Origin: Candidatus Omnitrophota bacterium
Lineage (GTDB): Bacteria; Omnitrophota; Gorgyraeia; Zapsychrales; Fredricksoniimonadaceae
NCBI GenBank assembly: GCA_015233335.1
Contig: JADFXX010000013.1
Span: forward strand, 1 to 60,662
Length of the DNA: 60,662 nucleotides
Reading direction: 5' to 3'
Position 1 is the stretch's first letter; each line of letters starts with the position of its first letter. The notes beneath the pieces were generated by a model. It saw only the letters and a list, made by a program, of their open reading frames with translations. It made no database searches and was not told the DNA's origin. The position numbers and the translations under genes are program-made. Shown here piece after piece: positions 1 to 60,662 of this stretch.

Positions 1-1
1 T

Positions 2-733
2 GGGTTCTTTTTGTCAGCGGTGAGCGGGTTGTCCATTTGGGTCAAGAACAGCAGGACATTGCTGGGGATTCTTTTATGCCTGATCGTGGTTTTAGCTGTT
101 GGTGGTTTCCGGAGGAATAAGGTTTGGGCTAATGAAGTAACCCTGTGGCAAGACAACATAAAAGAAACACCAAACAAGGCCCGAGTGAATGCTAATTTAG
201 GAAGGACCTATGGCGCTTTAGGGCGCTATGGGGAAGCCGGGTATTATTTGAGCCGAGCCATAAAAATAAAACCTGATTACGCAAAGGCTTTTTATAATCG
301 TGGTTTTATTTATGCTAAACAAGGCATGTTGCTTCAGGCCATAGCTGATCTTGATCAAGCGATTAAAATAAGGCCTAATTATGCACAGGCGTATAACAAT
401 CGAGGCACTTTTTACATCCGTCAGGGCGATTTTAATCAAGCCATGGCAGACTTTAATCAGGCCATTGAAATCAATTCCAATGATGCAGAGGCTTATTACA
501 ACCGAGGCTGTGCCTATGCGCAAAAAGGCAATTACAGTCAAGAGATTTTGGATTTAAGCAGGGCGATTTTCATTAACCCCAATTTTGCGCAAGCTTATTA
601 TCAACGGGCCCTTGTCTATTATCAGTTAAGAGAATACGATAAGGCATGGGTAGATCTGCATAAAGCAGAAGAATTGGGAAGAGTTATCAACCCTCAATTG
701 ATCAGTGCGTTAAAGAAAGTATGCGGAATCTGA
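2..733 (+). CDS. TMTC-like membrane/TPR protein, C-terminal part (5' end cut by the window edge)
   Basis: The frame is open from base 2. GFFLSAVSGLSIWVKN aligns with GFFLAGVSVLSIWIKN in the middle of the downstream 602-aa paralog. A last TM helix is followed by about 5 TPR units with a recurring AxAYxNRG pattern. Confidence 0.85.
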   Translation, partial: GFFLSAVSGLSIWVKNSRTLLGILLCLIVVLAVGGFRRNKVWANEVTLWQDNIKETPNKARVNANLGRTYGALGRYGEAGYYLSRAIKIKPDYAKAFYNRGFIYAKQGMLLQAIADLDQAIKIRPNYAQAYNNRGTFYIRQGDFNQAMADFNQAIEINSNDAEAYYNRGCAYAQKGNYSQEILDLSRAIFINPNFAQAYYQRALVYYQLREYDKAWVDLHKAEELGRVINPQLISALKKVCGI

Positions 734-2529
734 TGACACCATATTATTTTTTGCGGGGAGCCGTCCTTTTTATTACAGGGCTTTTGATCTATTCCCAGAC
801 GTTTGGATTCGATTTTGTCTTTGACGACCACAATTTTATTGTCAATAATGTTTATATTAAGAATTTTAGCCACATCCCTTTGATGTGGCATTTTTATCCC
901 ATGACCCGCTTAGTGGGCATGTATTCCTTCGCATTCAATTATTATTTCAACCAGCTCCATCCGCAGGGGTATCACATTTTTAATTTTATTGTCCACCTTA
1001 CGGGCGTGGGGCTGGTTTGGGCCCTGGCGCACATGCTTTTTAAAATTGTTCAATGGCTTCCCTCAAAAGATCGTTTGATCCAAGAACTGCCATTTCTGAT
1101 CGCGTTACTCTTTTTAGTTCATCCCTGCCAAACACAAGCGGTGAGTTATATTTCACAGCGCTTTGAATCCATGGCCACGGTTTTATATCTTGCGACGGTT
1201 TTCTGCTATCTCTTGGCCCGTTTGTCCAAGAACAGGACACGAAAAATCTTATTGTTCTCTCTGTCAGGGGGATTCACTATTTTGGGGGTGATGACCAAGG
1301 AAGTGGTTGTGACCGTGCCGTTGATGATAGTGGCTGTGGAATGGATCCTATTTCCGAAGAAGATCAATAAGAGGCCGTATATCGTCTTAACCGCGGGGGG
1401 GATTTTACTATATCTGCTATTTACCCATCTGGTACATACGGATTGGAGGGTCTTTTTACAGACTATACCGTCGGAATCTCATGATGGAGATCTCTTGACC
1501 CCGGCGCGCTATTTGTTAACGCAAATGAGGGTGTTCTTGACCTTTCTTAGGCTTATGGTGTTGCCTATTCACCAGAATCTGGATTATGACTACCCGGCAT
1601 CTACGGGGGTATTTTCTCCGCCGTTAACATTCGTCGGGTTATCTGTGATCGCGGGGATTATTGTTTTGATCATCAAGCTGCGCAGGAAGTTCCCTTTAAT
1701 AGCATTTGGCTTAGCATGGATTATCATCACATTTTCGATTAATTTAGCACCACGGGCGAATGTGATTTTTGAGCATAAACTTTATCTGATCTCATTTGGG
1801 TTCTTTTTAGCGGGTGTGAGCGTGCTGTCTATTTGGATAAAAAACCGTAGGATCTTGACGGGTATTTTATGGGGCATCATGGCAGTTTTAGTCATTGTCA
1901 GTTTTGAGCGAAATAAGGTATGGAGGGATGATTTTGTTTTATGGGATGACGCGGTCCGGGGTTCTCCTCATAAAGCAAGGCCGCTTAATAATCGCGGCTT
2001 TATGTACATTCAGCAAGGGCAACTGACTCAAGCGATGAAGGATTTAAACCTAGCGATCGCAATTAAACCGGATTACGCAGATGCTTATAATAATCTCGGG
2101 AGGGTTTATTTTAAGCAAGGCAATTCTACTCGGGACATTGCAGAGTATAACAAAGCCATTGCCATCAACCCTAACTTTGCAGAGGCCTACAATAACCGAG
2201 GAGCTGTTTATTCCCGCCGAGGCGATTTTGTGAATGCTATGGCGGACTATAATAAGGCCATTGCCTTAAATCCGAACAGTGCCCAGGCCTATAATAACCG
2301 CGGGAGCATCTTTGATAAACAGGGCAACTACAATCAAGCCATGGCAGATTTTAACAAGGCTATTGCCATCGACCCTAATTTGGGACAAGCTTACAATAAT
2401 CGGGCCGTTGTTTTATATCAGTTTAAAGAGTATTATAAGGCTTTAGAAAATTTAAGGATGGCTCAAAAGTTAGGGCAAGAAGTTAATCCTAAGTTCCTCA
2501 GTGTATTAAAAAAAGACATAGGAGGATAA
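721..2529 (+). CDS. TMTC-like GT-C membrane protein (DUF1736-type core) with a C-terminal TPR domain
   Basis: 602 aa. The N-terminus carries FVFDDHNFIVNN and the loop LVHPCQTQAVSYISQRFES, with about 10 predicted TM helices. The C-terminus has about 5 TPR repeats (AYNNRG repeated). It overlaps the upstream paralog by 13 nt. Confidence 0.85.
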   Translation: MRNLMTPYYFLRGAVLFITGLLIYSQTFGFDFVFDDHNFIVNNVYIKNFSHIPLMWHFYPMTRLVGMYSFAFNYYFNQLHPQGYHIFNFIVHLTGVGLVWALAHMLFKIVQWLPSKDRLIQELPFLIALLFLVHPCQTQAVSYISQRFESMATVLYLATVFCYLLARLSKNRTRKILLFSLSGGFTILGVMTKEVVVTVPLMIVAVEWILFPKKINKRPYIVLTAGGILLYLLFTHLVHTDWRVFLQTIPSESHDGDLLTPARYLLTQMRVFLTFLRLMVLPIHQNLDYDYPASTGVFSPPLTFVGLSVIAGIIVLIIKLRRKFPLIAFGLAWIIITFSINLAPRANVIFEHKLYLISFGFFLAGVSVLSIWIKNRRILTGILWGIMAVLVIVSFERNKVWRDDFVLWDDAVRGSPHKARPLNNRGFMYIQQGQLTQAMKDLNLAIAIKPDYADAYNNLGRVYFKQGNSTRDIAEYNKAIAINPNFAEAYNNRGAVYSRRGDFVNAMADYNKAIALNPNSAQAYNNRGSIFDKQGNYNQAMADFNKAIAIDPNLGQAYNNRAVVLYQFKEYYKALENLRMAQKLGQEVNPKFLSVLKKDIGG

Positions 2530-2530
2530 T

Positions 2531-3310
2531 ATGCGATTTTTTTTAGTTTCGATATTAGCCTGTATCGGTTTAGCTCTGCCCGCGTGGGCCTCTTTAAAAA
2601 CACAAACTTTGGAGTATAAACAGGGTGATGCTGTCTTAGAGGGATATTTGGCTTATGATGATTCCTTTCGCGGCAAGCGTCCGGGGATACTGGTGGTTCA
2701 TGAATGGAAGGGGCTTAATGACTATGCGAAAAGAAGGGCGAACATGCTTGCCCAATTAGGATATATCGCGTTCGCTGCGGATATTTATGGCAAGGGAATA
2801 CGACCTCAGACGATTGCCGATGCAGGAGCCATGGCTGGAAAATATAAAGCGGACCGCGCACTTTTAAGAGCGCGTGTCATTGCAGGGCTCCAGACACTAA
2901 AGGCACAATCGAGGGTCGACCCTGCTCAATTAGCTGCGATTGGGTATTGTTTCGGAGGGACTGCTGTTTTGGAATTGGCCCGTAGCGGTGCGGGTATCAA
3001 AGGCATTGTCAGTTTTCACGGGGGCTTAAGTTCTCCCAAACCTGCGGACGCTTTGAATATCAAGGCTAAGGTTTTGATCCTGCACGGAGATGCGGACCCT
3101 TTTGTTAAAGCAGAGGAAGTTGTCTCTTTCGAAAAAGAAATGACGGAGGCTCGAGTCAATTACCAGTTGATTAAATACCCCGGCGCCATGCATGGTTTTT
3201 CTAATCCTGAGAATAAAGGGGTTCCTCCGGGCGCGCTTTACAATGAGGCTGCGGATCAAGCTTCTTGGTCCGAAATGAAAAAATTTTTTAAGAGGCTGTT
3301 TCGCCCGTAG
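2531..3310 (+). CDS. dienelactone hydrolase family protein, secreted
   Basis: Signal peptide MRFFLVSILACIGLALPAWAS. VVHEWKGLN, the nucleophile-elbow-like GYCFGG, and HGDADP/HGF are typical of the DLH alpha/beta hydrolase fold. Confidence 0.85.
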   Translation: MRFFLVSILACIGLALPAWASLKTQTLEYKQGDAVLEGYLAYDDSFRGKRPGILVVHEWKGLNDYAKRRANMLAQLGYIAFAADIYGKGIRPQTIADAGAMAGKYKADRALLRARVIAGLQTLKAQSRVDPAQLAAIGYCFGGTAVLELARSGAGIKGIVSFHGGLSSPKPADALNIKAKVLILHGDADPFVKAEEVVSFEKEMTEARVNYQLIKYPGAMHGFSNPENKGVPPGALYNEAADQASWSEMKKFFKRLFRP

Positions 3311-3334
3311 AAGGACTTCCCACACCCGTTGGCG

Positions 3335-4975
3335 CTAAAGCCGAAGCCTTTCTTCCGTCATTTGCAGCGCCTTTCGGACCATGGCATCACTGGGGTCTAT
3401 CTGTAAGATACGCAGCAAACAGTCCCTGCATTTATCGTATTGTCCCAGTCTCCAGTAAAGATCAGCCAAAGAGCGGTAAGAAAAGATAAAATTAGGATTG
3501 AGTTCTAAAGCTTTTTGGAAATTTTTAAGCGCCAATTCAGTGCGCCCGGTGTCTCGATAGGTTCCGGCGATATTGTGATAAGCTACCGGGTTATGAGGAT
3601 CTAAGGCAATAGCCTTGAGATAGGTTGCTTCAGCTTTATCCAGAATGCCTTTATTCGCGTATTCCATCCCCAAATTATTGATGACTCGATAATCATCCGG
3701 CCGAAAGGTGATGAGTTGTTCATAGAAACCGATAGAAGTCCGCCAATCGAGATTGCGGCGGATATTGATAAGACAAAACAAGATGAGGATGACGCCCATG
3801 ATGACTGACAGCAACCAGCGCGCACGAAACCCCTCGGTCCAATCTAGAATAAAATGAACAAATATCAGCGCAATGCCGATCATGGGCAGGTACAGAAAAT
3901 GTTCATAAATGACAGCGTTGATGGGTATAAGAATATTGGATGCCGGAGCAATAGCGATAAAGAACCACCCTATGCCAAAAGAAATCCATGGTTTGGTTTT
4001 CCAATATTTAAATGCGGCCACCAACAAAGTGCCGGCAATGATTCCCCCGGTCAGAACATCCCATTCAAAAATGGATTGGGCCCAAGGCAGTTGTCTTTCT
4101 ACGCGCAATTGATAGGGGAAAAATAGAAAACCGGTGTATTGTGTCAAAGCTTTAAAGAAAGTCATGATCCGTATGCTGGGGTGGGAGGTAAAAACATTTT
4201 CCTGATTATAAAAATTAAAACTATTAGAAAAGTTGAGCACCGTAGCGCGCAGGATAACATAGGTGATGGCCAGTAACAGAAAGGGCCAGGTCGCCGCAGT
4301 TGTTCCCCTGACACGGTCCCAAAAATATTTTTTATCTTGCAGAAGTAGAAAATCCATAAAGGGAATTAAGCCGGCTAATACAAAACTAGTTTCCTTGGAG
4401 AGCAGTCCCAGGGGAAAAAGGAGCAAGGATGCCCAGTAAGAAGCAGCGCGCCATGCCGGTTTTTGGGATCGGCGAAAACAGACGTAAAGAAGAAGGCTTG
4501 ATAATACAAAAAGGCTGGCCAGCGCATCCCCCATGCTGTTGACATAGACCACTGCTTCATTGTGGACGGGATGGGCAACAAAAATGAGGGCGGTCAAGAG
4601 TGCCAACATATTCCGGTTAAAGAGCCTGTCCAATAAGAAATAAAGGGCGAAGGCTGCTAAGATATGAACGCTGACGCTGACGGTGTGCCAGCCATAAACC
4701 CAGTTTTTCCACCAGTGCCATTCTACAGCAAATATACCTAAAAGCAGGGGGCGCCAGTAATTACTCACCAGATAATTGCCGGCCACTAGATTTTGGCTAA
4801 ACCATAAAGGCCAATTATGGAAATCCTTGATAAAGCGGTTTTTGAGGATAAAGTCATCATCATCCCAGAACATTTCATTAGGCAGGCAGTTGTGATAGGC
4901 AATGATCCCAATAAGCAAGATCAAAGCAATGCCGAGCCAGCGTTTGTTGAGGAGATTTTTAATGAAAGAGTTCAT
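3335..4975 (-). CDS. TMTC-like GT-C membrane protein with a C-terminal TPR domain
   Basis: 546 aa. Carries MFWDDDDFILKN, YWRPL and VAHPVHNEAVVYV (the same motifs as the 721..2529 protein), many TM helices and a C-terminal TPR region. Confidence 0.85.
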   Translation of the reverse strand: MNSFIKNLLNKRWLGIALILLIGIIAYHNCLPNEMFWDDDDFILKNRFIKDFHNWPLWFSQNLVAGNYLVSNYWRPLLLGIFAVEWHWWKNWVYGWHTVSVSVHILAAFALYFLLDRLFNRNMLALLTALIFVAHPVHNEAVVYVNSMGDALASLFVLSSLLLYVCFRRSQKPAWRAASYWASLLLFPLGLLSKETSFVLAGLIPFMDFLLLQDKKYFWDRVRGTTAATWPFLLLAITYVILRATVLNFSNSFNFYNQENVFTSHPSIRIMTFFKALTQYTGFLFFPYQLRVERQLPWAQSIFEWDVLTGGIIAGTLLVAAFKYWKTKPWISFGIGWFFIAIAPASNILIPINAVIYEHFLYLPMIGIALIFVHFILDWTEGFRARWLLSVIMGVILILFCLINIRRNLDWRTSIGFYEQLITFRPDDYRVINNLGMEYANKGILDKAEATYLKAIALDPHNPVAYHNIAGTYRDTGRTELALKNFQKALELNPNFIFSYRSLADLYWRLGQYDKCRDCLLRILQIDPSDAMVRKALQMTEERLRL

Positions 4976-5005
4976 AGGCCATTTTTAGCTAATGTAGTCA
5001 AGCGT

Positions 5006-5176
5006 AGGATGCATAACTATTGTGCATTCGGCACAATCGGGAATTTTTTGCCAAATGTCTACGAGGCTTTATGATAAAAATGTTCCAAATAAAGAGAAAC
5101 TTTAGAACATTTTTGTCATAAACCGAAGTAAACGGCAAAAATATTCCGTGCCGAATGCACAATAGTTATGCATCCT
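5006..5176. repeat. 171-bp imperfect palindrome with perfect 29-bp terminal inverted repeats
   Basis: 5006-5034 (aggatgcataactattgtgcattcggcac) is the exact reverse complement of 5148-5176. The interior halves also pair: ggaattttttgcc with ggcaaaaatattcc, and tttatgataaaaatgttc with gaacatttttgtcataaa. Confidence 0.9.
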
Positions 5177-5268
5177 TTATGCGCGATAGCATCAGCAGTG
5201 ATTGTAACCCCAAAACACATTTTTTTATATCGCATTTATGAAAAATTGTGATAATATTCACCCACGTT

Positions 5269-6402
5269 ATGAAGATCCACGAATATCAAGCCAGAGATTT
5301 ATTTGCCGCTTACGGCATCCCCGTGGCCGAAGGTGATATTGCCAAGACATCAGATGAAGCTCTCCGTATAGCCCGCAGAATCGGATTTCCCATTGTTATC
5401 AAAGCTCAGGTTTTAGTCGGCGGCCGCGGAAAAGCCGGCGGGGTTAAGGTTGTCGGCAGTGAGGCAGAGCTTATTGCGGAATTTAACCGCATCAAGAATT
5501 TAAATATCAAGGGCTATAGCGTCGATCGCCTGTTGATCGTCAGAGCGATTGATATTAAGAAAGAGTATTACCTGGCTGTGACCATTGATCATATCAAAGG
5601 GGATGTGGTTATTATTGCTTCCGGCGAAGGCGGAGTGGAAATTGAAGAAACCGCGAAGTCTCACCCCGATAAGATCATTAAGTTTTACATGCAAGGGGAG
5701 AAAATCCTTGATGAACAACAATGGATGCCGAAAGCGGCAGAATTGTTCGCGGATCTGCGTCTTCAGAGGGAATCCACGACCTTATTACAAGCTTTGCTTA
5801 AACTGTTTTTTGAAAAAGACTGTTCACTGGCGGAGATCAACCCTCTTGTCATTGATGGCCAAGGCCGATTAATAGCCGCAGATGCTAAGGTCATCATCGA
5901 TGATAATGCGTTGTTTCGCCATGAAGATTTGGCGGCATTGAGGGACCTGCAATATGAGGATGCTGACGAATTAGAGGCTAAGGACAAGGGTTTGAGTTTC
6001 GTTAAACTTGAAGGCAATGTCGGATGCATTGTTAATGGCGCGGGTTTGGCCATGGGAACTATGGATGCAGTTAATTTGATGGGCGGCAAGCCTGCTAATT
6101 TTCTAGACGTGGGGGGGTCTTCTAATCCCCAAAAAATGATTAATGCGATCAACATTATTTTGCGCAATAAAGCGATTAAGGTCATTTTGATCAATATTTT
6201 TGGCGGTATTACCCGATGCGATGATATTGCTGTCGGGATTTTGGCAGCTTTAAAACAAATTAAAATTCCGGTACCCCTGGTCATTCGACTGACAGGGACA
6301 AATGAACAACAAGCTAAAGAGCTTTTAAGTCAGGCCGGCATGACGACTTTTACGTCCATGCGTCAGGCTACTTCCAAAGCCGTTGAGACGGCAAACATAT
6401 GA
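5269..6402 (+). CDS. sucC: succinyl-CoA synthetase beta subunit
   Basis: [13 protein letters not shown]-terminus and the [11 protein letters not shown] motif. I trimmed the ORF-track GTG start at 5248 to the ATG at 5269. ATGA overlap with sucD. Confidence 0.95.
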
Positions 6403-7268
6403 GCATCTTGATCGATCAAAACACTAAAGTCATTGTTCAGGGCATTACCGGGCGTGACGGGTCTTTTCATGCTAAGCAGATGCTGGATTATGGCACTAAG
6501 GTGGTCGGAGGTGTTACGCCGGGCAAAGGCGGGCAGGACGTTGAGGGCATCCCGGTCTTTAATAGCGTCCGAGAGGCCAAAGAAAAAACCGGTTGCACGG
6601 CCGCGGTCATTTATGTCCCCGCGCGGTTTGCCAAAGACGCGATCTTAGAAGATATAGCCCAAGGCCTTGGGCTCGTTATCTGCATTACGGAGGGTATTCC
6701 GGTTCTGGATATGGTAGAAGTTAAAAAAGCTTTGAATAACTCTTCTGCCCGTTTGATCGGGCCTAATTGTCCGGGGTTGATCTCTCCGGGGAAGGCCAAA
6801 ATCGGCATTATGCCGGGACATATCCATAGGGCAGGTAATATCGGAGTGGTTTCGCGTTCCGGTACATTGACTTATGAAGTAGTTTTTAATTTGACAGCGA
6901 ACGGGATGGGACAGTCCACTTGTGTAGGCTTAGGGGGCGATCCTATCATAGGTACCCGGTTCGTGGATGTTTTAAAGATGTTTCAAGAAGATCCGGCCAC
7001 CCGTGCCATTGTGATGGTCGGAGAAATTGGAGGCGGGGACGAACAATTAGCCGCTGATTTTATCAAGAAATATGTCACTAAACCCGTGGCGGCTTTCATC
7101 GCCGGGCGTACCGCGCCGGCCGGCAGGCGCATGGGACATGCAGGGGCTATTATTTCTTCAGGGGACTCCACGGCCGAGACTAAAATGCAGATGTTGCGCG
7201 ATGCCGGAGTGACTGTTGTTGATTTTCCCGACGAGCTTCCCCAGGCCCTGATGGGCCGCCTAAAATAA
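6399..7268 (+). CDS. sucD: succinyl-CoA synthetase alpha subunit
   Basis: [14 protein letters not shown] CoA-binding N-terminus and the [10 protein letters not shown] phosphohistidine loop. Confidence 0.95.
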
Positions 7269-7283
7269 AAAGGTATTGACTCG

Positions 7284-8330
7284 GTGAGCACCAATCCATT
7301 CTCTCTATCTGGAGTCAAACACACGATCGCGATCTCTTCCTGTAAAGGGGGAGTTGGAAAATCCACGATTGCCGCCGCCTTAGCATGGGAGTTGGCCCGA
7401 AGGGGATTTAAGACGGGCCTTTTGGACACGGATATTTACGGGCCTTCCCTGCCTTCTCTTTTTCAATTAAATCATATTCGGGCCGAGATCAATGAATTTA
7501 AAATGGTGGTACCTGTTGAACATAAGGGCCTTAAGCTGATGTCTTTCGGCTTTTTATTAGGAGATGCCCCCGCTGTGATGCGCGGACCTATGGTGGCGAA
7601 TTATATTAAGCAATTATTGTTTCAAACCGATTGGGGAGAGTTGGATTATTTACTGCTCGATATGCCGCCGGGAACTGGGGATGTGCAGTTAACGATCACT
7701 CAATTGATCAAACTAACAGGGGCTGTGATCGTCACCACCCATCATACACTGTCTTTAGTGGATGCGGCTCGAGGGATATTGATGTTTGAAAAAGTCAAAG
7801 TCCCGATCCTCGGGGTGATTGAGAATATGGCCTATTTTACAGCACCGGACACGGGTAAAAGGTATTACATCTTTGGTGAACAAAAAGCTAAAAGCCTTTC
7901 CTCGCGATTCGGGGTTAAGACTTTAGTTGAAATCCCGATTTTAGAAGGGCTCTGCGCAGGGATGAGCGATTTTCAGAAAAATCCATATATCCAAGAGGCT
8001 GGGGATGAATTCGTAGAGGCCATCAAGCACATTGAAGCATCGCAAAGTCATCTTAAAGACGCGGTTTTTAAGGAAGGTCAGGTGGTCTTGACCTTCAGTG
8101 ACGGGCGAGTCTTGTCGGCACCGGCTTTTGATCTGAGAGCACATTGTCCCTGCGCCGGATGTGTCAGTGAAATGACCGGCCAGCGACTGGTAGACGTAAA
8201 AAAGATCCCTTCAGATATTTTTCCCAGGGAAATCCTTCCCTTAGGAAATTACGCTGTCGGCATCAGCTGGAGCGACGGACATTCTTCGGGAATTTATCCG
8301 TACACGTTATTTGAACATCTAAAGCATTGA
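7284..8330 (+). CDS. Mrp/NBP35-family P-loop ATPase fused to a C-terminal DUF971-type domain
   Basis: Deviant Walker A SCKGGVGKST, then DMPPGTGD and ENMAYF. The C-terminal ~90 aa carry HCPCAGC and ISWSDGHSSGIYPY (DUF971-like). GTG start. Confidence 0.85.
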   Translation: MSTNPFSLSGVKHTIAISSCKGGVGKSTIAAALAWELARRGFKTGLLDTDIYGPSLPSLFQLNHIRAEINEFKMVVPVEHKGLKLMSFGFLLGDAPAVMRGPMVANYIKQLLFQTDWGELDYLLLDMPPGTGDVQLTITQLIKLTGAVIVTTHHTLSLVDAARGILMFEKVKVPILGVIENMAYFTAPDTGKRYYIFGEQKAKSLSSRFGVKTLVEIPILEGLCAGMSDFQKNPYIQEAGDEFVEAIKHIEASQSHLKDAVFKEGQVVLTFSDGRVLSAPAFDLRAHCPCAGCVSEMTGQRLVDVKKIPSDIFPREILPLGNYAVGISWSDGHSSGIYPYTLFEHLKH

Positions 8331-8363
8331 TTTAAAGGCCAAAGTCATTTATTATATTTTTAT

Positions 8364-9470
8364 ATGAAAAAAACCAAACGTCTTAAGAATATTTTCATAT
8401 CCGCTATCCACCAAAATGCCGGTAAGACCACCTTGTCTTTGGGGCTTTTTAAGATTTTTCAGGAACGCAAGATCAAAACTGCGTTTATGAAACCCGTGGG
8501 CCAGGAAACGGTGACTTATCAGGAAAAATCCATTGATAAGGACACTTATTTGATTGGAGAGGTCTATCATTGCAAGAAGCATATCAAAGAAATGAGCCCG
8601 GTGACCGTAGGCCGGGGGTACACGGAAAAATATATCCTAAACCCCCAAAAAGAAGAGCTTCAGGACAAGATCCTAAAATCTTTTCAGACCATCACTCGGG
8701 GGAAGGATGCCATCATTGTGGAGGGGACCGGACATGCGGGGGTGGGCGCGGTGATCGACTGTTCTAACGCGGATGTGGCGGCTTTATTGGGATCCCAGGT
8801 GATCATTGTCTCCGGCGGAGGCATAGGCCGGGCCATTGACGAAATTATGCTTAACAAAGCCCTGTTTGATCTGCGTCATGTGCCGTTGCTTGGCGTTATT
8901 ATTAATAAGGTGATCCCGGACAAGTTAGACAAAATTAAAAGCATCGTGGGCAAGGGACTGGAGCGTCGTGGCATCAGGCTTTTGGGCGTCATTCCGCAAA
9001 TGGATTGGCTGAGCGCACCAACTGTCGCACAGATCAGAGAACGTCTGGATTTAAAAGTGTTTTCAGGGGAAGAGAATTTGCAAAGCAGGGTTTATGACGC
9101 CATTGTTGCCGCTATGGAGCCTTATAATATGATCGGCCATTTACGCGACGGCGCTTTAATCATCACCTCAGGGGACCGGGTGGATAATATGTTAGTGGCG
9201 GTTTCCTCGTATTTGTTACAGCAGGGGAGGGCCGTTAAGGTTGCGGGGCTCATATTGACCGGAGGGTTGACACCGGATCCTAAAATTGGGGGGTTGCTTA
9301 AGGACAGCCGGATCCCCGTGCTTTATTCCGATCAAGATACCTACACCATTGCCGCGGCTATTGAGAACATGACCCCTAAAATCCAAAAGACCGATCGGGA
9401 CAAGATCCTTGAAGCCCGGCGACTGGTTAAAAATTATGTGGATGTCGGCATGATCTTGGAGAATTTATAG
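8364..9470 (+). CDS. stand-alone phosphotransacetylase-N-terminal-like protein (BioD-like P-loop plus DRTGG module), no catalytic PTA domain
   Basis: QNAGKTTLSLGL P-loop, VEGTGHAGVG, and a C-terminal IITSGDRVDNMLVAV DRTGG-type motif. Only 368 aa. It ends 1 nt before nuoA. Confidence 0.7.
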   Translation: MKKTKRLKNIFISAIHQNAGKTTLSLGLFKIFQERKIKTAFMKPVGQETVTYQEKSIDKDTYLIGEVYHCKKHIKEMSPVTVGRGYTEKYILNPQKEELQDKILKSFQTITRGKDAIIVEGTGHAGVGAVIDCSNADVAALLGSQVIIVSGGGIGRAIDEIMLNKALFDLRHVPLLGVIINKVIPDKLDKIKSIVGKGLERRGIRLLGVIPQMDWLSAPTVAQIRERLDLKVFSGEENLQSRVYDAIVAAMEPYNMIGHLRDGALIITSGDRVDNMLVAVSSYLLQQGRAVKVAGLILTGGLTPDPKIGGLLKDSRIPVLYSDQDTYTIAAAIENMTPKIQKTDRDKILEARRLVKNYVDVGMILENL

Positions 9471-9471
9471 C

Positions 9472-9825
9472 ATGCTAGAATACGCCGCGGTCTTATTTGC
9501 TTTTTTATTTGCATTAGCGACAGCGACCATCTTATTGACGATCCCCAGGTTTTTAAGCCCTAAATTTCCAAGCCAAGTTAAATCAAAGCCATTTGAATGC
9601 GGCATGACCCCTTTTTCTTCACCCGTCGGTCATGCCCCTGTGCATTTTTATATCATAGCGATGCTTTTTATTGTGTTTGACGTAGAGTTGGTATTTTTGT
9701 TCCCGTGGGCTGTCGTGTTTAGGAAGTTAGGCATTTTCGGTTTAGCAGAGATGGGCGTCTTTTTGGGCTTTGTGGCTTTAGGGCTTATTTATGTCTTAAA
9801 GAAAAATGCCTTGGAGTGGAAATGA
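9472..9825 (+). CDS. nuoA: NADH-quinone oxidoreductase subunit A
   Basis: 117 aa, 3 TM helices, with KPFECGM and FIVFDVELVFLFPW. Confidence 0.93.
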   Translation: MLEYAAVLFAFLFALATATILLTIPRFLSPKFPSQVKSKPFECGMTPFSSPVGHAPVHFYIIAMLFIVFDVELVFLFPWAVVFRKLGIFGLAEMGVFLGFVALGLIYVLKKNALEWK

Positions 9826-10319
9826 ATTTTTTTACTTCAAAGTTGAATGATGCGCTCGGCTGGGCGCGCAAATTTTCCATTTTTCAATATCCGTTTGTGA
9901 CGGCCTGCTGCGGGATGGAGTATATGTCGACCGCGGCCTCTCATTATGACGTGGACCGCTTTGGCGCGGGGTTCCCGCGTTTTTCTCCAAGGCAATCAGA
10001 TGTCTTATTTGTCGTCGGTACGATCAGCCAGAAAATGGCTCCTGTCCTTAAAAAAGTACATGATCAAATGTGCGATCCTAAATGGGTGGTGGCCTTCGGG
10101 GTTTGTACCTGTACGGGAGGCTTTTATGATAATTATGCGACCGTGATGGGCATTGATACCATTATTCCGGTCGATATTTATATTCCGGGATGTCCGCCGC
10201 GGCCTGAAAATGTTATTGATGGTTTGATCAAACTTCAGGCGAAAATCCAAAAGGGAGAGCAGTCGAGGACTCTCTATGATCCGCTGACAAAAACAGGTCG
10301 ACCTGCCGATATCCAGTAA
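9816..10319 (+). CDS. nuoB: NADH-quinone oxidoreductase subunit B
   Basis: N2-cluster ligand motifs CCGMEY, GVCTCTGG and PGCPPRPE. Confidence 0.95.
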   Translation: MEMNFFTSKLNDALGWARKFSIFQYPFVTACCGMEYMSTAASHYDVDRFGAGFPRFSPRQSDVLFVVGTISQKMAPVLKKVHDQMCDPKWVVAFGVCTCTGGFYDNYATVMGIDTIIPVDIYIPGCPPRPENVIDGLIKLQAKIQKGEQSRTLYDPLTKTGRPADIQ

Positions 10320-10334
10320 GGGTATTTTTATCTC

Positions 10335-10829
10335 ATGACACCAGGACAAATAGTTCAAGAACAATTTTCGCAACAGATGATTGAGGCCCATGATTTTAGA
10401 GGGGACCAAACTCTGATTATTCAAGCCCCTGCTTTGAGGGCGGTCGCCCTCTTTTTAAAAGAAAAACCGGAACTAGATTTTAACTTTTTGATGGACCTGA
10501 CGGCGGTCGATTATTTGTTTTTTGCCGGGGGAAGAGTCGCCAAGGCATGGCGTTTTGAAGTGGTATATCATTTTTATTCCTTGAAGCACAATCAACGCCT
10601 TCGTCTGAAGGTTCCTGTCGAAGAAAAGAACCCTGAAGTAGAGACCCTATGTGACCTATGGGCCTCTGCCAATTGGTATGAGAGAGAAGTTTGGGATATG
10701 TTTGGCATTCGCTTCAAAGGCCACCCGAATCTAAAGCGCATTTTAATGTATGAGGAATTTAAAGGCCATGCCTTACGGAAAGATTATCCGTTTAATAAAC
10801 GTCAGCCGTTGATCGGACCCCAGTACTGA
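10335..10829 (+). CDS. nuoC: NADH-quinone oxidoreductase subunit C
   Basis: ANWYEREVWDMFGIRFKGHP signature. Encoded separately from nuoD. Confidence 0.93.
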   Translation: MTPGQIVQEQFSQQMIEAHDFRGDQTLIIQAPALRAVALFLKEKPELDFNFLMDLTAVDYLFFAGGRVAKAWRFEVVYHFYSLKHNQRLRLKVPVEEKNPEVETLCDLWASANWYEREVWDMFGIRFKGHPNLKRILMYEEFKGHALRKDYPFNKRQPLIGPQY

Positions 10830-12151
10830 TGACTCAGACACGTTCCATGTTGTTAAATGTAGGCCCTTCTCACCCGGCGATGCACGGTGTCATTCGCCTT
10901 ATGGTGGAGGTTGACGGCGAGAAGATCAAGGGTGTTGATGTCGAAATAGGCTATCTTCACCGGGCCTTTGAGAAAATGTGTGAAACCGTGATGTACGCGC
11001 AGTGTTTTCCCTACACAGACCGTCTTAATTATGTTTCACCGCTTATTAATAATGTGGGGTTTGCCTTGTGTGTTGAAAAACTGCTGGGGATTGAGATTCC
11101 GGAACGCGCTAAATATATTCGGGTCATCATGAGCGAAATTTCGAGGGTCACCGACCATTTGACCTGCATCGCCGCTTCTGCGATGGAACTTGGGGCCATG
11201 TCCGTGTTTTTGTATATGATCAAGGCCCGGGAATATTTGTATGAATTGGTAGAAGAAATTACAGGGGCAAGGCTTACCATTTCTTATGTGAGAATAGGCG
11301 GGGTCAAGGCGGATTTGACGCCCGGCTTTGCTGATCATGCGTTCCAGAAGATAGCAGAAGTCCGCAGGGTCCTTATTGAAGTGGACGGCTTGTTGACCCG
11401 TAACCGCATTTTCTTTGACCGGATGAAGGATGTCGGAAAGATTTCTAAGGAAGATGCAATTTCTCACGGTATTACCGGGCCATTCTTAAGATCAACGGGA
11501 GTTTCTTACGATGTGCGCAAGGCAAATCCATATCTGATCTATGATCGATTGGATTTTGAGATCCCCCTCGGAACGACCGGAGATAATCTTGATCGGTACT
11601 TTGTTCGTATGGCAGAGATGGAACAATCCTTAAGGATGATCGAGCAGTGCTTCCAACAAATTCCAGAGGGAGAGATTTCCGGGGACTTAACAGGTTGTGT
11701 GATACCTGCCTCCCAGATGGTTGACCGCGCTAAGATGGGACAAACCCGGGAGTTCATTGAAGATGAAGTTGCGGTGGATCCCACTTTGCAAGGCAGCACC
11801 AGGAAGTATCATGATGCGATCAATGCGGATAAAAAAGAAGTCGTGTTGCCGGCTAAAGAAAATACTTATGGAAATATCGAAGGATTGATGAACCATTTTA
11901 AGCTGGTCATGTATGGCCACGGGATCCATCCTCCAGTCGGCGAGGCATATTTTCCGGTCGAGGGGGCCAATGGGGAGCTGGGATTTTACATCGTTTCTGA
12001 CGGCCGAGACCTCCCATGGCGGGTGCGTGTCCATCCGCCATGTTTTCCCATTATGGCGGCATTGCCTAAATGTCTGGTTGGAGGGATGATGGCAGACTTA
12101 GTCGCTACTTTCGGCTCGGTTAATATGATCGCGGGGGAGTTGGACAGATAA
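10829..12151 (+). CDS. nuoD: NADH-quinone oxidoreductase subunit D (with an apparent internal insertion)
   Basis: LNVGPSHPAMHGV N-terminus, EGANGELGFYIVSDG and GELDR C-terminus. At 440 aa it is longer than the roughly 400-410 aa I remember for this subunit. Confidence 0.93.
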   Translation: MTQTRSMLLNVGPSHPAMHGVIRLMVEVDGEKIKGVDVEIGYLHRAFEKMCETVMYAQCFPYTDRLNYVSPLINNVGFALCVEKLLGIEIPERAKYIRVIMSEISRVTDHLTCIAASAMELGAMSVFLYMIKAREYLYELVEEITGARLTISYVRIGGVKADLTPGFADHAFQKIAEVRRVLIEVDGLLTRNRIFFDRMKDVGKISKEDAISHGITGPFLRSTGVSYDVRKANPYLIYDRLDFEIPLGTTGDNLDRYFVRMAEMEQSLRMIEQCFQQIPEGEISGDLTGCVIPASQMVDRAKMGQTREFIEDEVAVDPTLQGSTRKYHDAINADKKEVVLPAKENTYGNIEGLMNHFKLVMYGHGIHPPVGEAYFPVEGANGELGFYIVSDGRDLPWRVRVHPPCFPIMAALPKCLVGGMMADLVATFGSVNMIAGELDR

Positions 12152-12152
12152 T

Positions 12153-12617
12153 ATGTTTTCAGCAGAATATTTACAAGAGTTGGATAAAATCACAGCCAAG
12201 TATGAACAAAAACGAGCGGCCCTTTTGCCTGTGTTGCATTATGTCCAACACAAAGAGGGATTAATTTCACAAGATGCTGAGCAAAACATCGCAGAGTATT
12301 TGGAGATTTCGGTTGTTCATGTCCATGAAGTCGTCAGCTTTTATCATTTGTTCCATCAGACCAAAAAGGGTCAGTATCATTTTTCGGTTTGCCAGACCAC
12401 TGCCTGCGCCTTGCGGGGAGGAGAACAAATCATAGAACATCTCAAAGAACGGCTGGGCATTACACCGGGCCAAACAACACCTGACGGAAAATTCAGCTTA
12501 AGTGTAGTGGAGTGCCTGGGGGCCTGTGAGATCGCACCGGTGATGCAGGGCAATAAAGAGTATATCGGCTGCTTGAACAAAAAGAAAATTGACGAGATCA
12601 TCGATAAGAATAAATAG
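12153..12617 (+). CDS. nuoE: NADH-quinone oxidoreductase subunit E
   Basis: 2Fe-2S ligands in SVCQTTACALRG and VECLGACEIAP. Confidence 0.93.
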   Translation: MFSAEYLQELDKITAKYEQKRAALLPVLHYVQHKEGLISQDAEQNIAEYLEISVVHVHEVVSFYHLFHQTKKGQYHFSVCQTTACALRGGEQIIEHLKERLGITPGQTTPDGKFSLSVVECLGACEIAPVMQGNKEYIGCLNKKKIDEIIDKNK

Positions 12618-12619
12618 AT

Positions 12620-13879
12620 ATGGAAAAAGTTGTTTCCCGACATTTTGATCAGGAAAATTCCCACAGCTTTATTAATTATTTAAAAGATAATGGCTATCGG
12701 GCTGCCCGTAAAGCATTGACTCAAATGACGCCTGCTTCCGTCATTGATGAGGTCAAGAAATCCAATTTGCGGGGTTTAGGTGGGGCAGGTTTCCCCACAG
12801 GGGTCAAATGGAGTTTTATTCCACAGGCGAGCCCTAAGCCTAAATATTTAGTCGTTAACGGGGATGAGGGAGAGCCGGGGACATTTAAAGATAAATACAT
12901 TCTTCAACAAGATCCGCACGCTTTGATTGAGGGGATCATTATCACCTGTTATGCCATAGGCAGTCACAAGGCTTATGTTTATGTCCGAGGAGAATATGAA
13001 AAGCCTTTACAAGCCCTGCTAACAGCCGTTGAGGAAGCCTATAAAGCCGGATTTTTAGGGCAGGCCGTTATGGGCAGCGAGTTTGATATTGATGTGGTTG
13101 TTCATCAGGGAGCCGGGGCTTACATTTGCGGCGAAGAAACAGCGCTTTTAGAATCGCTGGAAGGGAAAAAAGGGTTCCCTCGCCTTAAGCCTCCATTTCC
13201 GGCGGTGGTCGGACTATTTGGCTGTCCGACCGTTATCAATAATGTAGAGACCATTGCTTGTGTGGCACCGATCATTAATAAAGGAGCCGAGTGGTTCGCT
13301 AAATTAGGATGCGAGAAAAACGGCGGCAACCGGCTTTTTTGTGTGAGCGGGCACGTCCATAAGCCCGGAGTTTATGAGCTTCCTAATGGCACGACCTTGC
13401 GGGCCATTATCTATGAACATGCCGGGGGGGTCCTTAACGGGAACAAACTTAAAGCTGTTATTCCGGGAGGTATTTCAGCGCCCATTCTGACGCCGGACCA
13501 GATTGATGTAAAAATGGATTTCGATTCCCTTAAAGCCATCGGGACGATGGCAGGCTCCGGGGGGATCATCGTCATGGATGAGACGACCGATATGGTTTGG
13601 GCGGCGATGATAGCGGCCAGATTTTATGCAAATGAATCCTGCGGGCAGTGCTCTCCCTGCCGTGAAGGCAGCGGATGGGCGTATCGCAACATTAAAAGGA
13701 TTTATGAGGGCACCGCCCGGCCGTATGATTTGAAAAATCTCGCGGGGATCGTTAATAATATCGGAGGTAATACAATCTGTCCTTTCGGTGATGCGCTGAC
13801 AATGTGCGTCGGCAGCTATATTTCCAAATTCCGTAGTGAATTTGAAAATAAGATCAAAGAGAGAGTATGCCCAATTTAA
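12620..13879 (+). CDS. nuoF: NADH-quinone oxidoreductase subunit F
   Basis: GLGGAGFPTG, GAGAYICGEETALLESLEG and ESCGQCSPCREG. Confidence 0.95.
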   Translation: MEKVVSRHFDQENSHSFINYLKDNGYRAARKALTQMTPASVIDEVKKSNLRGLGGAGFPTGVKWSFIPQASPKPKYLVVNGDEGEPGTFKDKYILQQDPHALIEGIIITCYAIGSHKAYVYVRGEYEKPLQALLTAVEEAYKAGFLGQAVMGSEFDIDVVVHQGAGAYICGEETALLESLEGKKGFPRLKPPFPAVVGLFGCPTVINNVETIACVAPIINKGAEWFAKLGCEKNGGNRLFCVSGHVHKPGVYELPNGTTLRAIIYEHAGGVLNGNKLKAVIPGGISAPILTPDQIDVKMDFDSLKAIGTMAGSGGIIVMDETTDMVWAAMIAARFYANESCGQCSPCREGSGWAYRNIKRIYEGTARPYDLKNLAGIVNNIGGNTICPFGDALTMCVGSYISKFRSEFENKIKERVCPI

Positions 13880-15453
13880 CCATTGATGGACAACAGGTCG
13901 ATGTCCCTGTTGGGACTACGATCATCCAGGCTGCAAGGAAACTGGGGATCTCCATTCCCCATTACTGCTATCATCCGGCACTTCCTGTTGCCGGTAATTG
14001 CCGTATTTGCTTAGTTGAAGTTGAAAAACAGCCTAAACTGCAGATCTCCTGTTATACGCCGGTGGCGGAAGGCATGATCGTTCGTACTAATTCCCCGAAG
14101 GTGCTGGAGGCGCGGCAAAATGTATTAGAATTTTTATTGGTCAATCATCCGCTGGATTGCCCTGTATGCGATCAGGCAGGGGAATGTAAACTCCAAGATT
14201 ATTACATGAAGCATGGCCTTTACGACAGCCGTTTAGCTGATGTGAAAATTAAAAAGGAAAAGAAGGCTTTTGCGATCGGACGGACAGTGATGCTTGATCA
14301 GGAGCGTTGCATCCTGTGCACCCGATGTGTACGGTTCACAGAAAACATCACTAAAACCCATGAATTTGGTGTTTTTAATCGAGGCGATCATTCACAACTA
14401 GACCTTTATCCAGGCCGCAAGCTTGATAACAATTACTCCGGGAATGTCGTAGATATCTGTCCGGTCGGGGCCTTGACTGATAGAGATTTTCGTTTCAAAT
14501 GCCGTGTTTGGTATTTGGAAAAGACAAAGTCCGTCTGCCCGGGTTGTAGTCAGGGATGCAATATTACCGTCGAATGGGATAAAATGCGGCCGCATATTCA
14601 AAAGCAGGCACGGGTCATGCGTCTCAAACCCCGTTTTAATTCTGAGGTTAATGACTATTGGATTTGCGACAAGGGCCGGTATAATTACCATTTCATTGAT
14701 GAAAACAGAATTGTGCATCCGCAATTCAACAAAGAATCAATTTCTTGGGAACAGGCGATGGACATCCTGGCGGGGGCGGTTAACAGTTTGAAGATTTCAA
14801 AGCGCATGAACAGGATCGGCGTTTTAGCCTCGGCACAATTAACGAATGAAGATCTTTTTGTAATCAAGAAATTATTTAAGGACACTCTTGGGGGAGCTTT
14901 GGTCGATTTTAGAGTTCCGGAAAAGCCGGGGGAGAGCGACGAATTCCTCATGAAAGCAGATAAGAATCCCAACACAGCGGGTGCCGAAATCATTCTAGGT
15001 TCGGATACAAAACCGCAACAGATCGTGCAAAAAGCAAGGCAGGGAGAGATTGATTTGTTGTACGTGTTTGGTCATGACTTGAGTCAACTTTTTGGAAAAG
15101 AAGCGATCTATCAAATCTCAAAGAATGTCAAACTTTTTGTTTTTCAAGGCAGCAATGTCAATAACACGTGCAACTATGCCCATTTGATTCTTCCAAGCCA
15201 AGTCTACGCAGAAAAAGAAGGGACATTTACCAACTGTCAGTCACGTGTTCAACGCATTTGGCCGGCCTTTCAACCGCTCGGAGAGGCACGTGCTGATTGG
15301 GAAATTCTGTCTTTGTTGAGCGAAAGACTAGGGAGCGCTCTTAATTTTAAAGATCCCCGATCAATTTTTAACGAGATAGCAGCAACAATAGCTCCGTTTG
15401 CGGAATTAACGTATGAAAAGATTGGGGATAAAGGGACTACACTTGCGAAGTAG
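13867..15453 (+). CDS. nuoG: NADH-quinone oxidoreductase subunit G, short form
   Basis: N-terminal 2Fe-2S (CYHPALPVAGNCRICLVEV), HPLDCPVCDQAGEC, CILCTRCVRF and CPVGALT. Only 528 aa, so the molybdopterin-like C-terminal region is shortened. Confidence 0.9.
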   Translation: MPNLTIDGQQVDVPVGTTIIQAARKLGISIPHYCYHPALPVAGNCRICLVEVEKQPKLQISCYTPVAEGMIVRTNSPKVLEARQNVLEFLLVNHPLDCPVCDQAGECKLQDYYMKHGLYDSRLADVKIKKEKKAFAIGRTVMLDQERCILCTRCVRFTENITKTHEFGVFNRGDHSQLDLYPGRKLDNNYSGNVVDICPVGALTDRDFRFKCRVWYLEKTKSVCPGCSQGCNITVEWDKMRPHIQKQARVMRLKPRFNSEVNDYWICDKGRYNYHFIDENRIVHPQFNKESISWEQAMDILAGAVNSLKISKRMNRIGVLASAQLTNEDLFVIKKLFKDTLGGALVDFRVPEKPGESDEFLMKADKNPNTAGAEIILGSDTKPQQIVQKARQGEIDLLYVFGHDLSQLFGKEAIYQISKNVKLFVFQGSNVNNTCNYAHLILPSQVYAEKEGTFTNCQSRVQRIWPAFQPLGEARADWEILSLLSERLGSALNFKDPRSIFNEIAATIAPFAELTYEKIGDKGTTLAK

Positions 15454-15569
15454 ATAATGGTCCCTAGAACTGATTGGCGGCGGGTGGCTGTGACGTACGC
15501 GGTTCAATTAGGAGCACCTTAACATCAAGGCCGAGACAGGACCCGCGGTAGTAGAGGCTGGAGAGAATT

Positions 15570-16652
15570 ATGAGTGATATAGCGATTAAATTATTATTAA
15601 GCTGCGGCACGTTAGCCGGTGCGTTTGGAATTGCGGGTCTCTTGACCTGGGTTGAACGCAAGCAAAGTGCAGTCATGCAAGACCGCATTGGGGCCAATCG
15701 TGCCACCATTTTTGGTTTTAAGGCCCTGGGGCTTTTTCATGCGATCGCGGACTTTCTTAAGATGCTCAGTAAAGAAGAATTTATCCCTCAGGGGGCCAAC
15801 AAGTTTTTGTTTAATCTGGCTCCCTATCTGTCTTTTACGTTCGCGTTAGTTGCCTTTGCGGCCATTCCCATCGGTGATCGGTTAATCGTGGGAATCCGTA
15901 CGATTGATCTGCAAGCGGCGAATCTTAACATTGCCCTTATTTTTATTTTTGCCATGATGTCCATGGGTGTTTATGGGGTGGTGCTTGCCGGAGTGTCCTC
16001 CAATAACAACTATGCGTTTTTAGGAAGCATGCGTGCTGCGGCCCAGATGATTGCCTATGAAATCACCATGGGAGCGGCCATCATGGGAGTAATCATGGTT
16101 TTTAATACACTGGACCTTCAGATGTTAGTCCACAGAGAGGGCGCCTACATGCTTGGCGGCTGGCTTCCCAAATGGGGTATTTTTGTGCAACCGCTTGCAT
16201 TTATTTTATTTTTGACCGCGGCTGCCGCTGAAACCAAACGCACTCCATTTGATCTTCCCGAGGGAGAGGCGGAGATCATTGGGTATTTCGTGGAATATAG
16301 CGGCATGAAATTCGGGATGTTCTTTTTAGCCGATTTGATTGAGACCGTATTAGTCGCGGCTCTGATGACAACCTTATTCTTGGGCGGATGGCAGGTGCCG
16401 TATCTGCTGCCTGACGGCTTTTATTTTCCCTGGGGAGGTCATATTGCGCTTTCGAACATTCCGGTTGTCCTCTTGGGGATTTTGTCCTTTTTTATCAAGG
16501 TCAGTTTCTTTATCTGGCTTTTGATGAGTGTTCGCTGGACGTTTCCCAGATTTCGTTATGACCAGCTGATGAATTTGGGGTGGAAGGTTTTGCTTCCTGC
16601 ATCGCTTGTCAATATTGCTTTAACGGCTGTGGTCATCATTTTATTAAAGTAG
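15570..16652 (+). CDS. nuoH: NADH-quinone oxidoreductase subunit H
   Basis: Polytopic membrane protein with ETKRTPFDLPEGEAEIIGYFVEYSG. Confidence 0.95.
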   Translation: MSDIAIKLLLSCGTLAGAFGIAGLLTWVERKQSAVMQDRIGANRATIFGFKALGLFHAIADFLKMLSKEEFIPQGANKFLFNLAPYLSFTFALVAFAAIPIGDRLIVGIRTIDLQAANLNIALIFIFAMMSMGVYGVVLAGVSSNNNYAFLGSMRAAAQMIAYEITMGAAIMGVIMVFNTLDLQMLVHREGAYMLGGWLPKWGIFVQPLAFILFLTAAAAETKRTPFDLPEGEAEIIGYFVEYSGMKFGMFFLADLIETVLVAALMTTLFLGGWQVPYLLPDGFYFPWGGHIALSNIPVVLLGILSFFIKVSFFIWLLMSVRWTFPRFRYDQLMNLGWKVLLPASLVNIALTAVVIILLK

Positions 16653-16657
16653 AATTT

Positions 16658-17260
16658 ATGGACAATCCGAATCAAAAACGTCGTCAGGAATTAGAAAAAT
16701 ATTTTGATGTCCAAGGGCCCTTCGCTTTTTTGCGTCTGGCACAGATGAAGCGTGCCTGGAGGCAGGGCAATCGCCGTCAGTTGACGTGGTGGGAAAATAC
16801 ATATATTCCAACGCTCATCAGCGGTATTTGGCTGACATCCAAACATTTTTTTCGTAATTTGGGCTTTCATATCCTTCACTTAGTGGGTCTGTGTAAAGAT
16901 GTCCGTGCGGCTGTCACGTATCAGTACCCGGAACAGAAACGCCCTTTGGGCCTACGCCTTCGCACCCGCCACCGGCTGACAAAACGTGAGGATGACTCTC
17001 CCCGCTGTGTGGCCTGTATGATGTGTGAAACCGTATGTCCGGCCAGGTGTATCGAAATCACCGCGGCCGAGCATCCGGACCCTAATATCGAAAAATATCC
17101 TGCCGAATTTATCCTTGATTTAGGTAAATGTGTTTACTGCGGCTTTTGCGTTGAAGTCTGCCCCGAAGATGCCATCCGCATGGACACAGGGATACTTAAT
17201 ACCTCTGAATATTCCCGCGAAAGTATGATCTACAATAAAAAACGCCTAATGGAAGAATAA
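16658..17260 (+). CDS. nuoI: NADH-quinone oxidoreductase subunit I
   Basis: Two ferredoxin motifs, CVACMMCETVCP and CVYCGFCVEVCP. I trimmed the ORF-track start at 16580 (inside nuoH) to the ATG at 16658. Confidence 0.92.
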   Translation: MDNPNQKRRQELEKYFDVQGPFAFLRLAQMKRAWRQGNRRQLTWWENTYIPTLISGIWLTSKHFFRNLGFHILHLVGLCKDVRAAVTYQYPEQKRPLGLRLRTRHRLTKREDDSPRCVACMMCETVCPARCIEITAAEHPDPNIEKYPAEFILDLGKCVYCGFCVEVCPEDAIRMDTGILNTSEYSRESMIYNKKRLMEE

Positions 17261-17271
17261 GGGAAAAGTTA

Positions 17272-19653
17272 ATGTTAAAAACTGAATATTTTCAAAGATG
17301 TTCAGGTGTTTCGTTTTTAACAGCCTTTATAACTTTGGCCACACAAATACTGGTTTGCCGCATAGTCTCGGCAAAATTATTTAACAATTATGCTTTTCTT
17401 GTCATAGCACTAACAATGTTGGGATTTGCCGTGTCCGGTGTGATCTTAGCGTTTAACAATAGACTTTTAGACCGGATTCGCAAGAATATTCACTTGCTGG
17501 TATGGTTTTTTGTATTGACGATCATCGGGGGCACGTATTGGTTCTACCACCTATCTCTTTTCATGCCAAATACGTTTAGCGGGAGGATGGCCTACACCCT
17601 ATCATCCTTATATTTCATTTCTTTAGCCGGTTATTTTGCAATTCCTTTTATATTTTCCGGGTTGATTTTGGGGATTCTTTTGACGCACCAGCGATTACCC
17701 ACCAGAAGAATTTATTGTTTTGATTTAATGGGGTCCGCTTTAGGGGCATTGCTGGTCGTTGTTTTTATATCTTATTTAGGAGTAGAGCGAAGTCTGCTGA
17801 TTTTATGCGGGGTGTTCTTGTTAGGGGCCAATGTTCTTCTTCCTTTAAGAGGGAGAGGGAATAAGCTGCTCTTAGGGGCATTTTTTCTTGGGACAGTATT
17901 TTTATATTTCAATTATTTGGATATCTTTAAATTGAAGTATCCGGGGGGCACGCAATTAGCGTTACTAGAGGCACAGTATGTTCAGTGGGATCCGGTTGCA
18001 AGGATAGAGGTTTCAAACATTGATTTGACCAAGAAAGGAATTAATGATCTAGATTTATCCATGATCGGTACAGACAGGGAATTCTATAAGCACATTGAAA
18101 AGTTTTTGACACAAAACAATAATGCAGGGACATGGGCCTATCATTATAATGGGAACATATCTTCTTTAAAGGGTGTTGAGAAAACGATGTATTCTAGCGC
18201 CTACCAAGGGACATCCCTGAGAGCTCCCAATGTTTTGGTTATCGGCATGGGGGCCGGAATGGATATCTTAACGGGGCTTTATTTTAATGCATCTAAGATC
18301 ACCGGTGTTGACATCAATGCAGCGACACATAATGTTCTAAATAATGTTTATAAAGATTATTTTCGATACTGGGTCAATGATCCTAAAGTGACCATGGTTC
18401 AAGATGAAGGCAGGCATTATTTAACGAACTCCAGGGACAAATACGATATTATCCAGGTAACGGGGGTGGATTCCTATTCAGGCACGATGGCCTCCTCCAA
18501 TATATTTGCCGAGAGCTATCTTTACACTAAAGAGGCTATCAAATTATATTATGAAAAATTAACCAAGGACGGCATCATCAACATCATTAGATTGGAATAT
18601 CCCAATCCTCCCAGAGAAATGCTGCGCATGCTGGCGACCACAGTTAGGGTCTTAAGGGAGATGGGCGTCAAAGAACCGGCAAATCATATCGTGATGTTTG
18701 TAAATTATAAGTTTTCGGGGGCTTCTTTGTTAATTAAAAAGGAGCCTTTCAGCGGCGCAGAAATTCAGAAGTTAAAGAACTGGACAGCCTCTATTCCATA
18801 TTTTAAATATATCACTACTCCGGAAATACCCGTGTCATTTTTTCGTATATATCAAACATTTCTCGAATTAAAAGACCCGCAAAAGGAAGAAGCCTTCATT
18901 AGGCAATATCCCCTTGATATAAGTCCGGTTGAGGATGACAAACCTTTCTTTTTTCGATATTCAAGATGGAGTGACTTGTTTACACGCAACATTCCTTTTT
19001 TTGAGTTTAACATAGCCATCTTAGTATCGCTACTTTCTGTTATATCCGCGCTTTGCGTTTTTTTGCCTTTAAAATATTTATTGAAATCCAGCGTCCCTTT
19101 GCCCCATCGATACCGGCATGTCCTGATTTTTTCGTGTCTTGGGGTCGGGTATTTTTTTATTGAAATTGCATTGATGCAGAAGCTGGGGTTATTTTTAGGG
19201 CATCCAAACTATGCAATTTCAGTTGTTTTATCGGGCTTATTGTTGGCAACAGGTATTGGGGCGCTTTACTCAAAAAGCATTATTCAAAGATTCTCTAATA
19301 TCAGGAATGTCACTTCTTTTTTATCCGTATTGATCATGCTGGGGGCGCAATGCATTTTACCTCACTTAAAATCATTGATCGGCTGGAATATCATGGCTAA
19401 AGGGATTTTGGCGTATTCTTTGCTTTTTCCGGTCGGGCTATTGCTGGGCGTTTATTTGCCGGAAGCACTGGAACAATTAAAAAAGAGATATCCCAAATAT
19501 GTCCCTTGGGGCTGGGGCATCAACGGGATTTTTTCGGTGATTGCTCCCGTTATCGCAATGGCCATTTCAGTCACGTTTGGAATCAATTTCTTACTGCTCT
19601 GCAGTGTTCCTTTTTATATAACAGCAGGGTATCTTTTGAACTTGGAGAGGTAG
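17272..19653 (+). CDS. fused polytopic-membrane/spermidine-synthase-like protein
   Basis: 793 aa. About 7 N-terminal TM helices, then a central Rossmann aminopropyl/methyltransferase fold (VLVIGMGAGMDI, GVDIN, DIIQVTGVDS, SYLYTKEA), then about 6 C-terminal TM helices. Confidence 0.7.
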   Translation: MLKTEYFQRCSGVSFLTAFITLATQILVCRIVSAKLFNNYAFLVIALTMLGFAVSGVILAFNNRLLDRIRKNIHLLVWFFVLTIIGGTYWFYHLSLFMPNTFSGRMAYTLSSLYFISLAGYFAIPFIFSGLILGILLTHQRLPTRRIYCFDLMGSALGALLVVVFISYLGVERSLLILCGVFLLGANVLLPLRGRGNKLLLGAFFLGTVFLYFNYLDIFKLKYPGGTQLALLEAQYVQWDPVARIEVSNIDLTKKGINDLDLSMIGTDREFYKHIEKFLTQNNNAGTWAYHYNGNISSLKGVEKTMYSSAYQGTSLRAPNVLVIGMGAGMDILTGLYFNASKITGVDINAATHNVLNNVYKDYFRYWVNDPKVTMVQDEGRHYLTNSRDKYDIIQVTGVDSYSGTMASSNIFAESYLYTKEAIKLYYEKLTKDGIINIIRLEYPNPPREMLRMLATTVRVLREMGVKEPANHIVMFVNYKFSGASLLIKKEPFSGAEIQKLKNWTASIPYFKYITTPEIPVSFFRIYQTFLELKDPQKEEAFIRQYPLDISPVEDDKPFFFRYSRWSDLFTRNIPFFEFNIAILVSLLSVISALCVFLPLKYLLKSSVPLPHRYRHVLIFSCLGVGYFFIEIALMQKLGLFLGHPNYAISVVLSGLLLATGIGALYSKSIIQRFSNIRNVTSFLSVLIMLGAQCILPHLKSLIGWNIMAKGILAYSLLFPVGLLLGVYLPEALEQLKKRYPKYVPWGWGINGIFSVIAPVIAMAISVTFGINFLLLCSVPFYITAGYLLNLER

Positions 19654-19657
19654 GGGT

Positions 19658-21106
19658 TTACAGGTGAAAAAGATACATTCCCTTGACTGCTGTTAAGGCG
19701 GCATCGAGGAATGGGCCTTGAAAGATTCCTATAGTGACTATCCCAAAAATAGCAATGCCCAAGATCAATCGCATACTTAAAGACACTGCAATCGGGGAAG
19801 CGTTGATGGGCAGGTCTACGTAAATGCGTTTGACGATCATCAGGTAATAATAGAGGGAGATAACAATATTAACAGCCGCGACCAGAGCCAGCCATATATA
19901 TCCGCGGTTAACGACAGCCATAAGAAGGGTGAATTTTCCAAAGAATCCTGCTAGGGGAGGGATCCCCGCTAGTGACACCAGAGAGAGCAACAGGCTAAAG
20001 GCTAAAATACCGGAACGTTTTGAAAGTCCGGCATAATCCTCGATTTCATCACGGTGGGTTTCTGCAGAAAACAGGACAATGACCAAAAAGGCCGCCAGAT
20101 TTGTAAATAGATAACCTAAAAGATAGAAATTAATAGCGGCTGCCCCTAACATTGATCCCGCTGAGGCACCCATCAGAAGGAAACCCGCGTGAGCTATGCT
20201 GGAATAACCCAGCAACCGTTTAATATTTGTTTGGTAGATGGCCACCAGATTGCCATAGGTCATGGTGATCGCAGAAAGGATGGCGAGCACTAAACTCCAC
20301 TGCGGATGCCAGCCTGCAAAAATACCGAAAAAAAGACGGATCAGTATTAGAAATCCTGCGGCTTTGGACCCCACGGACAATAGGGCAGTGACCGGGGTGG
20401 GCGCTCCTTGATAAACATCAGGGACCCACATATGAAAAGGGACAGCTGCGATCTTAAAGGCAACCGCTGCAAAAATGAGGACAACGGCAAAAAGGGATAG
20501 GGGCGTCATGGCATGGGTATTGACAAAAGATTGGATCATCTCAAAGCCGGTTGAGCGGGTAACGCCATAAAGCAGGCTCATGCCATAGAGGAAGAAACCA
20601 GAGGCCAAGGAACCTAAAATTAAATATTTCATCCCGGCTTCTATTGAAAGTTTATCGCTTTTAAGATACGCTGTCAGGACATACAACGATATGGTGAGGA
20701 TTTCAATGGCAATAAACATTAAAAGAAAATCCGCACTTGAGGCAATGAAGCATAGACCGATCAAAGCCAGCCACAACAACAAATAGAATTCGTTACGACG
20801 TTGACCTAGGGATTTAAAATATTGTCTGGTCATGGCGAAAATGAACACCATCACCACCAAAAAGAATCCTTTGAAAAACCAGGCCAAGGAATCCATGACG
20901 AACATTTTGTTAAATGTCACCCCGCGTATGTCCCGCTGATCGATCCAAAAAAGGATGAGCCCAAAAAGAAATATAAAGCTTAAGGTGCCGATCCAATCGT
21001 CACGGACATCTTTAGGCAGGAAAATATCCAGCAGCACAAGCATAACCAAAATGATGGTCATGAGGACTTCTAAAGAAATTAAGTTCCAGTGAATGATAGG
21101 CAACAT
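19658..21106 (-). CDS. nuoN: NADH-quinone oxidoreductase subunit N
   Basis: Antiporter-like subunit with MWVPDVYQGAPTPVTALLSVGSKAA, last in the J-K-L-M-N order. I chose the start at MLPIIHW (21106) so that it does not overlap nuoM by 32 nt. Confidence 0.9.
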   Translation of the reverse strand: MLPIIHWNLISLEVLMTIILVMLVLLDIFLPKDVRDDWIGTLSFIFLFGLILFWIDQRDIRGVTFNKMFVMDSLAWFFKGFFLVVMVFIFAMTRQYFKSLGQRRNEFYLLLWLALIGLCFIASSADFLLMFIAIEILTISLYVLTAYLKSDKLSIEAGMKYLILGSLASGFFLYGMSLLYGVTRSTGFEMIQSFVNTHAMTPLSLFAVVLIFAAVAFKIAAVPFHMWVPDVYQGAPTPVTALLSVGSKAAGFLILIRLFFGIFAGWHPQWSLVLAILSAITMTYGNLVAIYQTNIKRLLGYSSIAHAGFLLMGASAGSMLGAAAINFYLLGYLFTNLAAFLVIVLFSAETHRDEIEDYAGLSKRSGILAFSLLLSLVSLAGIPPLAGFFGKFTLLMAVVNRGYIWLALVAAVNIVISLYYYLMIVKRIYVDLPINASPIAVSLSMRLILGIAIFGIVTIGIFQGPFLDAALTAVKGMYLFHL

Positions 21107-21113
21107 AGACTGT

Positions 21114-22601
21114 TCATTGCTCCGAGTTATGCATGCTTGCAACAATCATATTCGTGGTTGAACCAATGTGCCTTATCAAAAATGATGGCCAGCAACCGAC
21201 TAAGATCAGTACGGCCAGCAGAAGCACATAGGGTAATTTTGCTAGGGGTGTTTGAGCGTCCGTCAATTGGGCCCATTGGGGCTTAAGGGGCCCGTGAAAA
21301 CCAAGACGGATCGTTTTAAGCATATAAATAGCCGTGATGACAAGGCCCAGCACGGCGAGGACGGCCGGCAGACGAAATTGGTCCCAAGAACCTAAAAGAA
21401 CCATGATTTCTGCAACAAAATTTGCAAATCCCGGGACACCGGCAGAGGCCAAAGCGGCCATCATAAAACAGGCGGCGATAAAGGGCATACGCTGGCTCAT
21501 TCCGCCTAATTTATCCAGATCACGCGTATGGGTTTGATGGAAGACAAAACCAATCAATGCAAACGCAAGGGCCACCATAACACCATGAGCGAACATAAAA
21601 AATACCACACCGTTTAGACTAATCGTATTAAAACAGGCTAACCCAAGTAAAATGTATCCCATATGGCTGCAACTGGAATACCCAAATATGTATTTTAAAT
21701 CACGCTGGGTCAACGCCACCAGCCCGCAAAAGATAATGTTAAAAACAGCTAAGACGGCAATGATAGGCATCCAGACGTGCGCGGCTTGAGGCATCAATTG
21801 GATGCCGAAACGGATGATCGCGTAGGCCCCCATTTTTTTTAGCACGCCGGCATGGAGCATGCTGACGGCCGTAGGTGCGGCCGCATATCCCTCGGGAGCC
21901 CAGGTATAAAAGGGCCAAAGAGTCAGCGTGATCCCGAAACCCATGACGATCAGGGGAAAAATCCAATACTGAACTTCAATCGGTAAAGGATGAAGGGCTA
22001 AATACTGCTGGGTTTGAATAAGATCAAAGCTGTTTTGGCCTGTCGCATGATACAGGGCAATCAATCCGATCAAAGACAAAGATGCGCCGAGCGTTAAATA
22101 AAGGGTCAATTTCATGGCGGCATGCTCGCGGCGGTCCGATCCCCAGATCGCAATCATCAAAAAGACCGGAATGGCGGCCACTTCATGGAAGAAATAGAAA
22201 AAGAAAATATCCAAAGAAAGGAAAGCGCCATAGGTGCCGATGATTACAGTTAAGAGCAGGATGTGGTATTCCTTGACTCTTTCTGTGACCGGTTTGGATA
22301 TCAAAACAGCGGTGAGGGAAACAATTCCTAAAAGAAGCACAAGCAAGGAATTGATTCCGTCAATCCCAAGGTGATAGGAAATCCCCAAGGGCACAACCCA
22401 GGGAATTTTTTCAATGAACTGAAATCCCCCGCGCACGGGGTCATAAGAGGTAAAAAACCAAATGGACAAAAGGAAAGGTAAAAAGACAGCGATGCCAGAG
22501 ACCCGCCGTATCAAAGAAATGTTATCTGGAGGGATCACACAGAGGGTCCCTAGTCCAAGCAACGGTATTAATAGTATCCAGGAAAGATCGGGTAGGATCA
22601 T
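21114..22601 (-). CDS. nuoM: NADH-quinone oxidoreductase subunit M
   Basis: 495-aa antiporter-like subunit with WAPEGYAAAPTAVSMLHAGVLKKMG, positioned between nuoL and nuoN. Confidence 0.92.
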   Translation of the reverse strand: MILPDLSWILLIPLLGLGTLCVIPPDNISLIRRVSGIAVFLPFLLSIWFFTSYDPVRGGFQFIEKIPWVVPLGISYHLGIDGINSLLVLLLGIVSLTAVLISKPVTERVKEYHILLLTVIIGTYGAFLSLDIFFFYFFHEVAAIPVFLMIAIWGSDRREHAAMKLTLYLTLGASLSLIGLIALYHATGQNSFDLIQTQQYLALHPLPIEVQYWIFPLIVMGFGITLTLWPFYTWAPEGYAAAPTAVSMLHAGVLKKMGAYAIIRFGIQLMPQAAHVWMPIIAVLAVFNIIFCGLVALTQRDLKYIFGYSSCSHMGYILLGLACFNTISLNGVVFFMFAHGVMVALAFALIGFVFHQTHTRDLDKLGGMSQRMPFIAACFMMAALASAGVPGFANFVAEIMVLLGSWDQFRLPAVLAVLGLVITAIYMLKTIRLGFHGPLKPQWAQLTDAQTPLAKLPYVLLLAVLILVGCWPSFLIRHIGSTTNMIVASMHNSEQ

Positions 22602-24436
22602 AAGCTTTTAGCCAATAGTAGGAATATAAACACGGCTCCCAGAACAAAAATCAAGGCATAGAATTGAACTAAGCCCGTTTGTAAATAGCGCAAGACACGG
22701 CCGGAGGCTTTGGTCGTATTTTTTAGTCCGACAACACAGTAATAATCGATGTATATTTTTTCAAATCGAGATAAAATGGTGGCAAGCTTTTGTTGGATAC
22801 AATCCACATACCAGCTGTAGACGGTATCAAAATAATATTTATTCTTTAGAATACCATAGATGGTCTTCCAATGTGTTTCTAATGGGTCGACAACCGGGCG
22901 CTTGCTGTAGAGACGATACGAGAGGCCCAGCCCTAAAACGGCAATAAAAGAAGAAACTAGAGCGATTAGGATATTCGGTGATGGATGATCTTGGTGATCC
23001 AGAAAATGAGGGATGCCTATAAACCCTCCGACTATGGAAAGTATCGCTAAAAAGATAAGGGGAATCGTCATAACTAAAGGCGATTCATGGGAATGGTCAG
23101 CAGAATACGGTTTTCCCCAAAAAGCAACCCAGAACAGGCGTCCCATATAAAAAGACGTCAGGCCGCTGGCTAAGCTTGCGGTTAAATAAAGCAAGGTGTT
23201 GTGGGCATAGGCCAGAGATAAGATTTCATCTTTGCTCCAAAATCCGCTTAAGGGGAAAATACCGCAAAGGGCAAGCGCTCCTATAAGAAATGTGCCGCCG
23301 GTGATAGGCATTTTCTTTAAAAGGCCTTTCATGTTCCAGATATTTTGCTCATGATGAAGGGCGTAGATAACACTGCCCGCGGACAAGAATAAAAGAGCTT
23401 TAAAAAAGGCATGAGTGGTCAGGTGATACATTCCCTGTATGGGGCCGCCTAATCCTAAGGCCATCACCATCAAGCCTAATTGACTAAGAGTAGAATAAGC
23501 CAGGATTCTTTTGATGTCATTCTCAACAACAGCGAGTGTGGCCGCCATCAGTGCGGTGAGGCCGCCAATATAGGCAACCGCCGCGAGGGCGCCTGGGGAA
23601 GGTTCAAAAATAAAAAACATCCGGGCAAGCAAATAGACACCGGCCGCTACCATCGTTGCGGCATGAATGAGGGCGCTGACGGGTGTCGGACCTTCCATGG
23701 CATCAGGCAGCCAAACATGCAAGGGGACTTGTGCGGATTTACCCATCACTCCACAGAAAAATAGTAACGCAACGATCTGCAGTAGGTGGGGATTTATATA
23801 AGGGACTACTGAGGCTAAACGAGTAAGCTCAAAGCTTTTACCCGCGCCCATATCGGATAATCCCCATAATAAAAGGATCCCGCAAAGAAATCCGAAATCA
23901 GCCAAGCGATTAACCATAAAAGCTTTAACCCCAGCATCTGCCGCGGAAGGTTTTTCATGCCAGAAGCCGATGAGTAGATAAGAACTCAAACCGACTAACT
24001 CCCAACAGATGAAAAGTTCGATCAGGTTGTTGGCCAGAACTATGCCTATCATAGAGAAGGCAAATAAGCTTAAAAATGCAAAAAAACGCGGGCTTGCGGG
24101 ATCGTTGGCCATATATCCCTTGGAATAGATAAAAATAGCACTTCCTACACCCGTGACAATTAACAGCATCAGGACACTCAAAGGGTTAACTAGAAAGCCC
24201 CATGAAACTGTCAGGCTATCAAATTGAATCCATGGCAAAGACTGCTGATATTCAACTAGGGGATGAGTGTTGAATATTTGCACAGCGATCAAAAGCGTAC
24301 AAATAAAAGAGGTTAAGATAGCGGCAATAGCCAGGAAGGAACTTAAAGATTTCGATTTTAAGGCACAAAGCGTAATAATCACGCAAGCAGCCAGGGGTAT
24401 AAAAAAAGCTATCCAAACCAAAAGAGGCGTTACCAT
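22598..24436 (-). CDS. nuoL: NADH-quinone oxidoreductase subunit L
   Basis: 612 aa, with WLPDAMEGPTPVSALIHAATMVAAGVYL and a C-terminal lateral-helix region. Confidence 0.93.
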   Translation of the reverse strand: MVTPLLVWIAFFIPLAACVIITLCALKSKSLSSFLAIAAILTSFICTLLIAVQIFNTHPLVEYQQSLPWIQFDSLTVSWGFLVNPLSVLMLLIVTGVGSAIFIYSKGYMANDPASPRFFAFLSLFAFSMIGIVLANNLIELFICWELVGLSSYLLIGFWHEKPSAADAGVKAFMVNRLADFGFLCGILLLWGLSDMGAGKSFELTRLASVVPYINPHLLQIVALLFFCGVMGKSAQVPLHVWLPDAMEGPTPVSALIHAATMVAAGVYLLARMFFIFEPSPGALAAVAYIGGLTALMAATLAVVENDIKRILAYSTLSQLGLMVMALGLGGPIQGMYHLTTHAFFKALLFLSAGSVIYALHHEQNIWNMKGLLKKMPITGGTFLIGALALCGIFPLSGFWSKDEILSLAYAHNTLLYLTASLASGLTSFYMGRLFWVAFWGKPYSADHSHESPLVMTIPLIFLAILSIVGGFIGIPHFLDHQDHPSPNILIALVSSFIAVLGLGLSYRLYSKRPVVDPLETHWKTIYGILKNKYYFDTVYSWYVDCIQQKLATILSRFEKIYIDYYCVVGLKNTTKASGRVLRYLQTGLVQFYALIFVLGAVFIFLLLAKSL

Positions 24437-24732
24437 TTCATTGTCCTTAATTCATCGGCTTGGAGAGTGGAAAGATGGCGGTACATCAATACGACAATGG
24501 CCAGTCCTATAGCGACTTCTGCTGCAGCCACAAGTATGACAAAAAATACGATCAGTTGTCCCGTATAATCCCCATTGAATTTAGAAAAAGTAACAAATGA
24601 AAGGTTACAAGCCGCTAAAAGCAGTTCAAGAGACAAAAGGACTTTTATCACTTGGCGGCTGGTTACGACTCCAATGATACCGATCGAAAAGACAAGGCCG
24701 CTTAATAATAAATAAGCTCCGAGCGGTATCAT
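24430..24732 (-). CDS. nuoK: NADH-quinone oxidoreductase subunit K
   Basis: 100 aa, 3 TM helices, with LVAAAEVAIGLAIV. Confidence 0.93.
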   Translation of the reverse strand: MIPLGAYLLLSGLVFSIGIIGVVTSRQVIKVLLSLELLLAACNLSFVTFSKFNGDYTGQLIVFFVILVAAAEVAIGLAIVVLMYRHLSTLQADELRTMKW

Positions 24733-25250
24733 GAGGGCAGCTCCTCCTTACCGGTACTTAATGCTCCTTGGGCCAATGAAACAATCCCAAAAATAGCGAT
24801 CAACAAAAGAAAGGAAGTTAATTCAAAGGGAAGCAGATAGTCCGTAAAAAGTATTTTGCCAATGGTTTCAATCGTTCCCCGGATTGAACTAGCCCCTAGC
24901 GTATTAGCTTTGATGAAACTCTGGATAGCCCAAAAGAAAGAGGAAGAAAATAATACCCCTGCCAAAATTCCTAATAGACGAAGGCGGCCTTGTTGGGCTG
25001 ATGAAAGGGAGATCGATTGAAGCTCCAGACACATCACGACAAAAAGAAAAAGAACAAGCACTGCTCCGGCATATACTAATAGAAGCACGATCCCGACAAA
25101 GAATGCCTCCAAGAGCACAAAAAGGGAGGACAGGGAGAAAATAGCGACGACTAGAGCCAATACATTGTAGAGAGGATTCCGCGCAAGAATGACTGAAAGG
25201 CTTGCCAAAATTAAGAGGGCGGCAAAAAGGTAGAAGCAGAAAGAAGGCAT
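24729..25250 (-). CDS. nuoJ: NADH-quinone oxidoreductase subunit J
   Basis: MPSFCFYLFAALLILASLSVILARNPLY aligns with typical NuoJ N-termini, and VYAGAVLVLFLFVVM is present. I trimmed the ORF-track TTG start at 25319 to the ATG at 25250. Confidence 0.88.
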   Translation of the reverse strand: MPSFCFYLFAALLILASLSVILARNPLYNVLALVVAIFSLSSLFVLLEAFFVGIVLLLVYAGAVLVLFLFVVMCLELQSISLSSAQQGRLRLLGILAGVLFSSSFFWAIQSFIKANTLGASSIRGTIETIGKILFTDYLLPFELTSFLLLIAIFGIVSLAQGALSTGKEELPS

Positions 25251-25257
25251 GTTTTTA

Positions 25258-25285
25258 ATCATAGGAATAAACTCAATATTGTCAA
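25258..25285 (-). promoter_or_regulatory. candidate sigma70 promoter of nuoJKLMN
   Basis: The minus strand reads TTGACA, 16 nt, TATGAT, 7 nt, ATG (nuoJ). This would give a leaderless or nearly leaderless mRNA. Confidence 0.3.
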
Positions 25286-25386
25286 GAGGATAGTGATATT
25301 CGATTTCAAATGGTATCAAAGTGCTTGTGAGTCAGAGGTCATTGTGATATCTTTATTAGAATACTATTATTCATAAGGATGCCTAA

Positions 25387-26616
25387 ATGGTTGGAACAAC
25401 TAAAAATAAGAAATTAAAGATTACCGCTGCTAAAGAGCTTGAAATTCTACGCAATGTTGTGGATATCGCCTCATCCGAGCTTGACTTGAATTTGACCCTT
25501 CAATTAATCGTGAAAATAGTGACAGAAATGACAGATGCGGATTCTGTTTTTATCTACCTTTTTGATGAAAGCCATAAAAATCTCGTATTGAGGGCTTCAA
25601 AGACCGCCCACAAAAAAGAATTGGGGCAGGTGGTGCTTAAAATCGGCGAAGGCATTACCGGTTGGGTGGCTAGGGAAAATAAGCCGGTCGCTATTAAATC
25701 CCGAGCTTATCGTGACCCGCGATTTAAAAGTTTTGATGTGCTTCCTGAAGACCGTTACGAGGCTTTCCTGTCTGTGCCGATCATCTATAAAGGTCGCGCC
25801 ATCGGAGTTATTAATGTGCAGCATAAAACTCAGCAGGATTATTCCGGGGTTGCCGTTAATTTGATTGAAATGATCGCCAAGCAAGTTGGCGGTATCATTG
25901 AGCATGCTAGGCTTTTTGAAGAAATAAAGAAAAAAGCCCTGCAATTTGATTCCTTAGTTAAGGTCAGCCATTCAATTACCAGTGAGCATTATTTAGACGA
26001 TATTCTCAACCTGATCGTGGTTGTAACTGCGCAAATGCTAAACTCCAAGATTTGTTCGATTATGATTTTAGATGACAAAGGCCAGGAGCTTTCCATTAAA
26101 GCCACCCAATCTTTAAGCCAAGAGTATAAACAGAAGCCTAATATTAAGGTAGAAAACAGCTTAAGCGGCAGCGTGATCAAATCCAAAAAACCAGCTTTTG
26201 TGTATGATGTCAGTAAGGACGAAAAATATGTTTACCGGGATTTGGCAGTTAAAGAAGGATTGACGTCTATGCTGGTTGTGCCAATGGTCGTTAAAGATAA
26301 GGCTATAGGACTCGTTAATGTGTATACCAAAGAGCCTCACGACTTTACAGAAGAAGAAACCAACGTTCTGCAGATGGTGGCCAACCAGGCTGCAGTGGCG
26401 GTTGAAAATACCAAGCTAATGGAGGAATCCTTAAAAGCCAAGGAAGCTCTGGAAACCCGCAAGCTCGTTGAGAGGGCTAAAGGAATTTTAATGAAAATGA
26501 ACAATCTTTCCGAGGACGCTGCTTATCGTTTGATCCATAAAAAAAGCATGGACACCTGCCGAAGCATGAAGGATATTGCTGAGTCGATTATTTTGATGGC
26601 TGAATTACAAAAGTAG
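25387..26616 (+). CDS. GAF-GAF-ANTAR RNA-binding regulator (no receiver domain)
   Basis: Two GAF-like modules (GEGITGWVA and IGVINVQH; IGLVNVYT) and a C-terminal ANTAR segment, ETRKLVERAKGILMKMNNLSEDAAYRLIHKKSMDTCRSMKDIAESII. Confidence 0.85.
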   Translation: MVGTTKNKKLKITAAKELEILRNVVDIASSELDLNLTLQLIVKIVTEMTDADSVFIYLFDESHKNLVLRASKTAHKKELGQVVLKIGEGITGWVARENKPVAIKSRAYRDPRFKSFDVLPEDRYEAFLSVPIIYKGRAIGVINVQHKTQQDYSGVAVNLIEMIAKQVGGIIEHARLFEEIKKKALQFDSLVKVSHSITSEHYLDDILNLIVVVTAQMLNSKICSIMILDDKGQELSIKATQSLSQEYKQKPNIKVENSLSGSVIKSKKPAFVYDVSKDEKYVYRDLAVKEGLTSMLVVPMVVKDKAIGLVNVYTKEPHDFTEEETNVLQMVANQAAVAVENTKLMEESLKAKEALETRKLVERAKGILMKMNNLSEDAAYRLIHKKSMDTCRSMKDIAESIILMAELQK

Positions 26617-26643
26617 GTTTCTCGCTCTCTTGAAAATTATTTA

Positions 26644-26673
26644 TTGACAAAATCAGAGAGAAAGGTGTATATT
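26644..26673 (+). promoter_or_regulatory. sigma70-type promoter upstream of the DUF2934 gene
   Basis: TTGACA (26644-49), 18 nt, TATATT (26668-73), with an A/T-rich upstream tract. Confidence 0.55.
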
Positions 26674-26819
26674 TAATTCCTTCAGGCAGTTACGTTGAAT
26701 TACTATCTTCTTTTAAAGTTTTAAGGAGAAGATTTTTAACTAATACATCACCGCGTTTGCGGTATCAATCCCACCCCGGTCCTAAGCGACCTTGCCGTGG
26801 GGCTAACCAGGAGGGTTTT

Positions 26820-27038
26820 ATGGCTTTAAGTACTGTTAAAAAGACCGCATTCACATCCCGTGAATCCAAGAGCAGGGAAGAAATTCCTGTCACACAAACA
26901 CCTGTCCCCAAAGTTGATATCTTGAAGAAAATTCAAGAGAAGGCTTATGAACTTTATCTTAAGCGTAACGGCGGACCTGGCAGCGCTGAGGAAGATTGGG
27001 CTCAAGCGGAAAAAATTGTCAAGAGCAGTTTAAGATAG
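26820..27038 (+). CDS. small DUF2934-like protein
   Basis: ATG at 26820 behind CAGGAGGG. The 72-aa product has the motif IQEKAYELYLKRNGGPGSAEEDWAQAEKIV. The ORF-track start at 26757 is a non-ATG codon with no RBS. Confidence 0.7.
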   Translation: MALSTVKKTAFTSRESKSREEIPVTQTPVPKVDILKKIQEKAYELYLKRNGGPGSAEEDWAQAEKIVKSSLR

Positions 27039-27054
27039 ATCGTTTAAAATTTTC

Positions 27055-27083
27055 TTGACAAGCGGTTTTTTATCAGGTATAGT
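27055..27083 (+). promoter_or_regulatory. near-consensus sigma70 promoter of the amtB-glnB leader
   Basis: TTGACA (27055-60), 17 nt, TATAGT (27078-83). Confidence 0.65.
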
Positions 27084-27101
27084 TACATTGTAATTTAAGA
27101 A

Positions 27102-27177
27102 GTCTGGAGCATGGATGTTCTAGACAGACATAAGGGCATTGATAAGTCCTCTTAGGGAAAGATCCCCAAGAGGACTT
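27102..27177 (+). promoter_or_regulatory. tandem hexaloop hairpins P1 and P2 in the amtB leader (ANTAR-target-like)
   Basis: P1, 27102-27125: 9-bp stem GUCUGGAGC/GUUCUAGAC with loop AUGGAU. P2, 27144-27177: 13 bp plus 1 mismatch with loop AAAGAU, followed by CUUAUUUUA. Both loops have A at position 1 and G at position 4. Confidence 0.5.
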
Positions 27178-27198
27178 CTTATTTTAGGGGCATAGAAG

Positions 27199-27241
27199 TC
27201 CGGTTTTATATGCGTTGGAGCATATGGAATCGGGTTTTTTT
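27199..27241 (+). terminator. intrinsic terminator inside the amtB leader
   Basis: 15-bp stem UCCGGUUUUAUAUGC/GCAUAUGGAAUCGGG (including G-U pairs) with loop GUUGGA, followed by 7 consecutive U. It lies about 190 nt upstream of the amtB ATG. Confidence 0.7.
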
Positions 27242-27279
27242 ATTGTCTAAAAAAAGAAGCACGAAAAGGGGGCATGCTT

Positions 27280-27402
27280 ATGAGCGTACCCGAGGGTTTA
27301 AAAGTCAGTAAAGTTTCAGAAATATCAGCTTTAATATTTGCTTTTTCCCAGTTGGCCTTGGCGATCGGGTTATTTTGGGATTGTAAAGTAAATATATTTT
27401 AA
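27280..27402 (+). CDS. possible 40-codon hydrophobic leader ORF
   Basis: AAAAGGGGG precedes ATG 27274 and ATG 27280. The product is MSVPEGLKVSKVSEISALIFAFSQLALAIGLFWDCKVNIF, with one TM-like segment. It falls below the ORF-track size cutoff. Confidence 0.2.
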   Translation: MSVPEGLKVSKVSEISALIFAFSQLALAIGLFWDCKVNIF

Positions 27403-27428
27403 CCAGTATATCAACGGAGGAACATGTA

Positions 27429-28694
27429 ATGGGAACAACACCACCAGTAAATCCTATTAATTCAGGCGATACGGCATGGGTCCTGGTATCTTCAGCTTTA
27501 GTCTTGCTGATGACGGCACCGGGACTGGCCCTATTTTATGGGGGCATGGTCAGGCGCAAAAACATTTTAAGCGTTTTAATGCAATGTTTTATGTGTCTGG
27601 CTATTGTCAGTGTTTTATGGGTAGTGTATGGATACAGTTTGGCCTTTGGTAAGGGGACAGGTTGGTCAGCTCCTTTTATCGGCGGCTTGCAATGGTTTAT
27701 GCTTAATGGGGTTGATATTAACACTCCTAATGCGGATTATGCGGCAACTATTCCACATCAAGCATACATGATCTTCCAGATGATGTTCGCGGTTATCACC
27801 CCGGCATTGGTTATTGGTTCTTTTGCTGAACGGGTCAAATTTTCCGCGTTTGTGTGGTTTACCGTTTTATGGCTGACCTTTGTTTATTGCCCCATCGCTC
27901 ACATGGTCTGGGCATCTGACGGTTTGGCCGGCCATACTTGGGGGGCATTGGATTTTGCCGGAGGGACAGTTGTGCACATGAATGCTGGACTAGCAGGGCT
28001 GGTAACCGCCTTATTCTTAGGTAAACGCCTGGGGACAGATAAACCCGGTATGCACAATGTGCCTTATGTAATGATCGGTGCCAGTCTTTTATGGTTTGGC
28101 TGGTTTGGTTTTAATGCCGGTTCTGCTGTTTCTGCAGGCGGGCTTGCGACCAGCGCTTTTGTGGTGACACACACAGCAACAGCTGCAGCGGCCATAAGCT
28201 GGGCTGTTTGTGAGTGGATTTTTACTGGAAAACCTACCATGGTAGGAGCTGCTTCCGGAGCTGTGGCGGGCTTAGTCGCCATTACCCCGGCTTCAGGCTT
28301 TGTCAATGCCGGCGGCGCATTATGGATCGGTTTCTTAGTCAGCATTTTTTGCTATTTCATGGTCTCTTACGTCAAACCGAAATTGGGCTATGATGATACG
28401 CTGGATGCTTTTGGCGTACACTTTATAGGCGGAACGTGGGGAGCCCTCGCAACCGGATTGTTTGCCGTAAAAGCGATTAATGCTGCCGGATCCGGACTTT
28501 TTGACGGAAACCCGGGACAGTTGCTTATTCAGGCCAAGGCCTGCGGGTTGACTATTCTGTACTGCGGGATCGTCACATGGATCATCTGTCTGATTATAGA
28601 CAAAACCATTGGTATGCGTACGACTTCGGAGGATGAAGTTTTAGGTCTGGATATTAGCCAGCACCATGAACGTGCGTATACTATTTTAGACTAA
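27429..28694 (+). CDS. amtB: ammonium transporter
   Basis: GGTVVHMNAGLAGL, WFGWFGFNAGS and VHFIGGTWGAL. GGAGG lies 8 nt upstream of the ATG. Confidence 0.95.
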   Translation: MGTTPPVNPINSGDTAWVLVSSALVLLMTAPGLALFYGGMVRRKNILSVLMQCFMCLAIVSVLWVVYGYSLAFGKGTGWSAPFIGGLQWFMLNGVDINTPNADYAATIPHQAYMIFQMMFAVITPALVIGSFAERVKFSAFVWFTVLWLTFVYCPIAHMVWASDGLAGHTWGALDFAGGTVVHMNAGLAGLVTALFLGKRLGTDKPGMHNVPYVMIGASLLWFGWFGFNAGSAVSAGGLATSAFVVTHTATAAAAISWAVCEWIFTGKPTMVGAASGAVAGLVAITPASGFVNAGGALWIGFLVSIFCYFMVSYVKPKLGYDDTLDAFGVHFIGGTWGALATGLFAVKAINAAGSGLFDGNPGQLLIQAKACGLTILYCGIVTWIICLIIDKTIGMRTTSEDEVLGLDISQHHERAYTILD

Positions 28695-28727
28695 GACGAC
28701 AGCAGTTAAACTAAGGAGGATTTATCC

Positions 28728-29069
28728 ATGAAATTAGTGATTGCAATTATTCAGCCCTATAGGCTCGATGATGTCAAAAAAGAGCTTTATGCGGCGGAAG
28801 TAAACCTGATTACCGTGTCTGAAGTTTTAGGCCACGGCCGGCAGATCGGCGTCGATGAGTTTTATCGCGGGGTCAAGGAAACCGGGAATTTACTGCGAAA
28901 AATTCGTTTAGAGATCGCGGTCAATGAGGACTTTGTCGAGCCGACTATCAAGGCCATCATCAAAGGTGCGCGTGTCGGTAAGATCGGAGACGGTAAAATT
29001 TTCGTCTTGGATCTGCCAAGATGTATACGCATCCGTACCGGAGAAGAAGGATCAAAGGCCATTGGGTAG
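28728..29069 (+). CDS. glnB: PII nitrogen regulatory protein (GlnB/GlnK family)
   Basis: Aligns over its full length with E. coli GlnB as I recall it (IIQPYRLDDV, GKIGDGKIFV, IRIRTGEE). T-loop position 51 is Glu rather than Tyr. Confidence 0.93.
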   Translation: MKLVIAIIQPYRLDDVKKELYAAEVNLITVSEVLGHGRQIGVDEFYRGVKETGNLLRKIRLEIAVNEDFVEPTIKAIIKGARVGKIGDGKIFVLDLPRCIRIRTGEEGSKAIG

Positions 29070-29080
29070 TTCTAAAAAAC

Positions 29081-29109
29081 TTGACAGTTTTGGGTGGATA
29101 TATTATTAT
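29081..29109 (+). promoter_or_regulatory. near-consensus sigma70 promoter of the type III GS gene
   Basis: TTGACA (29081-86), 17 nt, TATTAT (29104-09). Confidence 0.6.
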
Positions 29110-29132
29110 GCCCCATTACTGTGAGGGCAATG

Positions 29133-29180
29133 AAGTCCTCCTTCAGGAAGCAATTTGCTTGGAGGAGGACTTTTGTCTTT
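29133..29180 (+). terminator. terminator-like hairpin in the glutamine synthetase leader
   Basis: 12-bp basal helix AAGUCCUCCUUC/GGAGGAGGACUU, an AGG bulge, and the apical helix AAGC/GCUU, followed by UUGUCUUU. The basal 8 bp are identical to P2 of the amtB leader. Confidence 0.55.
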
Positions 29181-29215
29181 AATATAAAAAAATAGTTACT
29201 ATATAGGAGGGTATT

Positions 29216-31360
29216 ATGAGTCAAGCTCGCGAAGAGTTCCTTCAGGCAGCTTGTTCCGAAGAGAGCTGCTGTAATGGTTCTTTCAGTGAACATTTGCCTG
29301 AACATTTCGGCGAAAACGTGTTTAGTCTCAAGGTGATGAAAGAAATGCTTTCTCCCAAGGCCTATGTTTCTATCGAGAAAACTATTAAAGAAGGCGGTAA
29401 GTTGGACGTTTCTATTGCTGATGAAGTCGCTGAGGCTATGAAAAAATGGGCCATTGCCAAGGGGGCCACACATTTTACGCACTGGTTTCAGCCTATGACC
29501 GGCGTGACCGCTGAAAAGCATGATTCATTTATCGATTGGGATGGCAATGGAGGGGTCGTTTTAAATTTCTCCGGTAAAAATCTTATTCAAGGTGAGCCGG
29601 ATGCCTCTTCTTTTCCTTCCGGCGGTTTGCGAGCTACTTTTGAAGCCCGCGGGTACACTGGTTGGGATCCCACATCTCCGGCTTTTATCAAAGAAGGACC
29701 GGAAGCGACCACCTTGTGCATACCGACATTCTATGTCGGGTACCATGGGGAGGCTTTGGATAAAAAGACGCCTTTGTTGCGTTCCATGGTTGCATTAAGC
29801 AAGCAGGTTTGCCGTCTTGCTAGTCTTTTCGGAATTGATACCAAGGGCAAGCGCGCGTATTGCACATTAGGCCCTGAGCAGGAATATTTCTTGATTGATA
29901 AGGCTCATTATGAGGCTCGCATGGATTTGGTGCAATCAGGCCGTACGCTCTTCGGCAGAAAGCCGGCCAAGCATCAGCAACAGGAAGATCATTATTTTGG
30001 AGCCATCAAACCCCGTATTATGGGTTTCATGGAAGATTTGGACCGTACATTGTGGGGTTTAGGGATGCCGTCAAAGACTCGTCACAATGAAGTGGCCCCG
30101 GCCCAGTATGAAATGGCGCCGATCTATGAAGAATTGAATATCGCGGTTGATCATAATATGATGGCTATGGAAGTTATGCGGCAGGTCGCTGATAAGCATG
30201 GTCTGGTCTGTTTATTGCATGAGAAACCATTTGCCGGCATCAACGGTTCCGGGAAGCATAACAACTGGTCTGTGGTTGGTCCCGACGGGAAAAACTGGCT
30301 TTATCCTGGAAAGACACCGCATGATAATGCCAAGTTTTTGGCTTTGCTTTGTGCGGTCATCAAAGGTGTGGACACTTATGCTGATCTTTTGCGCGTCACT
30401 GTGGCCACAGCCGGAAATGATCATCGTCTGGGGGCCAATGAGGCTCCTCCTGCGATCGTGTCCATCTTTTTAGGGGAGCAACTGACCGATATTATCGAGC
30501 AAATTGAAAAGGGTGGGGCAAAGACCTCCAAAGAGGGAGGGGTCTTGCAGGTTGGCGTTGATTCCCTGCCGCAATTAGCTAAGGATACGACTGACCGTAA
30601 CCGGTCTTCGACCTTTGCTTTCACCGGGGCCAAGTTTGAGTTCCGTGCGGTTGGCTCTAATATGAATCCGTCGGCGTCCAATATGGTGCTCAACACCATC
30701 GTAGCAGAGGCGATTTCCGATATTTGTGATAAGCTGGAAGAGGACAAAAGTGCGGGTAAGGATTTTAATACCAGCCTGCAAAAAGTCCTTCAGGAGGTTA
30801 TTAGGAAACACAAGAGAGTGGTTTATAATGGGGACAATTATGTTCCCCAATGGCAAACCGAGGCCAAGAAGCGTGGCTTACCCAATTTAAGGAATACGCC
30901 TGAAGCGTTAGAAGCCATTAAGGCAAAGAAAAATGTACAAGTCTTAGTTAAACATGGTGTTTTGACCGAGGTCGAAATTGCTTCTCGATATGAGATCAAC
31001 AAACACGCCTATCACACAGTTTTGGTTTTGGAAGGCGATTGTGCGGTCACGATAGCCAGAACACAGTTGATCCCGGCTGCTATTGAGTATCAAAATCAAC
31101 TGGCACAGACGATTAAGTCTGTCGGTGGTGCCGGAAAAACAACAGGTCAAAAGAAACTGCTCAAGCAGGTTTCCGGCTTAATCGATCAGGCATTGAGCGA
31201 CTCCGATGCGCTGGATGCGGCTTTAGCTAAACATGACGCGGCCAAAATTTTTGCAGGTATGGCCCGTTTGCGTGAGACCATTGATGAGTTGGAAGGTTTG
31301 GTCCCGGCTAATCTATGGCCTTTGCCCAGTTACGCGGAAATGCTGTTGATGAATGCGTAA
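29216..31360 (+). CDS. glnN: glutamine synthetase type III
   Basis: 714 aa, which is the type III length class. Contains [13 protein letters not shown] and [20 protein letters not shown]. Confidence 0.9.
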
Positions 31361-31396
31361 TTGATGGATTAAGAAATAGAAATGAAAAAAGTAGAA

Positions 31397-31455
31397 AAAG
31401 TAGGGACAGACACTACTTTCGTAAAGAAAGTAGTGTCTGTCCCTACTTTTTTTGT
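31397..31455 (+). terminator. strong intrinsic terminator after the glutamine synthetase gene
   Basis: Perfect 23-bp stem (31397-31419 pairs with 31427-31449), 7-nt loop, then a T-run. The A-run on the 5' side would allow termination in both directions. Confidence 0.85.
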
Positions 31456-31478
31456 TTTTATATAGTATAATCTTCGGT

Positions 31479-32201
31479 ATGATATTGATCGTTAAACACA
31501 TTGACATTGAAGGTCCGGGCACGTTGGGAGATTTTCTTAAAGCCCGCAAAGAGCCCTTTCAAATCATCGAGCTTGGGGAGGGGGAAAGAATTCCTCCTGA
31601 TCCTCGTGTCTTTTCGGGAGTAGTTGTTTTGGGAGGGCCCATGAATGTTTATGAGGAAGATATCTATCCGTTTCTAAAAGAGGAAAATAATTTTATTCAA
31701 AATGTTTTGAATGACGGAGTTCCTTTTTTAGGAATCTGTCTGGGGGCACAGCTGTTAGCCAAGGCAGCCGGAGCTTTAGTTGTACGATCACCGGTCAAGG
31801 AAATAGGATGGTACCATATAACACTGACCCCTGAGGGAAAAACAGATCCCTTGTTTGCGGGTTTCTGCCCTCAAGATCCTGTCTACCAGTGGCATGGGGA
31901 CATGTTTCAAATACCTCTCGGCGGAAAATTATTAGCAGTGGCCGAGGGTTGTCCCCATCAGGCGATTAAAGTTGGCAGCAATGCATACGGGTTACAATTT
32001 CATATTGAAATTACCGACAAAAGTATCCAAGAGTGGGGTGAGAAATATTGTCAGACAGACCTGCCGGGGCGCTTGGATCATGCAAAGGTGATGGTGGATG
32101 ATTACTATAAGTACAGGCATGTTTTTACAAATCAAGCACAAAGACTGTATCAAAATCTTTTGGAAATAATCCATGCTAACCATAGCCCTTGCACAAATTA
32201 A
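31479..32201 (+). CDS. class I glutamine amidotransferase-like protein
   Basis: GICLGAQLLA nucleophile elbow and HIE near the C-terminus. I trimmed the ORF-track start at 31452 to the ATG at 31479 (MILIVKHIDIEGPG). Confidence 0.8.
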   Translation: MILIVKHIDIEGPGTLGDFLKARKEPFQIIELGEGERIPPDPRVFSGVVVLGGPMNVYEEDIYPFLKEENNFIQNVLNDGVPFLGICLGAQLLAKAAGALVVRSPVKEIGWYHITLTPEGKTDPLFAGFCPQDPVYQWHGDMFQIPLGGKLLAVAEGCPHQAIKVGSNAYGLQFHIEITDKSIQEWGEKYCQTDLPGRLDHAKVMVDDYYKYRHVFTNQAQRLYQNLLEIIHANHSPCTN

Positions 32202-33783
32202 TCCTACTGTCGGGGACTTAACCGGCAATTCGCGGAAAATTTTAAAGTTTACCCTGCAGGCTCAAAAGCAAGGCGCTGACCTTGTTATTTTTCCCGAACT
32301 GGCTCTTTGTGGCTACCCTCCGGAGGACTTGCTCTTAAAAAAACATTTTGTGGCAGATAATATTAAAGCATTGGATGCATTGTCCCATAAAATTCGGGGG
32401 ATCAGCGTTATTATAGGTTTTGTGGACAGCGATGGAGACGGCAAAATTTATAATGCTGCCGCGATCATCAGGGATGGGAAGATCAGGGATGTTTATTACA
32501 AACATGAATTGCCGAATTACGGTGTTTTTGACGAAAAAAGATATTTCTCATGCGGGATAGATTCAGGGATTTGGACCATCAAGGGGGTCAAGCTCGCCGT
32601 CAATATTTGTGAAGATATTTGGACGCGCGGCGGTGTCTGGGAGGCGCAAGCCCGTGCAGGCGCCAGGATTTTGATCAATATTTCTTCATCACCCTATCAT
32701 GCAGGGAAGATAAAAATGCGCCAGGACCTTTTGAAGAGCCGGGCCCAAAAGACGAAAACATATTGGGTGTATGTCAATGCGGTCGGCGGTCAGGATGAAC
32801 TTGTTTTTGACGGGGGAAGTATGGCGATCGCTCCTGATGGACAGCTATTGGCGCGGGCTCGGCAATTTGAAGAGCAATTGCTATTAGTGCCCGTTGGTCA
32901 TCATGACGCAGGGGGATCCTTGGAGCCATTTTTGGATGAGTCTGAGGAAATTTATAAAGCTTTGGTTTTAGGCACGCGTGACTATGCGGCAAAAAATGGA
33001 TTTAAAAAAGTGGCCTTAGGTCTAAGCGGGGGTGTTGATTCAGCCTTGGTTGCCTGTATTGCTTGTGATGCATTTGGCCCTGCCAATGTTATGGCTATTT
33101 CCATGCCAAGCTCCTTTAACAGCAAAGCCACTCGACTGGATGCCAGGCAATTGGCTCGAAACTTAGGGATTGAGTTTAAGGAAATTCCGATCAAGATAAT
33201 TTTCAGGGACTACTTAAAAACATTGGCCCCCTATTTTGCCGGAAGATCTTCTGATTCAACTGAGGAAAATATTCAGGCCCGTATCCGTGGGAATATTCTG
33301 ATGGCTTTTGCGAATAAATTCGGAGGATTGATCTTAACCACCGGCAATAAAAGTGAAACGGCGGTTGGATATTGCACTCTTTACGGGGACATGTCCGGAG
33401 GCTATGCGGTCATCAAGGATGTTTTTAAGACAAAGGTTTATGAACTAGCCAGGTATCGCAACAGCATTTCTAAATCTCCCGTGATCCCTAAAAGTATTCT
33501 ACTGCGCTCACCGACGGCAGAGCTGCGTAAAGGGCAAACGGATGAAGAGACGCTGGGGGCTTATGAGGATTTAGATAAAGTTTTAATGGCGTATATCGAG
33601 CAGCATGCTTCTTATCAGGATATTATTGAAAACGGGATGGATCCTCAATGGGTGTCAAGGACCATCCGCCGGGTAGATGCGAATGAATACAAACGACGGC
33701 AAGCACCACCTGGCGTTAAAATTACCCCGTGCGCTTTTGGCAAAGACTGGCGCCTGCCGATTACCAACAAGTATAAAGAATGA
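32173..33783 (+). CDS. nadE: glutamine-dependent NAD+ synthetase
   Basis: N-terminal CN-hydrolase domain (FPELALCGYPPEDL, NICEDIW) and a C-terminal SGGVDS PP-loop synthetase domain. Confidence 0.93.
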   Translation: MLTIALAQINPTVGDLTGNSRKILKFTLQAQKQGADLVIFPELALCGYPPEDLLLKKHFVADNIKALDALSHKIRGISVIIGFVDSDGDGKIYNAAAIIRDGKIRDVYYKHELPNYGVFDEKRYFSCGIDSGIWTIKGVKLAVNICEDIWTRGGVWEAQARAGARILINISSSPYHAGKIKMRQDLLKSRAQKTKTYWVYVNAVGGQDELVFDGGSMAIAPDGQLLARARQFEEQLLLVPVGHHDAGGSLEPFLDESEEIYKALVLGTRDYAAKNGFKKVALGLSGGVDSALVACIACDAFGPANVMAISMPSSFNSKATRLDARQLARNLGIEFKEIPIKIIFRDYLKTLAPYFAGRSSDSTEENIQARIRGNILMAFANKFGGLILTTGNKSETAVGYCTLYGDMSGGYAVIKDVFKTKVYELARYRNSISKSPVIPKSILLRSPTAELRKGQTDEETLGAYEDLDKVLMAYIEQHASYQDIIENGMDPQWVSRTIRRVDANEYKRRQAPPGVKITPCAFGKDWRLPITNKYKE

Positions 33784-34475
33784 AATTATCTATTGTTATT
33801 CCCGTCTATAATGAGGAGGCGACCCTTGAGACGATTATCTCAAAGGTCCAGGAGGCCCCTCTCCCTCACGGACTGTCCCGTGAAATAGTGATTGTCAATG
33901 ACGGATCCAGCGACAGAACCACAGAAATTCTAAAACGTTGGGGGGATAAGCCGGGCTGGATCATTGTTCATCAGATCAACCAGGGGAAAGCCGCCGCTCT
34001 TTTAACCGGATTCAAACAAGCGACCGGTGATATTTTTCTTATTCAGGACGCAGATTTGGAGTATGACCCGATGGAGTATCCTAAGCTTTTAAATCCCATT
34101 TTGGACGGTAGCTCCCAAGTGGTATATGGGTCAAGATTTTTAGGGCGCATTAAAGATATGGAGCCGGTCAACCGTTGGGCCAATCAAATTTCCAACCAGA
34201 CCGTCAAGATGCTTTATGGTGTTGGCATGACGGATATCAACACTTGTTATAAGGTTTTTACGCGTCAAGCCCTAGAGGGGATCACGATCACTTCTCAACG
34301 TTTTGCCTTTGATACCGAGTTTACGGTGAAGTTATTGCGCTTGGGATATTCGATCAGAGAAGTCGCTATTGATTATACGGCCCGCTCACGTCAGGCAGGG
34401 AAAAAAATCAACTGGACCACGGCCCTTGAAATGTATTGGCAGATCATCAAATACCGGTTTATTGGAGGGAGATAA
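33780..34475 (+). CDS. family 2 glycosyltransferase, polyprenyl-phosphate sugar synthase-like (DPM1/GtrB/ArnC type)
   Basis: VIPVYNEE, VNDGSSD and QDADLEYDP motifs. Soluble, 231 aa. ATGA overlap with nadE. Confidence 0.8.
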   Translation: MKLSIVIPVYNEEATLETIISKVQEAPLPHGLSREIVIVNDGSSDRTTEILKRWGDKPGWIIVHQINQGKAAALLTGFKQATGDIFLIQDADLEYDPMEYPKLLNPILDGSSQVVYGSRFLGRIKDMEPVNRWANQISNQTVKMLYGVGMTDINTCYKVFTRQALEGITITSQRFAFDTEFTVKLLRLGYSIREVAIDYTARSRQAGKKINWTTALEMYWQIIKYRFIGGR

Positions 34476-34476
34476 T

Positions 34477-35184
34477 ATGTCTTCGGACATGTTTGAAACG
34501 CTCTGTGTTATTCGAGGATCCCTCAGGTATAATGCATGGCTTTACAACCGCATTAAACGGCATTTACGGGGAATTATTTGGGACATCGGCAGCGGATTGG
34601 GAGACATCGCCATGCAGTTTAATGAGCCGTGTATTGAAGAGGTCATTCTTTCAGATTATGACCCGAGGATGCTGAACACATTAAGACACACCCTTCTTCC
34701 TTTGAAAAATTATCGCGTCGTTCCTTTGGACATAGCCGATCCGCAATTGCCCGTCAGTCATCCCGGAGGCATTGCGGATACCATCACCTGCATTAATGTG
34801 CTGGAACATATTGAAAAGGACGTGACGGCCTTGAAGCATATGGGCCATTTATTAAAAAAAGGAGGCAAGGCCGTTATTTTTGTCCCTGCCTTGCCGGGGA
34901 TTTTTGGCACCTTAGATAGCAGTGTCGGTCATTATCGCCGCTATACCAAGAAAACCTTGAGCGTCGCTTTAAAAGAAGCAGGTTTTGTCGTCACTGATGC
35001 TTATTACATGAATATGTTTGGCATACTCACCTGGTTTTTAACCGGCCGGATATTAAAGCAGAAGGAATTCCATAAAGATGCCTGCCATATGCTAGACAGG
35101 ATCGTCCCAAGCTTGAGGGCGCTGGAATCATGGGGCAGCCCTCCGGTTGGACAATCGTTGATCATGGTCGCCCGTATTTCTTAA
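34477..35184 (+). CDS. class I SAM-dependent methyltransferase
   Basis: WDIGSGLGD motif I and VLEHIEKD. I trimmed the ORF-track start to the ATG at 34477, which lies 1 nt after the GT2 stop codon. Confidence 0.8.
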   Translation: MSSDMFETLCVIRGSLRYNAWLYNRIKRHLRGIIWDIGSGLGDIAMQFNEPCIEEVILSDYDPRMLNTLRHTLLPLKNYRVVPLDIADPQLPVSHPGGIADTITCINVLEHIEKDVTALKHMGHLLKKGGKAVIFVPALPGIFGTLDSSVGHYRRYTKKTLSVALKEAGFVVTDAYYMNMFGILTWFLTGRILKQKEFHKDACHMLDRIVPSLRALESWGSPPVGQSLIMVARIS

Positions 35185-35190
35185 ACCCTT

Positions 35191-37068
35191 ATGTTTCTTT
35201 TTCTTCCCATACTTTTCTTGGTTTTTTGTTCCGTCCTAGGATACAGGCATTTTAACAGCTGGCGTGCGGGAGGTCTATTTGCGGCTATTATAACCGGGAG
35301 CCTATTGACAGGAATAACAGAAATATTGAGCTTTCAACAGGCTTTTTGTTTTTATCCCCTGATGATCAGCTGGTTATTATTGACGGTCTTGATTGGTGTC
35401 AGGGCCGCTGTGGTTTGGCGTAGAATACCGGTTTTTTTTCATGGCAATGCTGGCAGCTGGTTTTTGAGCGAAAAAATACTCTTAGGGATCATTCTCCTTA
35501 TTTGCATGGTGAGCGCGATAACGGCGATAGCCGGAATCCCTAATACTTGGGATTCCATGACCTATCATCTTCCTCGAGCGGAGCATTGGATACAAAATAG
35601 GACGGTCGGATTTTATCCGACCAACGTTATCCGTCAATTATATATCACTCCATGGGCCGAATTTGCTATTGCCCATATGCTTATTTTAGGGGGAGGGGAC
35701 ACAAGTGTTAATCTGGTCCAATGGGCGGCGATGGCAGGTAGTTTAATAGGCGTATCGCTGATAGCCCGGCAATTAGGAGCCGGCCGGACAGGACAGCTCA
35801 TGGCCGCGGTATTTGTCTCAACCTTGCCTATGGGCATTTTACAGTCAGTCAGCACACAAACTGATTATGTGTGCGCTTTTTGGGTGGTTGCATTTGTATT
35901 TTTTCTGATTGAAAGCCGGCGTGAACCTATTTTGATGCATGCGATTGCCGCCGGACTTGGCCTCGGGCTGGCGTGCTTAACCAAGGGCAATAGTTATATT
36001 TTTGCATTGCCTTTCTTAGGATGGTTCACATGGACAAGTGCCAAGGTGCGTCTGCGGCAGTGTATCGCGGCAGTCCTGTTGATTGTTGTCTGCGTATTGG
36101 TTTTAAATATAGGGCAATATGTGCGTAATACCCAGACATTCCGGTCTCCTGCTTGGACGAACGCCCCATTAATGAATGCATCATTGAGCCCCCGGATTTT
36201 ATGGATAAATATATTGCGCAATATCGGGGTACACCTGGCCACGCCCGTGATGAAAGTTAATGAAAAAACCACGCAGGTCATTACAAGGGCGGCACAATTG
36301 TTGGGCGCGGATATTAATGACCCGCGTGCGACCATTGGGGGTAATTTCGTCATCAACAGTATTTATTTCGATGAGGATTATACGGGAAATTTTATTCATA
36401 TTCTTCTTTTCGGGACAGTCTTATTGTTGTCTTGGTTTTATCGCCCAATCAAAGCAAGGATCAATTTTTATGTCGTGAGCGTCATTTTTTCGTTTCTGTT
36501 GTTTTGTCTGGTCGTGCGTTTCCAGCCTTGGCAGAGCCGATTTCATTTGCCCCTGTTTATTTTATTTTGTCCTGTTGCAGGAGTTGTCCTGGAGAGAGGC
36601 CTCAATCAAAAAAGCGTCCTTTTAGGGGCCGTATTTTTTTTAGCGGCCTTGCCCGGGCTGTTCTTGAATAAACAGCATCCGTGGATGGGGGAGTTTAATA
36701 TTTGGCGACAGCCTAAACCCGCGCAATATTTTTATAAACGTCCTGATTTTGCCCTGCCATATGCTGCCAGCTCAGTTTTTTTGAATTCTGCCGGCTGCCG
36801 TCAAATCGGGCTTTTAATCAGCGAAGATACCTGGGAGTATCCTTGGTGGAAATTTTTGCAAGGAAAGGGATTACGGATTGAACATGTTGGGGTTAGTAAT
36901 TTATCAGCCTCTTTGAAATATCCCTTGGGAGATTTTGAACCTTGTGCGGTTATTGTTTCCGGAATTGAGAAAGGAGCATTATTAATGGTAGGCAGCGGTA
37001 TTTATGGACAGGTTTGGTCCATACCTGAGGGGGCCGGGAAAATCTCTATTTTTTTAAGAAAGTTCTAA
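35191..37068 (+). CDS. polytopic GT-C-like (ArnT/PMT_2-like) membrane glycosyltransferase, putative
   Basis: 625 aa, at least 11 TM helices, a first-loop WDSMTYHLPRAEHW, and a C-terminal soluble domain of about 150 aa. Confidence 0.6.
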   Translation: MFLFLPILFLVFCSVLGYRHFNSWRAGGLFAAIITGSLLTGITEILSFQQAFCFYPLMISWLLLTVLIGVRAAVVWRRIPVFFHGNAGSWFLSEKILLGIILLICMVSAITAIAGIPNTWDSMTYHLPRAEHWIQNRTVGFYPTNVIRQLYITPWAEFAIAHMLILGGGDTSVNLVQWAAMAGSLIGVSLIARQLGAGRTGQLMAAVFVSTLPMGILQSVSTQTDYVCAFWVVAFVFFLIESRREPILMHAIAAGLGLGLACLTKGNSYIFALPFLGWFTWTSAKVRLRQCIAAVLLIVVCVLVLNIGQYVRNTQTFRSPAWTNAPLMNASLSPRILWINILRNIGVHLATPVMKVNEKTTQVITRAAQLLGADINDPRATIGGNFVINSIYFDEDYTGNFIHILLFGTVLLLSWFYRPIKARINFYVVSVIFSFLLFCLVVRFQPWQSRFHLPLFILFCPVAGVVLERGLNQKSVLLGAVFFLAALPGLFLNKQHPWMGEFNIWRQPKPAQYFYKRPDFALPYAASSVFLNSAGCRQIGLLISEDTWEYPWWKFLQGKGLRIEHVGVSNLSASLKYPLGDFEPCAVIVSGIEKGALLMVGSGIYGQVWSIPEGAGKISIFLRKF

Positions 37069-37075
37069 GGTTTTT

Positions 37076-38761
37076 ATGAAGGAAAAGATTCAAATACTTG
37101 TCTTTGCCGCTTTTGTCCTGTTGATCGCCTCATTATTTCGTTATTGCAGTGGTCCGTTTTATTTTGGCAATAACAACGACCCCTCTTATTTTTATTTTTA
37201 TAATTTTCTCTGTATTCTTGAAGGAAAAAGTTTGCCATTTGTCGATCATCCGGGGACCACGCTGGATATGCTGGGAGCTTTGGTTGTGAAGATGTTTTTT
37301 TCTTCCTCTCAAAACACTCCATGGCTTTTGGCGAATGCGTTGCGGTCAGAAGAAGTGTTGGGTTTAGTTTGGTTTTTGATGATCGTCATGTATGTTGCGA
37401 CGGTGGTAGTTTTGGGATTTTATGTTTTTAAGAAACTTCAGGATAGGGTATTTACCGGACTTGTTTTATTAAGTAGTTTATGGCTGATCGGAGTGCGGTC
37501 TTTTTCTGGGCAGGGGATTTTACCAATCAGCGCTAATGTTAATTCAGACACGATGATGATGACAGCCGTCAATCTTATGCTTTTGGCTATTTTCAGGTTC
37601 TATTTTAGCCCCAAGACACATGCATGCTCGCAGGCGATTAGTTTAGGGACAGCAGTGGCTTTTGCCCTTGCCACCAAATTTACGGCGTTACCTTTTTTTG
37701 TCGTGGCGTGGGTTATCCTTGAAACTTGGCAACAGAGGATCTTGTTGACGGCAGTTGTAGCAGGGGGGTTTATTGTATTGACCTGCCCCCTCTGGAGTTC
37801 TTATTCGCACATGATCACTTGGTGTAAAGGGCTGATTTTTCATCAAGGCTTCCATGGATCAGGAGGTGAGGGTTTTGATAGGACTGCATTTGTTCGGGGG
37901 TTTGTTTGGGTTATTAAGACGCATTGGTTTTTTGCAGGGGCATGGTTTTTTGCAGGAATGGTTGCCCTTAACCGCAGGCCGTCGGTAGACTCCAAAATAC
38001 GGAGAGTTTTATCAGCCGTGGCCCTCGGAGGACTGGCCCAGATGATCATCGTTGCTAAACAGCCCTCCTATCAATATATGGCGCCTATGATAGGAATATC
38101 ATCCTTAGTCCCTGCTTTTTTATATAAGGCCTTTCCTCATTGGTGGCGCAGGGGGTTCAAATATGCCATGGGGTTTATTCTTGCGGTGTCCCTTGGATCG
38201 ATCGCGGTTGGGATGTGGCAGGTTAATGAAAAAAAGCAAAAAACTAAGGAAATGCTGGAAACCATCGCCAAGGATTACGCACAATGCCGGGTATGTCCAT
38301 TTTACCGCAGTTCAACGCCGGGATTCAGTTTTGTGTTTTGGAATCGGGTGATTGAAAGCGAGGAGTATTCATCCATTTTAAAATCACTTTATCCGGATCT
38401 GGTTTATTATGATATTTTTGGCAGGGACTTTAAAGACAGTGCCGGGCAGGTTGTTTCTTTGGGGCAATTAAAGAGGCAAAAATCGCAGGTATTGATTTAT
38501 GGCAGTGACCGGGACCCCCAGAGCTTTGAACCCTATTTGACGATAAAGAAAATTTATACCCATGGGGACGAGTCTCTCTATGAAGTGATATCAGGGCGAT
38601 CAAACAGGGGCATGGAGTTTTTTCAATATGCCATGGTCATGTTTGCTCAAGGCCGGGATGAGGAAGCGTTTAAGGCGGCTGTGATCAGCCAGCAATTAGG
38701 AGTGGGGCAGGATATCAGCGGGTTTATCGAACTTTTGAGTCATAAAATCTTAAGGCATTAA
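37076..38761 (+). CDS. polytopic GT-C-like membrane glycosyltransferase, putative
   Basis: 561 aa. VDHPGTTLDML follows TM1 and resembles the D..HPP motif of PMT_2-type enzymes. Multiple TM helices and a C-terminal soluble domain. Confidence 0.55.
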   Translation: MKEKIQILVFAAFVLLIASLFRYCSGPFYFGNNNDPSYFYFYNFLCILEGKSLPFVDHPGTTLDMLGALVVKMFFSSSQNTPWLLANALRSEEVLGLVWFLMIVMYVATVVVLGFYVFKKLQDRVFTGLVLLSSLWLIGVRSFSGQGILPISANVNSDTMMMTAVNLMLLAIFRFYFSPKTHACSQAISLGTAVAFALATKFTALPFFVVAWVILETWQQRILLTAVVAGGFIVLTCPLWSSYSHMITWCKGLIFHQGFHGSGGEGFDRTAFVRGFVWVIKTHWFFAGAWFFAGMVALNRRPSVDSKIRRVLSAVALGGLAQMIIVAKQPSYQYMAPMIGISSLVPAFLYKAFPHWWRRGFKYAMGFILAVSLGSIAVGMWQVNEKKQKTKEMLETIAKDYAQCRVCPFYRSSTPGFSFVFWNRVIESEEYSSILKSLYPDLVYYDIFGRDFKDSAGQVVSLGQLKRQKSQVLIYGSDRDPQSFEPYLTIKKIYTHGDESLYEVISGRSNRGMEFFQYAMVMFAQGRDEEAFKAAVISQQLGVGQDISGFIELLSHKILRH

Positions 38762-38798
38762 CAAATATTCTATTAGTCAATACGTCGGCGTTACTGGA

Positions 38799-40328
38799 AT
38801 GAACCCTATTAAAACTTTTATCAATAAGAATCCTGCAGTCTTACTATTATTCTTTGTGTATCTTTTTTTTCTGCCCCACCTGCTTTCTTATGATTATGCC
38901 TGGATGTTCCCGGAGGAATTTTTTTGCAAGAAAGCGGCGATCAAGAATGGGCCCCAGTTGCAATGGCAGGATCTCAAATCTGGAATGGACTGGTGGGGTT
39001 TTGAAGAGGGGACGTTTCGGATCACAAGGCCGCTATCATCCTATTTTGAGATTTTGGATACGAAATTTCGTTGTTGGTTATGGCACTTCATGCCTCCTCA
39101 TCCAAGCGTGTCCTTGACTTGGATTTTTTCTTTTATAGGAGCGCCCGTATTTCTCTACCGGCTTATGCGCTATTGGAAGGTGAGCCAAAATACAGCCTTG
39201 GCAATGACAGCTTTTTATTTGATGACCCCGGCGGTCATGAGTTATGCGGTCATGCTTTTTCGTCCTGCCAAGCCTATGGCCAATTTTTTTATCATTCTTT
39301 GCCTTTATCAGGCATCCAACTTGCAAAAGAAGTTCCTTGACCATGGCAAACCAATCCCCCCCATCAATTATATGGTTTTTTGGGTTATATCGACTTTGTC
39401 TTTTTATTGGGATGAGACGATTTGGGTGATCATTCCGGCGTTATTGGTTCTTTTTCCCAGAGTGCTCATCTGCAGGAAAAGTTATTTGTGGGCATGGCTG
39501 TCGTTACCTTTCGTGACCACGCTGTTCTATTTTAAAATCATTCCCTTTCTGACAGTGTTAGCAGGTTATGATTATGCCGACGTGATAAGATTTAAAGGGT
39601 CTTTACGGCAGCTCAGCAACTTTCCGATCGAATTTCTTCTAGATTTGGCCGGCAATGCCAAGAGTCTTGTTTTCGACACGATGGGCATTATGGTTCCTGA
39701 TGTGTTTAAAGCATCGCTCTGGATCAAAGCAGTCTTCGGCATTTCTTTGGCCGCCTGGGGCGTGATCTGGTTTTATCTATTAAGAATCAGGTGGCCGTCG
39801 AACTGGTGGGCAATTTTTTTAGGCGGGCTTTTATTGTTCTTTAATTATCTCATGACTATTCTTGTGGGCGTTTGGGGACCGTATTATTATGGGGCATTTT
39901 GGTCGATTTTCTTTGTTCTATGGCTCGGTCTTTGGATCCAGCAATCCCGTATTTCCAGATTTGTGTTAACGGTTTGTTTTATTCCGATTTTCTTGAGCAT
40001 GTTTTATGGTTTTTCGGCGATCAACAGGGTGTATAAATTACAGCACTATTATCCATATAATCCAACCTCCATTAGTCAATACTTTGCGGGCAAAAAAAGT
40101 TTTTTTGATACGGACCGAACCCTTCCCTTTTCAGGAAGTGAACTGGAGTGGTACGCAAAATCCTATTGGCTGGCATTAAAACAGAGGCCATCTTGGGCCC
40201 AATTGAGCTGCCTGCCGTCTGAACTATATTGGCTTAAGCTAGAATTAGAGCCGGACAAGAGGCATACCAGGTATGAATTGGATACCAAAAATACGCATAT
40301 CCCGACATTAATTTTTGATTTTTATTAA
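38799..40328 (+). CDS. polytopic membrane protein, possible third GT-C-like enzyme
   Basis: 509 aa, about 11 TM helices, with a first loop containing FRITRPLSSYF and PPHPS. Confidence 0.45.
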   Translation: MNPIKTFINKNPAVLLLFFVYLFFLPHLLSYDYAWMFPEEFFCKKAAIKNGPQLQWQDLKSGMDWWGFEEGTFRITRPLSSYFEILDTKFRCWLWHFMPPHPSVSLTWIFSFIGAPVFLYRLMRYWKVSQNTALAMTAFYLMTPAVMSYAVMLFRPAKPMANFFIILCLYQASNLQKKFLDHGKPIPPINYMVFWVISTLSFYWDETIWVIIPALLVLFPRVLICRKSYLWAWLSLPFVTTLFYFKIIPFLTVLAGYDYADVIRFKGSLRQLSNFPIEFLLDLAGNAKSLVFDTMGIMVPDVFKASLWIKAVFGISLAAWGVIWFYLLRIRWPSNWWAIFLGGLLLFFNYLMTILVGVWGPYYYGAFWSIFFVLWLGLWIQQSRISRFVLTVCFIPIFLSMFYGFSAINRVYKLQHYYPYNPTSISQYFAGKKSFFDTDRTLPFSGSELEWYAKSYWLALKQRPSWAQLSCLPSELYWLKLELEPDKRHTRYELDTKNTHIPTLIFDFY

Positions 40329-40330
40329 AA

Positions 40331-40822
40331 ATGTTTCGTATGAAGAAAATAGTCTTCTTTTTGATCATAGTTTTTATGCTTGCCGGGTGCAGGGGCACAC
40401 CTGAGTCTGAAAATGAACGTAAAATATTTGATGCCAGGGGGCTTATTATTAAGGCCTTGGAAGAATTAAATAATAAAGATATTCAAAGCGCGACCCGAAA
40501 CTTGCAGGAAGCTGTTAAAAAAGATCCTTCTCAAATAGAAGCTTTCTTTCTCCTTGGCCAGGTTTATTTGAGAGCTAAAGAGCCAGAGGAAGCTCTTTAT
40601 GTGTTTGAGTATGCGGCTCATCTTTTTGGGGATAATGGAACAGTTTTTTACATGCTTGCCATTGCGTATCATGAGGTTGGCAGAAACCCAGAAGCTCTTG
40701 CCGCGGCCCGTCGCAGCGTTGAACTGTTTTCCCAAAATCAGAGGGAAGAAGTGTTTAAAAACGCAATGATCAAGGCGGTTTTTTTATGGCACGAGTTTTC
40801 AGCAGAAAGCATCAGGAAATGA
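40331..40822 (+). CDS. TPR lipoprotein
   Basis: Lipobox FMLAGC. The start may instead be MKKIVFF at 40340. Contains TPR-like helices and is a paralog of the 46968..47552 protein. Confidence 0.8.
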   Translation: MFRMKKIVFFLIIVFMLAGCRGTPESENERKIFDARGLIIKALEELNNKDIQSATRNLQEAVKKDPSQIEAFFLLGQVYLRAKEPEEALYVFEYAAHLFGDNGTVFYMLAIAYHEVGRNPEALAAARRSVELFSQNQREEVFKNAMIKAVFLWHEFSAESIRK

Positions 40823-40839
40823 GGGATGTTTAATTTAAT

Positions 40840-40868
40840 TTGCATTATTCGACGAAAGATAATAAAAT
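40840..40868 (+). promoter_or_regulatory. candidate sigma70 promoter of gltBD
   Basis: TTGCAT (40840-45), 17 nt, TAAAAT (40863-68). Confidence 0.4.
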
Positions 40869-40919
40869 AAACCTTTTCTATGCAACCCTATTTAACCCTG
40901 AATTCAGCAAATCAGTAAC

Positions 40920-43900
40920 ATGAGTCTTCCAGAAAAACAAGGTTTATACGACCCGTATTTTGAGCACGATTCCTGCGGGGTGGGATTTATCGCGCATATC
41001 AAGGGGCACAAATCCCATGAGATCATCCGTCAGGGAGTTGAGATTTTAGAAAATTTGAGTCATCGCGGCGCTTGCGGTTGTGATCCTGAAACCGGAGATG
41101 GGGCAGGGATACTCATTCAGATGCCGGATGCTTTTTTTCGTAAAGAATTAGCCCGACGAGACATTGCGCTACCATCTGCAGGTGATTACGGCGTTGGCTT
41201 GGTTTTTCTGCCCACCTCCCTGGAAGACCGTAATATTGTCGAAGAATGGACCGAGCACATTATTCATGAAGAAGGACAAAAATTGATCGGCTGGAGAGAG
41301 GTCCCTCATGAGCCTTCGCAAGTGGGGAAGGTCGCCCGCTCGGTCATGCCTGCATTTAAACAGCTTTTCATTGCACGCGGCAAAAATACCCCGAAGGAAG
41401 ATTTTGATCGAAAACTTTATGTGATTAGAAAACGCCTTTGGAACAAAGTCTATAACTCCACGTTAGCACAGAGAAATTTTTATTATTTTTGTTCGCTTGC
41501 CAGCAACACCTTAGTTTACAAAGGACAGCTGATGAGCGCGCAGTTGAATCGTTTTTTTCCTGATCTCAGTGATTCTTCAATGGTTTCAGCGGTTGCCTTG
41601 GTGCACTCGCGGTATTCTACGAATACTTTCCCAAGCTGGGCTTTAGCGCATCCGTACCGCTATATCGCTCACAACGGGGAGATTAATACTTTGCGGGGCA
41701 ATATTAACTGGATACAAACACGGGAGAAACAGTTTGTTTCCAAAGCATTTGGTGCGGATTTAAAGAAAGTCTTGCCTATTGTCGTCCCTCATGGTTCGGA
41801 CACGGCAACGTTTGACAATGTTTTGGAAATGCTGCTTCTTTGCGGCCGTTCCTTGCCCCATGCGATGATGATGATGATTCCAGAGGCTTGGAGTAATCAT
41901 CAGGAAATGGAGCCTAAAAAGCGTGCCTTCTATGAATATCATTCCTGTTTAATGGAACCTTGGGATGGACCTGCCGCTATTGCTTTTTCTGATGGAAGAT
42001 ATGTCGGAGCTCTGCTTGACCGCAATGGATTGAGGCCTTCGCGCTATGCATTGACACATGATGATATGGTGATCATGGCTTCAGAGGCGGGGGTGTTGCC
42101 CTTGATTGAAAAAAAGATCATTGCTAAAGGCCGTCTGCAGCCGGGAAAAATGTTTTTGGTGGACACTCAGGAGGGGCGCATCATTGATGACGAAGAAGTC
42201 AAAAAGTCTTATGCCCTGCGGCAGCCTTACGACAAATGGCTTCGGGAGAATATTGTGGATTTGCGTAAACTGCCTGAGCCTGCCCAAGTTCATGGGCTCG
42301 ATGTAAAAACGTTGATCGCCCGCCAGCGTGCTTTTGGCTATACCCTTGAAGACCTCAAAATTATATTGCAGCCGATGGCGCAAGGTGAGGAGGCCACCGG
42401 GTCTATGGGGACAGATACGCCCCTGGCAGTGCTCTCTGAAAGGCCAAAACTTCTTTTTGAGTATTTTAAGCAATTATTCGCTCAGGTGACCAATCCTCCC
42501 ATTGATGCTATCCGCGAAGAGATTATCATGGCCGAAGATATGATGCTGGGACCTGAAGGGAATTTGATTGAGGAAGGCCCGGACCATTGCCATCGTTTAT
42601 GGATCCAGCGTCCGATCCTGACGAATGAAGAGTTAGAAAAAGTGGCGCACCTGCATCAAGGGAAATTAAAAGCTTTGAGGTTGCCCTGCGTGTTTGAAAA
42701 AGCTAAGGGAGCCCAAGGTTTGACACAGGCCTTCGAGCGTCTGTGTGCCAAAGCTGATGACGCCATTGACCGGGGATATAGTATTTTGATTCTCTCGGAT
42801 CGAGATATTTCTGCAAAGAATGTTCCAATTCCATCGCTCTTGGCCTGTGCGGGATTGCATCACTACCTGATCCGGCAGGGTAAACGCACTCAAGTCAGCA
42901 TCGTGGTTGAATCAGGCGAGGCGCGTGAACTGCATCATTTCGCGGTCTTGATAGGCTATGGAGCTCAAGCGATCAATCCGTATCTGGCCTTTGAGACCAT
43001 TGAGGCTATGATCGAGGAAAAGCGACTGGAACCGGCGATTCTCTTTAAAGATGCCCAGAAGAACTTTCTTAAAGCCTGTCATAAAGGGTTGTATAAAATT
43101 ATTTCTAAAATGGGTATTTCTACCATTCAATCGTATTGCGGAGCGCAAATTTTTGAGGCCGTGGGCTTGGGCCAGGAGCTGATCGATCAATATTTTACAG
43201 CCACCCCCTCGCGCATCGGGGGCATTAATATTGATGTCGTAGCCCAGGAAGCGCTTAAGCGTCATGAGATAGGGTATCCCTCATTTGATGTTGAGTATGC
43301 TATGCTGGAGGAGGGCGGAGAATACGCTTGGCGCGCACGATCAGAATTTCATCAATTAAACCCAACCACCATAGCTCTCCTGCAGCATGCGACACGCTCA
43401 GGTAATTTTCAAATTTTTCAACAATACTCCAAAGCCGTCAATGAGCATAGTCGGCAGATACCCAATATCCGCGGGCTTTTAAAATTTAAAACCGGGCATC
43501 CTATCCCCATTGATCAGGTGGAGCCGGCCTCATCAATTGTTAAGCGGTTTGCAACAGGTGCTATGAGCTATGGGTCTATTTCTAAGGAAGCTCATGAAAC
43601 TTTAGCCATTGCCATGAACCGTTTGGGAGGTTTTTCAAATACCGGTGAGGGCGGCGAGGATGCCGAACGGTTTAAAAAAGACCCGAATGGCGACTGGAGG
43701 AGAAGCCGCATCAAACAGGTTGCTCAAGGTCGGTTTGGGGTGACCATCGAATATTTGGTCAATGCAGACCAGCTTCAGATTAAAATGGCCCAAGGGGCTA
43801 AGCCCGGCGAGGGCGGTCAGCTTCCCGGACATAAAGTGTCCAAGGAAATAGCCTACACCCGTCATACGACCCCAGGGGTTATTTTGATCTCCCCTCCGCC

Positions 43901-45449
43901 GCATCATGATATTTATTCTATCGAGGATCTGGCACAGTTGATCCATGACCTAAAGAATGCTAACCCGCAAGCCGCCATTTCGGTCAAGTTAGTTTCCGAA
44001 ATCGGGGTGGGAACGGTCGCGGCCGGTGTTTCCAAGGGGAAGGCAGACCATGTTTTGATTTCCGGATTTGAAGGCGGGACTGGCGCTTCACCGCAGACGT
44101 CGATTAAACACGCAGGGTTACCGATGGAATTAGGCCTTGCCGAAACCCAGCAGGTTCTGGTCATGAATGATTTGCGTGGGCGCATTAGGGTCCAGACCGA
44201 CGGCCAATTAAAGACAGGTCGTGATGTGGCGATTGCTGCGATGTTAGGTGCGGATGAATTCGGGTTTTCGACGACCGCCCTGATCACCTTAGGCTGTATT
44301 TTGCTGCGCAAATGTCATTTGAATACCTGTTCTGTCGGGGTTGCGACCCAAGATAAGGAGTTACGTAAAAAGTTTGAAGGCAAGCCGGAATATGTGGTTA
44401 ACTTCTTTACATTTATTGCCGAAGAAGTTCGTCAGATCATGGCCCAGATGGGGTTTTCCAAATTTGAAGACATGGTAGGCCGCGTGGATATGCTTGAAAC
44501 CAAGGAAACAATTGACCATTGGAAGGCTAAGGGCATTGATCTTACCAATATTCTTCACCGGCCAGACGTGCCGGAAGGAGTGGCCATAAGGCATTCGGCA
44601 ACCCAAGATCATGCTCTAGAAAACGCGTTGGATAATTCACTGATTGCCTTGAGTCAACAGGCGATCGAACACAAGACACCGGTGCAATTTGAGGCGGATA
44701 TTCGCAACATCAATCGTACTGTGGGCACCATGCTTTCGTCAAGAGTGGCACTCAAGTATGGGTTATCGGGCTTGCCAGAGGATACCATTCAAATTAAATT
44801 TAAAGGTTCTGCGGGACAAAGTTTTGGGGCATTCTTAGCTAACGGGATAAGCTTAACACTTGAAGGGGAGGCCAATGATTATGTCGGTAAGGGGCTTTCC
44901 GGAGGTCGCATTGTTGTTTTTCCTCCGAAGGGGGCGCAATATCGACCTGAGGAAAACATCATTGTGGGGAATGTCGTTTTGTATGGGTCTATTCGCGGGG
45001 AAGCATTTTTTAGAGGACTTGCCGGAGAACGTTTTGCCGTGCGGAATTCCGGAGCATATGCGGTGGTTGAGGGAGTGGGGGATCACGGTTGTGAGTATAT
45101 GACCGGTGGGCGTGTGGTGGTGATAGGCCCCACGGGGCGAAATTTTGCGGCGGGTATGTCCGGAGGTATTGCCTATGTGATGGACAATGAAGGGGCTTTC
45201 AAGAGAAATTGTAATATGGGCATGGTGGATTTATTTCCGGTGGAAGAACAAACAGATATTCTGGAATTAAAAACTTTGATTGAAAAGCACTTAAAATATA
45301 CGCAATCTACTCTGGCCGATGCCATATTGAAGGATTGGGATCGCGTTGTGGGGCGATTTGTCAAAGTTTACCCGCGTGATTATCGAAAGGTCTTAGAAGA
45401 GGCACAAGCGGTTAAAAATACTGAAGACGTCTCATTACGCAGAACGTAG
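40920..45449 (+). CDS. gltB: glutamate synthase large subunit
   Basis: 1509 aa. EHDSCGVGF Ntn-amidotransferase start, a central FMN domain, and a C-terminal GXGXG beta-helix domain (GNVVLYGSIRGEAFFRGLAGERFAVRNSG). Confidence 0.97.
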   Translation: MSLPEKQGLYDPYFEHDSCGVGFIAHIKGHKSHEIIRQGVEILENLSHRGACGCDPETGDGAGILIQMPDAFFRKELARRDIALPSAGDYGVGLVFLPTSLEDRNIVEEWTEHIIHEEGQKLIGWREVPHEPSQVGKVARSVMPAFKQLFIARGKNTPKEDFDRKLYVIRKRLWNKVYNSTLAQRNFYYFCSLASNTLVYKGQLMSAQLNRFFPDLSDSSMVSAVALVHSRYSTNTFPSWALAHPYRYIAHNGEINTLRGNINWIQTREKQFVSKAFGADLKKVLPIVVPHGSDTATFDNVLEMLLLCGRSLPHAMMMMIPEAWSNHQEMEPKKRAFYEYHSCLMEPWDGPAAIAFSDGRYVGALLDRNGLRPSRYALTHDDMVIMASEAGVLPLIEKKIIAKGRLQPGKMFLVDTQEGRIIDDEEVKKSYALRQPYDKWLRENIVDLRKLPEPAQVHGLDVKTLIARQRAFGYTLEDLKIILQPMAQGEEATGSMGTDTPLAVLSERPKLLFEYFKQLFAQVTNPPIDAIREEIIMAEDMMLGPEGNLIEEGPDHCHRLWIQRPILTNEELEKVAHLHQGKLKALRLPCVFEKAKGAQGLTQAFERLCAKADDAIDRGYSILILSDRDISAKNVPIPSLLACAGLHHYLIRQGKRTQVSIVVESGEARELHHFAVLIGYGAQAINPYLAFETIEAMIEEKRLEPAILFKDAQKNFLKACHKGLYKIISKMGISTIQSYCGAQIFEAVGLGQELIDQYFTATPSRIGGINIDVVAQEALKRHEIGYPSFDVEYAMLEEGGEYAWRARSEFHQLNPTTIALLQHATRSGNFQIFQQYSKAVNEHSRQIPNIRGLLKFKTGHPIPIDQVEPASSIVKRFATGAMSYGSISKEAHETLAIAMNRLGGFSNTGEGGEDAERFKKDPNGDWRRSRIKQVAQGRFGVTIEYLVNADQLQIKMAQGAKPGEGGQLPGHKVSKEIAYTRHTTPGVILISPPPHHDIYSIEDLAQLIHDLKNANPQAAISVKLVSEIGVGTVAAGVSKGKADHVLISGFEGGTGASPQTSIKHAGLPMELGLAETQQVLVMNDLRGRIRVQTDGQLKTGRDVAIAAMLGADEFGFSTTALITLGCILLRKCHLNTCSVGVATQDKELRKKFEGKPEYVVNFFTFIAEEVRQIMAQMGFSKFEDMVGRVDMLETKETIDHWKAKGIDLTNILHRPDVPEGVAIRHSATQDHALENALDNSLIALSQQAIEHKTPVQFEADIRNINRTVGTMLSSRVALKYGLSGLPEDTIQIKFKGSAGQSFGAFLANGISLTLEGEANDYVGKGLSGGRIVVFPPKGAQYRPEENIIVGNVVLYGSIRGEAFFRGLAGERFAVRNSGAYAVVEGVGDHGCEYMTGGRVVVIGPTGRNFAAGMSGGIAYVMDNEGAFKRNCNMGMVDLFPVEEQTDILELKTLIEKHLKYTQSTLADAILKDWDRVVGRFVKVYPRDYRKVLEEAQAVKNTEDVSLRRT

Positions 45450-45466
45450 CGATAGGGAATACTCAT

Positions 45467-46957
45467 ATGGGCGACGTTAAAGGCTTCATGAAGCATGACC
45501 GGCAGGATTATAAAAGAGATCCGGTTTCCCGGCGTGTTACTAATTTTAAAGAATTTGTGCATCTTCCCGCAGAAAAAGATTTAATGGCCCAGGCTTCGCG
45601 TTGCATGGATTGCGGGGTGCCGTTTTGCCAATCAGGTTGTCCTATCGGCAACATTATCCCGGACTGGAATGATCTGGTTTATCGCAATCGCTGGCAGGAA
45701 GCCCTTGAGCGTCTGCATAAGACCAACAATTTTCCGGAATTCACGGGACGTGTTTGCCCGGCCCCTTGCGAAAATTCCTGCGTTTTGGGAATTAACGCCC
45801 CTGCGGTGACTATCAAGAATATTGAACTTTCCATCATTGAACATTCCTATGATAAAGGGTGGGTTGTCGCTCGTCCGCCCAAACACCGCTCAGGGATGAA
45901 GGTTGCGGTTATTGGGTCTGGACCCGCAGGGCTATCTTGTGCAGATCAACTGAATCATAAGGGTCATAAAGTGACTGTTTATGAAAAGAATGAATTGATC
46001 GGGGGGCTTTTAAGCCTTGGGATACCTGATTTTAAACTGGAAAAACAGGTCGTTTTCCGCAGGGTCGACCGCATGCGTGCAGAGGGCATTACATTTGAGT
46101 GCGGTGTGCACGTAGGGGTCGATATATCCGCTCAAAAATTACGTGAGAAATTTGATGCCATTGTTTTATGCGGGGGAGCAGAGGCGGCCCGCGAGCTTGC
46201 AGTGCCGGGGAGGGAATTAGAGGGGGTTTATCAGGCCATGTATTATTTGCCCCAGCAGAATTTGCGTAATAATAATTATCGCACAGATCAGTTTATGGCA
46301 AAATATGTCGAACATGTTTCTCAGTTTAGACCTGTCCCTTTGAAAGAAGTGTCAGCCAAGGCCAAGCGTGTTGTGGTTTTAGGGGGCGGAGACACCGGTT
46401 CGGATTGTGTCGGGACCGCCATTCGCCAAAAAGCACTTAGCGTGCATCAATTTGAATTAATGCCGCAGCCCCCCCAAAAACGTTCTCAGGATAATCCCTG
46501 GCCTAACTGGGCGTTTATTTTACGCACCTCCAGCTCCCATGAGGAAGGCTGTGTTCGTGATTATAGTATTTTGACGAAACGTTTAAGCGGTGAAAACGGA
46601 AAATTAAAGAAATTGCACGCGGTACGTTTGCAATGGGGTAAAGACCCGCAGAGCGGGCAAATGAAGATGAGTGAGGTCCTGGGTTCAGAATTTGAAATGG
46701 AGTGTGATCTATTGCTTTTGGCCATGGGATTTTTGGGTCCGGTCAAAAAGGGCATGCTGGAAGAACTGGGAGTTGGCTTGGATGCTCGAGGGAATGTAGC
46801 GGCCGACAGTCAAAAAATGACCAACGTGCCAGGGGTGTTCACAGCGGGAGATATGACCCGAGGCCAGTCTTTGGTGGTATGGGCGATTTATGAAGGACGG
46901 GCTGCGGCAGAAGGCGTCCATAATTATTTAACGAAAAAAGTTTTGAAAAAAAACTAA
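45467..46957 (+). CDS. gltD: glutamate synthase small subunit
   Basis: CMDCGVPFCQSGCP Fe-S region and the VAVIGSGPAGLSCA dinucleotide fold. Confidence 0.95.
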   Translation: MGDVKGFMKHDRQDYKRDPVSRRVTNFKEFVHLPAEKDLMAQASRCMDCGVPFCQSGCPIGNIIPDWNDLVYRNRWQEALERLHKTNNFPEFTGRVCPAPCENSCVLGINAPAVTIKNIELSIIEHSYDKGWVVARPPKHRSGMKVAVIGSGPAGLSCADQLNHKGHKVTVYEKNELIGGLLSLGIPDFKLEKQVVFRRVDRMRAEGITFECGVHVGVDISAQKLREKFDAIVLCGGAEAARELAVPGRELEGVYQAMYYLPQQNLRNNNYRTDQFMAKYVEHVSQFRPVPLKEVSAKAKRVVVLGGGDTGSDCVGTAIRQKALSVHQFELMPQPPQKRSQDNPWPNWAFILRTSSSHEEGCVRDYSILTKRLSGENGKLKKLHAVRLQWGKDPQSGQMKMSEVLGSEFEMECDLLLLAMGFLGPVKKGMLEELGVGLDARGNVAADSQKMTNVPGVFTAGDMTRGQSLVVWAIYEGRAAAEGVHNYLTKKVLKKN

Positions 46958-46967
46958 AGGAGATGTT

Positions 46968-47552
46968 ATGAGAAAAACAGTTTTTGTTTTAATTGCAATT
47001 TTGAGCCTGGCCGGCTGTCAGAAACAAGAGTCACAGCAGGTCCAAGTTGACCAAAGAAAAGATGTAGGGCATAAATTGATTTTGAAAAGTTTTTCGGACC
47101 TCCAAAATAAAGATTTAAAATCCGCTATTATTGATCTCCAGACATCCATGAAGGTCAATCCTTCAGAGCCGGAAGCGTATTTGCTTCTTGGACAGATCCT
47201 TTTGAAGGTCGGAGAGTATGACCATGCGTCCGAGTTTCTTGAACAGGCGGCCAAGGTGTTCCCTGATAACGGGACGATTTTTTATATGTTGAGTATTACC
47301 AATAAAATGACAGGGAAAAAATTGCCCGCCGTTTTGGCTGCCCGTCACAGTGTGGAAATTTTTCAGGCCCAGCAAGACCATGACAATATGCTTAAATCAG
47401 CAGCATTGCTTCATGAGCTTATTGATATCCCGGATGATCAGTTTGTTCCTCTGAAAAAGGAAGAGGTTTCTCAAGCTGTTCCTGTAAAAAAGAATGATGT
47501 TCCAGCCGTTGCGGTGAGCGTCCAAGGCAAAACCGTCGGCCAGTATAAATAA
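46968..47552 (+). CDS. TPR lipoprotein, paralog of the 40331..40822 protein
   Basis: Lipobox LSLAGC. PSEPEAYLLLGQILLKVGE and FPDNGTIFYMLSI align with PSQIEAFFLLGQVYLRAKE and FGDNGTVFYMLAI in the other copy. Confidence 0.85.
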   Translation: MRKTVFVLIAILSLAGCQKQESQQVQVDQRKDVGHKLILKSFSDLQNKDLKSAIIDLQTSMKVNPSEPEAYLLLGQILLKVGEYDHASEFLEQAAKVFPDNGTIFYMLSITNKMTGKKLPAVLAARHSVEIFQAQQDHDNMLKSAALLHELIDIPDDQFVPLKKEEVSQAVPVKKNDVPAVAVSVQGKTVGQYK

Positions 47553-47562
47553 ATGGTGAAAT

Positions 47563-47612
47563 AAACAAGGACGTCTTCCGTTGATTCAAGGGGAGACGTC
47601 CTTGTTTATTTG
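47563..47612 (+). terminator. intrinsic terminator after the gltBD-lipoprotein unit
   Basis: AAACAAGGACGUCUUCC (47563-79) pairs with GGGGAGACGUCCUUGUUU (47590-607), followed by AUUU. Confidence 0.7.
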
Positions 47613-47629
47613 GAAAATCAACCTTCCTC

Positions 47630-48976
47630 ATGCTGCTTTGTCTTTTATCCGTTTTCGTTTTTTATCTTTCCTTTCCTAACCAGTTTTATCTTTTTGGCTT
47701 TTGGCCGTGCATTTGGGTTTTTGCCGTCCCTTTACTGTTTGCTCTGCAGGGTCAGCCTTTAAAAATACGTTTGAAAATAGGCCTGTTCTTTGGTTTAGGC
47801 GCCTACGGACTTATGGCACAGGGGGTGTATCCTATTTCCCCAACAGTGTTTTTCATTTTTGTGTTAGGCATGTCAACACAGGCATGGATGTTTGCCATAT
47901 TCTGCAGGTCAACGGGGAAGATTTTAATAGATATTTTTTATTATCCATTGCTTTGGAGTTTAAGCGAAGTTTTGCGCAATCTTTTATTAGGAGGATTTAG
48001 TTTTTATATCAGCCATTCCCACGCTTTCTGTCCGCAGATGCTTAAGCTTTACAGTACATGGGGGTGTTCAGGGATGAGCGGTATTATTTTCATGGTAAAT
48101 ACATTGATTTATCTGGGAGGGGTTCACAGGCGAAGACGGGTTTATTTCTTCTTTGCCGCAGGAATTATTTTTTTGACCGTATGTTCGGCAGGTCTTCTAA
48201 AAAAAGATATGCGTATGCAGGCATCCACCCGATTGCGGGTAGCCGTTATTCAGGCGAATATTTCTCCTTGGGAAAAAATAGATGCTGACCTCTTTGACCG
48301 CAATGCCAATATCCATTTACGCCTGACAGAACAATCTTTCCGCGAAGCCAATCCGGATTTAGTTATTTGGCCGGAAACAGCGTTTCCCGATGATCTTTTG
48401 CAAAGCGTTCAGTGGCGTCCAATCATTGCTCAAGAGGCAATTCATAGGGGAACTGATCTTTTGATCGGCATTGCGCCTAATATTGACGGCAAGGATTATA
48501 ACAGTGCCGTACTCATCGGATCCGATGGAAAAATCAGAGGGCTGTATCATAAACAGGCATTGGTGCCTTTTTTTGAATATGCCCCCTTGGCAGCGTGGGG
48601 CATTGGGGATGGGAGAGGATATTATTTTAGCGCCGGAAAGAAGACGGTGGTCATGTCCCTTAGCCGAAAGTCTGTACGTCTGGGAGTTTTGATTTGTACA
48701 GAATCCGCGCACCCTTTCATGGCGTATCAACTACGCCGGAGAGGAGCGCAAATCTTGGTTGAAATGTCCAATGACGGATGGTTTAGGACAACCCCTGCCT
48801 ATATGCTTCATGCCCAGGCTGCGGTCATGCGTGCGGTTGAAAATAGAATATGGGTCATACGTGCGGCCAATACAGGGTATAGCTTTGTCGTAGATCCAGA
48901 TGGGAATATTCATGAAGACGGGAATCTTAAATTAGGCCGCGAGGGATTTGGTATTTTTGATATAATGGTTCCATGA
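47630..48976 (+). CDS. lnt: apolipoprotein N-acyltransferase
   Basis: N-terminal multi-TM region and a CN-hydrolase domain (VAVIQANISPWEK, WPETAF, LICTESA). Confidence 0.88.
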   Translation: MLLCLLSVFVFYLSFPNQFYLFGFWPCIWVFAVPLLFALQGQPLKIRLKIGLFFGLGAYGLMAQGVYPISPTVFFIFVLGMSTQAWMFAIFCRSTGKILIDIFYYPLLWSLSEVLRNLLLGGFSFYISHSHAFCPQMLKLYSTWGCSGMSGIIFMVNTLIYLGGVHRRRRVYFFFAAGIIFLTVCSAGLLKKDMRMQASTRLRVAVIQANISPWEKIDADLFDRNANIHLRLTEQSFREANPDLVIWPETAFPDDLLQSVQWRPIIAQEAIHRGTDLLIGIAPNIDGKDYNSAVLIGSDGKIRGLYHKQALVPFFEYAPLAAWGIGDGRGYYFSAGKKTVVMSLSRKSVRLGVLICTESAHPFMAYQLRRRGAQILVEMSNDGWFRTTPAYMLHAQAAVMRAVENRIWVIRAANTGYSFVVDPDGNIHEDGNLKLGREGFGIFDIMVP

Positions 48977-49791
48977 ATCGATGGCGGGGCATAGTTGTTT
49001 TCTTCCTTACAGTATTCTTTTCGTCACATATCGCGCATGCCGCAGGAATTCTAGTCCGTATTCAACAGGCTAAAATGATGAAACAGCGGCGATCTCAACA
49101 ACAGCAGCAACAATACATGCAGTCTGGGCAGGCTGGAATGGTTCAACAACAGCAGCAGTCACCACAAACAGCACAGCCGTTAACCTATGAGCAGCAGGTG
49201 GATCAGCGGAATCGCAGGATTTTTATGGCTATTGCCAATGCGCACAACCAAGCTTCCTCTGTGACGAACCAACAAACGGGCAACCCTACGACACCTAGTC
49301 AGGCTGTACAACGGGGAAATCAGATGAATGAAGTTAAACAGGTTCAGGAGGTGAAACAGGTTCAGGAGGTGAAACAGGTGCAGGAGGTGAAACAGGTGCA
49401 GGTGGAGCAACAGGTGAATGAGGAGAAAGGGTCCGGTACAGAAGTCAAAGAAGTGGTTGATCTTGCAGAGGTGTGGAAAAAGCTGGATCAAAAATCAACG
49501 GTCTGGCCGCTATTGATTGAGGATCAAGCCAAGGTCTTGACGGTTTCTGAATATATAGACCGTTTTCGTAAGCAGGGCGTCAGGATCAATCAGGATCCTT
49601 TATATTATGTGCATATGATCGACCAGGTGGTCACGCAAAATGCCCAACTGCTTCAGAGACCTTTTGGGGAGTTGTTGCAAATGGTGGCTATCATCGATTA
49701 TGATTTTGATAACGGCATCGACAAAGATGTTTTGGCCAAACATGTTCTGGGTGAGCAGGCCTTTGAAGCCAATAAAAAGAGATTGCATTAA
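48973..49791 (+). CDS. secreted Gln-rich protein with a VKQVQE tandem repeat
   Basis: Signal peptide, poly-Q stretches, about four VKQVQE units, and a conserved-looking C-terminal domain of about 120 aa. ATGA overlap with lnt. Confidence 0.8.
   Translation: MNRWRGIVVFFLTVFFSSHIAHAAGILVRIQQAKMMKQRRSQQQQQQYMQSGQAGMVQQQQQSPQTAQPLTYEQQVDQRNRRIFMAIANAHNQASSVTNQQTGNPTTPSQAVQRGNQMNEVKQVQEVKQVQEVKQVQEVKQVQVEQQVNEEKGSGTEVKEVVDLAEVWKKLDQKSTVWPLLIEDQAKVLTVSEYIDRFRKQGVRINQDPLYYVHMIDQVVTQNAQLLQRPFGELLQMVAIIDYDFDNGIDKDVLAKHVLGEQAFEANKKRLH
49333..49422 (+). repeat. 18-bp in-frame tandem repeat, 4 good units plus 1 degenerate unit
   Basis: Units begin at 49333, 49351, 49369, 49387 and 49405, based on gtgaaacaggttcaggag with progressive point differences. 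Confidence 0.9.
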
Positions 49792-49795
49792 TAGT

Positions 49796-51277
49796 ATGAG
49801 AGAACATATCCTTTCCATTGATCAGGGCACGACGGGTTCGAGGGCTTTTATTTTTAATTCCCGGGGCAGGGTAGTGTCCAGTGTCTACCGGGAATTCAAA
49901 CAATACTATCCTAAACCCGGATGGGTTGAGCATGACCCTCAAGAGATTTGGGAGAGCGTTGATGCCGTTGTCCGTATCGCCGTGGCACAATCTCGCATTG
50001 ATCCAAAGACAATAGCTGCGATTGGTATTACCAATCAGCGCGAGACTACGATGATGTGGGATCGCAAGAGCGGTAAGCCTTTTCATCGTGCCATTGTCTG
50101 GCAATGCCGTCGCACAGCGCCGTTGTGTATGCGTCTTTCAAAGCATGAGGCCCTATTTCGCCGGCAAACGGGTTTAGTCGTTGATGCGTATTTTTCCGGC
50201 ACTAAAATCCAATGGCTGCTGGATCATGTCCCTGCGTTGCGGAGAAAAGCAGCTGGGGGACAAGTCGCTTTTGGCACCGTGGACACCTGGCTCATTCACC
50301 AATTGACAGGAGGGGCTTCACATGTAACGGATATGACCAATGCCAGCCGTACGCTTGTTTATAACATTCGGACCAAAACTTGGAGCAACGATCTATTAAA
50401 ACTATTGAATATTCCCGATCATATTTTACCCCAAGTTTTGCCCTCGGCCTCTGTATTTGGGTCAACAGTCAAAGGGGTTGCAGGCTTGCCGGCGGGCATT
50501 CCTATTAGCGCTGTCATGGGGGATCAGCAGGCGGCTTTATATGGGCAGGGATGTTTTTTGCCGGGCACGATCAAGAACACCTACGGTACGGGGTGTTTTT
50601 TACTACTGAATACAGGAAGTGAATGTGTCTATTCTAAAAATGGTCTTTTGACCACCCTAGGATGTGATGCCCAAGGAGCTGCGGTTTATGTTTTGGAAGG
50701 TTCGGTATTTATTGCCGGAGCCATCATCCAATGGTTAAGAGATGAGCTTAAGATCATTCACGATTCATCATCGACCGAAAAAATGATCGAAGGCCTTGAG
50801 GACACCCATGGGGTGTATCTGGTGCCGGCCTTGGCGGGTTTGGGAGCGCCCTATTGGAAAGCAGATGCTAAGGGGCTAATCACGGGGCTTACTCGCGGAG
50901 CAAATGCGCGGCATATTGTTCGCGCAGCGCTGGAATCGTTGGCGTATCAGACGAAAGAAGTGTTTGACCTGATGCAGCAAGAATCGGGGCTGCACATAAA
51001 ATCTTTGAGTGTCGACGGCGGCGCAAGCCGCAATAATTTTCTCATGCAGTTTCAGGCGGATATGCTCTCGATCCCTGTACTACGTCCAAGTCTGGTCGAC
51101 TCAACAGTCGCAGGTGCCGCGTATTTAGCGGGAGTTTCCATCGGTCTATGGAAGCCCAAAGACATTTTAAAAATTAATAAAACGGAGCGGACGTTTGTGC
51201 CTTGTATGCCACGCAACCTCGCCCGGTCGAAATATAACGGTTGGTGTCACGCCGTACGGCAAACCTTGGCCCAATAA
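49796..51277 (+). CDS. glpK: glycerol kinase
   Basis: ILSIDQGTTGSRAF, GITNQRETT and YGTGCF. I trimmed the ORF-track start at 49640 to the ATG at 49796. Confidence 0.95.
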   Translation: MREHILSIDQGTTGSRAFIFNSRGRVVSSVYREFKQYYPKPGWVEHDPQEIWESVDAVVRIAVAQSRIDPKTIAAIGITNQRETTMMWDRKSGKPFHRAIVWQCRRTAPLCMRLSKHEALFRRQTGLVVDAYFSGTKIQWLLDHVPALRRKAAGGQVAFGTVDTWLIHQLTGGASHVTDMTNASRTLVYNIRTKTWSNDLLKLLNIPDHILPQVLPSASVFGSTVKGVAGLPAGIPISAVMGDQQAALYGQGCFLPGTIKNTYGTGCFLLLNTGSECVYSKNGLLTTLGCDAQGAAVYVLEGSVFIAGAIIQWLRDELKIIHDSSSTEKMIEGLEDTHGVYLVPALAGLGAPYWKADAKGLITGLTRGANARHIVRAALESLAYQTKEVFDLMQQESGLHIKSLSVDGGASRNNFLMQFQADMLSIPVLRPSLVDSTVAGAAYLAGVSIGLWKPKDILKINKTERTFVPCMPRNLARSKYNGWCHAVRQTLAQ

Positions 51278-51291
51278 AGGGGTGTGCAGAA

Positions 51292-52800
51292 ATGATCCGT
51301 GATACTTCTCGTTTGTCTGAAAGCCGGTATGATTTAATTGTCATCGGAGGAGGCATTAACGGAGCTGCCATTGCCAATCTGGCCGCCGCATGCGGAGCCT
51401 CGGTTGCCTTACTTGAAAAAAACGATTTTGCCAGCGGCACATCAAGCAAATCTACCAAACTCCTGCATGGCGGTATCCGCTATCTAGAAAATTTTGAACT
51501 TGATCTTGTCCACGAATCTTTGAGAGAACGTTATATTCAGTGGCAGGCTGTGCCCCATTTGGTCAAACCCCTACCGTTTGTGATTCCTGTATATAAGAAT
51601 GACGCGAGGCCTTTGTGGATGATGAAGTGTGGGGTTTGGCTTTATGATTTTTTGAGCGGTAAATACCGCATCGGCCGGCATCGGTACTTATCCTGTGCGG
51701 AAATAGCCGCTTTGGCTCCGGGAATTAATATGAAGGGGTTAGTCGGCGGAGTGGAATATTTTGATGCGCAAATGGATGATGCGCGCTTATGTCTGGAAAA
51801 TGTACTGATGGCAGATAAGAGGGGGAGCGCGGTCGCCAATTATATGGAGGTGGAAGGCTTTATTAAGGCTAATGGCCGTGCCGTCGGGGTGAAGGCGCTG
51901 GATGTGATCAGTCAAAAACATATGGATATTTTTGCCTCCCAAATTATTGTGGCAGGGGGAGCCTGGTCTGATGAACTGATCCAAAAAGATGTACCGCTTT
52001 CTATCAAGCGCCTGCGGCCCACTAAGGGCGTACATATTGTTTATCGCGGACAAATTTCTTCCAGCGCTTTTTTATTACAGAGCCGCCAGGACAAACGGGT
52101 TTTTTTCGTAATTCCCTTTAGAGGGAATTCTTTGATAGGGACGACAGATACAGATTATGATGAGAGCCCGGATATGGTTGAGACCAAGGAGAGTGATATC
52201 CAGTATTTATTGCAGGAAGCCTCCAGAGTTTTTCCTCATATCAATTTTGACCGGTCTAAGATTATTACCACTTTTGCGGGCGTCAGGCCGTTGGTGGCAG
52301 AATCAGGACATCCTTCACGCATTTCGCGCAAACATGCCATTGAATGCAGCTCTTCCGGTATTTATTTTGTTATGGGGGGGAAATATACTACCTATCGCGC
52401 TATTGCTGAGGATGTCATCGCCCAAGCGCTTCCACGGCTGATGCCCCAAATGCCGTATGCCCAACAGTACACGCTTTATGGTAGCGGTTCTGGGAATGAA
52501 GAGCTTAAGATTTTAAGCCAGCGTTTTGAGATGCCCATGGATTTGCTGCGCTTTTTACAGGGAATTTATGGAAGCCGTTTTGTGGATGTGCTTCATATTG
52601 CCCGGGACAACAAGGATCTTCGGGCGAAGATATGTTCCTGCTCGTTAACCATTGCGGCCCAGGTTATTTATGCGCGTGATGTCGAGATGGCCCAAAGCAT
52701 CGAAGACATCATGGTGCGCAGGCTTGGTCTGTCATACCTGGATTGTCCCACCGGCCAATGCCGCAGGGCGATCACAGAAATCCTGAAAAATCATCCATGA
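51292..52800 (+). CDS. glpD: FAD-dependent glycerol-3-phosphate dehydrogenase
   Basis: YDLIVIGGGINGAAIA, GTSSKSTKLLHGGIRYLE and GGKYTTYR. I trimmed the start to the ATG at 51292. Confidence 0.92.
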   Translation: MIRDTSRLSESRYDLIVIGGGINGAAIANLAAACGASVALLEKNDFASGTSSKSTKLLHGGIRYLENFELDLVHESLRERYIQWQAVPHLVKPLPFVIPVYKNDARPLWMMKCGVWLYDFLSGKYRIGRHRYLSCAEIAALAPGINMKGLVGGVEYFDAQMDDARLCLENVLMADKRGSAVANYMEVEGFIKANGRAVGVKALDVISQKHMDIFASQIIVAGGAWSDELIQKDVPLSIKRLRPTKGVHIVYRGQISSSAFLLQSRQDKRVFFVIPFRGNSLIGTTDTDYDESPDMVETKESDIQYLLQEASRVFPHINFDRSKIITTFAGVRPLVAESGHPSRISRKHAIECSSSGIYFVMGGKYTTYRAIAEDVIAQALPRLMPQMPYAQQYTLYGSGSGNEELKILSQRFEMPMDLLRFLQGIYGSRFVDVLHIARDNKDLRAKICSCSLTIAAQVIYARDVEMAQSIEDIMVRRLGLSYLDCPTGQCRRAITEILKNHP

Positions 52801-53585
52801 GTTCCTTCAATACGGATATCAGTCCTAAGGTCAAGAAGAGAGGAAGGGGCAGTGAGTTTGTTAAAGCAGATGCTGCTGGTGGGATTATGGGTCAAGTTCC
52901 TTTAGAGCGTGCTTTATCTAAATTAGGGGTTGCTTCCCGCCGTCAGACAAAAGAGTGGATAGAGTCCGGGCGCATAAAAGTCGATGGGCGTACGATCAAA
53001 GATCCGCTGTTTTTGGTGGTGCCTGAAAAAGCCAGGATTGCACTTGACGGAAAAAATGTAATCCGTGCGGTTTCTTGTACGGTCATGCTTTATAAGCCGC
53101 GGGGAGTGGTCACGACCAGATCAGACGAAAAGAACCGTAAGACGGTCTATGATCTTCTACCCGCTAGTTTATCGCATCTTCATCCGGTCGGACGATTGGA
53201 CCTTGCGACAACGGGATTGTTATTGATGACGACAGATACTCAGTTATCTAATTTTTTGACTGATCCCGATAATGGGATTCCTCGTATTTATACTTTAACG
53301 GTCCAAGGCAGGATTACTGATGAACACATCAAGCTTTTATTAAAAGGTATTCAAGACAAGACAGAGGTGCTCAAAGCATCGAAAATCACTTTGCTTAAAG
53401 CCAGCAACAAAGAATCCCACTTGACGATAGAGCTTTGCGAAGGAAAGAATCGGGAGATCCGCCGGATGTTTGAATTTCTGGGATCTCAGGTGACAAGGCT
53501 TAAACGTGTTGCTTATGGAAAACTAACTTTGGGGGATTTAAGCCCCGGACAATTTAAGGAAGTTGCCGAGAAGGAAATAGTATAA
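52797..53585 (+). CDS. RsuA/RluB-family pseudouridine synthase
   Basis: S4 domain (LERALSKLGVASRRQ) and the catalytic motif GRLDLATTGLLLMTTD. ATGA overlap with glpD. Confidence 0.88.
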   Translation: MSSFNTDISPKVKKRGRGSEFVKADAAGGIMGQVPLERALSKLGVASRRQTKEWIESGRIKVDGRTIKDPLFLVVPEKARIALDGKNVIRAVSCTVMLYKPRGVVTTRSDEKNRKTVYDLLPASLSHLHPVGRLDLATTGLLLMTTDTQLSNFLTDPDNGIPRIYTLTVQGRITDEHIKLLLKGIQDKTEVLKASKITLLKASNKESHLTIELCEGKNREIRRMFEFLGSQVTRLKRVAYGKLTLGDLSPGQFKEVAEKEIV

Positions 53586-54841
53586 TGATTTATGATGTGG
53601 CTATTGTCGGTGCCGGTGCGGCGGGGTTAATGACGGCGATTAGGGCAGCCCAAGGCGGATTGAGGGTGCTTTTGCTGGAAGGACAACAAAAGCCGGGTGC
53701 GAAAATTTTGATGTCCGGAGGGAATCGTTGTAATGTCACGAACAGGTCTGTCAGTGAGAAAGATTTTAACAGTGAAAAGATCATTTATGTGCGGCATATT
53801 TTAAAGTCTTTTGGCAATACGGATACAATTAAATTTTTTAAAGACTTGGGGGTTGAGCTGATCCCTGAATTTACGGGCAAATATTTTCCGTCGACAAACT
53901 CTGGAAAAACCATCTTGAATGCGCTTTTGAATAAGGTCGAATCAGAGGGGGTCACACTTTTATGCGATTATAAAGTCAAAGCGCTGGCAAGCCATATAAA
54001 TGGATTTCAGGTTAAGGGAGATCAATTTCATTTTGAGGCAAAAAATATTGTTTTAACTACGGGCGGCTTATCTTATCCGTCAACCGGAAGCGACGGAATG
54101 GGCTATCGGCTGGCGCAATCATTCGGACATTCTATGGTCGAAACAGTACCGGCACTGACACCCTTGACCACGGATGATAAGGATTTAAAATCTTTGTCAG
54201 GGATCACCCTGGAAGCTCAATTGACGCTTTTGGTCGACGGCAAAAAACACTTTTCTTGTCGGGGTAGTTTTCTGTTTACGCATTTTGGGTATTCCGGGCC
54301 TGCGGCATTAAATATCAGCAGGCACTGGACCAAGGCTCAGGGGCCCAAACAAATTATTGCTAATTTTATTGTTGATCACGATGAGGCCTCTTTGCAAAAA
54401 TACCTGAGTGAGTTACAACAAAAGTCTGCCCGCAGGTCTTTGATGAATGTGCTGACTGAGCTAATGCCTCAGCGCTTAGCAGATATAATTTTTAGAAAAA
54501 CACGCATTGATTCTTCGATGACCATGAATCAGCTTAGCCGGGAATCACGGCAGATTTTGATCAAGAGGTGTGTTCAATATCCTCTTGATGTCACAGGAGT
54601 ACTTGGGTTTAGTAAAGCAGAAGTTACAGCCGGCGGTATTGATTTGGCAGAAATCAATCCTAAAACGCTAGAGTCAAGATTGGTTTCCGGTTTATTTTTT
54701 GCCGGAGAAATCCTTGATGTGGATGGCCGCATCGGCGGGTATAATTTCCAATGGGCTTGGGCCAGCGGTAATGCAGTCGCCCAGGCCTTAATCAAAAAAC
54801 AGAGGAGTCAGTATGAGCAAAAAGATCATCAAAACGGATAA
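53585..54841 (+). CDS. HI0933/BaiN-family NAD(P)/FAD-dependent oxidoreductase
   Basis: YDVAIVGAGAAGLM, SGGNRCNVTN and GEILDVDGRIGGYNFQWAWASG. Confidence 0.85.
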   Translation: MIYDVAIVGAGAAGLMTAIRAAQGGLRVLLLEGQQKPGAKILMSGGNRCNVTNRSVSEKDFNSEKIIYVRHILKSFGNTDTIKFFKDLGVELIPEFTGKYFPSTNSGKTILNALLNKVESEGVTLLCDYKVKALASHINGFQVKGDQFHFEAKNIVLTTGGLSYPSTGSDGMGYRLAQSFGHSMVETVPALTPLTTDDKDLKSLSGITLEAQLTLLVDGKKHFSCRGSFLFTHFGYSGPAALNISRHWTKAQGPKQIIANFIVDHDEASLQKYLSELQQKSARRSLMNVLTELMPQRLADIIFRKTRIDSSMTMNQLSRESRQILIKRCVQYPLDVTGVLGFSKAEVTAGGIDLAEINPKTLESRLVSGLFFAGEILDVDGRIGGYNFQWAWASGNAVAQALIKKQRSQYEQKDHQNG

Positions 54842-55193
54842 AGCGAGCTTACCTGTGGGGCCGTATAATCAGGCAGTGTCTATCGGTAACTTGATTTTTA
54901 CAGCAGGCCAGATTCCGCTGGATAAACAGGGCAACATGGTAGCCGGCGGAATCAAGGAACAAACCGAACAGGTCCTTCAAAACCTTATTGCAGTTTTAGG
55001 TCATGGCGGATCATCTTTGGATCATGTGCTTAAGGCGACTGTTTTTCTTAAGGATCTTAATGATTTCGCGGGTATGAATGAGGTCTATGGCAAATATTTC
55101 AAGAGCGAAACCGCTCCGGCACGCAGCACACTTCAGGTTGCCCGTATTCCCAAAGATTCTTTAGTTGAAATTGAAGTTGTGGCCTATATTTAA
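54813..55193 (+). CDS. ridA: RidA/YjgF-family enamine/imine deaminase
   Basis: PVGPYNQAV, TVFLKDLNDFAGMNEVY, and ARSTLQVARIPKDSLVEIE. Confidence 0.9.
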   Translation: MSKKIIKTDKASLPVGPYNQAVSIGNLIFTAGQIPLDKQGNMVAGGIKEQTEQVLQNLIAVLGHGGSSLDHVLKATVFLKDLNDFAGMNEVYGKYFKSETAPARSTLQVARIPKDSLVEIEVVAYI

Positions 55194-55260
55194 AGCGTAT
55201 TCGCGCATGCGCCTGTACTCTAAAGGCCGTATAGTTATTACGTTTAATCGCGGAGGGCTT

Positions 55261-55833
55261 ATGAAAATATTAATGATTGGTTTATTAGTGCTGTGCTTGT
55301 TTCTTTTCGTCCGGAGAGGATGGACGAAAGAGGTTGCGGGGCCCAGTGGAGTAGGGAGTGTTTATGATTTTAAGGTCAAGACTATAGAAGGTTCTGAGAA
55401 GAGCCTGGGGGATTATAAGGGCAAGGTGCTGTTGATCGTCAATACTGCAAGCCGCTGCGGCTTCACGCCCCAGTATACCGGATTGGAAAAATTATATGAG
55501 CGTTACAAGGACCGGGGGTTTATTGTCCTCGCTTTTCCGGCGAATGATTTTATGGGGCAGGAGCCAGGGGATAACGGCGCCATAAAACAATTTTGTGAAC
55601 TAACTTATCGGACAAGCTTTCCGCTTTTCTCTAAAATCAGCGTACGCGGCGCCCAAATGGCGCCGTTATATCAATATTTGACAACAGCTTCGGGTTTTCA
55701 AGGCAATATTAGCTGGAATTTTAATAAATTCTTGATCAACCGCAAGGGCCAGGTGATCGCGCGGTTTGGATCGAAAACCGACCCTATGGACCCCGCATTA
55801 GAGGAAGATGTTTTAAAGGCGCTGGCAGAGTGA
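55261..55833 (+). CDS. glutathione peroxidase-family protein with an N-terminal signal or anchor
   Basis: VNTASRCGFTPQY (Cys active site) and WNFNKFLI. I trimmed the start to the ATG at 55261 behind GGAGGG. Confidence 0.9.
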   Translation: MKILMIGLLVLCLFLFVRRGWTKEVAGPSGVGSVYDFKVKTIEGSEKSLGDYKGKVLLIVNTASRCGFTPQYTGLEKLYERYKDRGFIVLAFPANDFMGQEPGDNGAIKQFCELTYRTSFPLFSKISVRGAQMAPLYQYLTTASGFQGNISWNFNKFLINRKGQVIARFGSKTDPMDPALEEDVLKALAE

Positions 55834-55834
55834 T

Positions 55835-56461
55835 ATGACATTTGAAGAAGTTGTGCAAAGATTGTCCCCGCAGGATCGAAAGATCATCGCTGATATTATG
55901 CTTTTATATGAAGACATCGACCTGAAAACGTTAAATTTTGCCCATCAAACTGCTTTACGCTGTAAGGCCGGATGCGGAGCTTGCTGTGAAAATCCGGACA
56001 TCGAAACAACGGTCGCTGAAGTATTACCTTTAGCCGTACATCTATGGATGTTGGACCAAGCAGAAAACAAACTTAAGGCCATTCAATCAAAAGCAACCGG
56101 GGGGATTTGTATTTTTTACCACCCGGATCCCCTTACGGTTAACAAAGGCCATTGCAGTATTTATGCCTATCGCCCGGGAATATGCCGTTTGTTTGGTTTC
56201 TGTGCTCGTCGGGATAAACATGGGCAGTCACAATTAATGACCTGTAAAATTATTAAAGAAAATCATGCACAAGCTTGTTTAGAGACCCAAGAGCGACTGC
56301 GGCAAGGGTTGCTGCCTGCTTTGTTGTTGAATATCCATGCTTCGCATGTCTTTAATATTGATCCAGCTTGGGGAGGCAAGCTTTTGCCCATCAACCAGGC
56401 TGTTCAAAGAGCTTTGGAAAAGGTGGGCCTTTATGGTTTTCAAGAAAAACTAAAACAATAA
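55835..56461 (+). CDS. YkgJ-family cysteine-cluster protein
   Basis: CKAGCGACCENP motif plus downstream CxxxxxC residues. Confidence 0.7.
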   Translation: MTFEEVVQRLSPQDRKIIADIMLLYEDIDLKTLNFAHQTALRCKAGCGACCENPDIETTVAEVLPLAVHLWMLDQAENKLKAIQSKATGGICIFYHPDPLTVNKGHCSIYAYRPGICRLFGFCARRDKHGQSQLMTCKIIKENHAQACLETQERLRQGLLPALLLNIHASHVFNIDPAWGGKLLPINQAVQRALEKVGLYGFQEKLKQ

Positions 56462-56501
56462 TTTCCGCGGCTCATGAATTAGTAGTATAATTAACGTAAA
56501 T

Positions 56502-56876
56502 ATGGCATCGAAGAAAATAATATTGTTTATTGATGATAATCCGGTGGACAGGACACTGATCGGGCGGTTATTGAAAAAGGCCGATTTTTCTGTTTTTTTA
56601 GCTGAGGATAGCCAGACAGGCTTGCGCATGGCCCATGAACATAAACCGGACTTGATTATTTTAGATATTTTGCTTCCGGGTATTTCAGGGATTGAACTTT
56701 GTAAAACTCTTAAGAAAAACGAGATGACTCAGCGCATACCTGTAATTTTTTATACCTCCATTGACACACCTAAACATTTGATCGATTATGCTTCATACGG
56801 TGCTCGGGACTATGTTCAAAAAACTATGCCTCCTGAAGAGCTCATTTCTTCGATCAAATCCATCCTTAAAATTTAA
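56502..56876 (+). CDS. stand-alone response-regulator receiver domain
   Basis: IDDNP acidic pocket, DLIILDILLPG phospho-acceptor Asp, conserved T and K. No output domain. Confidence 0.88.
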   Translation: MASKKIILFIDDNPVDRTLIGRLLKKADFSVFLAEDSQTGLRMAHEHKPDLIILDILLPGISGIELCKTLKKNEMTQRIPVIFYTSIDTPKHLIDYASYGARDYVQKTMPPEELISSIKSILKI

Positions 56877-56909
56877 GTTCAAGGGGCTTCCAAGGAAACT
56901 CCATTTTTC

Positions 56910-56938
56910 TTGACAATGCCGACAGCCTGTCTTATAGT
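56910..56938 (+). promoter_or_regulatory. near-consensus sigma70 promoter upstream of carAB
   Basis: TTGACA (56910-15), 17 nt, TATAGT (56933-38). Confidence 0.6.
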
Positions 56939-57007
56939 GTTTCAGGCAAGGAGATGGTTCTTCCCGCCGACATATTCCGCGATAATTTTTGCAAAAAAAA
57001 GTAGTGC

Positions 57008-58102
57008 ATGAAAGAAGCAATACTATATTTACAAGATGGTACGAGCTTCCACGGTCGTACTTTAAAAGCGACCGGGGAAGCATCCGGCGAAGCTGTCTTT
57101 AACACAGCCATGACCGGGTATCAAGAAGTTTTGACGGACCCTTCCTATACCGGGCAAATCGTGGTCATGACTTATCCCCTGATCGGCAACTACGGTGTCA
57201 ATGATACCGACGTTGAATCCGACCATATCCATGTTAAAGGTTTTATTGTCAAAGAATTTTGCCGCCGCCATTCCAATTGGCGGGCGCAGAAAAGCTTGAT
57301 TGATTATTTAAATGACAATAAGATCATCGCTTTAGAAGGCATTGATACCAGGGCTTTAACACGACACCTGCGTCTGTCAGGGGCCATGAAAGCGGTGATC
57401 TCAACCGAAGATTTTGACCCCCAAAGCCTTCAGAGAAAACTAGACCAGATGCCTGCTATGGAAGGGATGGATTTTGTTAAGGATGTCAGCACTTCCAAAA
57501 AATATGTATGGAAATCTAAGGGGCCACGGCTTTATAAAATTGCGGCTATCGACTGCGGGATCAAATTTAACATCCTGCGCATCTTGGCGGATTTAGGCTG
57601 TGAATCGCATGTTTTTCCGGCCACCGCGACTCCTCGAGAGATCATGAGCATCAAGCCCGACGGCCTTTTTCTATCTAACGGACCGGGAGACCCCGCCGCG
57701 GTGACCTATGTGATTTCCACCGTCAAAGAGCTGCTCGGGAAGCTGCCCATTTTTGGTATTTGTTTGGGGAATCAGATTTTAGGACTGGCTTTAGGGGGTC
57801 AGACCTATAAATTGAAATTTGGCCATCACGGCGCTAATCATCCGGTCAAAGACCGTGTGAGCAATACGATCGCTGTCACAAGCCAAAACCATGGATTCTG
57901 CGTGGATATCAAAAGCCTCAATTTAGACGAAGTTGAGGTCATTCATGTGAATTTAAATGACCAAAGCGTTGAAGGGATAAGGCATAAAAAATACCCCGCT
58001 TTTTCAATACAGTATCATCCGGAAGCGGCCCCCGGGCCGCATGACGCGAAATATTTATTCAACCAGTTTATTAAAATGATCGACACCCATAAAAATGCCT
58101 AG
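57008..58102 (+). CDS. carA: carbamoyl-phosphate synthase small subunit
   Basis: [17 protein letters not shown], the GICLGNQIL nucleophile, and SIQYHPEA. Confidence 0.96.
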
Positions 58103-60662
58103 ACGCAAGGACATCAAGAAAATTATGATCATAGGCGCAGGCCCGATCGTCATAGGCCAAGCCTGCGAATTTGATTATTCCGGTTCCCAGGCCTGCAAAG
58201 CGCTCAAGGAAGAAGGCTATGAGGTGGTGTTGGTGAATTCCAATCCCGCGACCATCATGACCGATCCGGGTATCGCGGATGCCACCTATATTGAACCTCT
58301 GACTACGGAATTCATGGAACACATTATTAGAAAAGAGATGCCGGATGCTATTTTACCGACTTTAGGGGGACAAACCGGTCTTAATTTGGCGATGCAATTG
58401 CATGAACAGGGGATTTTGGCGAAATATGGCGTTGAGATGCTGGGGGCCAAATACGAGGTGATTAAAAAAGCGGAAGACCGCAGTGAGTTTAAGGCGGCGG
58501 CTATTAAGATCGGCCTGGATGTGCCTAAGAGCGTATTCGCTTATAATTTAGAAGAAGCCAAAAGTGCGGTCAAGGACATCGGATTTCCCTGTATTGTCCG
58601 GGCTTCTTTTACTTTAGGGGGCACCGGAGGCGGAATCGCACGCAACGAAGGAGATTTCGAGAGGATCGCGGCTCTTGGGATCGAAAGCTCCATGATCCAT
58701 GAAATTCTCATCGAAGAATCCATTGAGGGTTGGAAGGAATATGAGCTGGAGGTCATGCGGGACCATCGGGACAATGTGGTGATCGTCTGCTCGATTGAGA
58801 ATTTGGACCCCATGGGGGTGCATACCGGGGATAGTATTACCGTTGCCCCCGCACAGACATTGTCTGATGTCGAATATCAGCATATGCGGGACTGTTCCAT
58901 ACGTTTGATCCGTGAAATCGGGGTTGAGACCGGAGGGTCAAACATACAATTTGCCTTAAATCCTCAAAACGGCCGCATGGTGGTCATTGAAATGAATCCA
59001 AGGGTCTCTCGTTCCTCGGCGCTGGCTTCCAAGGCCACCGGGTTTCCCATTGCTAAATTCGCAGCGAAGCTAGCGGTCGGATATTCTCTGGATGAAATCC
59101 AAAATGATATTACCAAAGAAACGCCCGCGTGTTTTGAACCCACGATTGATTATGTGGTCGTCAAGATCCCGCGTTTTACTTTCGAAAAGTTTCCTGAAGC
59201 TCAAGATATTTTAGGTATCCAGATGAAAAGTGTGGGCGAAACCATGGCGATAGGACGAAATTTCAAAGAGGCCTTGCAAAAGGGGCTGCGAGGCCTTGAA
59301 ATCGACCATACAGGCTTGGACAATAAACAGGATTACCGCTATATTGAGGATGATAAGATACAACAGCGCCTGATGGAACCCAACGCCTCGCGTATTTTTT
59401 ACTTGAAATATGCTTTGCAAAAAGGGATGTCGATAGAGGATGTGGCCCGGGTGTCTAGGATTGATGTTTGGTTTATCGATCAGATCGCTCAAATTTTAGA
59501 ACTGGAAGATCAGTTGAAGTCTGCGGTTGCTTTGGGAGGGACTTTGGGCCCGCAACTTTTGCGTCAGGCAAAGGAGTATGGCTTTTCTGATGCCCAACTG
59601 GCAGAAATTCTAGATAAAAGTGAAAAAGACGTGAGGGCGTGGCGCTGTGATCTGGGCATTGTGGCGACATTCAAGCTGGTGGACACCTGCGCTGCGGAAT
59701 TTGAGGCGTACACCCCGTATTATTATTCAACTTACGAAACTGAAGATGAAGCCTTGATCAACAATCAAAAGACCCTTCGTAAGAAAAAAAAGATTATGAT
59801 TTTAGGCGGCGGTCCCAACCGTATCGGGCAGGGGATCGAATTTGATTATTGCTGCTGTCACGCGGCTTTTGCTCTCAAGGAAATGGGTTTTGAGACCATC
59901 ATGATCAACTCTAATCCCGAAACTGTTTCAACCGATTATGATACTTCAGACCGTCTTTATTTTGAGCCTTTGACTTTTGAAGACGTGATGAATGTCTACG
60001 ATGTAGAGAAGCCTGACGGGGTGATTGTTCAATTTGGCGGGCAGACCCCTTTGAATCTGGCCCGCAGACTTTCTCAGGCGGGCGTGCCCATCATCGGCAC
60101 CACGGTTGACTCGATCGACTTGGCTGAAAATCGCGAACATTTCTCAAAGTTGATCGATCAGTTGAATATCAAACAGCCGGCCAACGCGTCTGCGCAAACC
60201 AAAGAAGAGACCTTGGCCGCGGCTCAGCGCATAGGGTATCCGGTATTAGTCCGGCCTTCTTACGTTTTGGGCGGACGGGCCATGCGCATTGTCTACGATG
60301 AGGAGTCCATAAAATCTTTTTTGGATGAGCTACACAGCGTTTCCCGCGGACATCCGGTCCTGATCGATAAATTCCTGGAAGATGCCCAGGAGGTTGATGT
60401 TGATGCCATTTGCGACGGGAAAGAAGTTTATATCGCCGGGGTCATGGAACATATTGAAAATGCGGGGATTCATTCGGGTGATTCGGCGTGTGTTTTACCG
60501 CCTCATACTTTAAGCGAAGGGGTCATTAAAACGATCAAGGACCATACGGTGCGTTTGGCCCGCGCTTTAAAGGTTATCGGCCTTTTGAATATTCAATTCG
60601 CCGTTAAAGGACACCAGGTGTATGTGTTGGAGGTCAACCCGCGGGCATCAAGAACAGTCCCC
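58095..60662 (+). CDS. carB: carbamoyl-phosphate synthase large subunit (3' end cut by the window edge)
   Basis: My own translation from the ATG at 58095 gives [58 protein letters not shown]. The frame stays open for 856 codons to the window end ([11 protein letters not shown]). It is absent from the ORF track because no stop codon lies in the window. Confidence 0.95.

Follow-up and report, generated by a model that had tools for sequence, protein, structure and literature searches.

Serial mini-hairpin attenuators ahead of the amtB-PII operon of an uncultured Omnitrophota lineage, probable RNA targets of the adjacent GAF-GAF-ANTAR protein

RESULTS

Organization of the locus

The window analyzed here is a stretch of 60,662 nucleotides from an uncultured Omnitrophota MAG lineage, the source of an amtB leader for which a preliminary description had proposed ANTAR control. 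The sensor gene, the RNA sites, the terminators, and the target genes all lie inside 6 kb:

25387..26616, forward strand: regulator gene, GAF-GAF-ANTAR, 409 amino acids (Pfam GAF_2/GAF twice, ANTAR once)
27038: stop codon of a DUF2934 gene, upstream of the leader
27055..27083, forward strand: sigma-70-type promoter, TTGACA (27055-60), 17-nt spacer, TATAGT (27078-83), 11/12 consensus matches
27102..27125, forward strand: P1, 9-bp hairpin with hexaloop AUGGAU (A1, G4), from fold and covariation
27134..27149, forward strand: P2a, mini-hairpin GGGC-AUUGAUAA-GUCC, candidate antiterminator 1; its 3' arm (27146-49) also forms the base of T1
27146..27185, forward strand: T1, the first of two intrinsic terminators, with stem 27146-27175 and tail UUCUUAUUUU; the "P2" of the preliminary description
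27188..27201, forward strand: P2b, mini-hairpin GGGC-AUAGAA-GUCC, candidate antiterminator 2; its 3' arm (27198-201) also forms the base of T2
27198..27241, forward strand: T2, second intrinsic terminator, stem 27198-27235, U7 at 27235-41, from terminator scan and fold
27274..27402, forward strand: small open reading frame (ORF) between T2 and amtB, conserved in relatives, 40-42 amino acids with one hydrophobic helix
27429-28694, forward strand: amtB (Pfam Ammonium_transp, E 1e-119)
28728-29069, forward strand: PII gene (Pfam P-II, E 2e-23)
29081..29180, forward strand: third attenuator, with promoter, mini-hairpin, and terminator, ahead of the glutamine synthetase (GS) gene
29081-29109, forward strand: promoter of the GS unit
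29125-29138, forward strand: mini-hairpin of the GS unit, GGGC-AAUGAA-GUCC; GUCC (29135-38) is shared with the terminator
29135-29170, forward strand: terminator of the GS unit, with tail UUUUGUCUUU, -20.2 kcal/mol
29216..31360, forward strand: type III glutamine synthetase gene (Pfam GSIII_N, E 3e-76; Gln-synt_C; Gln-synt_C-ter)

Pfam places the ANTAR domain (PF03861) at residues 351 to 402 of the regulator (E 2.4e-21, profile positions 3 to 54 of 54), and residues 340 to 405 are similar in sequence to the ANTAR regions of 6wsh, 1s8n, and 4akk; by both measures the protein ends in a C-terminal ANTAR three-helix domain. The first GAF domain (GAF1, residues 16 to 176) has the GAF domain of PtsP (EI-Ntr) as its top PDB match (3ci6, E 2e-22; 3trc, E 9e-17) and scores 140 bits against the NCBIfam PtsP model PRK11061, whose cutoff of 583 is set for the full-length protein, a level that a single-domain match is expected to fall far below. 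The second (GAF2, residues 186 to 370) matches the GAF domain of NifA (TIGR01817, E 2e-28). In PtsP and NifA, however, the output is a phosphotransferase or an AAA+ activator, whereas here it is a predicted RNA-binding ANTAR domain. The PtsP GAF domain binds glutamine in several bacteria (PMC4848567); GAF-domain similarity alone does not establish the ligand of this regulator. The GAF-ANTAR architecture is listed in the ANTAR literature that we searched, with no characterised example described. A representative-library search with the regulator was dominated by giant multi-GAF proteins. The gene stands directly upstream of the leader in the window, and more than 20 related loci (numbered with the prefix L below) have it in the same place relative to their regulated leaders.

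The promoter of the preliminary description, TTGACA-17-TATAGT, can be read directly from the sequence, and both TTGACA and TATAnT are kept at the same place in relatives; transcription would start near 27090. The leader had been given as about 340 nt, a figure that does not hold: the attenuator spans about 150 nt (~27090 to 27241), and a conserved gene of 40 to 42 codons follows it. Counterparts of this small ORF, preceded by AAGGAGG ribosome-binding sites, occur in 14 related loci and share the motif Q-[IV]-A-L-A-x-G-L-F-[WY]-A-x-K-x-H-L-V, and searches against Pfam and NCBIfam returned no family match. When the RNA from 27085 to 27260 was folded, as had been suggested, the minimum free energy (MFE) structure reached -67 kcal/mol against a shuffle mean of -37.5 (z = -8.1; 0 of 200 shuffles as stable), and it holds all three hairpins originally named.

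P1 and the GGGC-GUCC mini-hairpins

P1 proved to be a real, covarying hairpin with an A1/G4 hexaloop, just as first described. It has a stability of -11.9 to -13.4 kcal/mol, and across 20 loci its stem is 98.9% paired, with compensatory changes on both sides at six of the nine pairs. Its copies were located by pairing alone and not by loop sequence, and the loop retains G4 in 21/21, A1 in 18/21, and A5 in 19/21. P1 is a probable recruitment hairpin for the ANTAR dimer.

The preliminary description overlooked the elements that matter most for the mechanism, the GGGC-A..G..-GUCC mini-hairpins at 27134-49 and 27188-201. P2a follows P1 after a linker of 8 nt in the window and 7 to 9 nt in relatives. 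Across 20 loci there is little or no variation in its GGGC, in its GUCC, or at A1 and G4 of its loop (G4 in 20/20 and A1 in 19/20; columns 45 and 42 of alignment A1), and its stem is 100% paired. By itself it is worth only -3.3 kcal/mol. The P2a loop has 8 nt in the window and 7 to 8 nt across relatives against a canonical 6, the length seen in the loops of P1, P2b, and the GS unit. A separate MAFFT alignment of P1-P2a alone (A3) misaligned the 7-nt and 8-nt loops and was left out of the results.

P2b matches GGGCANNGNNGTCC exactly, a motif found only twice in the 60-kb window, both times in leaders. Its stem is 100% paired in 14 loci (-3.4 kcal/mol), and the MFE hairpin downstream of it in relatives starts at GUCC. 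Close relatives show almost no change in the 4-bp stems of P2a and P2b, and double-sided covariation is therefore absent there; stem variants at distant loci came from a scan that requires pairing, which makes that evidence partly circular. The motif shows a strand bias: across the window and 37 related loci, the regulator's strand has 72 hairpins of the GGGC-A..G type fused to a terminator, and the opposite strand has 5. Copies inside ORFs at two related loci (L002, position 1467; L010, position 4024) have no terminator attached, and extra matches in the window at 41878 and 48555 lie inside ORFs and were set aside as chance matches.

Each terminator shares an arm with a mini-hairpin

T1 has a stability of -17.9 to -20.9 kcal/mol, is 89.5% paired, and changes on both sides at 5 of 12 pairs. 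In relatives it reads GUCCUCUU...AAGGGGAU and then UUUUUAUUUU; the window has an interrupted U-tract instead (UUCUUAUUUU), which may make T1 a weak terminator in this genome. T2, which the preliminary description placed correctly at 27199-27234 with 15 bp, loop GUUGGA, and U7 to follow, has 15 to 16 bp and -19.8 to -21.4 kcal/mol. Its basal helix is 97.8% paired across 14 loci, with compensatory changes at 4 of 16 pairs. Both are intrinsic terminators in form, with a stable, G+C-containing stem and an immediate U-tract, T1 ending in UUCUUAUUUU in the window and in UUUUUAUUUU in relatives. The covariation of P1, T1, and T2 lies far above that of slid controls.

The GUCC at 27146-49 is common to P2a and T1, and the GUCC at 27198-201 is common to P2b and T2. 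With GUCC taken away, the residual terminator stems stop 4 nt before the U-tract. In three loci (L013, L016, and L017), GCUC replaces GUCC in the shared arm, and the 3' end of the terminator changes to GGGC or GAGC. The preliminary description had cautioned that its second hairpin overlapped T2 only indirectly. That difficulty vanishes, as each terminator directly overlaps a hairpin of the hexaloop type, and with P2a and P2b so assigned the canonical overlap of hairpin and terminator is therefore present.

Conservation across relatives

The order P1, 8-to-9-nt linker, P2a, T1, P2b, T2 is kept in 20 Omnitrophota loci, and the alignment of related leaders that had been proposed as a check shows both conservation and compensatory changes in P1, T1 (the former "P2"), and T2; as all compared relatives belong to one phylum, common ancestry accounts for part of the conservation. 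A covariance model trained on 19 relatives, with the window left out, finds 27098-27184 at 73 bits (E 3e-19), with the GS leader next (E 0.003) and nothing else significant. Neither the whole window nor any of 11 related loci had an Rfam match at the gathering threshold, and under relaxed settings the leaders of the window and of L012 matched only at chance level. In three relatives (L012, L017, and L021), T1 and P2b are separated by an additional structured insert of about 75 nt, which is not recognisably a glutamine riboswitch by Rfam.

The GS unit has no P1, and both it and P2b are single hairpins with no nearby partner. Mini-hairpin/terminator units of the GS type also occur in L007, L009, L012, L013, L017, and L021, and in relatives such a unit with its own promoter also stands ahead of DUF2934. 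We sought the unit ahead of gltBD (40920-46957), where none is present. At a more distant locus (L041), a 42%-identical homologue of the regulator adjoins a gene in which amt and PII are fused; the leader of this gene carries CAGGCAAAGGCG and has a textbook dual hexaloop, AAAGGC, that overlaps a terminator. Distant homologues at L038, L040, and L042 have no adjacent nitrogen genes and are thus uninformative on targets.

DISCUSSION

Comparison with known ANTAR systems

EutV antitermination needed dual hairpins both in vivo and in vitro, which counts against P2b and the GS unit as single hairpins. Published ANTAR targets consist of hexaloops with A1 and G4, a 5-to-12-nt linker, and a P2 at the 5' base of a terminator (PMC3369931). 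In later work, the minimal binding site is a single hexaloop, and P1 acts as a recruitment hairpin (PMC8934654). Measured against the published targets (PMC3369931), the amtB leader has two tandem stem-loops of at least 3 bp (P1 with 9 bp and P2a with 4 bp, in 20 loci), A1 and G4 in the loops, a linker within 5 to 12 nt, and the 3' part of P2a in the 5' base of the terminator.

A close architectural parallel is EutV and the eut leaders of Enterococcus faecalis (Ramesh et al. 2012, PMC3369931; Walshe et al. 2022, PMC8934654), which likewise have two short A1/G4 hairpins with a 5-to-12-nt linker, the second at the 5' base of an intrinsic terminator, several attenuators per locus, and a P1 that plausibly recruits the protein. 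The EutV sensor, however, is a phosphorylated receiver domain and not a tandem GAF module, and its targets serve ethanolamine use rather than nitrogen assimilation. Further departures from the EutV arrangement are the 7-to-8-nt loop of P2a, the single P1 followed by two units in series, and the GS unit without P1.

A close functional parallel is the GnfK/GnfR system of Geobacter sulfurreducens (PMC2995071), in which an ANTAR protein acts through leader terminators on nitrogen genes, amtB and a PII gene among them, as we propose here. That system covers the nifH, nifEN, glnK, and amtB leaders (Ueki and Lovley 2010, PMC2995071). The sequence bound by GnfR at the nifH, glnK, and amtB leader terminators is CAGGCAANGGCGCC (PMC2995071), and this site, a short GGC/GCC stem with an A1/G4 hexaloop, placed upstream of the terminator and overlapping it, follows the same design as GGGC-ANNGNN-GUCC. 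GnfR, however, is a response regulator that GnfK phosphorylates and that a sigma-54 cascade expresses, whereas we describe a one-component GAF-GAF protein and sigma-70-like promoters; its host belongs to a different phylum, and binding was shown there while it is predicted here.

The same gene classes recur in Table S2 of Ramesh 2012, which lists predicted ANTAR sites ahead of genes for ammonium transporter/PII and for glutamine synthetase in Desulfotomaculum acetoxidans, Clostridium thermocellum, Alkaliphilus, and Caldicellulosiruptor (PMC3369931). Those sites overlap terminators and form multi-operon nitrogen regulons; they are computational predictions in Firmicutes under a dual-hairpin model, whereas the Omnitrophota sites have tandem terminators and single-hexaloop units. 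NasR/nasF and AmiR/amiE likewise act by antitermination at a leader terminator with A1/G4 hexaloop determinants. NasR, however, senses nitrate with a NIT domain, AmiR uses its partner AmiC, and each governs one attenuator at one locus. Published work thus already covers ANTAR control at amt, PII, and GS leaders (Geobacter GnfR; the predictions of Ramesh 2012). The variant features here are the two attenuators in series, the single-hexaloop units, and the uncharacterised sensor module.

Weighing the alternatives

That the leader is the RNA target of the adjacent GAF-GAF-ANTAR protein, acting by antitermination, is very probable, and to this extent the preliminary description was right; the structural assignment that carried its mechanism has to be replaced. 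It had paired P1 with the 13-bp hairpin at 27144-27177 as the ANTAR target, in indirect competition with T2 through the complementarity of GGACUUCU (27172-79) and AGAAGUCC (27194-201). The hairpin is there, with 13 bp (plus one A/C mismatch), loop AAAGAU, and tail CUUAUUUUA; in the window, both loops happen to have A1 and G4, and the 8-bp alternative helix does exist (-9.4 kcal/mol). The loop at 27144-77, however, is conserved in 0 of 19 relatives, varying in length and sequence in all of them; UUUUUAUUUU follows the stem directly there, which marks it as a terminator, and its spacing of 18 nt from P1 exceeds the 5 to 12 nt of characterised, functional targets (PMC3369931). The helix drops to about -3.7 kcal/mol in relatives and is probably a by-product rather than a relay between T1 and T2, and the invariant GGGC-A..G motifs are left unexplained, all of which makes this pairing extremely unlikely. 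Two repeats that had been singled out fare no better as signals. The RAAGUC said to lie under all three 5' arms matches only at 27099 and 27195, with UAAGUC at 27143, and the window has about as many copies of RAAGTC as chance predicts (55 found versus 49 expected). The repeated TGGAGCAT is indeed present at 27105 and 27216, but it too is at chance frequency (3 found versus 2.6 expected in the window) and relatives do not conserve it (alignments A1 and A2). With P2a and P2b assigned as above, both the shared AAGUC and the pairing of GGACUUCU with AGAAGUCC are by-products: the ...GAA-GUCC motif is repeated, and the 3' arms of the terminators end in GGAY.

The position of the hairpins downstream of the DUF2934 stop codon could mean that T1 and T2 are ordinary tandem terminators of the regulator and DUF2934 genes, with GGGC/A..G unrelated to ANTAR and serving, for example, another RNA-binding factor or an RNase site. 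We regard this as very improbable: P1 is separated from the upstream stop codon by a conserved consensus promoter, the unit recurs with its own promoter before GS and, in relatives, before DUF2934, and the motif fits the published ANTAR recognition rules position by position and co-occurs with an ANTAR gene. It is also very improbable that the attenuators answer to something else, be it a small-molecule riboswitch, ribosome-mediated attenuation through a leader peptide, or another ANTAR protein whose gene lies elsewhere in the genome. With no more than 60 kb of the genome in view, the true binder could be a different ANTAR protein; the tight synteny of regulator and leader, however, favors the adjacent protein. 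A riboswitch might be sought in the inserts of the three relatives that carry them, but a 14-nt mini-hairpin is too small for an aptamer, and the Rfam searches above speak against one. An ORF at 27210-27311 overlaps T2 and invites a leader-peptide reading, which we reject, as this ORF lacks both a ribosome-binding site and conservation.

Proposed mechanism

We consider it likely that the amtB-PII operon is gated by T1 and T2 in series, each disabled by the ANTAR protein. A constitutive-looking sigma-70 promoter would drive the operon. By default, P1 would form first in the nascent RNA, and P2a would follow 8 nt later. P2a is worth about -3 kcal/mol against about -18 to -21 for T1, and T1 would therefore capture the GUCC arm, such that polymerase would stop in the U-rich tail. 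Under nitrogen limitation, as we infer, the regulator would become active and bind the loops of P1 and P2a, keeping GUCC in P2a. T1 would then lack four base pairs beside its U-tract, polymerase would read through, and P2b and T2 would repeat the switch about 50 nt later. Read-through would express the small membrane protein, AmtB, and PII. GS, from its separate promoter and single mini-hairpin/terminator unit, would be controlled likewise. The signal is presumably read by the GAF domains, which may sense glutamine and/or 2-oxoglutarate, or PII.

A more ambitious joint reading, which we offer tentatively and hold to be possible rather than likely, would make the GAF(PtsP-like)-GAF(NifA-like)-ANTAR protein a one-component nitrogen sensor that reads glutamine and/or 2-oxoglutarate directly, without kinase or partner. 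It would be recruited once at P1 and passed to P2a and then to P2b, and GGGC-ANNGNN-GUCC/terminator cassettes, gained and lost before amtB, GS, and DUF2934, would constitute the main nitrogen control of the lineage.

Implications

Natural single-hexaloop units, and one recruitment hairpin serving two terminators, bear on the revised "successive binding" model for how ANTAR proteins act (PMC8934654). Dual-hairpin covariance models would miss many such sites during annotation, whereas a search for mini-hairpins fused to terminators finds them. The Omnitrophota are, to our knowledge, a phylum without cultured representatives, and we propose for them a concrete, testable nitrogen assimilation circuit. 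That circuit would also provide the GAF-ANTAR architecture with probable RNA targets and a physiological role.

Architecture of the amtB leader

Two ANTAR-gated terminators in series quite probably control the amtB leader, which lies among the following features of the window.

Features of the window, with stabilities of the hairpins in kcal/mol
25387-26616 (+), GAF-GAF-ANTAR protein gene (the regulator)
26644-26673 (+), consensus-type promoter, the DUF2934 gene's own
26820-27038, small DUF2934 protein gene
27055-27060 (TTGACA), 17-nt spacer, 27078-27083 (TATAGT), amtB-leader promoter, 11/12 in the consensus scan
27102-27125, P1, 9 bp, loop AUGGAU
27134-27149, P2a, GGGC-AUUGAUAA-GUCC, a looser motif copy 8 nt 3' of P1 (P2a, P2b and the GS mini-hairpin, -3.3 to -3.4)
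27144-27177, 13-bp hairpin, loop AAAGAU, one A/C mismatch, tail CUUAUUUUA (terminator T1, -17.9)
27188-27201, P2b
27199-27234, T2 hairpin, then U7 (-19.8)
27429-28694, AmtB gene
28728-29069, PII gene
29081-29109, consensus-type GS-leader promoter, the GS gene's own
29125-29138, GS mini-hairpin (GS terminator, -20.2)
29216-31360, type III glutamine synthetase gene (GS)

The preliminary description of this leader was largely real. A reading of 26700-27600 recovered its promoter, and P1, the 13-bp hairpin and T2 with its U7; its gene context holds as well. The minimum free energy (MFE) fold of 27085-27260 (-67 kcal/mol) includes all three hairpins, each of which also folds in isolation, and none of 200 shuffles was as stable (mean, -37.5 kcal/mol; z = -8.1). 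That description correctly recognized an ANTAR-controlled leader but misassigned the second ANTAR hairpin to 27144-27177, a hairpin with an 18-nt spacing from P1, no terminator overlap, and a loop that is not conserved. All 19 relatives with this leader type have the sequence GUCCUCUU...AAGRGGAU at this hairpin, with the U-rich tail UUUUUAUUUU directly after it, and in alignment A1 the loop differs freely among loci in both length and sequence. This identifies the hairpin as a terminator, T1, whose A1/G4 loop (A at position 1, G at position 4) in the window is coincidental. The GUCC of P2a (27146-27149) forms the base of this same hairpin, and the earlier caveat that the second hairpin overlapped T2 only indirectly disappears under the corrected anatomy. 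Two claimed sequence signals fared less well: RAAGUC does not underlie all three hairpins, since the hexamer at 27143 is UAAGUC, and RAAGTC occurs at chance frequency in the window, as does the TGGAGCAT repeat.

A mini-hairpin motif fused to terminators

A survey of leader hairpins and a pattern search yielded the motif GGGC-ANNGNN-GUCC. The 60-kb window has exactly two copies, one in the amtB leader (27188-27201) and one in the GS leader (29125-29138). Across related loci it is confined to the regulator's strand, and nearly all copies belong to the amtB, GS, or DUF2934-gene leaders. When the 75 nt from the motif's GUCC were folded, an intrinsic terminator stem began exactly there in almost every case, with stem sequences that vary from locus to locus; the two copies within open reading frames (L002, 1467; L010, 4024) folded into no such terminator. 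A scan for this class of mini-hairpin fused to a terminator found 72 on the regulator's strand versus 5 on the opposite strand. Distant loci carry the stem variants GGAC/GUCC, AGAC/GUCU, GAGC/GCUC, and GGGC/GCCU, which are partly circular as evidence because the scan demanded pairing. The conserved order is promoter, P1, an 8- to 9-nt linker, P2a overlapping T1, and P2b overlapping T2.

Conservation and covariation

Scanning species-representative genomes with the regulator protein gave 36 loci, all from Candidatus Omnitrophota MAGs (63-91% identity), about 20 of which retain the order regulator, leader, amtB, PII, GS; the remainder include some with GS directly after the regulator. Our comparative statements are drawn from these loci, all of one phylum, and shared ancestry accounts for part of the conservation. 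P1 is 98.9% paired in alignment A1 (20 loci; P1, P2a, T1), with two-sided changes at 6 of 9 pairs, and T1 is 89.5% paired with such changes at 5 of 12; sliding the partners by 1 to 3 columns lowered pairing to 34-57%. P2a is 100% paired and near-invariant, with a single G.U-to-A-U change, and covariation is therefore no proof of it. Alignment A2 (14 loci; P2b, T2) has the T2 basal helix 97.8% paired and P2b 100% paired, likewise almost invariant. Other observations support the mini-hairpins. Their GGGC, A1 and G4 of the loop, and the C-G pair that closes it stay invariant where the flanking linkers vary. Three loci (L013, L016, L017) have GCUC instead of GUCC as the shared arm and a terminator 3' end altered to GGGC or GAGC, so that both competing helices are kept. 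P1 loops, located by pairing alone, have G4 in 21/21, A1 in 18/21, and A5 in 19/21.

A covariance model built from 19 relatives, leaving the window out, matched the window at 27098-27184 (73.1 bits, E 3e-19) and its GS leader at 29098-29179 (19.4 bits, E 0.003), with no further significant match in the 60 kb. In most relatives the P1 5' arm starts with GUCCGG, which is also the start of the T2 5' arm (GUCCGGUUUU); the corresponding stretch of P1 in the window is 27102-27107.

Energetics and proposed mechanism

An intrinsic terminator works only if its stem abuts the U-tract. Enforcing P1, P2a, and P2b together lies ~8.5 kcal/mol above the MFE and leaves residual stems that stop 4 nt before the U-tracts. 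By these folding models, weak mini-hairpins set against strong terminators are the profile that would be expected of protein-dependent antiterminators. Walshe et al. (PMC8934654) found that an ANTAR dimer touches one hexaloop at a time, that the minimal site is a single hexaloop, and that P1 is the recruitment hairpin, first to be bound. By analogy, single-hexaloop contact and recruitment at P1 suggest that the regulator may be passed along from P1, first to P2a and next to P2b, and the single-hexaloop minimal site makes the partnerless P2b and GS units plausible.

The regulator and its homologues

GAF1 of the regulator (residues 16-176) is closest to the PtsP/EI-Ntr GAF domain (3ci6, E 2e-22; 3trc, E 9e-17), and JGI's name for relatives is "signal transduction protein with GAF and PtsI domain"; GAF2 (186-370) matches the NifA GAF region (TIGR01817, E 2e-28). 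The NifA GAF domain binds 2-oxoglutarate. That of PtsP binds glutamine in E. coli, S. meliloti, and C. crescentus (PMC4848567). From these likenesses and ligands we infer that the regulator would be a sensor of glutamine and/or 2-oxoglutarate, or of PII, and would be active under nitrogen limitation; that its GAF domains read either metabolite directly is rather doubtful. A search of the searchable literature found no characterised GAF-ANTAR protein.

At 42-52% identity, full-length homologues fall into no more than a handful of clusters (50% identity). One of them (L041, 42% identical) adjoins an amt-PII fusion gene, a MerR-family gene, and GSIII. Its amt leader (4700-4810, -) carries a dual hexaloop of textbook form, GGAAUAC-AAAGGC-GUAUUCC then GCAGGC-AAAGGC-GUCUGC, which overlaps a terminator, and its CAGGCAAAGGCG agrees with the GnfR site published for Geobacter. 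The association of regulator and target thus reaches beyond the close family; no nitrogen genes lie near three other distant homologues.

Modular units and their surroundings

The GS leader has a single mini-hairpin/terminator unit; seven lineages have it, and five show a clean absence. The DUF2934 leader carries the canonical unit in five loci (L002, L004, L005, L006, L008); in the window, L036, and L009 it has no recognisable mini-hairpin, only a terminator-like hairpin (in the window 26705-26733 plus UUUUUAA, about 26705-26738), the mini-hairpin having been lost. No unit lies in the 98-nt region upstream of gltB and gltD, the genes of the large and small glutamate synthase subunits (40920-46957, +; 10 kb downstream), and GOGAT thus appears to lie outside the attenuation regulon. 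With this varying presence, the units behave as modules, gained and lost.

Several relatives depart from the common plan. L034 (1212-1300) is without T1, and its P1 is followed by GGGC-AAAGAAUUGAA-GUCC joined directly to T2, as if the first attenuator had been deleted by recombination between two GGGC...GUCC repeats. The GS leaders of two more distant relatives, L030 (7397-7460) and L031 (9746-9815), have two GGGC-A..G..-GUCC mini-hairpins ~36 to 42 nt apart; since the terminator is joined to the second only, the first may be a recruitment hairpin replacing the long P1. Between T1 and P2b, L012 (about 7350-7435), L017 (about 7385-7470), and L021 (about 7735-7810) carry a ~75-nt structured insert, a hairpin GUUCGCUCACCAUCCUGAGCGAG enclosed by a long-range helix GGUUCGACUC...GAGUCGAAGG, which has no Rfam match and is not recognisable as a glutamine riboswitch.

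Between T2 and amtB lies a conserved small open reading frame (27274-27402, +) of 40 to 42 codons, hydrophobic, with one hydrophobic helix and the motif Q-[IV]-A-L-A-x-G-L-F-[WY]-A-x-K-x-H-L-V. It occurs in 14 related loci, where its ribosome-binding site is strong, is absent from L001, L009, L034, and L036, and matches no Pfam or NCBIfam family; its product may partner AmtB as a small membrane protein. In L014 (7410-7470) a second mini-hairpin, GGGGC-AUUGAG-GCCUU, precedes a non-terminator hairpin; the Shine-Dalgarno sequence (CAAGGAG) of this reading frame lies in the 3' arm of that hairpin, and the ANTAR hairpin may there gate translation instead of termination. Just 3' of GSIII in the window, a perfect 20-bp palindromic hairpin with T-runs on both strands (31400-31446) looks like a bidirectional terminator between GSIII and the GATase and NAD synthase genes that follow.

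Relation to known ANTAR systems

Ramesh et al. (PMC3369931) define ANTAR targets as a pair of small hairpins, each with 3 bp or more, with A1 and G4 hexaloops and a linker of 5 to 12 nt, in which the terminator's 5' base forms the second hairpin. P1 with P2a/T1 fits this definition in all features except loop size, the P2a loop being 7 to 8 nt rather than a hexaloop. In Geobacter, GnfR binds CAGGCAANGGCGCC, 5' of and overlapping terminators in the nifH, glnK, and amtB leaders (Ueki and Lovley, PMC2995071); this site, in which a GGC/GCC stem carries an A1/G4 hexaloop, has the design of the Omnitrophota units. ANTAR control of the amt/PII/GS gene set was already known, because, for several Firmicutes, Table S2 of Ramesh et al. 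places ANTAR matches before genes for ammonium transporter/PII and for glutamine synthetase. The Omnitrophota case is a new phylum for a known form of ANTAR control, unsurprising in principle, and the variant features of its leader deserve a specialist's attention.
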